Of a stretch of 41,775 nt of DNA, positions 1 through 41,775 are shown piece after piece. The translations under genes were made by a program, and so were the position numbers. Positions within the stretch are counted from its first letter, which is position 1. Each line of letters opens with the position of its first letter. The notes beneath the pieces were generated by a model, which had not been told where the DNA came from, did no database searches, and saw only the letters and a list, made by a program, of their open reading frames with translations. The stretch comes from an uncultured Fibrobacteria bacterium (GTDB taxonomy: Bacteria; Fibrobacterota; Fibrobacteria; UBA11236), in contig CBFGVC010000001.1 in assembly GCA_965652255.1 (NCBI GenBank), positions 1 through 41,775 on the forward strand, in the 5' to 3' direction.

Positions 1-76
1 ATCAGAAATCAAAAATCAGAAACAGGAAAGGGGAAACGCGTTCTTTTCTGATTTCATGTTTCCGATTCCTGATTTC
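1..76. repeat. heptamer-periodic inverted-repeat element A (possibly truncated by the window start), 3' of gene 77..964
   Basis: Left arm ATCAGAA|ATCAAAA|ATCAGAA|ACAGGAA|AGGGGAA. Right arm CTGATTT|CATGTTT|CCGATTC|CTGATTT. The perfect 10-bp pairing AAATCAGAAA (13-22) with TTTCTGATTT (45-54) was checked by hand. Confidence 0.6.
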
Positions 77-964
77 CTAGAGCGTTCCCAGCTCCCTCTT
101 GATCGACTCGAGCCTCTCGTAGTCCTCGCTCTGCAGCGCCTCGACCTTCGAGACCAAAAGCTCCAGCTTGCGCAAGGTGTGAGCGTCGAGCGAGGGCGCG
201 GCCTCGATCAGGCTGACCATCGCCTCGGTGTCCTCCGGAAAGCCGAAATCGGCCATGAAGGTTCGGAATTCCGTCACCGACCTGGCGTGATCGTCTCCCC
301 CGCCCCGAGTGTAGATCATGCGCGGGATCAGCACGGTGAGCAAATGCGACTTCCAGTCGGCGGGAGGAACTTTCGCCTCCGTCTCCTCCGGCTCGGCCGT
401 CGTGGACTCGATCGCGCCGAGGAGAGCCGCGATCTCGCCCTCCACCGCCTTGTGCTCCTGCTCCCGGTAATGCGCCTGGTAGAGAAGCGGAAAGGCGTTC
501 ACGCACAGGTGCGCGTGCGCCAGCACGGTGAAGGAGCCCAGGTAATAGACGTCGGCGTCCTGCGCCAGCATCTCCTCCTCGGAGGAAAAGTGAGCCACCT
601 TCGCGGGGATGGGGATGAAGTCGGCGTTCTTCATCGAGTCGAGACGCTCCTTGACCGCCTCGGGATCGAGCGCGCCCTCGAGTCCGCCCGTCTCGCGCGC
701 CTGCTCGATGACCTCCTCGATGCCCTTCTCCAGGGAGATTCCGAACTCCTTGCGGAAGAAGTCGCGGATGTCGCGCTGCTCCACGTAGTTGGCCGTGACG
801 GCGAGCATCCCGTTGCGAACGAGCGCCTCCAGCGGCGAGGCTTCCTCGCCGGGGGCGCGGGGCGAGTCCTCCGGGCGCTCATAGCGCACGTAGGCCACGA
901 GCCGCCCGCTCAATCGGTTCGGATCGCCCTTCTTCAACTCGGCTTTAAGCGCGGAAAAGTCCAT
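77..964 (-). CDS. hypothetical protein, 295 aa, acidic, no motif I recognise
   Basis: ATG at 962-964 and TAG at 77-79. Composition and G/C third-position bias match neighbouring real genes. The competing ORFs 54..506(-), 56..1027(+) and 631..882(-) are Arg/Gly/Pro-rich shadow frames. Confidence 0.6.
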   Translation of the reverse strand: MDFSALKAELKKGDPNRLSGRLVAYVRYERPEDSPRAPGEEASPLEALVRNGMLAVTANYVEQRDIRDFFRKEFGISLEKGIEEVIEQARETGGLEGALDPEAVKERLDSMKNADFIPIPAKVAHFSSEEEMLAQDADVYYLGSFTVLAHAHLCVNAFPLLYQAHYREQEHKAVEGEIAALLGAIESTTAEPEETEAKVPPADWKSHLLTVLIPRMIYTRGGGDDHARSVTEFRTFMADFGFPEDTEAMVSLIEAAPSLDAHTLRKLELLVSKVEALQSEDYERLESIKRELGTL

Positions 965-982
965 GGGAGGAAACTACTAAGA

Positions 983-1170
983 GGGTGGCTGGTGGGTGGT
1001 GGCCGGCGGGTAGTGGCCGGTGGGTAGTGGCTGGTGGGTAGCAGGTAGTGGATGCGGTAGTCAGGAAAAAAAGGAGGGCTCGGACCGAATACAGGAAGCG
1101 CCGAATTCAATGGACGGCGAACGATCGGTTCAAGGCCACTACCCACTACCCACCCGCCCCTACCCCCTAC
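983..1170. repeat. heptamer-periodic inverted-repeat element B, between the prs-like stop and the next gene's start
   Basis: G-rich arm 983-1060 parses as ...TAGTGGC|CGGTGGG|TAGTGGC|TGGTGGG|TAGCAGG|TAGTGGA (14-nt super-period, about 5 copies). C-rich arm 1135-1170 parses as GCCACTA|CCCACTA|CCCACCC|GCCCCTA|CCCCCTA. GTGGGTAGTGGC (1020-1031) is the exact reverse complement of GCCACTACCCAC (1135-1146). Confidence 0.75.
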
Positions 1171-2336
1171 TTCCCGTTCCCCAGGTTCGGCCTCCAGCGC
1201 GGATTCTTCGAGGACATGTCCACCGAATAGAAATCGCGGGCGAACTTGGAGGCGTCCTTGCCGAGGTACTCGAGCAGGAAGCGGGCCACCCACTTCTCGA
1301 TCTTCAGCACCACCATCTTCTTGCGCAGGCGCCCTTGGCTGTCGCGGTTGAGGATGGACGGGATGGAGTTGAGCGAGAGGATCTCGTCGAGCAGCGGCGA
1401 GTTGAGGTTCTCGCGCCCCTCGGGCGAGGCGTAGAAATGCGTCACGCCGAAGATGATCTTGCGCGGGTTGCCCTCGCGCAGGAGGCGGCAGCACTCCACC
1501 ACCGTCGAGCCGGTGCGAACCATGTCGTCGAGGATGATCACGTCGCGCCCGGCGATGCCCTCGAGGGGCACGTCGGACCGCGCGCTGACCTCCATGCGCA
1601 CCTGGCGCTCGCCGGTGCGCGACTTTTCCATCACGATGCAGCGCGCGCCGGGCAGGTCGAGCGAGGTCCGGACCTCGCGGACGAAGGGCAGCGCGCCCAT
1701 GTCGGGCGCGCAAAGGACGAGGTTGTCGCCGCCCTGCCCCGGAAAGACCATGTCGGAGTGCTTGATGTAATCGGCGTACACCTCGTTGGGGATGAGGTTG
1801 TGGAACTCCCCGCCGAAGGTCTCCCCGAACAGCTTCTGCACCTTGGAGCTGTGGTTGTGCACCGTGATCACCGCGTCCACGCCCGAGAGCTTGAGCAGCT
1901 CGGCGTAGAGGTTTGCCGTGAACGGCTGGCCGTCGAACTTCTTGAGGTCCTCGAGCGGGCGCGCCTCCTCGTCCTCGGCGCGGCGCGGGCCGCGGTCCTG
2001 CGCCGAGAAGAACAGGTCGGGCTCGACGAGCACCACCTGCCTCGCGCCGTTCTCCTTGGCGCCGCGCGCCAGCATGAGCGTGCGCATCGCCAGCGAACCG
2101 CGCGAGTCGCTGGTGGCCGCCGAGCAGATCACCACCGTCTTGCCCTCGAGCGAGCGGCCGATGCGCTCCATGTCGCCCTCGTCGCTGATGTAGCGCGGGC
2201 AGAACTCGGAGTTGGCGTAGACCTTGAGCGAGATCAGGTCGGCGATCTCGTCGCGCTGGCCGCACATGTGCGCCAGGTCGATGGCGAAGGGGTCGTCGGA
2301 GACGTTGGAGACGATGAGGACGTCGCTGTTGCGCAT
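1167..2336 (-). CDS. prs: ribose-phosphate pyrophosphokinase (PRPP synthetase) family protein, long divergent form
   Basis: PRTase/PRPP-binding loop RDVIILDDMVRTGSTVVE. VVLVEPDLFFSAQDR aligns with the Prs Y-x-x-Y-A-R-Q-D-R region but is followed by an acidic insertion of about 25 aa (GPRRAEDEEARPLEDLKKFDGQ). It then continues FTANLYAELLKLSGVDAVITVHNH, like the Prs AKLVA..L..AG.d.v.t.DLH region. At 389 aa it is longer than the usual ~315 aa. Confidence 0.72.
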   Translation of the reverse strand: MRNSDVLIVSNVSDDPFAIDLAHMCGQRDEIADLISLKVYANSEFCPRYISDEGDMERIGRSLEGKTVVICSAATSDSRGSLAMRTLMLARGAKENGARQVVLVEPDLFFSAQDRGPRRAEDEEARPLEDLKKFDGQPFTANLYAELLKLSGVDAVITVHNHSSKVQKLFGETFGGEFHNLIPNEVYADYIKHSDMVFPGQGGDNLVLCAPDMGALPFVREVRTSLDLPGARCIVMEKSRTGERQVRMEVSARSDVPLEGIAGRDVIILDDMVRTGSTVVECCRLLREGNPRKIIFGVTHFYASPEGRENLNSPLLDEILSLNSIPSILNRDSQGRLRKKMVVLKIEKWVARFLLEYLGKDASKFARDFYSVDMSSKNPRWRPNLGNGK

Positions 2337-2411
2337 TGCCTGCCTTGGAAGGCCCGGTCGGCTGCCGGGAGACGGATCAAAGGGTAGCTAAATGCGGGGA
2401 TTCTTCGGGGT

Positions 2412-2550
2412 CGAAGCTTCCTTGGGGCAAGGTAACGGGTAATGGGTAACGGGTGCGGGAGAGCACGTAGAGGGGGGGCTGGACCGGGTTCCGACGCCAT
2501 TACCCGTTACCCGAAACCCATTACCCGTTCCCGTTCCCGACGAAGCTTCG
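2412..2550. repeat. heptamer-periodic inverted-repeat element C, between the glgP stop and the prs-like start
   Basis: Left arm GGTAACG|GGTAATG|GGTAACG|GGTGCGG. Right arm CCATTAC|CCGTTAC|CCGAAAC|CCATTAC|CCGTTCC. 15-bp perfect pairing 2431-2445 with 2497-2511, and an alternative 14-bp register 2434-2447 with 2516-2529. The element is closed by CGAAGCTTC (2412-2420) and CGAAGCTTCG (2541-2550). Confidence 0.8.
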
Positions 2551-2567
2551 CCGGCGAAGGACCTCCC

Positions 2568-5111
2568 CTACCCCTCCACCTTGACCGGCGTCGTCTTCCA
2601 CACGTCGCGGTTGTATTCCGCGATGGTGCGGTCGGAGGAGAACTCGCCCATGCGCGCCACGTTGAGGATGGCCGCGCGCGTCCACCATTCGGAGTCTCGG
2701 TAGCGCTCCGAGACCTCGCGCTGGCAGGCGGCGTAGGCGGCGAAATCGGCGAAGAGCATGTACTCGTCGTGGTGGTGCAGGCCGTCGAGGAAGCCGCGGA
2801 AAAGGCCCGGATCCTCGGGGCTGAAATGCCCGGCGCGCAGGAGCCCGAGCACGGCGGAGAGGGCGGGATCGGCCGCCGCGGCCGCGGCGGGGTCGTAGCC
2901 CGAGTCCTTGCGGGCCTGCACCTCGGCGGCCGTCATCCCGAACAGGAAGAAGTTCTCGGCGCCCACCGCCTCGCGGATCTCGATGTTGGCGCCGTCCAGG
3001 GTCCCGATGGTGAGCGCGCCGTTCAGGGCGAACTTCATGTTTCCCGTGCCGCTGGCCTCGGTGCCCGCCGTGGAGATCTGCTCCGAGAGGTCGCTGGCCG
3101 GGAAGATCTTCTCGGCCAGCGAGACCCGGTAATCCTCCAGGAAGACCACGCGCAGGATCCCGCGCGTGTCGGGATCGGCGTTGACCACGGAGGCCACCCC
3201 GTTGATCATCTTGATGATGAGCTTCGCCGTGTGGTACCCCGGCGCGGCCTTGCCGGCGAAGAGGAAGGTGCGCGGCAGCATCCCGTCGCCTCGCCCCGCC
3301 TTGATCTCGTTGTAGAGGTGCGCGACGTGCAGGATGTTCAGCGATTGCCGCTTGTACTCGTGGATGCGCTTCACCTGCACGTCGAACAGCGTGGAGGGAT
3401 CGCATTCGGTGTCGTGGGCGTGGCGGATCCAGGCGGCCAAGGCCGCCTTGTTCGCCCGCTTGACCTCGCGCCAGCGCTCGCGGAACTCGCCGTCGTCGGC
3501 GAAGCGCTCCAGCGCGTCGAGGCGCGAGAGGTCTCGCACCCAGCCGTCGCCGATCTTCTCGGTGATGAGGGAGGAGAGCCGGGGGTTGGCCTTGTAAAGC
3601 CAGCGCCGGGGCGTCACGCCGTTGGTCTTGTTGTGGAACTTCTCCGGCGTCAGCTCGGCGAAGTCCCTGAGCACCCGCGACTTGAGGAGTTCGGTATGCA
3701 GCGCGGCCACGCCGTTCACGGCGCTCGATCCAACCACCGCGAGGTAGGCCATGCGCACCGAGCGGTCGGTCCCCTCCTCGACCAGCGACATGCGGCGCAG
3801 GCGGTCGCCGTCGCCGGGATAGCGCCACGAGACCTGCTTGAGAAAGCGATAGTTGATCTCGTAGATGATCTGCAGGTGGCGCGGCAGGAGCCTGCCCAGG
3901 AGTTCCACGCCCCACTTCTCGAGCGCCTCGGGGAGCAAGGTGTGGTTCGTGTAGGCGAAGGCGCGCGTGGTGATGTCCCACGCGTGTTCCCAGGAGAAGC
4001 CTTCCTCGTCCACGAGCAGGCGCATCAACTCGGGGATGGAAATCGCCGGATGCGTGTCGTTCAGCTGGATCACGGCCTTCTCGGCCAACTGGCTGCAGTC
4101 CTTGTGGTACTTCTTGTGGCGGCGGAGGATGTCGTGCAAGGTGGCCGCGCACAGGAAGTACTGCTGCTTGAGCCGCAGCTCCTTGCCGTTCATCGAGCTG
4201 TCGTTGGGGTATAGGACCTTCGAGATGCTCTCGGCCAGCGCGATGTCCTTGCTCGCCTCCACGTAGTCGCCGCTGTTGAAGTAATGCAGGCCGAAGTCGT
4301 CGGACGACTTCGCCGACCAGAGCCGCAACGTGTTCACCGTGCCGCAGCCGTAACCAGGCACCGGCGTGTCGTAGGGCGCCGCCAGGACGGTCTCGGCGTC
4401 CACCCATTCGTGAAGCTCCACTCCCTGCGCGTTGCGGCGCGTCACCACGCGCCCCTTGAAGCGCACCGGCACGGTGTACTCCGGCCGCGAGATTTCCCAA
4501 GGGTTCGGCAGGCGCAGCCAGTTGTCGGGATGCTCCTGCTGCCAGCCGTCGCGGATCTTCTGGTGGAACATGCCGTAGTCGTAGCGGATGCCGTAGCCGT
4601 AGGCGGGCAACTCGAGCGTGGCCATCGAATCGAGGAAGCACGCCGCCAGGCGGCCGAGGCCCCCGTTGCCGAGGCCGGCCTCCAGCTCCTGCCCGCGCAA
4701 ATCCTCGAGGTTGAGCCCCAGGTCGTACATGGCCTCGCGCGCCTCGGAGTCGAGGCCGAGGTTGATGAGCGCGTTGCCGAGCGAGCGCCCCATCAGGAAC
4801 TCCATCGACAGGTAGTACACGCGGCGCGCGTCGTGGCGATAGTAGGCCTGCTGCGTGGCGATCCAGCGCGCGATCAGCTTGTCGCGCGCGGCATAGGCCA
4901 GCGCGAGGTACTTGTCGTAGGGCGTGGCGGAATACTTGTCCTTGCCCAGCGACGACTCGAGATGGCGGAAGAACGCCGCCTCGATGCCGTGATGCGCGTC
5001 GGCCTGCGGAATCGAGCGCTCCTCGAGGTCACGCGACTTGGGGGAGGCCTTCGCGGGCTTGGAGCTTTTCGGGGACTTCGGGTTCGACTTGGACTTTGAA
5101 GAGGCGGGCAT
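2568..5111 (-). CDS. glgP: glycogen/maltodextrin phosphorylase (GT35)
   Basis: Canonical PLP-lysine block EASGTGNMKFALNGALTIGTLDGANIEI, with full-length similarity of motif order to alpha-glucan phosphorylases. I chose the start at ATG 5109-5111 (MPASSKSKS...), which has GGAG 6 nt upstream. The track ORF extends to 5213 through a non-coding-looking stretch. Confidence 0.95.
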   Translation of the reverse strand: MPASSKSKSNPKSPKSSKPAKASPKSRDLEERSIPQADAHHGIEAAFFRHLESSLGKDKYSATPYDKYLALAYAARDKLIARWIATQQAYYRHDARRVYYLSMEFLMGRSLGNALINLGLDSEAREAMYDLGLNLEDLRGQELEAGLGNGGLGRLAACFLDSMATLELPAYGYGIRYDYGMFHQKIRDGWQQEHPDNWLRLPNPWEISRPEYTVPVRFKGRVVTRRNAQGVELHEWVDAETVLAAPYDTPVPGYGCGTVNTLRLWSAKSSDDFGLHYFNSGDYVEASKDIALAESISKVLYPNDSSMNGKELRLKQQYFLCAATLHDILRRHKKYHKDCSQLAEKAVIQLNDTHPAISIPELMRLLVDEEGFSWEHAWDITTRAFAYTNHTLLPEALEKWGVELLGRLLPRHLQIIYEINYRFLKQVSWRYPGDGDRLRRMSLVEEGTDRSVRMAYLAVVGSSAVNGVAALHTELLKSRVLRDFAELTPEKFHNKTNGVTPRRWLYKANPRLSSLITEKIGDGWVRDLSRLDALERFADDGEFRERWREVKRANKAALAAWIRHAHDTECDPSTLFDVQVKRIHEYKRQSLNILHVAHLYNEIKAGRGDGMLPRTFLFAGKAAPGYHTAKLIIKMINGVASVVNADPDTRGILRVVFLEDYRVSLAEKIFPASDLSEQISTAGTEASGTGNMKFALNGALTIGTLDGANIEIREAVGAENFFLFGMTAAEVQARKDSGYDPAAAAAADPALSAVLGLLRAGHFSPEDPGLFRGFLDGLHHHDEYMLFADFAAYAACQREVSERYRDSEWWTRAAILNVARMGEFSSDRTIAEYNRDVWKTTPVKVEG

Positions 5112-5183
5112 GTGAAACTCCGGAGGCGGAGGCGGGCTGGCCCAATCATAACAACGGAAGAAAGGCGAGAGTAGCGCCGGGCG

Positions 5184-5248
5184 TTTGAAACAAAAGGCGG
5201 CTGAGTTGTCCATAAGTGTCCAGCTTTGTCGCCCCCTTTTGTTTCAAA
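5184..5248. promoter_or_regulatory. perfect 14-bp inverted repeat with 37-nt spacer in the glgP / methyltransferase divergent intergenic region
   Basis: TTTGAAACAAAAGG (5184-5197) and CCTTTTGTTTCAAA (5235-5248) are exact reverse complements (checked base by base). Confidence 0.6.
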
Positions 5249-6036
5249 TGTCCGGCGCCGAGGTTTACCTTTTCTTCTCCATGACCTCCCCTGCTTCCTT
5301 TTTTCTCTCCTTGGGCCTCGAACCGCTCGCATGGGAGGAGGTCCTGCGCCGCGCCGAGGCGCGGCTCGGCGAAAAGGCGTCGAACAAGACCTCGGAGTTC
5401 GCGCGGCTGCACCGCGCCTTCGTCGCCTATCCGACCGAGCGCACCGCCCGCGCCTTCTATGACTTCGTCGCAGGGAACGACCTGCACGGATTGCTCGCAT
5501 GCCATCGCTTCGATCGCCTCGTCGCCATCGCCGAATCGCTGGATGCCTCACGGCCTTTTCCCCTCGACGGCTCCTCGATCCTCGACATCGGCGCGGGCGG
5601 AGGTTTCCTTGCCACCTGGCTCCGCGACGCGCGCGGAGCGCGCGTCGCGGTCTCGGACCTTTCTCCCGCCTCCGAGGCGGCGCTGGCCGCGCAAGGCTTC
5701 GAATCGCTGCGGGACCTTCCGGAAGACAGGCGCTTCGACTTCATCCTGTGCGCCGACAGCCTCGGCGAAGTCCACTCCGACGAGGACGATTGGCTCGCCG
5801 ACGCCGCGAACGCGGGGGATCCCGCCTTCGTCGAGGAACTGGAGGCGCGCTACGGCCTCGCGCGCAAGCTGGCCGCGCTGCGCCCGCGGCTTGCCGCGGG
5901 CGGCCGCGTCGCGCTCTTCGAGCCCGCGCCCCAGGCGCACTTCTGGCGCGGCGCGGCGCGGCTTTTGGAAGGCGAAGGATGGAACGTCGAGGTCCTTGGG
6001 CCTGGGCCCGCCTGGCGCATGATCCTCAAGGCCTGA
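5248..6036 (+). CDS. class I SAM-dependent methyltransferase
   Basis: Motif I ILDIGAGGGFLATWL, followed by an acidic post-I residue (VAVSDLS) and FDFILCADSLGEV. The start is uncertain: TTG 5185, ATG 5248 or ATG 5281 are all in frame. Third-position G/C bias only becomes gene-like after 5248. Confidence 0.7.
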   Translation: MSGAEVYLFFSMTSPASFFLSLGLEPLAWEEVLRRAEARLGEKASNKTSEFARLHRAFVAYPTERTARAFYDFVAGNDLHGLLACHRFDRLVAIAESLDASRPFPLDGSSILDIGAGGGFLATWLRDARGARVAVSDLSPASEAALAAQGFESLRDLPEDRRFDFILCADSLGEVHSDEDDWLADAANAGDPAFVEELEARYGLARKLAALRPRLAAGGRVALFEPAPQAHFWRGAARLLEGEGWNVEVLGPGPAWRMILKA

Positions 6037-6110
6037 GGCCACGGGCGGCCCCGGAGGGGCGCCACTTCGGCATCCGCCGGCCCCGAATCCGTTCATCGCC
6101 CCCGAATGCT

Positions 6111-6152
6111 CCCCCTTTCCCCTCTCCGCCCCCGGGGAGAGGGGAAAGGGGG
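6111..6152 (+). terminator. 17-bp perfect GC-rich hairpin downstream of the methyltransferase gene (terminator-like, no U-tract)
   Basis: CCCCCTTTCCCCTCTCC (6111-6127), 8-nt loop, GGAGAGGGGAAAGGGGG (6136-6152). Complementarity was checked base by base. Confidence 0.5.
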
Positions 6153-6155
6153 GCT

Positions 6156-6164
6156 TGATATAAT
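6156..6164 (+). promoter_or_regulatory. extended -10 promoter candidate (TGnTATAAT) for the peroxiredoxin gene
   Basis: TGATATAAT at 6156-6164, about 135 nt upstream of ATG 6299. There is no good -35, which is usual for extended -10 promoters. Confidence 0.45.
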
Positions 6165-6298
6165 CCATCGACTTTCCTGGGGTTAGGGGCGAGGGATAAG
6201 CCAACGCCAGACCCTACCCGCTCGCAATCTTTCGATTTAGATTGATTCTAATCCCTGTGTTTTAACCGAACAAACCAACCCCCACGAAAGGATCCCCC

Positions 6299-6886
6299 AT
6301 GGCAGTTCTCGTCGGCAAAGCCGCCCCCGATTTCACCGAGGAAGTCGCGATCGGCCAGTCCACCAAGAAGATCTCGCTCTCCGATTACAAGGGCAAGAAG
6401 TACGTCGTGCTGTTCTTCTACCCGCTCGACTTCACCTTCGTCTGCCCCACCGAGATCCACGCGTTCGAGGAGGCCCGCAAGGAGTTCGAGAGCCGCGGCG
6501 CGGTGGTGCTCGGCTGCTCGGTCGACTCGGCCCACTCGCACATGGCCTGGCTGCGCACCCCGAAGAACCAGGGCGGCATCGAGGGCGTGAACTACCCGAT
6601 CATCGCCGACATCCACAAGCGCGTTTCGCGCGCCTACGACGTGCTCGACGAGGACGCGGGCATCACCTACCGCGCCTCGTTCGTGATCGACAAGAACGGC
6701 GTGGTGCAGGCGCAGGTGGTCCACCACCGCCCCATCGGCCGCAACGTGGACGAGGTGATCCGCCTGCTCGACGCGCTGCAGTACAGCGAGGAGCACGGCG
6801 AGGTTTGCCCCGCGGGCTGGACGAAGGGCCAGAAGGCCATGAAGGCCGACCTCAAGGACGTGGGCGCGTACCTCGCGAAGAAGTAA
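6299..6886 (+). CDS. typical 2-Cys peroxiredoxin (Prx1/AhpC subfamily)
   Basis: Peroxidatic Cys block FFYPLDFTFVCPTEI and resolving Cys block GEVCPAGW. At 195 aa the length is typical. Confidence 0.93.
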   Translation: MAVLVGKAAPDFTEEVAIGQSTKKISLSDYKGKKYVVLFFYPLDFTFVCPTEIHAFEEARKEFESRGAVVLGCSVDSAHSHMAWLRTPKNQGGIEGVNYPIIADIHKRVSRAYDVLDEDAGITYRASFVIDKNGVVQAQVVHHRPIGRNVDEVIRLLDALQYSEEHGEVCPAGWTKGQKAMKADLKDVGAYLAKK

Positions 6887-6905
6887 GCGAAACGCCGGCG
6901 ACGAA

Positions 6906-6944
6906 GGCCCGGTTCCCGCGAGGGGGCCGGGTTCTTTGTTTTCG
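6906..6944 (+). terminator. rho-independent terminator of the peroxiredoxin gene
   Basis: GGCCCGGTTCCC (6906-6917), GCGA tetraloop, GGGGGCCGGGTT (6922-6933). This gives 12 bp including four G:U pairs, followed by CTTTGTTTTC. Confidence 0.7.
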
Positions 6945-6954
6945 AAGCTTCGGG

Positions 6955-6983
6955 GAGGGTGGACGGTGGAAGGTAGAGGAACG
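6955..6983. repeat. left G-rich heptad arm L1 flanking the SulP segment
   Basis: GAGGGTGGACGGTGGAAGGTAGAGGAACG. GGTGGACGGTGG (6958-6969) is the exact reverse complement of 9157-9168. GGAACG (6978-6983) is the reverse complement of 9151-9156. Positions 6955-6969 match the reverse complement of 9111-9125 at 13 of 15. The arm is preceded by the palindrome CGAAGCTTCG (6943-6952). Confidence 0.6.
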
Positions 6984-7131
6984 CTACGGCGGGGCTGGAA
7001 GCCCGCCACGAAACATGGATAACAAATCCCTGTTTGCACAAGGCCTGACGCTGGACCAGAACGCATCTTCGGTTTGTTGCTCGATCATGTTGTTCATTAT
7101 TTGGGAAACCCTCTTCGAAGCGGTGCGTTGT

Positions 7132-7147
7132 GGTGGACGGTTGAAGG
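7132..7147. repeat. second copy L2 of the left arm
   Basis: GGTGGACGGTTGAAGG versus L1 GGTGGACGGTGGAAGG (6958-6973): 15 of 16 identical, in direct orientation. Confidence 0.55.
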
Positions 7148-7160
7148 AAGCATGCCTTCC

Positions 7161-7186
7161 GAGATGACGCGCGGAGGCGTCATCTC
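7161..7186 (+). promoter_or_regulatory. perfect 10-bp hairpin 33 nt upstream of the SulP start codon
   Basis: GAGATGACGC (7161-7170), loop GCGGAG, GCGTCATCTC (7177-7186). Confidence 0.5.
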
Positions 7187-7218
7187 GGGGAGTTGCGACT
7201 TATTAATTTTGAGAGTGG

Positions 7219-8958
7219 ATGGTGGGCTCCCTTGGCCCGGGTTCCGGGTTTGACAAGTCTTCCAAGGCGGCATCCTCGCCACCGCGTGATGCGCTGTACC
7301 CCAAACTTTTTTCCCTGCTAAAAGGCTATACGCGACGAGATTTCGTCGGGGATTTGTGGGCCGGTATCGTCGTCGGCGTCGTGGCGTTGCCACTGGCCAT
7401 AGCCTTTGCGATAGCCTCCGGTGTGGCGCCTGAAAAAGGGCTCGTGACGGCGGTGGTAGCCGGCTTCCTCATTTCGGCTTTGGGTGGAAGCCGAGTGCAA
7501 ATTGGCGGTCCCACCGGGGCTTTCGTCGTCATCGTCTACGGAATCGTGGAGAAGTACGGCGTTAGCGGGCTTGCCATTGCCACGTTCATGGCCGGAGCAA
7601 TGCTGGTTGCCATGGGGCTCGCGAGGTTGGGATCGCTCATGCGCTTCATCCCGCACCCGGTGATTGTCGGATTCACCAGCGGGATCGCCGTCATCATAGC
7701 GTCCACGCAGGCCCGTGACTTTTTCGGTCTAGGTATGCCGTCCATGCCCTCGGAATTCTTCGCCAAGTGGGCTGCCATTTTCCGGCACGTTGGCACGGTA
7801 AACGTTCAGGCCCTTGGCCTCGGCGTTCTTTGCGTAGCCGTTCTCATGTTTTGGCCCAAGGTGTCCCGCAAGGTTCCGGCTTCCTTGGTGGGGTTGATTT
7901 TGTGCACCGTGCTCGCACGGTGGTTCAATCTTTCCGTGGAAACGGTTGGGTCACGGTTCGGGAGTATTCCCGGCGTATTTCCCGCTCCGCACCTACCGGA
8001 CCTCGAATGGGAGATTCTCCGGAACCTGGTGCAACCCGCAATTGCAATCGCTCTCCTCGCAGGAATCGAGTCCTTGCTTTCGGCTACGGTTGCGGACGGG
8101 ATGATTGGCGGGCGGCACCGCCCCAACATGGAGTTGGTCGCCCAAGGCATTGCGAACATTGCCTCCCCGCTATTCGGAGGCATTCCGGCCACAGGGGCCA
8201 TTGCCCGCACAGCTACGAATGTCAAGAATGGGGGTAGAACACCGATTGCGGGGATAGTCCACGCACTCACGCTCCTGGGGATTATGCTGGTTCTCGGCCG
8301 TTATGCCGTGTTGATTCCCCTTTCCTGCCTTGCGGCCATCTTACTCGTGGTGGCGTACCATATGAGTGAGTGGCGCACCTTCGTCGCGCTATTCCGGGGA
8401 CCACGAGCCGACATAGCGGTATTGCTAACTACGTTCGTGTTGACGGTCGTGGTGGACCTCACGGTCGCTATCACGACGGGTGTGGTGCTGGCACTCCTGC
8501 TGTTCATGAAGCAGATGTCGGAGGCTTTTCATGTCGGTCCCCTGGCGAATGGGCAGGGACAGGAAGATATCCTCGAACGGGGCTCGATTCCTGAGGGCGT
8601 GGAAGTGTATGAGGTCAATGGTCCGTTGTTTTTTGGAGCCGCTCAGAAATTCGAGGAAGCCATAACTGCCATCAGCCTTAAGCCCAAGGCGCTCATACTC
8701 CGGTTGCGCAATCTCCTGTCCCTCGACGCCTCGGGGTTACACGCCTTGCAAAGCGTGCACAAGAATTGCGAACGACAAGGCATCGTCCTAATTCTCTCAG
8801 GGGTACACGTCCAACCGACCATTGCCCTTTTCCAGAGTGGATTGGCCGATAAAATCGGGGAGGCGAATCTGTTCCCCAACTTTGAGCCCGCCTTGGAACG
8901 GGCTCGGGAGGTTGTAGGTTCTGACACCGCGTTGACTAGCGGTTATGTCGAGGGGTAG
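7219..8958 (+). CDS. SulP family anion transporter with C-terminal STAS domain
   Basis: N-terminal block RDFVGDLWAGIVVGVVALPLAIAFAIASGV, about 10-12 hydrophobic segments, and a C-terminal STAS-like region (VEVYEVNGPLFFGAAQKFEE...LILRLRNLLSLDASGLHAL). GC is about 55-58% in two hand-counted 60-mers versus about 67% in the neighbouring prx gene. Confidence 0.9.
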   Translation: MVGSLGPGSGFDKSSKAASSPPRDALYPKLFSLLKGYTRRDFVGDLWAGIVVGVVALPLAIAFAIASGVAPEKGLVTAVVAGFLISALGGSRVQIGGPTGAFVVIVYGIVEKYGVSGLAIATFMAGAMLVAMGLARLGSLMRFIPHPVIVGFTSGIAVIIASTQARDFFGLGMPSMPSEFFAKWAAIFRHVGTVNVQALGLGVLCVAVLMFWPKVSRKVPASLVGLILCTVLARWFNLSVETVGSRFGSIPGVFPAPHLPDLEWEILRNLVQPAIAIALLAGIESLLSATVADGMIGGRHRPNMELVAQGIANIASPLFGGIPATGAIARTATNVKNGGRTPIAGIVHALTLLGIMLVLGRYAVLIPLSCLAAILLVVAYHMSEWRTFVALFRGPRADIAVLLTTFVLTVVVDLTVAITTGVVLALLLFMKQMSEAFHVGPLANGQGQEDILERGSIPEGVEVYEVNGPLFFGAAQKFEEAITAISLKPKALILRLRNLLSLDASGLHALQSVHKNCERQGIVLILSGVHVQPTIALFQSGLADKIGEANLFPNFEPALERAREVVGSDTALTSGYVEG

Positions 8959-9110
8959 ACGCCTGTGGTACCGGGCAAGACGGATATGATTTCCGAGATG
9001 TGTGAGCACCAAAGGCGTTTCTGCCCTTTTTTGGGGCCTTCAAGACGACCGGGGACAGGAACAATTGCGCAAAGCGGAGATGGCGTTTTGTTTTTTCCAC
9101 TGTCCTCCCT

Positions 9111-9131
9111 CCACCGCCTACCCTCGAGGAA
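9111..9131. repeat. right C-rich arm R1 flanking the SulP segment
   Basis: CCACCGCCTACCCTCGAGGAA. It is 18 of 21 identical to R2 and complementary to L1 (see L1). Confidence 0.6.
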
Positions 9132-9150
9132 GGGCCGGTAGCAACGGATT

Positions 9151-9177
9151 CGTTCCCCACCGTCCACCTTCGAGGAA
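9151..9177. repeat. right C-rich arm R2 flanking the SulP segment
   Basis: CGTTCCCCACCGTCCACCTTCGAGGAA. It contains the exact reverse complement of the L1 12-mer and 6-mer. Confidence 0.6.
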
Positions 9178-9267
9178 CGATCGGCGGCGAAGAACGCCTT
9201 GCCACCATCGACGAAGAAAAGACTCCGGAGAATCCCCCCTCCCCCGTTGCTAGTTTTCCCCTTCCCC

Positions 9268-10158
9268 ATGAACGATCCCGCTAACCCCCGCGGCGGCGCG
9301 CGCGCGCTGCTCGAGCTGTTCAAGCTGCGGATGACGCTGCACATCCTCATCACCACGGTGGTGGGATTCTACATGGCCTCCCCGCCCGAGATCGCCTGGG
9401 GCGTGTTGGGGTGGACGCTGCTGGGCACGGGCCTGCTCGCGTCCTCCGCCTTCAGCTTCAACCAGGCCATCGAACAGCGGCACGACGCGGTGATGGAGCG
9501 GACGAAGGGGCGCCCGTTGCCCTCCGGACGACTCAGCTCGGCCGCGGCATGGATCGCGGGCGGGCTCACGACGCTCGCGGGCTCGTGGATATTGTGGATC
9601 CACGCGAACGCGCTCACGGCCCTGCTGGGCTTCTCCACCGTCGTGCTGTACGCCGCCGTGTACACGCCCCTGAAGCGGATGACGACATTCAACACCTTGG
9701 TGGGCGGCATTCCCGGCGCCCTTCCGCCGCTCATGGGCTGGACGGCGGCCCAGAACCAGGTCGGCACCGGCGGGATGCTGCTTTTCGCCCTCTTGTTCTT
9801 CTGGCAACTCCCCCACTTCCTCGCCCTGGCGTGGATGTACAAGGACGACTATCGTCGCGGCGGCTTCCGCATGCTGAGCCTGTCCGACGAATCCGGAGAC
9901 ATCTGCTTCCGTCAGATCTGGATGCAGAGCGTGCTGCTCGTGCCCGTGTCGCTGTTTCCTTACGTGTATGGCCTCGCGGGACCGTGGTACGCGGCGACCG
10001 CCTTGGCGGGCGGAGCGGTTTTCCTGGCGCTGGCGTGGCGCCTGCGCCGCACGCGAAGGCGCGAGGACGCGGTCAAGGTTTTCCTCTGGTCGCTGGCCTA
10101 CCTTCCCTTGGTCCTCATCGTCATGGCGCTCGACAAGCGCCTGATCTTCGTCGCCTGA
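9268..10158 (+). CDS. ctaB: protoheme IX farnesyltransferase (heme O synthase)
   Basis: UbiA-family motif FNQAIEQRHDAVMERTKGRPLPSG, a polytopic membrane profile, and a position at the head of the ACIII/oxidase cluster. Start taken at ATG 9268 (MNDPANPR...). The upstream part of the track ORF (9199-) is Pro-rich and unlikely to be coding. Confidence 0.88.
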   Translation: MNDPANPRGGARALLELFKLRMTLHILITTVVGFYMASPPEIAWGVLGWTLLGTGLLASSAFSFNQAIEQRHDAVMERTKGRPLPSGRLSSAAAWIAGGLTTLAGSWILWIHANALTALLGFSTVVLYAAVYTPLKRMTTFNTLVGGIPGALPPLMGWTAAQNQVGTGGMLLFALLFFWQLPHFLALAWMYKDDYRRGGFRMLSLSDESGDICFRQIWMQSVLLVPVSLFPYVYGLAGPWYAATALAGGAVFLALAWRLRRTRRREDAVKVFLWSLAYLPLVLIVMALDKRLIFVA

Positions 10159-10321
10159 GTCGCGCCGAAGGAATTCGCATCGCCCCAATTCACGTGATCG
10201 CAACGGCTTACGCGCATCGATAGGCATGTAACGAACGTCGGCGCGACTCCTGCCCGGATTTGACCGGGAATATCGTTGAGATACGATCTCAAAAGAATTT
10301 GCACGGCTACGTGTCGAAGTC

Positions 10322-10350
10322 TTGCATGCCCATTTTTCGCGATTTAGTTT
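10322..10350 (+). promoter_or_regulatory. weak sigma70-like promoter candidate upstream of actA
   Basis: TTGCAT (10322-10327), 17-nt spacer, TAGTTT (10345-10350), about 80 nt before ATG 10429. Pattern match only. Confidence 0.25.
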
Positions 10351-10428
10351 TTCGCCGCCTGAAAAACGGAAACCCTGACTCGAATCGGGAACCGGAAACC
10401 TTCCGGTGAGCCGCTGGAGACTAGCCGA

Positions 10429-11070
10429 ATGGTATTCCCGAAGTGGACCAACAAGGTTCCCCTCATCTTGCTGGCCTCCGTAGTTTTCCTGGTCTGCTTC
10501 GCTGTTTTCGCCTTCGCCTATTGGGGCTCTCCCAAGAACTACATCGTCGGATACCAGCCCGTTCAGCCCATCGCCTTCAGCCATGAGCTGCATGCCGGAC
10601 AACTCGGCATGGATTGCCGCTACTGCCACTACAACGTGGAGAAGGGGCGCCACGCGGGCGTGCCGCCCACCGAGACCTGCCTCAACTGCCACTCGCTGGT
10701 GAAGACCGATTCGCCCGAGATCCAGAAGCTGCTCGAGTACCACGAGAAGGGGCTTCCGGTACCGTGGGTCCGGGTGCACAAGCTGGCCGACTTCGCTTAC
10801 TTCGACCATAGCGCCCACGTCAACAAGGGCGTGAGCTGCGTCGACTGCCACGGGCGCGTCGACCAGATGGTCGAAGTGCGCGCCGAGACGCCCTTGAGCA
10901 TGGGCTGGTGCCTCGACTGCCACCGCGACCCGGCGCCGTACGTGCGCGACCGCTCGAAGGTCACCGACCTTTCGTGGAAGCCCGAGGGCGATCCGGCCGA
11001 GTACGGCCGCGAGTTCATGAAGCTCTACAACGTGAATCCCAGAACGGACTGCTCCGCATGCCATCGCTGA
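10429..11070 (+). CDS. actA: Alternative Complex III subunit ActA, pentaheme cytochrome c
   Basis: N-terminal TM anchor plus five CxxCH motifs (CRYCH, CLNCH, CVDCH, CLDCH, CSACH). Followed by actB-F in canonical order. Confidence 0.9.
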   Translation: MVFPKWTNKVPLILLASVVFLVCFAVFAFAYWGSPKNYIVGYQPVQPIAFSHELHAGQLGMDCRYCHYNVEKGRHAGVPPTETCLNCHSLVKTDSPEIQKLLEYHEKGLPVPWVRVHKLADFAYFDHSAHVNKGVSCVDCHGRVDQMVEVRAETPLSMGWCLDCHRDPAPYVRDRSKVTDLSWKPEGDPAEYGREFMKLYNVNPRTDCSACHR

Positions 11071-14000
11071 ACCTCGATCCGAAGCAGCCGCAAAAGGCGG
11101 CCTGGAAGAGCCTCGAAGAACTCGCCGGTTCCCCCGAGTTCAAGGACTTCGCCTCCCACGAATTCCCCGAAGGCGCGGACACGATGGGCGCCGACATTTC
11201 GCGCCGCCGCTTCCTGCAGGTGATGGGGGCGGGCATGGCGTTCGCCGGACTCGCGGGGTGCAAGGGCATCCGCCGCCCCGAGCAGCACATCCTTCCCTAC
11301 AACCAGATGCCGGAGCGCCTCATTCCGGGCGTTCCCCAGTTCTACGCCACCACGCATTCGCTGGCCGGCGACGCCGTCGGCCTCCTCGTCGAGTCGCACG
11401 AGGGGCGCCCCACCAAGATCGAGGGCAATCCTTCCCATCCCGCCAGCCGGGGCGGCACCTCGAAGCAACACCAGGCCGCCATCCTCGACCTTTACAATCC
11501 GGAACGCAGCCAGGTCCCGCTCAAGGGCGGCGCGGCTTCGTCCTGGCAGGCCTTCTGGGCAGAGGCGAACCCGGTCTTCGACGAGCTGAAGGCAAATGGC
11601 GGCGAGGGTCTGCGCATCCTTTCGTCGCACACGGCGTCGCCTTCGTTCCGCGCCGTGCGCGACCATGCCATGCGCGTTTTCCCGAAAGCGAAGTGGATCG
11701 CCTACGAGCCCGTCTCGCGCGACAACGTGATCGCCGGCATGCATGCCTTGACCGGCAAGGCCGCCGAGCCGCTTTACCGTTTCGCCAAGGCGAAGCGGGT
11801 GTTGTCGGTGGATTGCGACTTCCTGGAGGCCGAGGCCTTCAACCTGGCATATTCCCGCGACTTCGCCGAAGCCCGCAACCCGGATGCGGGGCTGGATGGG
11901 ATGAACCGGCTTTACGTGATCGAGTCGGGTTTTTCCGTGACCGGCGGCTCCGCCGATCACAGGCTGCGCGTCAAGCCCGGCGCGGTGCCGCACGCCTTGC
12001 TGGCCCTCGCCCGCGAATTGCAGTCCCGCGGCCTGCGCCTGCCCGGCCTCGGCATCGACCTGAACGCGGTTCCGCGCAACGCCGAGGGCATTTCCACGAC
12101 GTGGATCCAGGCCTTGGCCGAGGACCTGCTGAAGCATCGAGGCGAGTCGGTGGTTGCCGTGGGGAAGTACCAGCCCGCCGCAGTGCACGCGCTCGGACAG
12201 GCGATCAACCACGCGCTGGGCAACGTGGGCAAGACCGTCGAGTGGAAGGTTTCCGTCGCGCATGCCCTCAATGCCTCCGGCGACGCGCCCGAGAACGGAG
12301 TCGAGGGCCTTCGCGCCCTGGCCTCGGATCTCGATGCAGGACGCGTGTCGGCCCTGCTCGTGCTCGAGGCGAATCCCGTCTACGCGTCCCCCGCCGACCT
12401 CGGCCTGGGCGCGAAGATCGCCTCGGCGAAATTCAGCGCCCACCTTGGATCCGAGGCCGATGAAACCGCAGCCGCGTGCGGCTGGCACCTGCCGGTCAGC
12501 CACTTCCTCGAAACCTGGAGCGACGGTCGCGCCCTGGACGGCACCACCTCCATCGCCCAGCCTCTCATCGCCCCGCTTTACGAGACCCTCGACTCCGCCG
12601 AGCTCCTGGCGCGCCTTTCCGGCTTCGGCCGGACAGCTTCGCACGAGATCGTGCGCGCTTACTGGGCCGGCCAAGCCGGCCTCGGCTTCGATACGGCGTG
12701 GCGCAAGTGGCTTCACGACGGCATCGTCACCCTCGGCGGCGCTGCCGACGTCGGCTTGGCTCCCACCGCCGTCCTGCAGGAGCTGATGCGCGGCATCCCG
12801 GCCGCGCCGCAGGGCGTCGAGCTGATCTTCCGCGAGGACTCGCGCCTGCTCGACGGGCGCTTCGCCAACAATCCCTGGCTGCAGGAACTTCCCGACCCCA
12901 TCACCAAGCTCACCTGGGACAACGCGCTGCTCGTGGGCCCCAAGCTCGGCGAGAAGCTCGGCATCACGGAAAACCTCCTCAACGGCGATGCCACCGGCAC
13001 GACCCTGGCCGACTATCGCAAGCGTCCCATGGTGCGCGTGACCGCGGGCGGCGCCTCGCTCGAGGCAGCGGCCTGGATCCTTCCCGGCCTCGCGGACGAG
13101 ACCGCCGTGCTGCACCTGGGCTTCGGCCGCATGCATGTGGGCAAGGTCGGCGAGGAGTCCGGCTTCAACGCCTACGCGCTCATGTCCTCCGCCTCGCCCT
13201 TCGCGGCCTCCGGCGTGAGGATCGAAAAGCTCGGACGGCTCTACGCCCTGGCCTGCACGCAGGACCACTGGTCGCTGATGGGGCGCCCCATCGTGCGCAC
13301 CGGGAACCTCGCCGAATACCTCGATGCCCCGGAGGATTTCGCCTCCGAGGACAAGTGGAACAAGCATCCGCCCGAGAAGAGCCTTTGGGACGAGTCGGTG
13401 CGCGGCACCTACGACTTCTCGCAGGGCATGCAGTGGGGCATGGTCATCGACCTCAACAGCTGTTCGGGCTGCAACGCCTGCCTCATCGCCTGCCAGGCCG
13501 AGAACAACATCCCCACCGTGGGCAAGGAGCAGGTGCTGCGGGGCCGCGAGATGCATTGGCTGCGCCTCGACCGCTACTTCACCGGGAACGTGGAGGATCC
13601 GCAGCTCGAGTTCCAGCCCATGACCTGCCAGCAGTGCGAGAACGCGCCCTGCGAGGAGGTTTGCCCCGTGGCCGCCACCGTGCACTCCCACGACGGCCTG
13701 AACGACATGGTGTACAACCGCTGCATCGGGACGCGGTACTGCTCGAACAACTGCCCCTTCAAGGTGCGCCGGTTCAACTTCTTCAACTACACGAACAAGT
13801 ACACCGAGACCGAGAAGATGCGCATGAACCCCGACGTCACCGTGCGCTTCCGCGGCGTGATGGAGAAGTGCACGTACTGCGTGCAGCGCATCCAGCGCGC
13901 GCGCATCGAGGCGAAGAACGCGGGCAGCGAGCGCGTCGCCGACGGCGTGATCGTGCCGGCCTGCGGCCAGGCGTGCCCCTCGGGCTCGATCGCCTTCGGC

Positions 14001-14150
14001 GACATCAACGACCCCCAGAGCCGCGTCTCGCGCCTCAAGGCGCACCCGCGCAACTACGGCCTTCTGGGCGACCTCAACCTGAAGCCCCGCACGAGCTACC
14101 TGGCGCGGGTGCGCAACCCCAACCCGGCGCTCGAGAGGGTCGCGGCCTGA
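11058..14150 (+). CDS. actB: Alternative Complex III subunit ActB (molybdopterin-oxidoreductase-like domain fused to an FeS domain)
   Basis: Tat signal [22 protein letters not shown]-terminal ferredoxin-type clusters [43 protein letters not shown] and [10 protein letters not shown]. The start ATG 11058 overlaps the actA stop. The track ORF start at 10908 lies inside actA. Confidence 0.92.
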
Positions 14151-14181
14151 GGCCGGGACCGAGCAAGGAAGCAGCACGCAC

Positions 14182-15564
<1,383 letters not shown>

Positions 15565-15565
15565 C

Positions 15566-16111
15566 ATGAGCCGCGCCTCCGCCCCCCGCGTCTTCGGGGT
15601 GCTCGCCGAATTCAAGAGTCCCGCCGACGTCTATCATGCCGCCGAGAAGGTGCGCGACGCCGGTTACAGCAAATGGGACGTGCACTCCCCCTTCCCCATC
15701 CACGGCATCGAGCGCGCCATGGGCATCGGCGACTCGAAGCTGGGCTGGATCGCCTTCTTCTGCGCCGCCACGGGCGCGTTCGGGGGTTTCGGGCTCCAGT
15801 ACTGGATCCACCAGCACGCCTACCCGCTCTTGATCGGCGGCAAGCCCATGGCCGCCCTGCCGGCCTACGTTCCCGTGACCTTCGAGCCGGGAATCCTGTT
15901 CACGGCCTTCGGTTGCATCTTCGGCATGCTCGCCCTCAACGGCCTGCCGCGCTTCTACCACGCGCTTTTCCGCAGCGAGAACTTCAAGCGCGCGACCGAC
16001 GACGGCTTCTTCATCTGCATCGAGGCCCGGGATCCGAAGTTCGCGGTCGAGTCCGCGCGGTCGCTGCTCGAATCGGCCGGCGGCAAGAACATCGAAGTGC
16101 TGGAGGATTGA
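15566..16111 (+). CDS. actD: Alternative Complex III subunit ActD
   Basis: 181 aa with a soluble N-part, two TM helices and a C-terminal soluble part. Starts 1 nt after the actC stop. Position and size match ActD (DUF3341-type). Confidence 0.8.
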   Translation: MSRASAPRVFGVLAEFKSPADVYHAAEKVRDAGYSKWDVHSPFPIHGIERAMGIGDSKLGWIAFFCAATGAFGGFGLQYWIHQHAYPLLIGGKPMAALPAYVPVTFEPGILFTAFGCIFGMLALNGLPRFYHALFRSENFKRATDDGFFICIEARDPKFAVESARSLLESAGGKNIEVLED

Positions 16112-16112
16112 C

Positions 16113-16700
16113 GTGAAGCGCATCATCGCCCCCACAACGCTGCTGGGATACGCGCTGCTGGGCGCCGCCGTCCTGCTCTCCGGCTGCCGCGGGCAAACCT
16201 CGCGCAAGCCCCCGCTCTGGATCATGCACGGCATGGAGTTCCAGCCGCGCTACAACGCCTTCGAGGGCAACGACTTCTTCGCCGACGGCCGCAACATGCG
16301 CACGCCGCCCGAGGGCACCGTGGCCCGCGGACACCTCCGCGAGGACGACGCCTTTTACCGCGGCGGCGGGCAGTCCCCCGTGACGCAAAACCCCGTCGCG
16401 GTCACCCCCGCCCTCATGGAGCGCGGCCGCGCGCGCTACGACATTTACTGCACCCCGTGCCACTCCGCCACCGGCGAAGGCGCCGGGATGGTGGTGAAGC
16501 GCGGCTTCCTGCCGCCGCCCAGCCTGCACGATGCGCGCGTGGCGGCCCTGCCCGACGGCGAGCTGTTCCGGATCATCTCGAACGGGATCCGCAACATGCC
16601 GGCCTACGGCAAGCAAATTCCCGAGGAGGACCGGTGGGCCGTCGTCGCCTACATCCGGGCCCTGCAATACAGCCGCGCCGGCGGCCCATCGAGAAACTGA
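16113..16700 (+). CDS. actE: Alternative Complex III subunit ActE, monoheme cytochrome c lipoprotein
   Basis: Lipobox LLSGC, a single CTPCH heme site and a downstream NMPAY Met ligand region. GTG start at 16113. Confidence 0.85.
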   Translation: MKRIIAPTTLLGYALLGAAVLLSGCRGQTSRKPPLWIMHGMEFQPRYNAFEGNDFFADGRNMRTPPEGTVARGHLREDDAFYRGGGQSPVTQNPVAVTPALMERGRARYDIYCTPCHSATGEGAGMVVKRGFLPPPSLHDARVAALPDGELFRIISNGIRNMPAYGKQIPEEDRWAVVAYIRALQYSRAGGPSRN

Positions 16701-16712
16701 GGTCACCGAAAA

Positions 16713-17918
16713 ATGGCTGCAAACCCCGACACCCTCCGCGCCGACGAACGCCTTAGCGAAAAGTTCGCCCGGAGCACCTCCTGGTTCCTCGGCGCCGGGA
16801 TACTCGGCGTGGCGCTCTGCGCCTTCGCGTACTTCCGCAACGGGCAGGACTTCTTCATCTCCTACCTGACCGCGTTCTGCTTCTTCCTCGCGATCTCGCT
16901 GGGCGCGATCTTCTTCGTGATGGTGCAGCACCTGACCCGCGCGGGCTGGAGCGTGACCGTGCGCCGCACGGCCGAGAACATCTCGGGCAACCTCATCCTG
17001 TTGGTGATCCTTTTCCTGCCCCTTTTGCCCGGAGTGCACGACCTTTTCCACTGGTCGCACGAGGACGTCCGAGCCACCGACGCGTTGATCCGGACGAAGG
17101 CGGCGTACCTGAACCTGCCGTTCTTCTATTCCCGCACCGCCTTCTACTTCATCGTCTGGGCCGTGCTCGCCTGGTGGTTCCTGCGCACCTCGAGGCGGCA
17201 GGACGAGACCGCCGATCCGGCGCTCACCACCCGCATGGGCAAGGTGTCGGCGGTCGGACTCATCCTCTTCGCCCTCACGCTGACCTTCTTCGCGTTCGAC
17301 TGGATCATGTCCATCGACGCGCACTGGTTCTCCACCATGTTCGGCGTCTATTACTTCGCCGGAGCGGTCGTCGCGTTCTACAGCGCGCTGATCCTGGTGC
17401 TCACCTGGCTGAAGCGCTCCGGCCACCTGGCGAAGTCGGTGAATGCCGAGCACTACCACGACATGGGCAAGCTCCTGTTCGGCCACAACGTGTTCTGGAC
17501 CTACATCGCCTTCAGCCAGTTCATGCTGATCTGGTACGCGAACATTCCCGAGGAGACGCTCTTTTTCCTGCACCGCTCCGGCGACGGCTGGAAGGCCGTG
17601 AGCTATTCCCTCCCCTGGCTGCACTTCGCGGTTCCCTTCCTGTTCCTGATGTCGCACAACGTCAAGCGCCGCCCACTGCTCCTTTCCGCCGGCGCGGCGC
17701 TCCTGCTCGTCATGTGCTACGTGGACATCTACTGGCTGGTCCAGCCGTATTTCCACCATCACCCGCGCTTCGGGCTCGCTGACATCGGCTCCTTGCTTGC
17801 GATCGGCGGGTTTTATTTATTCTTCCTTGTCCACAACATGCGGCAGGCCAGCCTCGTTCCCACCGGCGACCCCCGCCTGGGCGACAGCCTTTCCTACGAC
17901 AACGGGATTCCCAAATGA
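16713..17918 (+). CDS. actF: Alternative Complex III subunit ActF (second NrfD-like membrane subunit)
   Basis: 401-aa polytopic membrane protein following actE, in the canonical cluster position. Confidence 0.85.
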   Translation: MAANPDTLRADERLSEKFARSTSWFLGAGILGVALCAFAYFRNGQDFFISYLTAFCFFLAISLGAIFFVMVQHLTRAGWSVTVRRTAENISGNLILLVILFLPLLPGVHDLFHWSHEDVRATDALIRTKAAYLNLPFFYSRTAFYFIVWAVLAWWFLRTSRRQDETADPALTTRMGKVSAVGLILFALTLTFFAFDWIMSIDAHWFSTMFGVYYFAGAVVAFYSALILVLTWLKRSGHLAKSVNAEHYHDMGKLLFGHNVFWTYIAFSQFMLIWYANIPEETLFFLHRSGDGWKAVSYSLPWLHFAVPFLFLMSHNVKRRPLLLSAGAALLLVMCYVDIYWLVQPYFHHHPRFGLADIGSLLAIGGFYLFFLVHNMRQASLVPTGDPRLGDSLSYDNGIPK

Positions 17919-18211
17919 GCACGACGCACGCGATCAACACCGGGCACGGCGGCCACGAGAAAGAGGACTTCGAGGGCACCTACGCCATTTGGGCCATTCC
18001 GTTCAGCATGGTGCTGCTGGCGGTCTTCGTCTTCATCGTGGCCTTGTGGGCTCCCGCCGCGGCGAGCCGCGAGATGAGGGCCAAGGAGCGGATGGGCGCC
18101 GAGCAATCGCGCCGTGAGCTGATCGAGCATCGCGCCTCGGAGCGCGAGGCCCTCGCTTCGGGCGCCGTGCCGATCGAGGATGCCATGCGCCGCCTGTCCA
18201 CCGGGGAATAG
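17915..18211 (+). CDS. small single-pass membrane protein of the ACIII/oxidase cluster (ActG-like position; function unknown)
   Basis: ATGA overlap with the actF stop. One TM helix (WAIPFSMVLLAVFVFIVALWA) followed by a charged helical tail. Confidence 0.6.
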   Translation: MSTTHAINTGHGGHEKEDFEGTYAIWAIPFSMVLLAVFVFIVALWAPAAASREMRAKERMGAEQSRRELIEHRASEREALASGAVPIEDAMRRLSTGE

Positions 18212-18241
18212 CGCCCGCAACCGGCTCGGGAAACCTTCACG

Positions 18242-19057
18242 TTGCAATCCGCCCTTCTCCTCGCCGCAGCCCTGTCCGTCATGCCCGACATGTCGGCGCA
18301 TGACACCGCAGGGGCGGCGCTGCAGGCCACCGTGGGCGCCGGCATCGAGGAAAAGCTGGGCCAGAGCGTCGACCCCGCCCTCGCCTTCCTCGACGAGACG
18401 GGCCGCGAGGTGCGCCTCGGCGACTACCTCGGCCAAGGCAAACCCCTCCTCCTGAACTTCTCCTACTTCCACTGCCCCATGTTGTGCGGGCTGGTGCAGG
18501 ACGGGATGGCCAAGGCCCTCAAGGGAATCGACTGGTCTCCGGGCGAGGACTTCCTCGTCTTGACCGTGAGCATGGATTGGCGCGAAGGGCCCGAGGAGGC
18601 CATGCCCGTCAAGGAGCGCCTCGTCCCCACCATCGAAAAGCCCGGAGCCGACAGCGGGTGGCATTTCCTGACGGGCGATTACAAGGCCGTGCGGGCGCTC
18701 GCCCGCTCCACCGGCTTCAATTACAACTACGTGCCCGGGCAGAACGACTTCGCCCATGCGGCCGGCCTGATTTTCCTCAGCCCTTCGGGCGTGGTGTCGC
18801 GCTACCTCTACGGCATCGACTTTCCGGTTCGCGACATGAAGCTCGCGCTGCTCGACGCCTCCGAAGGCAAGAGCCTTTCCATGGGAGAAAAGTTCGCGTT
18901 GATGTGCTTCAAGTACGACCCCGACGCCCAAGGGTACGTGCTGTTCGCCCGGAACTTCATGAAGGCCGGGGGACTCGTGGTGCTGGCGCTCCTGCTCCTC
19001 TTGCTCATTCCGCTCTGGCGGCGCGAAGCCCGTTCCAGGGCCTCCGCCAAGGGCTGA
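18242..19057 (+). CDS. SCO1/SenC family copper chaperone (thioredoxin fold)
   Basis: CxxxC copper motif in FSYFHCPMLCG, an N-terminal signal-like segment and a C-terminal TM helix. TTG start as in the track; the start is uncertain. Confidence 0.85.
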   Translation: MQSALLLAAALSVMPDMSAHDTAGAALQATVGAGIEEKLGQSVDPALAFLDETGREVRLGDYLGQGKPLLLNFSYFHCPMLCGLVQDGMAKALKGIDWSPGEDFLVLTVSMDWREGPEEAMPVKERLVPTIEKPGADSGWHFLTGDYKAVRALARSTGFNYNYVPGQNDFAHAAGLIFLSPSGVVSRYLYGIDFPVRDMKLALLDASEGKSLSMGEKFALMCFKYDPDAQGYVLFARNFMKAGGLVVLALLLLLLIPLWRREARSRASAKG

Positions 19058-19257
19058 GGCGGGCGGAAAGGTGCCTCGTTTTGCGGCAGGTTTATTTACA
19101 TTTGCCCGGAACTTCGGGAAGCTGCGTTCCGGCGATGCCGGCACGCGTCTTTTGATTGCCAATACCCCCGCGCCCGCGCGAAGCCACCGGCTTCGTACCG
19201 GCGCTTCTCCGGGAAAGGATGCCTGAACTCCTTCGCCAAGGACAGCCAAACGCCCCT

Positions 19258-20211
19258 ATGGAACATACGGAAAACACCAAGACCTTCTGGCTCCCCGAGC
19301 AGGCTTCGACATTCGCCGGCATGGTGGACTGGGCCTTCAATCTTTATCTCTGGATATCGGTCTTCTTCTTCGTGCTGGTGATCGGGCTCATGGCGCTCTT
19401 CCTGGTGCGCTATCGCCGGCGCCGGGAGGACCAGCTCGCCACGGGCCAGATGACCCACAACACGCTCCTGGAAACCTCATGGACGATCGTTCCCCTGATC
19501 ATCGTCATGGGGCTGTTCTTCATCGGCATGCGCGGCTGGTGGCACATGCGCATCGCCCCTTCCGATTCCCTGGTGGTCGAGGTGACGGGCCTCAAGTGGA
19601 GCTGGTCCTTCAAGTACCCCCAAGGCTTCACGAATGACACCCTCGTCGTGCCCGTCGACCAGCCCGTCAGGCTGCGCGTGACCAGCACCGACGTCATCCA
19701 CGGCTTTTACATCCCCGCCTTCCGCACCAAGGCCGACGTGGTACCCGGCCGCTGGCACAGCCTGTGGTTCGAGGCCACCAAGACCGGCGTTTACCCGGTG
19801 CTTTGCACGCAGTACTGCGGCACCAGCCACTCCTACATGCTCTCGGCAGTCAAGGTGCTGGAGCGCGAGGAGTACGACGCTTGGGCCAAGGAGGCCGCCG
19901 CGGCCTCCGGCGCCGACGTGCCGCTCGAGGAACTGGGGGCGCGGGTCTACACGCAACGCGGCTGCAACGCCTGCCATAGCGTGGATGGCAAGCCCGGCAT
20001 CGGCCCGACCTGGCTGGGGATGTGGGGCAAGACCCACGCACTGACCAACGGCCAGACCGTCACCGTGGACGCCGACTACATCCGCCGGTCGATCATCGAT
20101 CCCGCATCCGAGATCGTCGCCGGTTTCCCGCCGGTCATGCCCTCGTACAAGGGCATCGTGAGCGACCGGGAAATCGACGCCTTGACCGCTTACATCCAGA
20201 CCCTGAAATAA
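19258..20211 (+). CDS. ctaC: cytochrome c oxidase subunit II with fused C-terminal cytochrome c domain (caa3-type)
   Basis: CuA site VIHGFYIP...CTQYCGTSHSYM and a C-terminal CNACH heme c site. Start taken at ATG 19258 (MEHTENTK...); the track start at 19156 adds a Pro/Arg-rich extension. Confidence 0.92.
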   Translation: MEHTENTKTFWLPEQASTFAGMVDWAFNLYLWISVFFFVLVIGLMALFLVRYRRRREDQLATGQMTHNTLLETSWTIVPLIIVMGLFFIGMRGWWHMRIAPSDSLVVEVTGLKWSWSFKYPQGFTNDTLVVPVDQPVRLRVTSTDVIHGFYIPAFRTKADVVPGRWHSLWFEATKTGVYPVLCTQYCGTSHSYMLSAVKVLEREEYDAWAKEAAAASGADVPLEELGARVYTQRGCNACHSVDGKPGIGPTWLGMWGKTHALTNGQTVTVDADYIRRSIIDPASEIVAGFPPVMPSYKGIVSDREIDALTAYIQTLK

Positions 20212-20232
20212 CGCGGAACGGAACCGACCAAC

Positions 20233-21833
<1,601 letters not shown>

Positions 21834-21834
<1 letters not shown>

Positions 21835-22487
21835 TGTCGGCCGAAATCACCGCTCCCAAGGAGCACGAAGTCGCCCACCATTTCGACGATCTCGAGCAGG
21901 AGTTCGAGTCGCACCGAATGGGCATGTGGCTGTTCCTGGCCTCCGAGATCATGATGTTCGGCGCCCTGCTGGTGGGCGGCTTCATGCTGCTCTACCGCTT
22001 CCCCGAGGCCTTCGCCGAGGGACGCGCCCACCTCGACTGGCGCCTGGGGGCCATCAACACCTTCTTCCTGCTCACCAGCGGCTTCACAATGGCGCTGGCG
22101 GCGCTTCACGGGCAGCGTGGCGACCAGGCGAAGGTGCGCCGGGCCCTCTGGCTCAGCATTCTGTTTGCCGCCGCCTTCCTCGTGGTCAAGGCCTTCGAGT
22201 ATTCCTCGAAGATTCACCACGGAACCCTCCCCGGGGGCTTCTGGTCGGCGGAGGGCTTCACCTCCGAGCACGCCCACGTGTTCTTCGGCTACTACTTCAC
22301 GGCCACCGGCCTGCACGTCGTGCACGTCCTGATCGGCATGGGCCTCATGGCCTGGTGTCTCCTGGTCTCGCGCAAGGTGAAGTTCACGCGCGCCTACATC
22401 ACTCCGGTCGAGCTGAGCGGCCTGTACTGGGCCCTGATCGACCTGGTCTGGTTCGTCCTCTTCCCCCTTCTCTACCTGGTGGGCTGA
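21834..22487 (+). CDS. ctaE: cytochrome c oxidase subunit III
   Basis: Start overlaps the ctaD stop by 1 nt. 217-aa membrane protein with the HFDDLEQEFESHRMGMWLFLASEIMMFG N-terminus typical of subunit III. Confidence 0.9.
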
Positions 22488-22491
22488 CCTT

Positions 22492-22977
22492 ATGTCGCAT
22501 CCCGATTCGAACGAAAAGCTTCCCGGACACACCTACGACGCCAAGGTCCTGTTGCGGGTCTACCTGACCTTGCTCGCCTTCGCGGCGGCGATGGTGGCGA
22601 TCTCGCGCCTTCCCCTCGAGGCCCTGCCCATCGAGTGGATCGACCTTCACGTGCTGAAGGGCCTGATCATCCTCGGACTCTCCGTCGCCATGACGGCCGT
22701 GGTGGCCGGATACCTGATGGGCCTCAAGTACGAGTCCTCGAAGTTGAACACCTTGCTGTTCCTGAGCAACTTCGCCTTCCTCGCCCTGTTCGCCGTCTTC
22801 ACCTGGGCCGATGTCCGTTACCGCGGGCTTATCGACCCCTCCTTCGAGAAGCAGATCAACTGGGAATCGCCGGTGATCAAGGCCAACGAAGCCGCCAAGG
22901 AAAACGCCGCCGGGGATGATGACGATTACGACTACGATGACGAGGACGACTACGATTACGATTACGAGGACGAGTAA
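22492..22977 (+). CDS. cytochrome c oxidase subunit IV-like small membrane protein with an acidic Asp/Tyr-rich tail
   Basis: Three predicted TM helices directly after ctaE. The C-terminal 20 aa read DDDDYDYDDEDDYDYDYEDE (22915-22974). Confidence 0.75.
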   Translation: MSHPDSNEKLPGHTYDAKVLLRVYLTLLAFAAAMVAISRLPLEALPIEWIDLHVLKGLIILGLSVAMTAVVAGYLMGLKYESSKLNTLLFLSNFAFLALFAVFTWADVRYRGLIDPSFEKQINWESPVIKANEAAKENAAGDDDDYDYDDEDDYDYDYEDE

Positions 22978-22986
22978 GCCGTCCTC

Positions 22987-23676
22987 GTGAATCGGAGTCC
23001 GATGCCCACGCCGCACCCCCCTGCCCTCTCCCGCCGCTCGCTCCTCCTTCTGTCGCTGATGGCCCCGGCGGGCCTCCTGGTCATCGCCGGCATCATCGCG
23101 CTGCTCCAGTACCGGCAGTTCCGTGGAATGGTATCCCCCGAACCCGTCGTGTCCGAATCCGTGCCGACCACCGGCGATTCGGCTCGCCTCGCGGCGCTCG
23201 GCGGCCTGCTGAGGAGGTTTCCGGCAGGCGAAGGCCCCGACACCTTGTCCCTCTCCCTCTCCGACCTGACCTTGCTGGCGGCCGCTTCTCCGGCCGTCAT
23301 CCGCGACGGCCTCCGCATCCGCCTCGTCGCGCACGACTCGCTGTTGGCGATGGAAACATCCCGCCCCGTGGACTCCCTTCAAGGTCGCGCGGCCGGATTT
23401 TTCAAGCGCATCGCCCCCGTGCCGGACGGGTGGCTGAATGCCCGCGTGGAGGGCCTGCCGGAATGGAAGAAAGGGGCGCTCACGCTCGACCCCGAACGGG
23501 GCTACCTCAATGGCACGAAGGTCCCGCGCACGGCGCTGACCAAGCGCGGCGGACTCACGCCGCGCGACTTCCTCGCCCCGGAGCAGCTTCCAGCTTATGA
23601 AAGGTTCCTGGAGGCGCTGGACACGGTGTGGTACGATGGAAAAAGCGTGCTTTTGATTCGAAATCGCGGCCGATAA
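22987..23676 (+). CDS. hypothetical N-terminally anchored protein at the tail of the oxidase operon
   Basis: GTG 22987 or ATG 23002. One TM helix (LLLLSLMAPAGLLVIAGIIALL) and host-like composition. No motif recognised. Confidence 0.6.
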   Translation: MNRSPMPTPHPPALSRRSLLLLSLMAPAGLLVIAGIIALLQYRQFRGMVSPEPVVSESVPTTGDSARLAALGGLLRRFPAGEGPDTLSLSLSDLTLLAAASPAVIRDGLRIRLVAHDSLLAMETSRPVDSLQGRAAGFFKRIAPVPDGWLNARVEGLPEWKKGALTLDPERGYLNGTKVPRTALTKRGGLTPRDFLAPEQLPAYERFLEALDTVWYDGKSVLLIRNRGR

Positions 23677-23731
23677 TAGTGCCCGGATGTATAAGGAAAT
23701 GAGTTATATTGACTCTTCAGGAGGGTGAATC

Positions 23732-23896
23732 ATGTCGAACGGCGCCAATATTTCCAAAAAGGAAGCGGACAAAGTTGTTCGCGAAATGAAGGCGTTTACA
23801 AGAAAGCTTTCTTCCTCCTCTTCGCTTGCCAAGAAATTCCTTGAAAAGACGGGAATTTATACGCATTCCGGGGCACTTAAAGCGTCTTATAAGTAA
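23732..23896 (+). CDS. 54-aa Lys-rich helical protein (candidate partner or antitoxin of the following gene)
   Basis: Not in the ORF track (too short). AGGAGGG lies at 23719-23725, 6-7 nt before ATG 23732. Hand translation: MSNGANISKKEADKVVREMKAFTRKLSSSSSLAKKFLEKTGIYTHSGALKASYK, with TAA at 23894-23896. It lies in the low-GC islet. Confidence 0.5.
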   Translation: MSNGANISKKEADKVVREMKAFTRKLSSSSSLAKKFLEKTGIYTHSGALKASYK

Positions 23897-23905
23897 TCCA
23901 TCGCA

Positions 23906-24508
23906 GTGCAATCATTTTTCCCGTCCTTCATCCTGGCTTACCATGGATGCGATAAGTCGGTTGGTGAAAAAGTATTACTCGGCGAAGCAAGGCTCGACCA
24001 TAGCAAGAACGACTATGACTGGTTGGGGAGTGGCGTGTACTTCTGGGAAGGTAATCCATCACGTGCCTTGGAATATGCGCGCCATTTGAAAGCCCATCCA
24101 CAAAAAGGCAAGCCGCCGATTCGGGATCCTTTTGTGGTTGGAGCAGTGATTGATCTGGGGAATTGCCTCAACCTCACGGAGCACGGTTATCTCAAAATCG
24201 TACAAGAAGGTTATAACATGTTGGTCGCCTCGTCCGAAAAGCATGGCGCGCCCCTCCCAAAAAATTCCTCCCCGAAGGGAGAAACGCACGATTTGCTTCT
24301 AAGGCGTCTCGATTGCGCTGTAATTGAAACCATACATGCCTTTTACAAGGATGCCGAAAAACCGGCATTCGATACAGTCAGGGGAATCTTCGTGGAGGGT
24401 GGCCCTTTATACGAGAATTCCGGATTCCACGGGAAAACCCATATACAAGTTTGCGTTCGCAATGATTCGTGTATCAAAGGTTACTTCCGCCCGGCAATGC
24501 CTGCATGA
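23906..24508 (+). CDS. 200-aa protein with an ADP-ribosyltransferase-fold-like H-Y-[E/Q] signature (PARP/DUF3990-like); function unknown
   Basis: AYHGCD, then 25 aa, then WLGSGVYFWE. This mirrors the ART beta1-His and G-x-G-(I/V)-Y-F blocks. Candidate third catalytic position lies in LYENSGF or THIQVCV. GTG start 9 nt after the upstream ORF. About 42-52% GC in hand-counted 60-mers. The stop TGA overlaps the gph ATG. Confidence 0.6.
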   Translation: MQSFFPSFILAYHGCDKSVGEKVLLGEARLDHSKNDYDWLGSGVYFWEGNPSRALEYARHLKAHPQKGKPPIRDPFVVGAVIDLGNCLNLTEHGYLKIVQEGYNMLVASSEKHGAPLPKNSSPKGETHDLLLRRLDCAVIETIHAFYKDAEKPAFDTVRGIFVEGGPLYENSGFHGKTHIQVCVRNDSCIKGYFRPAMPA

Positions 24509-25197
24509 GCTTAACTCGTCTCACCTCATTCAACCTTTGGGTCTTCGACCTCGACGGCACCTTGATCGACAGCCGCCTCGACCTCGCGAACGCCGTCAAC
24601 GGCACGCTCGAGGCGCGCGGCCTCCCCCGGCTGCCCGAGGACCTCATCGTGTCCTTCGTGGGCGACGGCGCGGACGACCTGATCCTGCGCTCCTTCGCGG
24701 CGGCAGGATGGCCCCAGGCCGAGGCCCGTGAAAACCTTCCCGCCATCCTGCGCGAATTCCTGGACCGCTACGCCGCCCATTGCCTCGACCGCACCACGGT
24801 GTTCCCCGGCGCGCGCGAGCTTCTCGACGCGCTCAAGGCCCGCGGCCTGCCCCTCGCCGTGCTCACCAACAAGCCCGACCGCCTCACGCGCGCGGTGCTG
24901 GCAGGCCTCGGCCTGCAGGACTATTTCACCGAGGTGGTCCCGGGCGACGGACCGCTCGGGAAGAAACCCGACCCCCGCGGATTGGCCTATATTATGAAGG
25001 CCATGAACTCTTCCCCGGGCGAATCCGTGCTGGTGGGCGACAGCATCCAGGACCTGCGCACGGCCCGCGCCGCGGGCACGGCTTTCCTGGCCTTTCTGGG
25101 CGGGCTCGGCGACGCGGAGGCCGTGGCCGCCGAGGGCCCCGACCTGGCGACCGGATCCTTCCTGGATCTCGCGCGAAAACTGGAGTCCGAAGGATGA
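24505..25197 (+). CDS. gph: HAD-IA hydrolase, phosphoglycolate phosphatase-like
   Basis: Motif I FDLDGTLIDS, motif II LTNKP, motif III KKPDP and motif IV VGDSIQD. Start taken at ATG 24505 (MSLTRL...), which forms ATGA with the upstream stop. Confidence 0.85.
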   Translation: MSLTRLTSFNLWVFDLDGTLIDSRLDLANAVNGTLEARGLPRLPEDLIVSFVGDGADDLILRSFAAAGWPQAEARENLPAILREFLDRYAAHCLDRTTVFPGARELLDALKARGLPLAVLTNKPDRLTRAVLAGLGLQDYFTEVVPGDGPLGKKPDPRGLAYIMKAMNSSPGESVLVGDSIQDLRTARAAGTAFLAFLGGLGDAEAVAAEGPDLATGSFLDLARKLESEG

Positions 25198-26600
25198 ACC
25201 CCGCCTCCAAGTACCTGCTCGCCACCTTCGGCTGCCAAATGAACGAGTACGACTCGAACCTCGTCGGCGCGATGCTGGAAAAGCGCGGCATGGCGATCAC
25301 CGAGAATCCCGACGAGGCCGACCTGTTCGTGGTGAACACATGCAGCATCCGCGGCGGCGCGGAGGACAAGGCCTACGCCCGCATCGCCACGCTGAGGCAC
25401 CACAAGCGGCACCGGCCGGGGGTGCGCATCGCGGTCATCGGGTGCATGGCGCAAAACCACGGGGAAAAAATCCCCACGGCCCTCGAGCACGTCGATTACG
25501 TCGTCGGCCCCGATGGCTACGGCGCATTGGAGGGGATGATCTTCGGCGGCGGCCCTTCCCCGGGATCCTCCGCGGAAGGGGACCTTCCCCGCCCTGCGGC
25601 GGTCTGGACCGAGCAGAACGACTTCGAGAACTACGCGGGGATGACCGCGCGACTCGACGGGTCGGTCACCGCGCACATCACCATCATGCGCGGCTGCAAC
25701 AAGCGCTGCACCTATTGCATCGTGCCGAGCGTGCGGGGCGTGGAGCGCAGCCGCGACGCGGCCGAGGTCGTGGCCGAGGCGCGGAACGCAGTGGCGCACG
25801 GCGTGCGGGAGATCTGCCTGCTCGGGCAAACGGTGAATTCCTACCGGCGCGACGGGGTGTCGTTCGCCGACCTGCTTCGCCGCCTGCAGGAGGTGGAGGG
25901 TCTTCGCCGCATCCGGTTCACCTCACCCCACCCTCGCCACTTCGACACCGAGACCATCCGCGCCATGGCCGAGTGCGACAAGGTCTGCAACCATGTCCAC
26001 ATGCCGCTGCAGTCCGGGTCGAACGCCCTGCTCAAGAAAATGCGGCGGCAGTACACGCGCGAGCGCTACCTCGAGATCGTCGCGGAGTTGCGCGCGGCCA
26101 TGCCCGAGGTCGCGATCACCACCGACATCATCGCCGGCTTCGTGGGCGAGACGGAGGCCGACTTCGAGGACACGCTCTCGCTGATGGAGGCGGTGCGATT
26201 CGACCACGCCTTCATGTTCTCCTATTCGCCTCGCGAGGGCACTCCTGCGTTCTCCGAGGTCGAGACGCTGACCGGCGCGGAGAAGCAGGCGCGCCTGGAG
26301 CGCGTCATCGAATTGCAGATGCGGCATACCGAGGAAAGGCTCGACGCGCTCCTTGGCCGCGACGAGGAGATCCTGGTCGAGTCTCCCTCGAGCCGCCCGG
26401 GACCGGACGGGAACGAATGGGTCGGCAAGACCCAAGGTTTCAAGAAGGTGATCGTACCCGCGGCCCCGGGCGTCGGAAAAGGCGCATTCGCCACCGTCCG
26501 CGTGCGGGAACGCCGGGGCCTCGTGCTGCGCGGCGAGATCGTGGACCTCCGCGAGCCCGTCGAAACCCTCGAACCGCTGGCGGCGCCATCCGCCCCCTGA
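25194..26600 (+). CDS. miaB: tRNA-i6A37 methylthiotransferase (radical SAM MTTase)
   Basis: N-terminal UPF0004 cysteines (FGCQMNEYDS, VNTCSIRGGAE), radical-SAM CNKRCTYCIVP and a C-terminal TRAM-like region. ATG 25194 forms ATGA with the gph stop. The track ORF start at 24780 lies inside gph. Confidence 0.9.
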   Translation: MNPASKYLLATFGCQMNEYDSNLVGAMLEKRGMAITENPDEADLFVVNTCSIRGGAEDKAYARIATLRHHKRHRPGVRIAVIGCMAQNHGEKIPTALEHVDYVVGPDGYGALEGMIFGGGPSPGSSAEGDLPRPAAVWTEQNDFENYAGMTARLDGSVTAHITIMRGCNKRCTYCIVPSVRGVERSRDAAEVVAEARNAVAHGVREICLLGQTVNSYRRDGVSFADLLRRLQEVEGLRRIRFTSPHPRHFDTETIRAMAECDKVCNHVHMPLQSGSNALLKKMRRQYTRERYLEIVAELRAAMPEVAITTDIIAGFVGETEADFEDTLSLMEAVRFDHAFMFSYSPREGTPAFSEVETLTGAEKQARLERVIELQMRHTEERLDALLGRDEEILVESPSSRPGPDGNEWVGKTQGFKKVIVPAAPGVGKGAFATVRVRERRGLVLRGEIVDLREPVETLEPLAAPSAP

Positions 26601-26613
26601 ACCCGGAGAGCCC

Positions 26614-26925
26614 ATGAATACGATCCGCCGCCTGCTCGCCGTCGTCCTGTTGATCGTCCTTGTGGTCGCGTTGTTCCAGAACCAGGAAAGCCTGGGGCTG
26701 GCCGTGGAGTTCGCCTTCTTCCGCTGGAGCTTCTCGCTGGTGCTGGGCTTCTGGCTGCTCTTCGCCTTCATCGCGGGCGCGGCGCTCTTCGCCGTGCTTG
26801 ACGCGTGGAGGGGCATGCTGCGCCGTATCGAGAACCGCCGGCGCGACCAGGAAACCGACGAGCTCCGCAGCGAGCTGGAGCGCCTGCGGGGCGGACAACG
26901 CGACGGGAGTCCGGATCCGCGATGA
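26614..26925 (+). CDS. LapA/YciS-like (DUF1049-type) small inner-membrane protein
   Basis: Two TM helices followed by a charged coiled tail (RRIENRRRDQETDELRSELERLR). GGAGAG lies upstream of the ATG. Confidence 0.65.
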   Translation: MNTIRRLLAVVLLIVLVVALFQNQESLGLAVEFAFFRWSFSLVLGFWLLFAFIAGAALFAVLDAWRGMLRRIENRRRDQETDELRSELERLRGGQRDGSPDPR

Positions 26926-28013
26926 GTCGCCTCCTGCGCATCGCCTTGCTTTCCTCGTCGCTGCTCGCGGGAGCCCTGCCCGTATGCCCCGCGGCGCAGG
27001 CCGCGGGCGACTCGCGCTTGGCCGATTCGGTGCGCCGGGAGGTGGGCGCGCTGGCGGCACAGGGCCGCCTCGAGCAGGCCCTCGGCCTGGTGGCTCGCCA
27101 CGGCGTGGACATGCCCGCGGCATGGCGAGCCATGTTCTCCGGCAAGCTCGAAATCGACGGTGAGGCCTCCGCGCAGGGCTATGCGGGCGCGACCGATGAC
27201 TCGGCCCCGGAACAAATGCGCGGGGAGGCCCTGTTCCGGATCGGACAGCATCACTACGCCGCCGGGCGCCACCACCTCGCCATCCCGCAGTTCCGGCAAT
27301 ACCTCGCCCATCACCCCGACGGCGCCTGGGCCGAGGCCTCGGCATACTGGATGGCCCACTCCTGCCTGCAGTACGCCCGGCAACGCGCCGGCCGCGCGGC
27401 TTACCTCGACACCGCCGAGGCCTACCTGAACCGGATAGAATCCAAGGGGCGGAACTCCTATTACTGGTCCCTCGCCCGCGCGGCCCGGGCCCGGATCCTG
27501 CTGGAGCGCGGCGACGCCGAAAGCCGTTCGGGAGCCGCCCGGGCCCTGCACGACGCCCGGTCCGCCACTCCCCCGGAGGAAACCCCGGCCGTGCTGCTGC
27601 TTTCGCTGCAAGCCCAGCCCTCCGCGCCCCAGGCAAGCGCCTGGGAGGATTCGCTGCGCTGGGCATACCCGCTCTCGCCCGAGACGCGCTCCCTGTCACG
27701 CCCGAACCCGACCATCGCGCCGACGCCGATGCCCCAGGCTGTTCCCCGGCCCCCATCGCCCCCACCCGTGACGATGGGAGGCTTCGCGCTCCAGCTCGGC
27801 GCCTTCGCCCAAGGCGACAACGCGGAACGCCTGCGCGCCGAGCTGGCCACGAAGGGAATCGACGCTCGCGTCGCGCCGATTTCCATTTCCGGCCGCGTCC
27901 TGCACCGGGTGCTCGCCGGCAACTACCCGGACGCCGAAACCGCGCAACGCGAAGGCGCGAGGATGCTGGGAGCGAGGGGGTATGAGTTCAGGGTGGTGGA
28001 GGAGAAGGAATAG
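26922..28013 (+). CDS. secreted TPR-like protein with a C-terminal SPOR (septal peptidoglycan-binding) domain
   Basis: Signal peptide MSRLLRIALLSSSLLAGALPVCPAAQA. C-terminal FALQLGAFAQGDNAERLRAELATKGIDARVAP...HRVLAGNYPDAETAQ is SPOR-like. ATG 26922 forms ATGA with the upstream stop. Confidence 0.8.
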   Translation: MSRLLRIALLSSSLLAGALPVCPAAQAAGDSRLADSVRREVGALAAQGRLEQALGLVARHGVDMPAAWRAMFSGKLEIDGEASAQGYAGATDDSAPEQMRGEALFRIGQHHYAAGRHHLAIPQFRQYLAHHPDGAWAEASAYWMAHSCLQYARQRAGRAAYLDTAEAYLNRIESKGRNSYYWSLARAARARILLERGDAESRSGAARALHDARSATPPEETPAVLLLSLQAQPSAPQASAWEDSLRWAYPLSPETRSLSRPNPTIAPTPMPQAVPRPPSPPPVTMGGFALQLGAFAQGDNAERLRAELATKGIDARVAPISISGRVLHRVLAGNYPDAETAQREGARMLGARGYEFRVVEEKE

Positions 28014-28166
28014 AACAGTACGACAATACAACAATAGAACACAGCGGCTGTCCCCGCCTTCCCTCGCCCCACAGTCTCGTCATCTAATTGTTGTATCGTT
28101 GCTCTGCCGTTTTGTAGTGCTGCTCCGCTACCGCATTGTTGCATTGCCGTATTGTTCTATTGTTCC
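28006..28166. repeat. long imperfect inverted-repeat element D (A/C-rich arm versus 8-nt-periodic ATTGTT arm), between the SPOR gene and tlpA
   Basis: Left arm AATAGAACAGTACGACAATACAACAATAGAACACAGCGG (28009-28047). The reverse complement of the right arm (28125-28166) is GGAACAATAGAACAATACGGCAATGCAACAATGCGGTAGCGG. About 22 of 25 core positions match, and one of the three mismatches is a G:U wobble. The right arm parses as ATTGTTGC|ATTGCCGT|ATTGTTCT|ATTGTTCC. Confidence 0.7.
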
Positions 28167-28169
28167 TAC

Positions 28170-28661
28170 ATGCTCCGCCCCCTCCTCCTCGCTCTCGCCT
28201 TGGCGCCGGCCCTCCTCGGCCTCCCCGGCTGCAAAAAAACGCCCGTCCCCGGAGAGCTCGCGCCTTTCACGCTCAAGACTTACGAGGGCGAGTCCGTCAC
28301 GTACGATCCGAAGGACGGCCGGGCAAGCCTCGTGGTATTCTGGGCCACGTGGTGCGTCCCGTGCATCGAGGAGATCCCCCATCTCAAGGACTTCCACCGC
28401 AAGTTCGCCGACCAAGGGTTCCACGTGGTCTCGATCAACATCGACGACCCCGAGGGCCGCAACGCCCCGACCTTGATGCGGCAGTTCGAGATCAATTATC
28501 CGGTGCTGGTGGAGGAAGACGAAAGGGCCGAGAAGGCGTTCGGGGGACTGCGCGCGTTGCCGACCTCGTTTCTCGTCGGGCGCGACGGCGAGGTGAAGAG
28601 GAGGATCGAAGGGCTATACCCGGCGGAGACGGTGGAGGGGTGGATCCTGGAGGTGCTGTAG
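28170..28661 (+). CDS. TlpA/ResA-like thiol:disulfide oxidoreductase lipoprotein
   Basis: Lipobox LLGLPGC and thioredoxin motif WATWCVPC. Start taken at ATG 28170 (MLRPLLL...). The track start at 28152 lies inside the right arm of the upstream hairpin. Confidence 0.88.
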   Translation: MLRPLLLALALAPALLGLPGCKKTPVPGELAPFTLKTYEGESVTYDPKDGRASLVVFWATWCVPCIEEIPHLKDFHRKFADQGFHVVSINIDDPEGRNAPTLMRQFEINYPVLVEEDERAEKAFGGLRALPTSFLVGRDGEVKRRIEGLYPAETVEGWILEVL

Positions 28662-28778
28662 CCGCGCACCCGCGTTTCCGCGCGCCATGCCTTTCCAACT
28701 CCCGAATCTCCGTCAACCCGGAGTTTCCCGGAAACGCGGTTGACCCGTCAGGGACCCGCAATTTCACAATTTAAATAA

Positions 28779-28792
28779 GGGTAACGTTACCC
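28779..28792. promoter_or_regulatory. perfect 14-bp palindrome GGGTAACGTTACCC in an AT-rich patch upstream of the RHS locus (operator candidate)
   Basis: The palindrome was checked base by base. It is embedded in CAATTTCACAATTTAAATAA-GGGTAACGTTACCC-TCAATATTTTAT, the most AT-rich non-coding stretch I noticed, about 275 nt upstream of ATG 29066. Confidence 0.5.
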
Positions 28793-29065
28793 TCAATATT
28801 TTATCGGAACCGCGTGATTTTCCGCAGGCGCCCGCCTCGGACTTCGTCCGGGCATGCGCGGAGGACAAGTCCACCGCGTGTAAAAGCGTACGGTACGCAT
28901 TGGCTCCGACCCCCCGCGTCCTCCGCCGCGAACGGTATTCCAGCGCTGATTTCAGGGCATTTCGCGCAGGCATGAAAATCGCACCGCGATCCGCAACCAC
29001 ATCATCGGAGGCAGGCATCCGCGCCCGGCACGGCGCATGCGGATCGCCGCTTCCAGGAGGTTCCG

Positions 29066-30877
29066 ATGTCCCTGCGCTTCATCATCCCGTTTCTTTTTCC
29101 GTCGCTTGCCATGGCCTTCGAGAACTACGGCGAATGGCGCTACTCGAAGCAACTGAACATGAACGCGGATGGCTTGTCCCTTTCGGCCCCCATCCACGAT
29201 TTCCCGCTGCTGGTGCGCCTGAACGCGGGAAACTTCGACTTCGGCGCGGCGCGGCCCGATGGTCACGACCTCCGCTTCACGCGAAGCGATGGCTTGACCC
29301 GCCTTCCCCACCAGGTCGAACGCTGGGATGCGGCGGCGCGCGAGGCGGAGGTCTGGGTGCTGGTCGACACCGTGAGGCGGGCAGGGTTGACCTCCCTCCG
29401 CATGTACTTCGGAAATCCGGGCGCGGCCGATGGCTCTGACGGCGTAGCGGTCTTCGACACGGCCCATGGGCACCGCGCCGTGTTCCACCTCGGCGAAGGG
29501 ACGGGCGACACGGCCCGTGACGCCACCCGCAATGGATTCTTCGGGATCCCGCGCGACACGGCCTCGCGCGGGGTTCCATCCGACGCCCCCGGCGTCATCG
29601 GCCGCGCGAAGGAGTTCGCGGGCGGAGGCCCGAACACCACCATCACCGGAGGGTACTATACCCTGCCGGGCAGCGCATCCGGCCCCCTCAACCTTCCCGA
29701 GAACGGGCCCTACACGATCTCCGCCTGGGTGAAGCTTCGTCCCGGGGCGACGACCAACGCGTTTCGCTGCATCGTGTCCAAGTCCGACTTCCAGTACAAC
29801 CTGATGAAGAACAATGTGGCGAACGAATGGCAGTTCAACCCCTTCTCCTCCACCGATGGAACGCCGTCCCGGTGGGAACGCGCCACGGGCGGGCCCGTCA
29901 ACGCGGGCGAGTGGCAATACGTGGTGGGCATTCGCCACGCCGACAATTCCGAATCGCTGTACGTGGACGGGGTTCCCTCGACGGTCATCGTCAACTCGAA
30001 CAGCGGATCTCCCCGCAGCACCGCGTTCGATGTCATGATCGGACGACGCAGCGACTTCGTTGCGGGCACGTCCAACAACGGAAACCGCTTTTGGGATGGA
30101 TGGATCGACGAAGTGCGCATTTCCTCCGGGGCCCGCGGTGCGGACTGGATCCGCTTGAGCTACGAGACCCAAAGGCCGGGCGCGGCGATCGTGAGCTTCG
30201 GGGAGCCGGTCGGCGGAACCCGCCTGACAGGGCCGGAAGGCGCGAGCCGATGGGATTACGTCTATGACTTCGACTCGCGGCTGCACTATAATCGCGGGCT
30301 GACCTTGCACGGGGCCATGAGCGACTCGGCCCGTTTCATCCGGGCGCAGTACGCATCGGATTCCATGGGAATCGAGGCGATCGACCTGTATGGAAACCCT
30401 TCCTACCGTGTCAGCGTGACGCCCGACAGCATCGTTCTCACGGAAATCTACACCAGCTTCCACGAGCCGGAACCCGTGCAGGTAGCGCGGACCGCCTTCA
30501 GCGCCCAAAGGGTCGAGACTCCCAACCTCGCCGCGCCTTCCGCGGACATCGACACGCTGCGGGCGGGCCGTGTCCTCGCGACGCATGTCGTCTCCACCCC
30601 GACCTGGCGGATTCCCGATTATGTGTTCGAGCCCGGGTATGCCCGAAGGTCCCTGGCCGAGATCGAAACCTTCGTGCGCTCCCGTCGGCATCTCCCCGAC
30701 ATCCCCAGTGCAAGGGAAATCGAAACCTCAGGCCTGGACCTCGCCGAAATGAGCTTGCGTCTCCTCAAGAGCGTCGAGGAGCTGACGCTTCATGTGATCG
30801 ACCTCGACAAGAAAAACACGAGGCTCGAGGAGGAAATCGGAAACCTGCGGACGATCGGAAGGGAGGCACGAAAATGA
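29066..30877 (+). CDS. secreted DUF2341-like / LamG (concanavalin-A-like) protein with a tail-fibre-type C-terminal coiled-coil module
   Basis: AGGAGG lies 5 nt before the ATG, followed by a signal peptide. N-domain FPLLVRL...DGHDLRFT..DG..LPHQVERWD...EVWVLV...MYFGN matches the DUF2341 pattern. Centre YTISAWVK...EWQYVVG...LYVDG...IGRR...WDGWIDEVRIS is LamG-like. The C-terminus IPDYVFEPGYARRSLAEIETFVRSRRHLPDIPSAREIE..GLDLAEMSLRLLKSVEELTLHVIDL resembles a module I recall from Bacteroidota tail-fibre-domain proteins. Confidence 0.85.
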   Translation: MSLRFIIPFLFPSLAMAFENYGEWRYSKQLNMNADGLSLSAPIHDFPLLVRLNAGNFDFGAARPDGHDLRFTRSDGLTRLPHQVERWDAAAREAEVWVLVDTVRRAGLTSLRMYFGNPGAADGSDGVAVFDTAHGHRAVFHLGEGTGDTARDATRNGFFGIPRDTASRGVPSDAPGVIGRAKEFAGGGPNTTITGGYYTLPGSASGPLNLPENGPYTISAWVKLRPGATTNAFRCIVSKSDFQYNLMKNNVANEWQFNPFSSTDGTPSRWERATGGPVNAGEWQYVVGIRHADNSESLYVDGVPSTVIVNSNSGSPRSTAFDVMIGRRSDFVAGTSNNGNRFWDGWIDEVRISSGARGADWIRLSYETQRPGAAIVSFGEPVGGTRLTGPEGASRWDYVYDFDSRLHYNRGLTLHGAMSDSARFIRAQYASDSMGIEAIDLYGNPSYRVSVTPDSIVLTEIYTSFHEPEPVQVARTAFSAQRVETPNLAAPSADIDTLRAGRVLATHVVSTPTWRIPDYVFEPGYARRSLAEIETFVRSRRHLPDIPSAREIETSGLDLAEMSLRLLKSVEELTLHVIDLDKKNTRLEEEIGNLRTIGREARK

Positions 30878-31206
30878 GAACGCCACTCTCGCCTTTCGCG
30901 CACCCGTTTCACGCCCTGCTGGCCGCATGCTTCGTCGCGACGGGGCCCGTTTCCGGCCAGCCGCTCCGGCAAGAGCCTTTCCGAAAATCCATGTTGATCG
31001 CGCCGCGCCCCGCCCATGCCGATAGCGCCGGGAGGCGGCCGGAAACCCGCGAAGGTCCCCAGGTCGCACGGAACGGACAGGAACATCTCTTCGCGTTGGC
31101 CAACCGGATCACGGATCCCGCCCAAATCGACACCATGCGCGGCCTCTCGGGAGAGGACAAATCCTTTCTGCGTCGGCGCTACCACATCCTGAACCCCCTG
31201 GATTGA
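30874..31206 (+). CDS. 110-aa predicted secreted protein, unknown function
   Basis: ATGA overlap with the upstream stop. GGGAGG at 30861-30866. Signal-like HALLAACFVATGPVSG. Confidence 0.55.
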   Translation: MRTPLSPFAHPFHALLAACFVATGPVSGQPLRQEPFRKSMLIAPRPAHADSAGRRPETREGPQVARNGQEHLFALANRITDPAQIDTMRGLSGEDKSFLRRRYHILNPLD

Positions 31207-31215
31207 AGGTCCCCC

Positions 31216-34200
31216 ATGACACTCCGACACCTCGCCCTCCTTCTCGCATCGGCCGCTCCGCTCCTCGGGCAATCGCAGCTCGCGACAAGCGGCATCAACG
31301 CCGGAAGCGTATTTCTTCGCTCGGAACCCGGACAGGCGGCCACGCGCGTTTTCAGCGGCAATTTCCACCAGCCCGGAGGAACCGGGGGACAAACGGTTGG
31401 AAACGTGAACACCTTCACGGGTCAGCCCGCCTACATCCTGCCCTTGCTGACGCTCAACGCACGGGGTGAAGTAGCCTTCCCCTTCAGCCTCGCCTTTTCA
31501 GGCCCCACCTTTCCCACCGTGGAGAACAACAATGAACGCGCGCCCGCGGGGTGGATCGGCGTGGGCTGGTCGCTGCGGACGCCGTTCGTGTCCGTCAACC
31601 ACAAGGGCACGCGGAACCCATCGGATGACGTAGTCTTCTGCGACCTGGGGCCCTACGGGGGTGGACAGGTCATGTGGCAGCCAGAAACGAAACGGTTCCA
31701 TGTGGTGACCGCGCCCGGCATCATCGTGACGCGGGACACCGTTTCGAACCCGGCATCGCCGTTGCACGGGCAAGTCAAGGCTTGGAGTTTCACCATTCCC
31801 GCCACGGGGGTGCGTCTCGTATTCGGCGATGCAGGCGCCGATACGATAGTCAACTCGCACCGCTACCTCCAGCATGCCGGCGGGATGATCGTCGCCAGCC
31901 CTTACAATACGGCGTCGGCCAAGCCGTTCATTTACCGTTGGGACCTTCGGCGCCTGGAGGATCACACCGGACAAACCGGCCTCGACTTCGAATACGACCG
32001 GCACCAGGAGCCCTTGTGGGGCGGGAAAAGCTACACGCGGGAGTCGTACTTGAAGAAAGCGGTATGGCGCGACGAGTTCGGAAACGAGGTACGGCGGGTG
32101 GAGTTGGCGCTGGACACGTTGCAGGCCGGCGAGTATTCCGGCTATTTCCCGGCCGAAGCCAAGACCTCGCAGAAACCATTCGAAACCCGTTACCTCCGCA
32201 GTTTGACGGTGTTCGATGAGGGCCGGCAAACGCTGAGGTACTTGCTCAGGCGGAAGGTGATGGACCTTGCGTACGGGAAAAAGGGCGTCCTGGATTCCAT
32301 CATTCCCCTCCACGGCCCGGAAGAGGCGAAGGCGCCGGGATGGTCTTTCGCCTACCGCGAGAGCGATCAACTGCTGGCGAAAATCACGCCTCCCTCGGGC
32401 CTGAAGGAGGAGTTCGAGTACCAGACCCTGAACCTGGAAGGAACCTCGGGCGGACGAGAGGGACGCTACGCCTTCCGCGATGCGGCCGGAAACGTCGTGA
32501 CCGCCACCAACAACGGAGACGGATGGTGGCCGGAAACCGCGTGCGACGACCGCTTTTGCCACGAGATCATTCGCACCACCACCACGACTCCCGACCGGGT
32601 GCACGTCCGCGTAGCCCACAACACGGGGAATTACTTCGACACCGAAGCGGTGGTGTTCCAAAAGACCTTGGCCGCGGCCAGCACCTCGGCCTCCCAGTGG
32701 AGGATCGTGCCGGTGGGGGATTACATCCTGATCGCCAACACCGAGCTTGCCACGGTGGAACTATGGGAATGGGACGGCAAGCGTTTCATCCACCGCAATG
32801 ACAGCGTCGGGGAACCCGGGGATCCGATCCGGAACCACTTCGGGTATGCGGAAGGCGAGCATCCGGACATCGAGGTCCATCCCGGCGGCGCGAACTACTT
32901 CCTCGTCTACCGGAGGCAGGAAAGGGGATCCCTGAAGCGAAGGATTTGGGTTTACCTCCGGAATCCGGTGTCCGGGAAATGGACGAACCTGACGACCGGG
33001 ACGCGGGGATCGGCGGGGTGCAAGTTCGACAACCACCCGAAACCCAACGGTGGGGGGCTGTATGACCCGGCCGCGGGGGACAGTTGTTTCGCCTGGAGGG
33101 AGCGCTTGCTGATCTCGGCGAACGACAGGATGTTCGCGGTGCGGGAGGAAGGCGAAAACCTGCTTTACTGGTACGCGCTCAACGGAAACGGGACAGGGTT
33201 CGACTCCATCGGCCAGCTGATCCCGCAATTTCCCGAAGGTATCCAGGAAACCAGCGGCGGGGCAAGCTCCCCGCAGAACTGGAACCATCACATCGTCGAT
33301 CTGCGTTTTGGGACGGATCACCTTCTCGTCAAGTCCGCCACGGCATCGGCGAACCATGCAGATTCCCGCTACGACTTCCTGTTCTACGACGGCACGCACG
33401 TCAAGCGCATCGCCGCGCTGGGATGGGAAAACGACTTCCTCTCCCGGGGAAACAATACCGCCATCGGGATCAACCACGACCGGTATGTCCTTTCGGCCGG
33501 GAATTATTTCATCCATGCGAACACCCGGGCGGACGGTCCCAAGCGCGTGGAGTACTGGCGAAAGCGACAATCCCCGGACAGCATCTACTTCGAAAAGACG
33601 GCCACGATAAGGACGGACATCCCCATCGAGGGCGACGCGGACAATCGCATCTCCCTGGGGTCCCGCCACTTTAGCGTGGAGAACTTCCCGAACGGCACCT
33701 TCGATGACAAGTCGCATCCGCGCAAGCCCCCGCTGACGGACGACTCCGGGAATATTCGGAGCTGGCTCTATCGAATCAACGATACCGCCGGAGTGGATTC
33801 CGTGCCCGCCTCGGCCTACACCTTTCAGTGGGACGGCTGCTCGCGAAAAGCCTGGAACATGTCCTTCTCCGGACTTGACAACGTGCTGATGGGAATGACC
33901 CATCGCGGAACGTCCGGCTGCGGATGCACCAACAACTGCAGGATCCGGAACCTTTCGGCCAAGCTGAACAGCCACTCCACGGCCCTGACCCTGGACACCA
34001 TCACGGATCCCGTCCATTCCACGCCCGGCGAAGCCTTCATGCGTGACCGAAGCTGGAGTTTCGGAGCCCGCCTGGCGCAGGCGGTCTACATCACCCACCA
34101 GTCCGGACCCGACACGATCTGGAACAGGAGGTATTTCTTCGATGGGAAAACCTACAGCGCGCCGGTAACGGCGAGCGTCGTTCGCCGTTTCGTGCGGCAG

Positions 34201-35835
34201 GTTGCCTCCGACAGCGCCTATCCGCCGGAAGTGATCGAGTTCGAGTTCACCCCCCCGCATTCGTCCTTCATCACCGAGTTCAACCACAACAGTCTTACCC
34301 CGCAATTCGAATACGCGAAAATCACCCGTCGCGGAGTCCCCGGAGCGACGATCTACACCCATCACGTCGATCACGTCGGCTACAAGCTTCTGCTCGACTC
34401 CGCGGGCCTCTCGGGACGCGTCCGCTGCATCACCACCCTCGACGGCCTCGGCGACACGCTGTCGGTGCTCTACACGGCGTACGCACCGCCATATTCCAGG
34501 GGATGGTCCGCTCCCGGCGTTCGTGATGCCACGGTCGCGGATCCTTGGCCGCAGGGTGTCGCCATGAATCGTCCCTCCAAGACGGTGGCGCGGCATTGGG
34601 GGCCGAATCGCAGTCACCGGACGCATCGCACCCACTCCCGCGTCTGGAGCGACAGCCTGGAAGCCCCATTGTTCGCCATCGCCGAGCAAGGCGGCCGACG
34701 CGCCGTCTCCCAGAGTATTCTCGACGGATCCGGAATACGCGTTGAGCGCATGGTCGGATACGATTATCCCGACACGGCGAATTTGACCGAGGCGTTCCTG
34801 GGCGGGTACAGGAATTCCGTCCTGCCCCTCGACTCGGCGCAAGGCAAGTTCGCGGTCTCATCCTCGAAAGTGGATTACGACCCGATCGATGCCTATCGGG
34901 TCTCCCGAAGCCACGGTTGGCGGGATCCTGGTGGCTACCGGGGGGACGAGGAACTCAATAAGGGGCCTGTCCCCTCCTTCGATCCGGATGTCGGCCTCTT
35001 CGTCGCCTCCGAGGTAACCATGCGTGATGCATTCGGCCAACCGCTGGAGACGCGCATCGAGGACGGGGAAGCCGCAAGCTACACCTCGGTCTTCCACGAA
35101 GGGCGCGCCGCCCTGCCGGTCGGGGTGGTCTCCGGCGCGCGGCGCGAGAACACGGCGATCCTGACCGCCGAGAACGGAAGCATGCCCCAGCTCCTGGCTT
35201 CCTCCGGACGCCTGGATCGGGAGGGGCGCTGGGAGGGCCCCGGAGTCTCCCACGACTCCATTCACGTCCGCACCGGGCGGTACAGCCTCAAGGTCACGGA
35301 CCATTACGGCCCCAGCACCAACATCCATCTCAAGGACGCGCGTGAGGAGGGCTTCGGGTACATCGCCTCGGCGTGGATATACGGCGACATGGACGCACCG
35401 CCGCTTTTTTCGGTTTCATGGCGACGCGGTTCGGACAATGCCATCATGCGGGTGAGGCTCGCCGCGCCGGTTGACGGCGCATATGCCCGAGGAAAGTGGC
35501 AGCGCTGGGAGATCCGCATTCCCCACGATTCCCTCGTGGCGGATGGCCGGTTCCTCGAAGGCAGCAACGACTTCCTGCGGGTCTTCATCGGGCCCGGGGA
35601 TCCGTCCGCGAATCCTTCCCGCGTCATCTATGTGGATGACATCGTGCTTCGGCCTGATAATTCCCTCTTTTCGCTCACGGCCTACGACCGGCGTGGGCTG
35701 CCCGTTCATCTCACCGATACCCATCACCGAACCCTCACCCGCGAGTATGGCATGGCCGGACAATCCACGGCCATCCGCGACGAGCATGGAAGGATCTTCA
35801 GCCAATCCGGCCTCAACAAGCCCGGGGAGAACTAA
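31216..35835 (+). CDS. 1539-aa secreted protein with an SpvB/TcaC(TcB)-like N-terminal domain, a C-terminal jelly-roll (CBM4_9-like) module and terminal YD repeats; no RHS core
   Basis: Signal peptide MTLRHLALLLASAAPLLGQS. N-domain TGQPAYILPLLTLNARGEVAFPFSLAFSG...GWIGVGWSL...SVNHKGTRNPSDDVVF parallels the SpvB-N pattern (G.a..s.Pl....GRg..P.l.L.Y.S...G.GW.l....I.R.T..G.P.Y...D.F). Near the end, TGRYSLKV...VIYVDDIVL is a jelly-roll module, followed by SLTAYDRRGLPVHLTD...REYGMAGQSTAIRDEHGRIF YD repeats. Confidence 0.85.
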   Translation: MTLRHLALLLASAAPLLGQSQLATSGINAGSVFLRSEPGQAATRVFSGNFHQPGGTGGQTVGNVNTFTGQPAYILPLLTLNARGEVAFPFSLAFSGPTFPTVENNNERAPAGWIGVGWSLRTPFVSVNHKGTRNPSDDVVFCDLGPYGGGQVMWQPETKRFHVVTAPGIIVTRDTVSNPASPLHGQVKAWSFTIPATGVRLVFGDAGADTIVNSHRYLQHAGGMIVASPYNTASAKPFIYRWDLRRLEDHTGQTGLDFEYDRHQEPLWGGKSYTRESYLKKAVWRDEFGNEVRRVELALDTLQAGEYSGYFPAEAKTSQKPFETRYLRSLTVFDEGRQTLRYLLRRKVMDLAYGKKGVLDSIIPLHGPEEAKAPGWSFAYRESDQLLAKITPPSGLKEEFEYQTLNLEGTSGGREGRYAFRDAAGNVVTATNNGDGWWPETACDDRFCHEIIRTTTTTPDRVHVRVAHNTGNYFDTEAVVFQKTLAAASTSASQWRIVPVGDYILIANTELATVELWEWDGKRFIHRNDSVGEPGDPIRNHFGYAEGEHPDIEVHPGGANYFLVYRRQERGSLKRRIWVYLRNPVSGKWTNLTTGTRGSAGCKFDNHPKPNGGGLYDPAAGDSCFAWRERLLISANDRMFAVREEGENLLYWYALNGNGTGFDSIGQLIPQFPEGIQETSGGASSPQNWNHHIVDLRFGTDHLLVKSATASANHADSRYDFLFYDGTHVKRIAALGWENDFLSRGNNTAIGINHDRYVLSAGNYFIHANTRADGPKRVEYWRKRQSPDSIYFEKTATIRTDIPIEGDADNRISLGSRHFSVENFPNGTFDDKSHPRKPPLTDDSGNIRSWLYRINDTAGVDSVPASAYTFQWDGCSRKAWNMSFSGLDNVLMGMTHRGTSGCGCTNNCRIRNLSAKLNSHSTALTLDTITDPVHSTPGEAFMRDRSWSFGARLAQAVYITHQSGPDTIWNRRYFFDGKTYSAPVTASVVRRFVRQVASDSAYPPEVIEFEFTPPHSSFITEFNHNSLTPQFEYAKITRRGVPGATIYTHHVDHVGYKLLLDSAGLSGRVRCITTLDGLGDTLSVLYTAYAPPYSRGWSAPGVRDATVADPWPQGVAMNRPSKTVARHWGPNRSHRTHRTHSRVWSDSLEAPLFAIAEQGGRRAVSQSILDGSGIRVERMVGYDYPDTANLTEAFLGGYRNSVLPLDSAQGKFAVSSSKVDYDPIDAYRVSRSHGWRDPGGYRGDEELNKGPVPSFDPDVGLFVASEVTMRDAFGQPLETRIEDGEAASYTSVFHEGRAALPVGVVSGARRENTAILTAENGSMPQLLASSGRLDREGRWEGPGVSHDSIHVRTGRYSLKVTDHYGPSTNIHLKDAREEGFGYIASAWIYGDMDAPPLFSVSWRRGSDNAIMRVRLAAPVDGAYARGKWQRWEIRIPHDSLVADGRFLEGSNDFLRVFIGPGDPSANPSRVIYVDDIVLRPDNSLFSLTAYDRRGLPVHLTDTHHRTLTREYGMAGQSTAIRDEHGRIFSQSGLNKPGEN

Positions 35836-35838
35836 GAC

Positions 35839-38800
35839 ATGAAAACACGATTGCCTTTCAATGCCTTGGTCGTCCTGTCGTGCGGCCTGGCCGCACTGGG
35901 GCCAGCCCCATGGGCAACCCCCCATGCCCGAACCCATTCATGGTTTCAGGAACATGGGAATCTTGTTCCCAACTGGAGTTTCGAGAACGAACTCGACACC
36001 TGGTCGAAGGCCGAGGCCTACGGAGGGATGGCGGCCGACCCCCGGCATGCCCCGTCGGCATTTCCCCCGCGCTCGGGCTCATTCGTCGGGAGAATACATG
36101 GGGCGACAACCACCTCGGGCGCGGTCACCTTGCTGCGTTCCCAAAAATTCGAAGTAGTCCCCGGCCAGGCCTATACGCTCTCGTTCTACGTGCGCTCGTC
36201 CGGAACGATCACGGGCAGTGGACGCCCTGCCATTTTCCTGCATCCGCACAACGCGGGGCACGTCGCGTATCTGCCCGGCCCGACTTATGCGACCTTCTCC
36301 GGATCCGCCGCGATCCCCGACTGGACATTGTACTCCCTCTCTTTCGTGATGCCCGCCGATGTCCGCTTCGCGCACGTGGCGTTGTGGCGAAGCGCCGCGG
36401 TGAACGCGGTCGCGGATCTTTACTTCGACGAGTTGGTGCTGGAGGAAGGCGCTTTCGATGCCGCGGCCGCGGCGGCGCGCAGGAACAGGCACGGCTACTC
36501 CGTGGCGTTTTCGGACGGTCTGGGGCGGCCCCACCAGTCGCACACCCGTCTCCCGGGCGGAGACTACCGTGTGGATGCCGTCTCCTACGATTCGGCGGGA
36601 AGGCCGGAGAAGATCTTCCTTCCATTCGTCGCGCCGGGCGACGAAGCGGGCTCCCCAGAATTCCAGGCCGACCCGCTCTCCGGCGCGAATGCCTACTACT
36701 ACTACCAGACCATCACCCCGGGCTTGGGCGGAAATCCCTATTCCGAAACACGCTATGCCCCCGAACCGACACCGCGTGCGATCCGCACCGCCGCCCCCGG
36801 ATCCGCCTGGCTCATGGACGAAGGCCGGAACGTCGAAACAGGTTTTTGCTTCGTGGCTCACCCCGGAATCCCATCGTTGCCGCCTTGCGCCTCTTCGGAT
36901 CCCGGCGAGAAGGAATATCGCCTCGATTGGAGGCGCGACGAGGATTCCGCATATGCCCTGAGCTGGACGAACCGGAAGGGACAGGTGGTGCAGACCGCCA
37001 CGCAGGCCGAAGGAAGCTCCTGGGCCATCACCAAGACCGACTACTACCCCAACGGCCTTGTCCGACGCATCCGCACCCCGCTCGATACCTCCGGCGCGGC
37101 CTTCGCGGAGGTATTCAACCACGACGCCGCAGGGCAACTCACAAGCCGGTTCGATCCGGATCGTGGCCTCGTGAAGTTCTGGTACAACAAGCGCGGATTG
37201 CCGCGATACAGCCAAACGGAGGTGCAACGCGCGAAGTCGCCGCAATTGTTCGGGTATATCGATTACGACGACGCAGGAAACGTCGTCTCAATGGGCGAGC
37301 AGATGCTTTACTACCCGGTTCCCAACCAGGAGGTCTGGGTGGATGGGAATGGAGAAGGGTACCCGTATGACAAAATCGAGCACAAGGGGTGGCTCTACGG
37401 AGATTTGCAGGACTTCGGGACTCGAACGGGCTTATCGCTCGATTCCGTTCCCGGCGCCTCCGTCATCGACGGCGCCTTCCGTGCGGGAGCCTTGCGGGCA
37501 ACCTGGCACCGGAACCCGGGATCCCTCGCGCCAAGGCTATCCGCGACCGAAAGACTGGTCGTCGACTTCCACGACTATGATCATCGCGGCAACATCCAGC
37601 GTCGCCATAAATACGTCGGGGCGATGGAGAACTCGCTCTTGCATACCGTCGAGTATGCCTACGATGCGACGGATCGTCCCACATTGCGGAAAAGTTTTCC
37701 GGCCGACGCTCCGCACGAGCCGCTCATGGTGCAGGCCTATTCGTATGATGCGCTGGGGCGAGTGAGCGCGATTACCGGACTTGACGATACAGTGGCCCGC
37801 TATGGCTACTTCCGTCACGGCGCCCTCCGCGAGGTCGGCCTCGGCGGAGACTCCGCCGGGGCAGGTGTTTGGGTTGGCTATGGCTATCACCCCCGCAGCT
37901 GGATCCGGGAAATCAAGGCCTTCCGCGATAGTGATGGGCACGCGATTTGGCGGCAGTCCCTGGGCTACGAGGCGCGAGCGATCGACGAGGACGGGGCGCC
38001 CCCGCCAGCCGCCCCCCGCCATACGGGCCAAATCACCCAACAAGTGTACCATTACTCCTCCGACGTTCCGAATCCCGTTCGTGCGGTGAACTATGTTTAC
38101 GACCGCATGGGCCGATTGACAACCGCCGATTACCGGCATGGCACGGGGCTCGACGCCCATGGAGAACTCGCCTTCCCCTTGTCGCTTTCTGATGCGAGCG
38201 ATCTCGATACCCGGGTCGCCTATGACCTGAACGGCCGCATCCTCGGCAAGCGTTCAGGCGGGGTCATGCCCTATGATTCGGCATCCTACCATTATCGCAA
38301 CGACTCCTACCGGCTCGAAAGGGTCACGGGAAAGCTCTCGGGCGGAAACCGCGATGCGTCGCACTCCCAGAACTTCGCCTACGATGCCGATGGCCGGATG
38401 ACCCGGGACCTTTCCAAGAACCTTCGCATCGCCTATGCCTACGACGGGATGCCGGTCGAAATGGCGATTCGCGACGACGATCGGGAAATCGTCCTGTTCC
38501 CGCTCTACGACGCGGCCGGCCAGCGCGTGACGCAAGTGACGGCGCGACGCCTGCCTCGAGGATTTCCGGTGTACTGGGTGGGGCGACGCGAAGGCGGCGA
38601 GCCCGAGGGCATTTACGATGCACCCACCATCGAGGCGGCCCTGGCAGATGCCCACCATCGGCTGAACTCCCTGAACCAACCCGCGCCCGACTCGCTGGTA
38701 TTGTACGTGGTGCCCGACTCCGGATCGAACGCCGTGCTCCCGGAGGGCGGAGAAATCAACCCCGCCAGCAAGGGGGATACGATCATTCCCGTGATCCTGC

Positions 38801-41775: not shown

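Follow-up and report, generated by a model that had tools for sequence, protein, structure and literature searches.

Why should three consecutive genes on the minus strand each be followed by a long hairpin, built on one plan but from a different repeat unit each time? The question arises from the first 2,550 nt of a contig from an uncultured Fibrobacteria bacterium (GCA_965652255.1, CBFGVC010000001.1:1-41775; "the window" is the whole of this 41,775-nt stretch). The answer that we favour, with a probability of roughly 55%, is that the hairpins are gene-less relatives of S23p cassettes of the intervening-sequence type, and that they would be transcribed with the operons in which they lie and probably be cut by RNase III. 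The relevant part of the window is laid out as follows.

1-28, unstranded: element A, purine-rich arm, ATCAGAA ATCAAAA ATCAGAA ACAGGAA
29-44, unstranded: element A, spacer (loop), with the palindrome AACGCGTT within it
45-76, unstranded: element A, pyrimidine-rich arm, TTTCTGA TTTCATG TTTCCGA TTCCTGA TTTC
77-964, minus strand: gene of 295 aa without a Pfam family, synteny kept in five close congeners
984-1054, unstranded: element B, G-rich arm, about 10 units (GGTGGCT/GGTGGGT/AGTGGCC...) with a 14-nt super-period
1055-1133, unstranded: element B, spacer, unique in sequence, where the gene-sense strand carries a T7 run
1134-1166, unstranded: element B, C-rich arm, CCACTAC CCACTAC CCACCCG CCCCTAC
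1167-2336, minus strand: phosphoribosyltransferase / Prs-like gene, 389 aa
2412-2421, unstranded: element C, outer clamp CGAAGCTTCC, a 9/10 copy of the palindrome CGAAGCTTCG
2425-2454, unstranded: element C, purine-rich arm, GGTAACG GGTAATG GGTAACG GGT
2455-2496, unstranded: element C, spacer of unique sequence
2497-2539, unstranded: element C, pyrimidine-rich arm, CCATTAC CCGTTAC CCGAAAC CCATTAC CCGTTCC CGTTCCC
2541-2550, unstranded: element C, outer clamp CGAAGCTTCG
2568-5213, minus strand: glycogen/starch phosphorylase gene (glgP)

An earlier sequence-only reading had described three elements with one architecture i.e. inverted arrays around a spacer, and both TRF and an inverted-repeat search confirmed this, placing inverted pairs of 7-nt tandem arrays at 1-76 (A), 984-1166 (B) and 2412-2550 (C). 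TRF returned arrays of period 7, with 3.1-7.7 copies, at 1-22 and 45-76, at 984-1051 and 1136-1153, and at 2431-2454 and 2500-2539, and the inverted-repeat search joined the arms of A (I10), of B (I1/I2) and of C (I3/I8/I15). The pyrimidine-rich arm of A adjoins the stop codon (77-79) of gene 77-964, and the C-rich arm of B adjoins the stop codon (1167-1169) of the PRPP-synthetase-like gene. The spacers are 16-80 nt long and contain no ORF. Element B is lopsided, with about 10 units in one arm versus about 4.5 in the other, and carries GGG/GG tracts. Element A reaches the start of the contig and may be truncated.

We folded the gene-sense RNA of each element and compared it with 200 dinucleotide shuffles. 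All three were far more stable than this control, with -29.1 kcal/mol for A (z -5.0), -77.2 kcal/mol for B (z -2.9) and -73.5 kcal/mol for C (z -5.8); DNA folds gave z values of -3.9 and -4.0. The claim that the arms can pair in several slipped registers was also borne out, as pairing of 71-100% recurs at 7-nt offsets in A, B and C alike.

The window contains a fourth element, with octamer arms, at 28009-28165 (fold z -5.2):

28009-28041, unstranded: fourth element, octamer arm, AATAGAAC AGTACGAC AATACAAC AATAGAAC
28088-28165, unstranded: fourth element, complementary arm of degenerate octamers, …GCATTGTT GCATTGCC GTATTGTT CTATTGTT

It fits tightly between its neighbours: the stop codon of gene 26805-28013 lies inside its first octamer unit, and an ATG lies 5 nt past its second arm. 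Elements A, B and C and this fourth element are members of a genome-wide class of tandem-array hairpins. In the 2.26-Mb draft genome, which is 86% complete, TRF shows an excess of periods 7 and 8 (544 and 400 rows respectively), and a scan for inverted array pairs found 170 under strict settings and 231 with relaxed TRF, versus 9 direct-pair controls. These 170-231 elements fall into about 12 unit families. The units of A, B and C (ATCAGAA/AAATCGG, TGGGTAG and GGTAACG) were all found again at other loci, so that the earlier description of the hairpins as sequence-unique holds among the three themselves but not across the genome. In a typical element each arm is about 31 nt long, equal to about 4.4 units of 7 or 8 nt, and a spacer of about 45 nt with a unique sequence separates the two; the arms pair over 20-27 bp (median 24 bp; at least 20 bp in 179 of 228 elements). 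Elements occupy about 15% of the gene gaps of at least 60 nt, i.e. about one in seven, and account for about 9% of intergenic bases. In 164 of the 170 elements of this genome the 5' arm is the purine-rich one. As a universal rule this fails, since in S23p cassettes across phyla the 5' arm is the pyrimidine-richer one in 16 cases and the purine-richer one in 6, with 8 ties, and cassette L053 of genome G004 also breaks it. A motif at the inner boundary of the arms, GAAC[GA]C, is about 10-fold enriched in the elements of this genome and was found at only 2 of 42 cassette boundaries. Whether arms match their own partner best was also scored; the result was null in the homogeneous TTACGAA family, and the score is biased by the way in which elements are defined.

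The link to S23p was missed in the sequence-only reading. The genome contains five clear S23p (PF05635) genes and one borderline match inside a 471-aa ORF, and three of the S23p genes lie between arrays of CGGGTAA, AGTTACG or AAGAGTG:

C263:1-563, C164:4077-4598 and C72:5074-5661: the S23p cassettes of this genome

These three are the sole genes in this genome bracketed at 400-600 nt. Exact copies of their units occur in 9, 8 and 3 of the gene-less elements of the same genome respectively; of 43 cassette units taken from other genomes, only 4 were found in its gene-less elements (Fisher p 0.002). Bracketing by arrays is common elsewhere, being seen for 21 of 31 S23p genes in a family sample and for 30 of 80 across phyla, with a one-sided array at a further 41 of those 80, and in 63 of 76 cases the S23p gene shares the orientation of the gene upstream. 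Around the S23p genes of several phyla the unit TTAGCTG has been retained, with synonymous sites near saturation (third-position identity 0.39). Genomes of the same genus that have S23p carry 25-75 elements per Mb and two that lack it carry 0 elements in 400 kb each, a contrast that comes down to one split between clades, with phylogeny and GC content as confounders; in genus g4 there are few elements whether S23p is present or absent.

In the reading that we favour, the same-unit arms that enclose a small S23p/four-helix-bundle gene (PF05635, TIGR02436) in a cassette would have their counterparts in the gene-less hairpins, and the cassette shares its design with the S23p-bearing intervening sequences (IVS) of 23S rRNA. 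The genome encodes RNase III, and by analogy with the heptamer-stemmed IVS of Coxiella this enzyme probably cuts the stems, which are about 24 bp long; such cleavage would excise or insulate the insert. Rather than serving as dedicated terminators, the elements are most likely tolerated insertions, either selfish or near-neutral, which may have side effects on how mRNA is processed. Neither remnants of S23p genes nor the interiors of cassettes left a trace in the spacers (best E in tblastn 0.19; no blastn match), which lends no support to descent of the gene-less copies from decayed cassettes by deletion, although being short the spacers afford low power. The largest families (the octamer ACA type, AAATCGG and CGTGGAT) yielded no cassette in this assembly, which is incomplete and breaks at arrays.

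Comparison of orthologous gaps, which had been suggested as a check, found neither element B nor element C in any congener at the orthologous positions; in one congener the B site holds an element with a different unit. Orthologous gaps are co-occupied above chance (odds ratio 9.7, p 0.006) with differing units, and one stop codon is adjoined by an S23p cassette in genome G011 and by a gene-less octamer hairpin in the present genome. Elements that are absent or replaced at orthologous sites point to insertion and fast turnover. No target-site duplication was evident at the orthologous sites compared.

The position of the elements relative to genes bears on a different explanation, namely that they are RNA elements selected by the host and unrelated to S23p, i.e. 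REP-like stabilisers of 3' ends, attenuators or bidirectional terminators, with the tandem structure providing multi-register hairpins. Placement directly after stop codons, proposed from the first three elements, proved to be general (median distance from stop codon to element 9 nt), and occupancy falls from 19% in convergent gaps through 15% in tandem to 9.5% in divergent ones (p 0.02). Strong folds, the choice of several pairing registers, and the A-rich 5' arm and T-rich 3' arm of some units, which resemble bidirectional terminators, would all suit such a role. However, TTTT occurs within 12 nt past the 3' arm in only 8 of 192 elements, which removes classical intrinsic terminators from consideration, and in 48 of 108 co-directional gaps both genes lie within 30 nt of the element, leaving no room for a promoter, so that termination would silence the next gene. 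The terminator role raised by the earlier reading is therefore unlikely. Because many elements fill the whole of a co-directional gap without a U-tract, they would instead be transcribed inside operon mRNAs. Sense and antisense folds were equally stable (81 co-directional gaps, p 0.22), with no strand-specific G-U signature of RNA-level selection. Selection by the host also sits poorly with the lack of conservation at the orthologous sites of congeners and leaves the S23p genes inside the same arms unexplained, and we consider this explanation unlikely.

Slightly less likely still is an origin as by-products of DNA metabolism, in which heptamer or octamer microsatellites would expand by slippage and be copied to the other arm by intrastrand template switching, giving neutral cruciform-prone repeats or, where the units are G-rich, G-quadruplex (G4) elements of the sort proposed for Xanthomonas. 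The unequal copy numbers of the arms (as in B), the fast turnover, the equal stability of both strands and the breaking of the assembly at arrays, which are carried by 63 of 636 contig ends (10%), are all consistent with this, as is the formation of G4 in vitro by GGGAATC arrays (Rehm et al., PMC4692102). Slippage alone, however, does not account for the recurrence of about 12 units, around spacers that are each unique, at more than 200 loci, and neither the preference for a purine-rich 5' arm nor the retention of TTAGCTG around S23p genes across phyla is accounted for. G4 formation is impossible for A-rich units such as ATCAGAA, TTACGAA and ACATCACA, and the unit of A together with most families (these and AAATCGG) lacks G-tracts.

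A third explanation, to which we give little credence, is that the arrays are DNA binding sites for S23p or another protein (nucleoid or regulatory sites), their hairpin potential being secondary. S23p is a toroidal pentamer related to Avd, the nucleic-acid-binding protein of diversity-generating retroelements, and we know of no catalytic activity for it. The sharing of units between S23p cassettes and gene-less elements within the genome, and the conservation of one unit across phyla, would be expected of such sites, but the strict inverted pairing and the 20-27 bp of complementarity suggest a stem rather than independent sites, and similarity among the proteins of one S23p subfamily does not follow the unit (identity 0.635 versus 0.605, p 0.08). 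Finally, artefacts of assembling a fragmented metagenome bin, which the position of element A and of many arrays at contig ends might bring to mind, can be dismissed with near certainty since B, C and the fourth element lie between intact genes inside a 41.8-kb contig, and since the architecture recurs in independent assemblies, including those of relatives in few contigs and complete genomes of other phyla.

Several known repeat classes were also compared and rejected. The claim that the hairpins are not copies of one REP or MITE family was upheld: the spacers are unique, and BLAST of spacer against spacer returned short repeat-unit matches only, so that neither copying of whole elements, as in a MITE, nor descent as REP copies fits. 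On paper, REP/BIME sequences with their RAYT gene (REPtrons) are similar, with a small gene bracketed by an inverted hairpin repeat and gene-less copies dispersed after genes; unlike them, the present genome (86% complete) yielded no Y1 transposase (PF01797), and the arms are tandem arrays of several unrelated units, from about 12 unit families, rather than one conserved palindrome. A reverse-transcriptase or telomerase-like origin of the arrays was rejected as no RVT_1 domain was found in the genome. A search of window positions 1-8000 against Rfam gave no match at the gathering score, only sub-threshold chance hairpin matches.

Canonical STRR units are CCCCAGT, TTGGTCA and CAACAGT, and their hosts are heterocystous cyanobacteria; the units found here differ and the genome is not cyanobacterial. 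The cyanobacterial STRR and the TAACTGA repeats of Beggiatoaceae are intergenic tandem heptamers in many copies, often ending a few bases before a start codon, and their patchy distribution suggests horizontal spread (PMC4679880). They are mostly single direct arrays (the Beggiatoaceae genome studied, 'Maribeggiatoa', has 169 direct versus 1 inverted sets; PMC4679880), in contrast to the 231 inverted versus 9 direct found here.

The sequence-only reading knew of no paired, inverted heptad arrays in a high-GC bacterium, and here it was mistaken. Xanthomonas campestris and X. axonopodis (about 65% GC) have 70-75 convergent pairs of GGGAATC arrays per genome (Rehm et al. 2015, PMC4692102), which are about 90% intergenic, lie near ORF ends, are commoner in convergent than in divergent gaps, and vary in length and sequence between close species (PMC4692102). 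The present elements match these in being inverted pairs of tandem heptamers, intergenic, near an ORF's end and more frequent in convergent than in divergent gaps, and differ in that Xanthomonas has one G-rich, G4-capable unit whereas about 12 families occur here, including A-rich heptamers and octamers incapable of G4. The elements are thus tied to a known and unexplained kind of bacterial repeat and are not a new kind. The Xanthomonas paper draws no connection between arrays and S23p (PMC4692102), but the protein XCC0516 (PDB 2GSC), the start of whose gene is overlapped by a GGGAATC array, matches the S23p of the present genome with an E value of 7e-22.

The IVS of Coxiella burnetii has an S23p ORF and a 28-bp terminal stem with tandem GACAGAT heptamers of strain-variable number, and its stem is cut by RNase III (PMC4990558). 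S23p-bearing 23S IVS (Coxiella burnetii, Leptospira) resemble the present elements in having a long terminal stem around a loop, with tandem heptamers in the stem, and three loci in this genome, with an S23p ORF in the loop, match the design exactly. The window elements differ in lacking the ORF and in lying between protein genes instead of in 23S helix 25 or 45. This assembly contains no 23S gene, and the 23S gene of a congener has no insert.

A broader proposal, which is tentative and which we hold to be doubtful, is that S23p four-helix-bundle proteins and tandem-array hairpins are the halves of one two-part genetic element found in many bacterial phyla and comparable to RAYT/REP. A promoter-less S23p gene would then ride on host transcripts and be freed by the RNase III cut of the repeat-built stem; S23p might bind, protect or propagate arrays of its own unit in trans, and would by doing so have seeded the gene-less hairpins that lie, in their hundreds, directly after stop codons. 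If so, a single phenomenon would account for STRR-type heptamers, the GGGAATC arrays of Xanthomonas and the intervening sequences of 23S rRNA. In the literature searched, STRR (1980s-90s), the 23S IVS with its S23p ORF (1990s) and the Xanthomonas arrays (2015) were each left unexplained and handled apart. The occupation of about one gap in seven by such hairpins, taken with the enclosure of S23p genes by the same repeat units, yields a concrete hypothesis that is testable in laboratory strains such as Xanthomonas campestris, i.e. that RNase III cuts the hairpins and that S23p recognises its own repeat. The arrays are also of practical concern, as they break short-read assemblies, and elements between cistrons could alter operon expression.

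The window has one further array of this sort:

6953-6980, plus strand: lone G-rich array of degenerate heptads, which follows CGAAGCTTCG and lacks a clear partner arm

The palindrome that precedes this array is the one that forms the outer clamp of element C. As had been reported, it occurs exactly at 2541-2550 and 6943-6952, against an expectation of 0.11 in the window, and with 9 of 10 positions at 2412-2421; it is also a member of a separate intergenic repeat family.

Tandem Repeats Finder recovered the three elements of inverted heptamer arrays that the sequence-only reading had described after the minus-strand genes glgP (2568-5213), prs (a phosphoribosyltransferase/Prs-like gene, 1167-2336) and 77-964, and an inverted-repeat search paired the arms within each of A, B and C. 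The contig starts at the edge of element A. A fourth element has 8-nt units; the upstream gene's stop codon lies inside its first unit and an ATG stands 5 nt past its last.

Repeat elements of the window
1-76: element A, period-7 arrays at 1-22 and 45-76
984-1166: element B, period-7 arrays at 984-1051 and 1136-1153
2412-2550: element C, period-7 arrays at 2431-2454 and 2500-2539
28009-28165: fourth element, 8-nt units

Folded as gene-sense RNA, A, B and C gave -29.1, -77.2 and -73.5 kcal/mol (z of -5.0, -2.9 and -5.8 against dinucleotide shuffles), and DNA folds of the window elements gave z of about -4. The slipped registers proposed for these stems are real, because 71-100% pairing returns at a spacing of exactly 7 nt.

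The window forms contig 1 of a draft genome of 2.26 Mb (G000; 318 contigs, 66% GC, 86% complete), which has a strong excess of tandem repeats with 7- and 8-nt periods. With an element defined as arrays of one unit paired within 400 nt, strict settings give 170 inverted pairs in this genome and relaxed settings 231, against only 9 direct pairs, which served as the false-positive control; since 10% of contig ends carry a heptamer- or octamer-type array, these figures are minimum counts. Of the gaps between called genes, 10% hold an element, as do 15% of gaps of at least 60 nt (the gene calls were crude, GC3-based and made for this analysis), and elements account for ~9% of intergenic bases. A typical element has 31-nt arms, a 45-nt spacer, 24 arm-to-arm base pairs and an overall length of 116 nt. 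The purine-rich arm is the 5' arm in 164 of the 170 elements, which is striking in this genome but fails outside it, and was rejected as a general rule.

The elements had been taken to be sequence-unique, which was not borne out: their units group into about 12 families in this genome, including the following.

Unit families
Octamer ACA-type: 61 elements
AAATCGG/AAATCAG/AAATGCG: 32 elements, includes the unit of element A
TTACGAA/TTACGAG: 31 elements
CGTGGAT/GTCGGGA: 28 elements
GAAGGGT
GGTAACG: unit of element C
GGAATGAT
TGGGTAG: unit of element B

The spacers, on the other hand, are unique, with all-against-all BLAST giving only short matches to repeat units, so the view that the elements are not copies of one REP/MITE holds and MITE-like copying of whole elements is ruled out. 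Neither a REP-associated Y1 transposase (RAYT) nor a reverse transcriptase was found in the 86% complete genome, and no Rfam family matches in window 1-8000. Adjacent gaps often share a unit family (14 of 39 neighbouring pairs versus 8.6 expected, p = 0.036; seen on contigs C88, C156, C215 and C37 and at C3:19900-22544), which hints at local spread. The motif GAAC[GA]C, pointing into the spacer from either arm, lies at 15% of inner spacer boundaries versus a background of 1.6% and spans different unit families; only 2 of 42 boundaries of cassettes, i.e. genes for the small four-helix-bundle protein S23p bracketed by inverted arrays, have it.

The window hairpins are members of a known repeat class, which in this genome is demonstrably tied to such cassettes. 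G000 has five clear PF05635/TIGR02436 genes, three of them bracketed by inverted heptamer arrays, and one borderline match.

S23p cassettes of G000
C263:1-47/529-563: unit CGGGTAA, shared with element C
C164:4077-4119 with the contig end: unit AGTTACG
C72:5074-5103/5623-5661: unit AAGAGTG

The S23p cassettes are the only case in G000 in which two arrays separated by 230-3000 nt enclose one gene in normal polarity. Exact copies of the three units turn up in 9, 8 and 3 gene-less hairpins of G000, respectively; of 43 cassette units taken from other genomes, only 4 do so (p = 0.002). Arrays bracket 21 of the 31 S23p genes in a sample of 31 genomes from the same family. A set of 80 close homologues, drawn from Bacteroidota, Planctomycetota, Chloroflexota, Cyanobacteria, Poribacteria and other phyla, has 30 bracketed genes and a further 41 with an array on a single flank. 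Eleven of these, from several phyla, have the unit TTAGCTG in common although their proteins are only 59% and third codon positions only 39% identical, an argument that the unit itself is under constraint. Of 76 S23p genes, 63 are co-oriented with the gene upstream, more than the 65% of co-directional gaps in G000, which fits expression by read-through transcription. The borderline match (33.9 bits; cut-off 33.8) lies inside a 471-aa ORF and is adjoined by a small hairpin with 9-nt-period arms, TGGACGAGA / GTCCATCTA, at C146:881-964.

The Coxiella 23S rRNA intervening sequence (IVS) contains an S23p ORF, a 28-bp terminal stem cut internally by RNase III, and tandem GACAGAT heptamers whose number differs among strains (PMC4990558). 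Xanthomonas genomes each carry 70-75 convergent GGGAATC array pairs, one array overlapping the start of XCC0516 (Rehm et al., PMC4692102, supplementary table); the XCC0516 protein, crystallised as the S23p pentamer 2GSC, is the top PDB match of a G000 S23p protein (E = 7e-22). The connection of arrays with S23p is absent from these two papers and from that on the TAACTGA repeat (PMC4679880), and our literature search found no paper that makes it.

Elements are rapidly gained, lost or replaced between related genomes. The order glgP-prs-gene 77-964 is kept in six congeners with Prs proteins 82-85% identical, none of which has element B or C, their gaps measuring 5-165 nt and 78-123 nt; one of the six (G009) has a different element, with units CAGCCGT / GCTGATC, directly after the prs stop codon. 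Across 179 orthologous gaps compared between the relatives G004/G010 and G000, an element was present in both at 4, in the relative only at 4, in G000 only at 16 and in neither at 155 (odds ratio for co-occupancy 9.7, p = 0.006), and at the shared sites the units differ. One stop codon is abutted by an S23p cassette (AAAGCGA) in G011 and by a gene-less 95-nt octamer hairpin in G000 (C191:2005-2100); a gene-less GGTAACG hairpin (C89:3800-3900) occupies the counterpart site of a G004 cassette. The C164 cassette is retained in G011 with the same unit (AGTTACG). Either elements arrive more than once at particular sites, or an existing element is exchanged for another in situ. Around a conserved-site S23p gene, GGTTGGT arrays flank the G008 copy (locus L051) and none flank C4:30913-31221 in G000; a resident gene can thus acquire or lose its arrays.

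Within the genus, the S23p-bearing genomes G000, G004 and G010 have 75, 37.5 and 25 elements per Mb, and G001 and G005, both without S23p, have 0 in 400 kb each; this association is suggestive only, being a single clade split with differing GC content. In the genus labelled g16, S23p occurs in 21 of 32 genomes.

In G000 the median distance from the preceding stop codon to the start of an element is 9 nt, and that from its end to the following start codon is 27 nt; gap occupancy is 19% where the flanking genes converge, 15% where they are co-directional and 9.5% where they diverge (p = 0.02). Because 48 of 108 co-directional gaps are filled, with the element at most 30 nt from both genes, and TTTT follows the 3' arm in only 8 of 192 elements, classical terminators were rejected; we infer that the elements are read through and transcribed within operons. 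No strand-specific RNA signature was seen, sense and antisense folds being equally stable (p = 0.22). By analogy with the Coxiella IVS, and given 20-27-bp stems and an RNase III gene (rnc) in G000, RNase III probably cleaves the element stems. The elements themselves are probably largely selfish or neutral. The RNase III gene itself (C14:15917-16637 region) has an octamer-armed hairpin downstream of it (C14:16576-16637). At window 955-976 and in many element flanks, C/U-rich leaders (TTTCCTCCC-ATG, TTCCCCC-ATG), not a GGAGG Shine-Dalgarno sequence, precede start codons, and the motif CTAGTTTCC ahead of gene 77-964 is kept in congeners.

Other repeats occur in the window. Inverted repeats not made of tandem units lie at 6111-6152 (perfect, 17 nt, CCCCCTTTCCCCTCTCC/GGAGAGGGGAAAGGGGG) and across the glgP start region at 5174-5258 (28-nt arms, 89% complementary). 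A lone degenerate array of G-rich heptads (GGGAGGG, TGGACGG, TGGAAGG, TAGAGGA) lies at 6953-6980, 3' of a peroxiredoxin gene, and no clear complementary arm was found for it. The palindrome CGAAGCTTCG was found where it had been reported and is part of a second family of intergenic repeats, whose conserved contexts are GGGGTGAGGCGCGTAGCGA-CGAAGCTTCG and GGTTCGGGATTCTTYGG...CGAAGCTTCG. It occurs 48 times in G000, versus about 2-3 expected from composition; 38 of the 48 copies are outside called genes and only 3 near a heptad hairpin. Sites include window 2541-2550 and 6943-6952, C2:20082, C3:14039/17954, C24:5956, C57:7545-8030, C138:3023 and C145:152, among others; at one of them, C57:7545-7690, a 33-nt unit is repeated five times.

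Follow-up and report, generated by a model that had tools for sequence, protein, structure and literature searches.

A low-GC two-gene cassette encoding a small basic protein and a predicted ADP-ribosyltransferase-fold protein related to CmdT

Results

A two-gene cassette lies upstream of gph-miaB

In the window, the 41,775 nucleotides analysed from contig CBFGVC010000001.1 of an uncultured Fibrobacteria bacterium, two short genes lie between the last gene of a cytochrome-oxidase (cox) cluster and the gph-miaB genes (Table 1). A sequence-only reading of this DNA had picked out the block by its low GC content, and sliding 200-nt windows bore this out. The GC content was 0.69 over positions 23300-23599, 0.43-0.51 over 23600-24499 and again 0.67-0.73 past 24500, versus 0.65-0.72 for the surroundings overall. 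Calculated per gene, GC and GC3 were 0.438 and 0.50 for the 54-aa ORF and 0.497 and 0.525 for the 200-aa ORF; the values were 0.691 and 0.87 for gph and 0.678 and 0.817 for the gene upstream of the insert.

Table 1 Features of the cassette and its borders
Feature	Coordinates	Strand	Description
Host gene, left border of insert	22987..23676	+	last gene of cox cluster; 229-aa ORF, called as 224 aa
Low-GC insert	23677-24508	–	two-gene cassette between cox gene cluster and gph-miaB; ~830 bp
AT-rich leader of cassette	23677..23731	+	Shine-Dalgarno AGGAGGG at 23719-23725, read from sequence
Small basic partner	23732..23896	+	54-aa ORF, ATG start; pI 10.1, 12 K+R
Spacer	23897..23905	+	9 nt, small ORF TAA to GTG; both ORFs share frame
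ART-fold protein	23906..24508	+	200-aa ORF, GTG start; CmdT-like, H-Y-[E/D/Q] type
His13 codon	23942..23944	+	first triad residue, strand beta-1 (model strand 9-16)
Tyr45 codon	24038..24040	+	second triad residue, in G-x-G-V-Y-F-W (predicted strand 44-48)
Asp156 codon	24371-24373	+	alternative third-triad candidate; D107/Q10/E4
Glu164 codon	24395..24397	+	best third-triad candidate; E126/D2/Q1
Gln181 codon	24446-24448	+	alternative third-triad candidate; Q123/E4
ATGA overlap	24505..24508	+	ART gene stop codon/gph start codon, read from sequence
gph, right border of insert	24505..25197	+	HAD phosphatase, followed by miaB; DLDGTL motif near N-terminus

The AGGAGGG Shine-Dalgarno (SD) sequence stands 6 nt upstream of the ATG of the small ORF, and the leader sequence GAGGAGGGTGA is also kept in L089, a close relative. 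The 9-nt spacing of the two ORFs that the first reading gave is correct, and no obvious SD sequence could be read ahead of the GTG of the 200-aa ORF. The ATGA overlap with gph, likewise first seen by eye, is identical in L089, where gene calls place the two at 210-812 and 809-1222. Within 23300-24900 we detected neither a sigma-70-like promoter nor a plus strand terminator, and no terminal inverted or direct repeats, tRNA or Rfam elements were found at or near the insert.

Comparison with host relatives located both borders, homology stopping on the left at the stop codon of the last cox-cluster gene and picking up again on the right at about codon 4 of gph. In these relatives the homologues of the left-border gene (P0277-P0283) follow COX3 and a gene of ~156-161 aa and lie directly before HAD/gph. 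In loci L092-L098 a homologous HAD gene is followed by a radical-SAM/UPF0004 gene, and in L092-L096 the cassette is missing between the cox-cluster gene and gph. Given these empty sites, the proposal that the insert was horizontally acquired at the gph site is supported. It had also been asked whether the block might be an assembly chimera. As L089 is an independent assembly from another sample and shares the insert-gph junction, the right side is not chimeric; L089 has 35 nt ahead of the small ORF and covers the right junction only, the left junction lying beyond its coverage.

Relative to L089 the dN/dS values were 0.052 for the small ORF, 0.067 for the 200-aa ORF and 0.267 for gph, and by these sequence comparisons the cassette (dN/dS 0.05-0.07) is under strong purifying selection in that close relative. 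The insert has displaced the native leader of gph-miaB, and transcription of these genes and their translational coupling now probably rely on the cassette. Such dependence of host genes may help to keep a selfish element fixed in place.

The two genes are paired and widely distributed

Homologues of the 200-aa ORF fell into 4,623 clusters at 90% identity and 2,615 clusters at 50%. When used directly as a query, the 54-aa protein found only itself and one close relative, the word index being too coarse, and partner homologues were found by a profile search of the translated regions upstream of the ART gene. In 88/88 genomic and 62/64 viral loci (150/152 in all) the ART gene is immediately preceded by a partner homologue, and the two viral loci that lacked a recognisable partner encode very divergent homologues. 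Partner and ART genes are separated by -34 to +71 nt, with many pairs overlapping. Taken together, the homologue clusters, the pairing and the low dN/dS values confirm that both ORFs are real genes, beyond chance, including the small ORF, which the sequence-only reading had noted together with its SD sequence.

The cassette is found in the chromosomes of at least 573 species of many phyla, on 70 plasmids, half of which (35) are conjugative, and in 64 viral contigs. A Pseudomonas plasmid copy adjoins resolvase, partition-ATPase (MipZ-like) and replication-initiator genes, the pRL8 copy is situated between trb and tra genes, and one of the viral copies lies as a moron within a block of siphophage tail genes. 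The GC content of the module was lower than that of its flanks in 74/79 loci. No conserved third gene, chaperone or regulator was found within 2.5 kb, no neighbour family occurring in more than 3/83 loci, and a search of the literature on the RefSeq accessions of the plasmid members found no paper. The compact bicistron with the small gene first, the close or overlapping ORFs, the strict co-occurrence and the patchy mobile distribution over plasmids, viral contigs and variable chromosomal sites are generic hallmarks of type II-like toxin-antitoxin modules.

The 200-aa protein is predicted to have an ADP-ribosyltransferase fold

The AF2 model of the 200-aa protein had a pLDDT of 88.7 and a pTM of 0.84, and when it was searched against the PDB and BFVD with Foldseek the top matches were all of the ADP-ribosyltransferase (ART) fold (prob 0.9-1.0), with modest TM-scores of 0.36-0.51. 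The best PDB match was exotoxin A (3b78_B, prob 1.00, E 7.7e-4); the others were the PARP1 ART domain (prob 0.9-0.95), Tpt1/KptA, TreTu and NatT, of which NatT (8qnl_C, prob 0.6) and Tpt1 are weak fold matches. Also among the structural neighbours were an anti-CRISPR protein (6kyf) and a cyanophage pre-ejectosome protein (9k3a_B), and the best matches in the viral library (BFVD) were ART-PolyVal domains (E 1e-5 to 1e-3, prob 1.00).

Profile searches gave weaker matches. The Pfam PARP family (PF00644) aligned with residues 9-113 only and scored 19.9 bits (E 5.8e-4), which is below its gathering threshold of 26.7 bits; 21/40 family members matched this profile weakly (best E 1.9e-4) and 1/40 matched Exotox-A (PF09009). 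The sole significant full-length profile match was to phrog_14664 (E 1e-15), a family of unassigned function. NCBIfam has no family for the protein, and searches of PDB chains by sequence, with either the protein or its profile, gave only spurious matches (a designed kelch protein, a sorting nexin and others, E > 0.02), which were discarded.

The sequence-only reading had assigned the protein to the H-Y-[E/D/Q] clade of ART folds from two motifs, FILAYHGCD and WLGSGVYFWE. Both motifs are present, although they are separated by 22 residues (17-38) rather than 25. Residues were counted in diverse relatives, one representative per 50%-identity cluster (n = 129, of which 124 aligned at His13). His13 was His in 124/124 representatives and Tyr45 was Tyr in 129/129; position 57 was aromatic in 128/129 and position 164 was E, D or Q in 129/129. 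The assignment stood: the predicted structure and its ART matches, the PARP profile matches and the invariant His and Tyr support an ART split beta-sheet fold of the H-Y-[E/D/Q] clade. The absence of change at the His, Tyr and acidic positions in the 129 relatives favours catalysis.

The third catalytic residue is ambiguous among Glu164, Asp156 and Gln181 (Table 1), with Glu164 the best candidate by conservation. Of the two residues put forward earlier, Glu170 (in LYENSGF) was rejected as it is not conserved (Pro in 65/129), and Gln181 (in THIQVCV) is still a candidate; Glu164 and Asp156, which are stronger or equal candidates, had been missed.

CmdT is the closest characterised relative

The PADLOC PD-T4-9_A (CmdT) model was matched by 39/40 family members (best E 2e-6). 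PD-T4-9 is CmdTAC, a toxin-antitoxin-chaperone anti-phage system (Vassallo et al., PMC9519451, PMC11618068; bioRxiv 10.1101/2024.02.24.581848), of which CmdT is the mRNA ADP-ribosyltransferase; conversion of CmdT Y41 to alanine abolished both defence and toxicity (PMC11618068). An hhalign comparison with the real CmdT sequence (L100) gave a probability of 89.9 and an E value of 1.7e-6 over the N-terminal ~49-50 columns only. Within these columns His13 aligned with the His of CmdT GFHNC and the Tyr45 motif aligned with CmdT GYYFW, which should hold Y41. By sequence CmdT is the closest characterised relative of the 200-aa protein, and the comparison indicates a distant homologue rather than an orthologue.

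The relatives suggested by the sequence-only reading, DUF3791/DUF3990 pairs, DarTG and ParST, did not survive the searches, which led to CmdT instead. The DarT (DUF4433), RES and ParT models gave no match to the 200-aa family in Pfam or PADLOC, Tpt1 as a family gave no Pfam match, and no Pfam sequence match to ART-PolyVal was seen among the 200-aa family. It can also be ruled out that phrog_14664, matched by the family, is CmdT under another name, because CmdT matches no PHROG.

The partner is a small basic protein without a match in family databases

The partner is a small basic helical protein in which the motif FL..(A/T)GI.T..G.L...Y(K/R) is conserved. Its family gave no match in Pfam, PADLOC, the PDB or NCBIfam, and no recognisable DNA-binding or antitoxin fold was found in it by Pfam, PADLOC and PDB searches. 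One homologue, P0109, is a natural in-frame fusion of partner and ART protein and another, P0216, is a degraded fusion. With one clean and one degraded case, fusions are too rare to carry weight as Rosetta-stone evidence and were set aside. The model of the fusion protein was of moderate confidence (partner segment pLDDT 71-84, pTM 0.75) and gave no contact information.

In toxin-antitoxin pairs the antitoxin is commonly acidic and the toxin basic. Here the enzyme family is near-neutral (median pI 6.6) and the partner strongly basic (pI ~10), the reverse of this pattern, which counts against a toxin-antitoxin reading of the cassette.

Discussion

We favour the view, with a probability of about 0.6, that the cassette encodes a bicistronic ART toxin and its cognate neutraliser and is a toxin-antitoxin or defence-type module. 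The analysis itself shows the fold, the triad conservation, the obligate pairing, the mobility, the acquisition at the gph site and the purifying selection; that the enzyme is active and toxic, what it modifies and that the small protein neutralises it are what we infer. The downstream gene would encode an NAD+-dependent ADP-ribosyltransferase of the H-Y-[E/D/Q] (diphtheria-toxin/PARP) clade. A single transcript would give both proteins, the smaller one from its strong SD sequence and the enzyme from the GTG that lacks an SD sequence, probably through translational coupling, and therefore the partner should be in excess. The partner may bind the enzyme, hold it inactive and perhaps aid its folding, by analogy to the action of CmdA on CmdT. 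If loss of the plasmid, infection by a phage or stress removed or displaced the partner, the enzyme would ADP-ribosylate an essential macromolecule and arrest growth. Several ART toxins act on nucleic acids: DarT on DNA, CmdT on mRNA and RhsP2 on structured RNA. After the example of CmdT, the target would most plausibly be RNA or another nucleic acid, and the outcome would be either addiction to the plasmid or islet or abortive-infection defence.

Another reading accepts an active ART but not self-poisoning. The enzyme would be an offensive weapon of a mobile element, used against defences or to reprogram the host in the manner of the anti-CRISPR AcrIF11 and the ARTs of phage polyvalent or ejected proteins, and the small protein would be a specificity or targeting subunit. 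The structural neighbours (the anti-CRISPR protein 6kyf, the pre-ejectosome protein 9k3a_B and the ART-PolyVal domains of phage virion proteins) are in keeping with such a role, as is the carriage of the cassette by phages and conjugative plasmids, and the basic partner resembles a nucleic-acid-binding adaptor more than a classical acidic antitoxin. However, most copies are chromosomal and lie in unrelated non-mobile contexts devoid of mobile-element genes, and the present copy is under strong purifying selection within a housekeeping operon, where neither a phage nor a plasmid surrounds it. The order of the genes also tells against the offensive role, a small first gene in an overlapping bicistron being typical of type II toxin-antitoxin pairs, and we consider it rather unlikely.

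The remaining explanations concern what the ART-fold protein is called and whether it acts at all. The pair could be an unannotated member of the DUF3791/DUF3990 pairs, since a 60%-identical homologue (P0003) has a UniRef entry named 'DUF3990 domain-containing protein', DUF3990 is listed within the ART clan of Pfam (PMC7955679) and those pairs have the similar layout of a small upstream gene and an ART-clan gene. The Pfam models argue otherwise: at E <= 1 DUF3990 (PF13151) matched 0/40 of the large proteins and DUF3791 matched 0/52 of the small proteins, and the precomputed Pfam field was empty in all 120 homologues listed. We regard this assignment as improbable and, even if true, it would yield a name rather than a mechanism. 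A protein that is embedded in a housekeeping operon, overlaps gph translationally and has no detected promoter or terminator of its own might instead be catalytically inert, acting as a pseudoenzyme or by binding, or else serve gph-miaB or the oxidase cluster in a housekeeping role. The invariance of the His, Tyr and acidic positions in diverse relatives, the host relatives that do without the cassette at the same site, and the unrelated contexts elsewhere, which show no recurring association with cox, gph or miaB, make this very improbable indeed.

Returning to the toxin and neutraliser pair, a more specific proposal, to which we give somewhat less than even odds, is that the cassette is the first recognised member of a large two-component ADP-ribosyltransferase family that counts at least 2,600 clusters at 50% identity and spans most bacterial phyla, plasmids and phages. 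In such a family a new small basic protein would both license and restrain a CmdT-like enzyme that has a nucleic-acid target and a specificity of its own, and that serves addiction or abortive defence with no chaperone sensor. Nucleic-acid-modifying ART toxins have lately become a rapidly developing subject in research on phage defence and bacterial conflict, and the cassette is abundant, compact (~770 bp coding) and without a family-level assignment in Pfam, NCBIfam or PADLOC. If it is a toxin and neutraliser pair, it would provide a new antitoxin family, a CmdT-like warhead that functions in a minimal two-gene format free of a chaperone and a new enzyme for site-specific ADP-ribosylation.

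Comparison with known systems

Like the 200-aa protein, diphtheria toxin, exotoxin A and the PARP domains have the ART fold with a His on beta1, a Tyr in G-x-G-x-Y-F, a second aromatic residue ~12 residues on and a conserved acidic residue, although similarity to exotoxin A and PARP is sub-threshold in sequence and the TM-scores are only ~0.36-0.40. Unlike these proteins the 200-aa protein lacks translocation, receptor and regulatory domains and has a cytoplasmic bicistronic context. ART-PolyVal domains reside inside large multidomain phage virion proteins, whereas the 200-aa protein stands alone with a dedicated small partner.

DarTG, ParST, RES-Xre/NatRT and MbcTA are, like the cassette, two-gene mobile modules, and in them an ART-fold toxin is restrained by a cognate partner. 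The partners differ: the antitoxin DarG is a macrodomain protein and those of RES-Xre and ParST are of the Xre-HTH or DUF2384/COG5642 type, whereas the 54-aa protein belongs to none of these types and has no HTH. The triad of the 200-aa protein is of the H-Y-E type rather than R-S-E or RES.

The CmdTAC system provides the closest comparison. There the CmdA gene is downstream of that of CmdT, whereas in the cassette the partner precedes the ART gene. Compared by hhalign, partner and CmdA proved unrelated (prob 0.2). CmdTAC also has a SecB-like chaperone, CmdC, and the cassette has neither a chaperone nor any conserved third gene. Given the unrelated partner and the missing chaperone, the cassette can be ruled out as a CmdTAC system. 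The two ART proteins have diverged beyond ~50 aligned residues and neither reaches the threshold of any Pfam family, but both are single-domain ARTs of ~190-200 aa with the H-Y-[E/D/Q] signature and a homologous N-terminal beta1-alpha1-beta2 region in which the His and G-x-Y-F-W align. Among solved structures, exotoxin A matches both CmdT (PMC11618068) and the 200-aa protein best, and both CmdT and the cassette are carried on mobile elements together with a small cognate partner gene.

Composition and layout of the islet

The GC profile in 200-nt windows and the reading frames bear out the low-GC, two-ORF block proposed from a sequence-only reading: GC changes with sharp edges from 0.69 to 0.43–0.51 and then to 0.67–0.73 across the islet. 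The GC contents of the islet ORFs are 0.44–0.50 versus 0.68–0.69 for the flanking genes, and third-position GC (GC3) is 0.50 for the small and 0.53 for the large ORF, with values of 0.87 for gph and 0.82 for the upstream gene. This deficit (about −0.20) is larger than in any high-GC locus among those listed. Over 79 loci module GC tracks host GC (r = 0.905) and is the lower of the two in 74 (median difference −0.057). The two ORFs lie in one frame, with one TAA and 9 nt between them; a Shine–Dalgarno sequence (AGGAGGG) stands 6 nt 5' of the small-ORF ATG. The predicted overlap of the large-ORF TGA with the gph ATG (ATGA) is present both in the window and in L089, a close relative carrying the cassette. 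The strings FILAYHGCD and WLGSGVYFWE are also as first read, the spacing between them being 22 residues by count rather than 25. No sigma-70-like promoter or plus-strand terminator was found at or near the islet. A terminator-like hairpin, GTTTCTCCCTTCGGGGAGGAAT, with a T-run lies antisense inside the ART gene and is probably due to chance, because such sites are no more numerous than in shuffled sequence.

Features of the window and of the loci compared with it
Feature	Locus	Coordinates	Strand	Remarks
161-aa cox-cluster protein	window	22492–22977		acidic tail
Islet	window	23677–24508		low GC
Small ORF, 54 aa	window	23732–23896	+	in low-GC block
TAA plus 9 nt	window	23894–23908		junction of the two ORFs
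Large ORF, 200 aa	window	23906–24508	+	in low-GC block; GTG start
Hairpin plus T-run	window	24264–24285	−	inside large ORF
Cassette, GC3 comparison	window	23732–24505		
Cassette, GC3 comparison	L089	36–809		
Native spacer	L092	2692–2819		AT-rich
Native spacer	L095	5676–5750		AT-rich
897-aa gene	L097	5853–8546		at islet position
897-aa gene	L098	5853–8546		at islet position
S-B28 gp25	L099	3968–4321		117 aa
cmdTAC, E. coli N2250	L100	1947–3160		prophage
Cassette in viral contig	L104	5690–6594		58-kb contig

Insertion between the cox cluster and gph

The synteny of relatives agreed with the proposal that the islet was acquired horizontally. We searched with the host gene that precedes the islet, inspected what lies downstream of its homologues, and found empty cox-cluster/gph sites in five loci. 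In L092–L094 (upstream gene 77% identical) the HAD/gph gene comes after 128 nt and in L095 and L096 (58%) gph-miaB comes after 75 nt, all without the cassette. In alignments, host homology ends with the stop codon (23676) and restarts at about codon 4 of gph. On these comparisons the islet is an insertion, the cassette having taken the place of a short AT-rich spacer. Searches at and near the islet found no terminal repeats, tRNA or integrase. As more distant relatives (L097 and L098, upstream gene 52% identical) carry a different gene in the islet position, matching window 23677–24504, the spacer looks like a recurrent insertion site. That 897-aa gene encodes BNR repeats and a Por_Secre_tail domain. 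The native spacers contain AATTACGAA / TTCGTAATT inverted and direct repeats, which could be a terminator, operator or REP-like element and which the cassette displaced in the window. Within the cox cluster, the 161-aa protein has an unusual acidic Asp/Tyr C-terminal tail, DDDDYDYDDEDDYDYDYEDE, and relatives have similar-sized genes at its position.

Conservation and distribution of the gene pair

Homologues of the 200-aa protein fall into 4,623 clusters at 90% identity; an exhaustive search gave 2,615 cluster representatives at 50% identity (1,486 with E ≤ 1e-10), nearly all of about 200 aa and without names. Searched by word index, the 54-aa protein returned only itself and one close relative; therefore, a profile from six sequences was run against translations of the DNA upstream of the large gene in the 88 loci fetched. 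A homologue was found in 86 loci by the first profile and in all 88 after iteration, with exactly one hit per locus that ended from 34 nt inside to 71 nt before the large gene. Among 64 IMG/VR viral contigs with the cassette the profile found the small gene in 59 and three more had a visibly divergent copy, giving 62; none was found in the other two, both very divergent loci. The proposed small ORF is thus present in relatives. L089, an independent assembly from another sample, has both genes and the same junction at 88% mean column identity (DNA). The dN/dS values against L089 are 0.052 (small gene), 0.067 (large gene) and 0.267 (gph), with dS of 0.84–0.95; on these values both cassette genes are translated and under strong constraint.

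At least 573 species genomes contain relatives, the host phyla including Planctomycetota, Verrucomicrobiota, Lentisphaerota, Bacteroidota, Spirochaetota (Leptospira), Bacillota (Paenibacillus), Pseudomonadota, Nitrospirota and Armatimonadota. Counted to a distance of 2.5 kb from the cassette, any one neighbour family is shared by 3 of 83 loci at most, and no third component was found there. The cassette is on 70 plasmids, 35 of them conjugative. On a Pseudomonas amygdali plasmid it adjoins resolvase, partition-ATPase (MipZ-like) and replication-initiator genes, and on Rhizobium pRL8 it has trb genes on one side and tra genes on the other. A literature search for the RefSeq accessions of the plasmid members gave no paper. 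In viral contig L104 the cassette is a moron in a siphophage structural block, between the major-head/neck genes and the tape-measure gene. A PHROG family of unassigned function (phrog_14664) matches the large protein over its full length.

The cassette is likely to be co-transcribed with the flanking operons. It stands where the native gph leader was, and in both lineages that carry it the large-gene stop runs into the gph start; gph-miaB expression is thus probably coupled to it. Cassette GC3 is about 0.50–0.53 in both lineages despite their synonymous divergence, and stays low beside gph; either amelioration is blocked (e.g., because rare codons or low expression are selected for) or there has been exchange of the cassette between the lineages.

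The large protein resembles ADP-ribosyltransferases

Sequence-profile signals for the large protein are weak but coherent. A Pfam PARP match (E 5.8e-4, residues 9–113, under the gathering score) recurs in 21 of 40 members, and the PADLOC PD-T4-9_A models match 39 of 40 (best E 2e-6). The protein fell below the PARP, DUF3990, DarT and RES thresholds. The small protein had no DUF3791 match either, and the Pfam models thus gave no support to a DUF3791/DUF3990 pair; one UniRef label reads "DUF3990 domain-containing", which the Pfam model does not reproduce. A confident AlphaFold2 model from a 40-sequence alignment (pLDDT 88.7, pTM 0.84) gave as best solved-structure matches exotoxin A (probability 1.00), PARP1 ART domains, Tpt1/KptA, the RES toxin NatT, anti-CRISPR 6kyf, TreTu and a cyanophage pre-ejectosome protein; the best viral-model matches were ART-PolyVal domains. 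The TM-scores are modest (0.36–0.51), as expected of a small, divergent domain.

Conservation of the His and Tyr, the decisive test among those put forward with the sequence-only reading, was borne out: among 129 representatives (near-full-length, from clusters at 50% identity) H13 is His in all 124 sequences aligned there and Y45 is Tyr in all 129, and an aromatic residue stands at position 57 in 128. Of that reading's candidates for the third catalytic residue, E170 is not conserved; E/D/Q-type conservation marks three candidate positions, E164 (E126/D2/Q1), D156 (D107/Q10/E4) and Q181 (Q123/E4).

Cyanopodovirus proteins contain domains or fragments of this ART type: residues 9–74 alone, the His-to-Tyr half, have a 44% identical counterpart in Synechococcus phage S-B28 gp25 (DUF6321 by its BFVD label), and the top fold match in the PDB is 9k3a_B, a pre-ejectosome protein of cyanophage A4. 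A 692-aa metagenomic protein, P0207, combines an N-terminal ART-like domain, an RHS repeat and a C-terminal WHH/colicin-DNase nuclease, a polymorphic-toxin context; the fusion may be genuine or an artefact of gene calling.

The small partner protein

The small protein has the core FL..(A/T)GI.T..G.L...Y(K/R), directly after which many copies stop. With a pI of 10.1 in the window and a family median of 10.0 it is a basic protein; the enzyme family is near-neutral (median 6.6). No family matched in Pfam (including DUF3791), PADLOC or the PDB. One clean natural in-frame fusion of the two proteins exists (P0109, 249 aa); in its model (overall pTM 0.75) the small-protein part is a helical hairpin (pLDDT 71–84). 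A second fusion, P0216, is degraded and does not include the His region.

Proposed function and relation to CmdTAC

In its anatomy the cassette is a two-gene module of the selfish or defensive kind: the small gene leads a compact bicistron, the ORFs are close together or overlap, the pairing is strict, and the distribution is patchy and mobile, with plasmid-maintenance and prophage-moron locations. The enzyme appears from sequence to retain a complete catalytic signature and to be the nearest relative of a proven toxin. Given these three features, anatomy, signature and kinship, the most likely function is a putative ART toxin with its cognate neutraliser (probability roughly 0.6). Translation would be coupled with the partner in excess over the enzyme, because a strong Shine–Dalgarno sequence serves the small gene and the SD-less GTG lies 9 nt past its stop. 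As the partner is basic and has no known antitoxin fold, we also keep a distinctly less probable reading, in which it is an adaptor or targeting protein and the system an offensive one for anti-defence or host reprogramming.

The proven toxin is CmdT, the first gene product of PD-T4-9 (CmdTAC) and an mRNA-modifying H-Y-[E/D/Q] ADP-ribosyltransferase, in which changing Tyr41 to Ala abolishes both defence and toxicity (PMC11618068; bioRxiv 10.1101/2024.02.24.581848). We located a cmdTAC locus in a P2-like prophage of E. coli N2250 via a primer sequence in the published supplement. The family profile matched its CmdT (probability 89.9, E 1.7e-6) over 49 columns, beyond which nothing aligned; H13 falls on the His of GFHNC and G-V-Y45-F-W on G-Y-Y-F-W. 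The two proteins are thus apparently homologous, and by analogy a nucleic-acid target is plausible. N2250 CmdT itself is below every Pfam family's threshold and has no PHROG match, CmdA is 77 aa, and the SecB-like CmdC is just under the Pfam SecB threshold (24.9 vs 26 bits). CmdA is required for CmdT accumulation and also restrains CmdT (PMC11618068), and the cassette's partner might possibly have such a dual role. The cassette was rejected as a CmdTAC system: its gene order is reversed, its small protein is unrelated to CmdA (probability 0.2) and, unlike CmdTAC, it has no chaperone. In its proposed mode of working, the cassette would resemble ART-type toxin–antitoxin modules.
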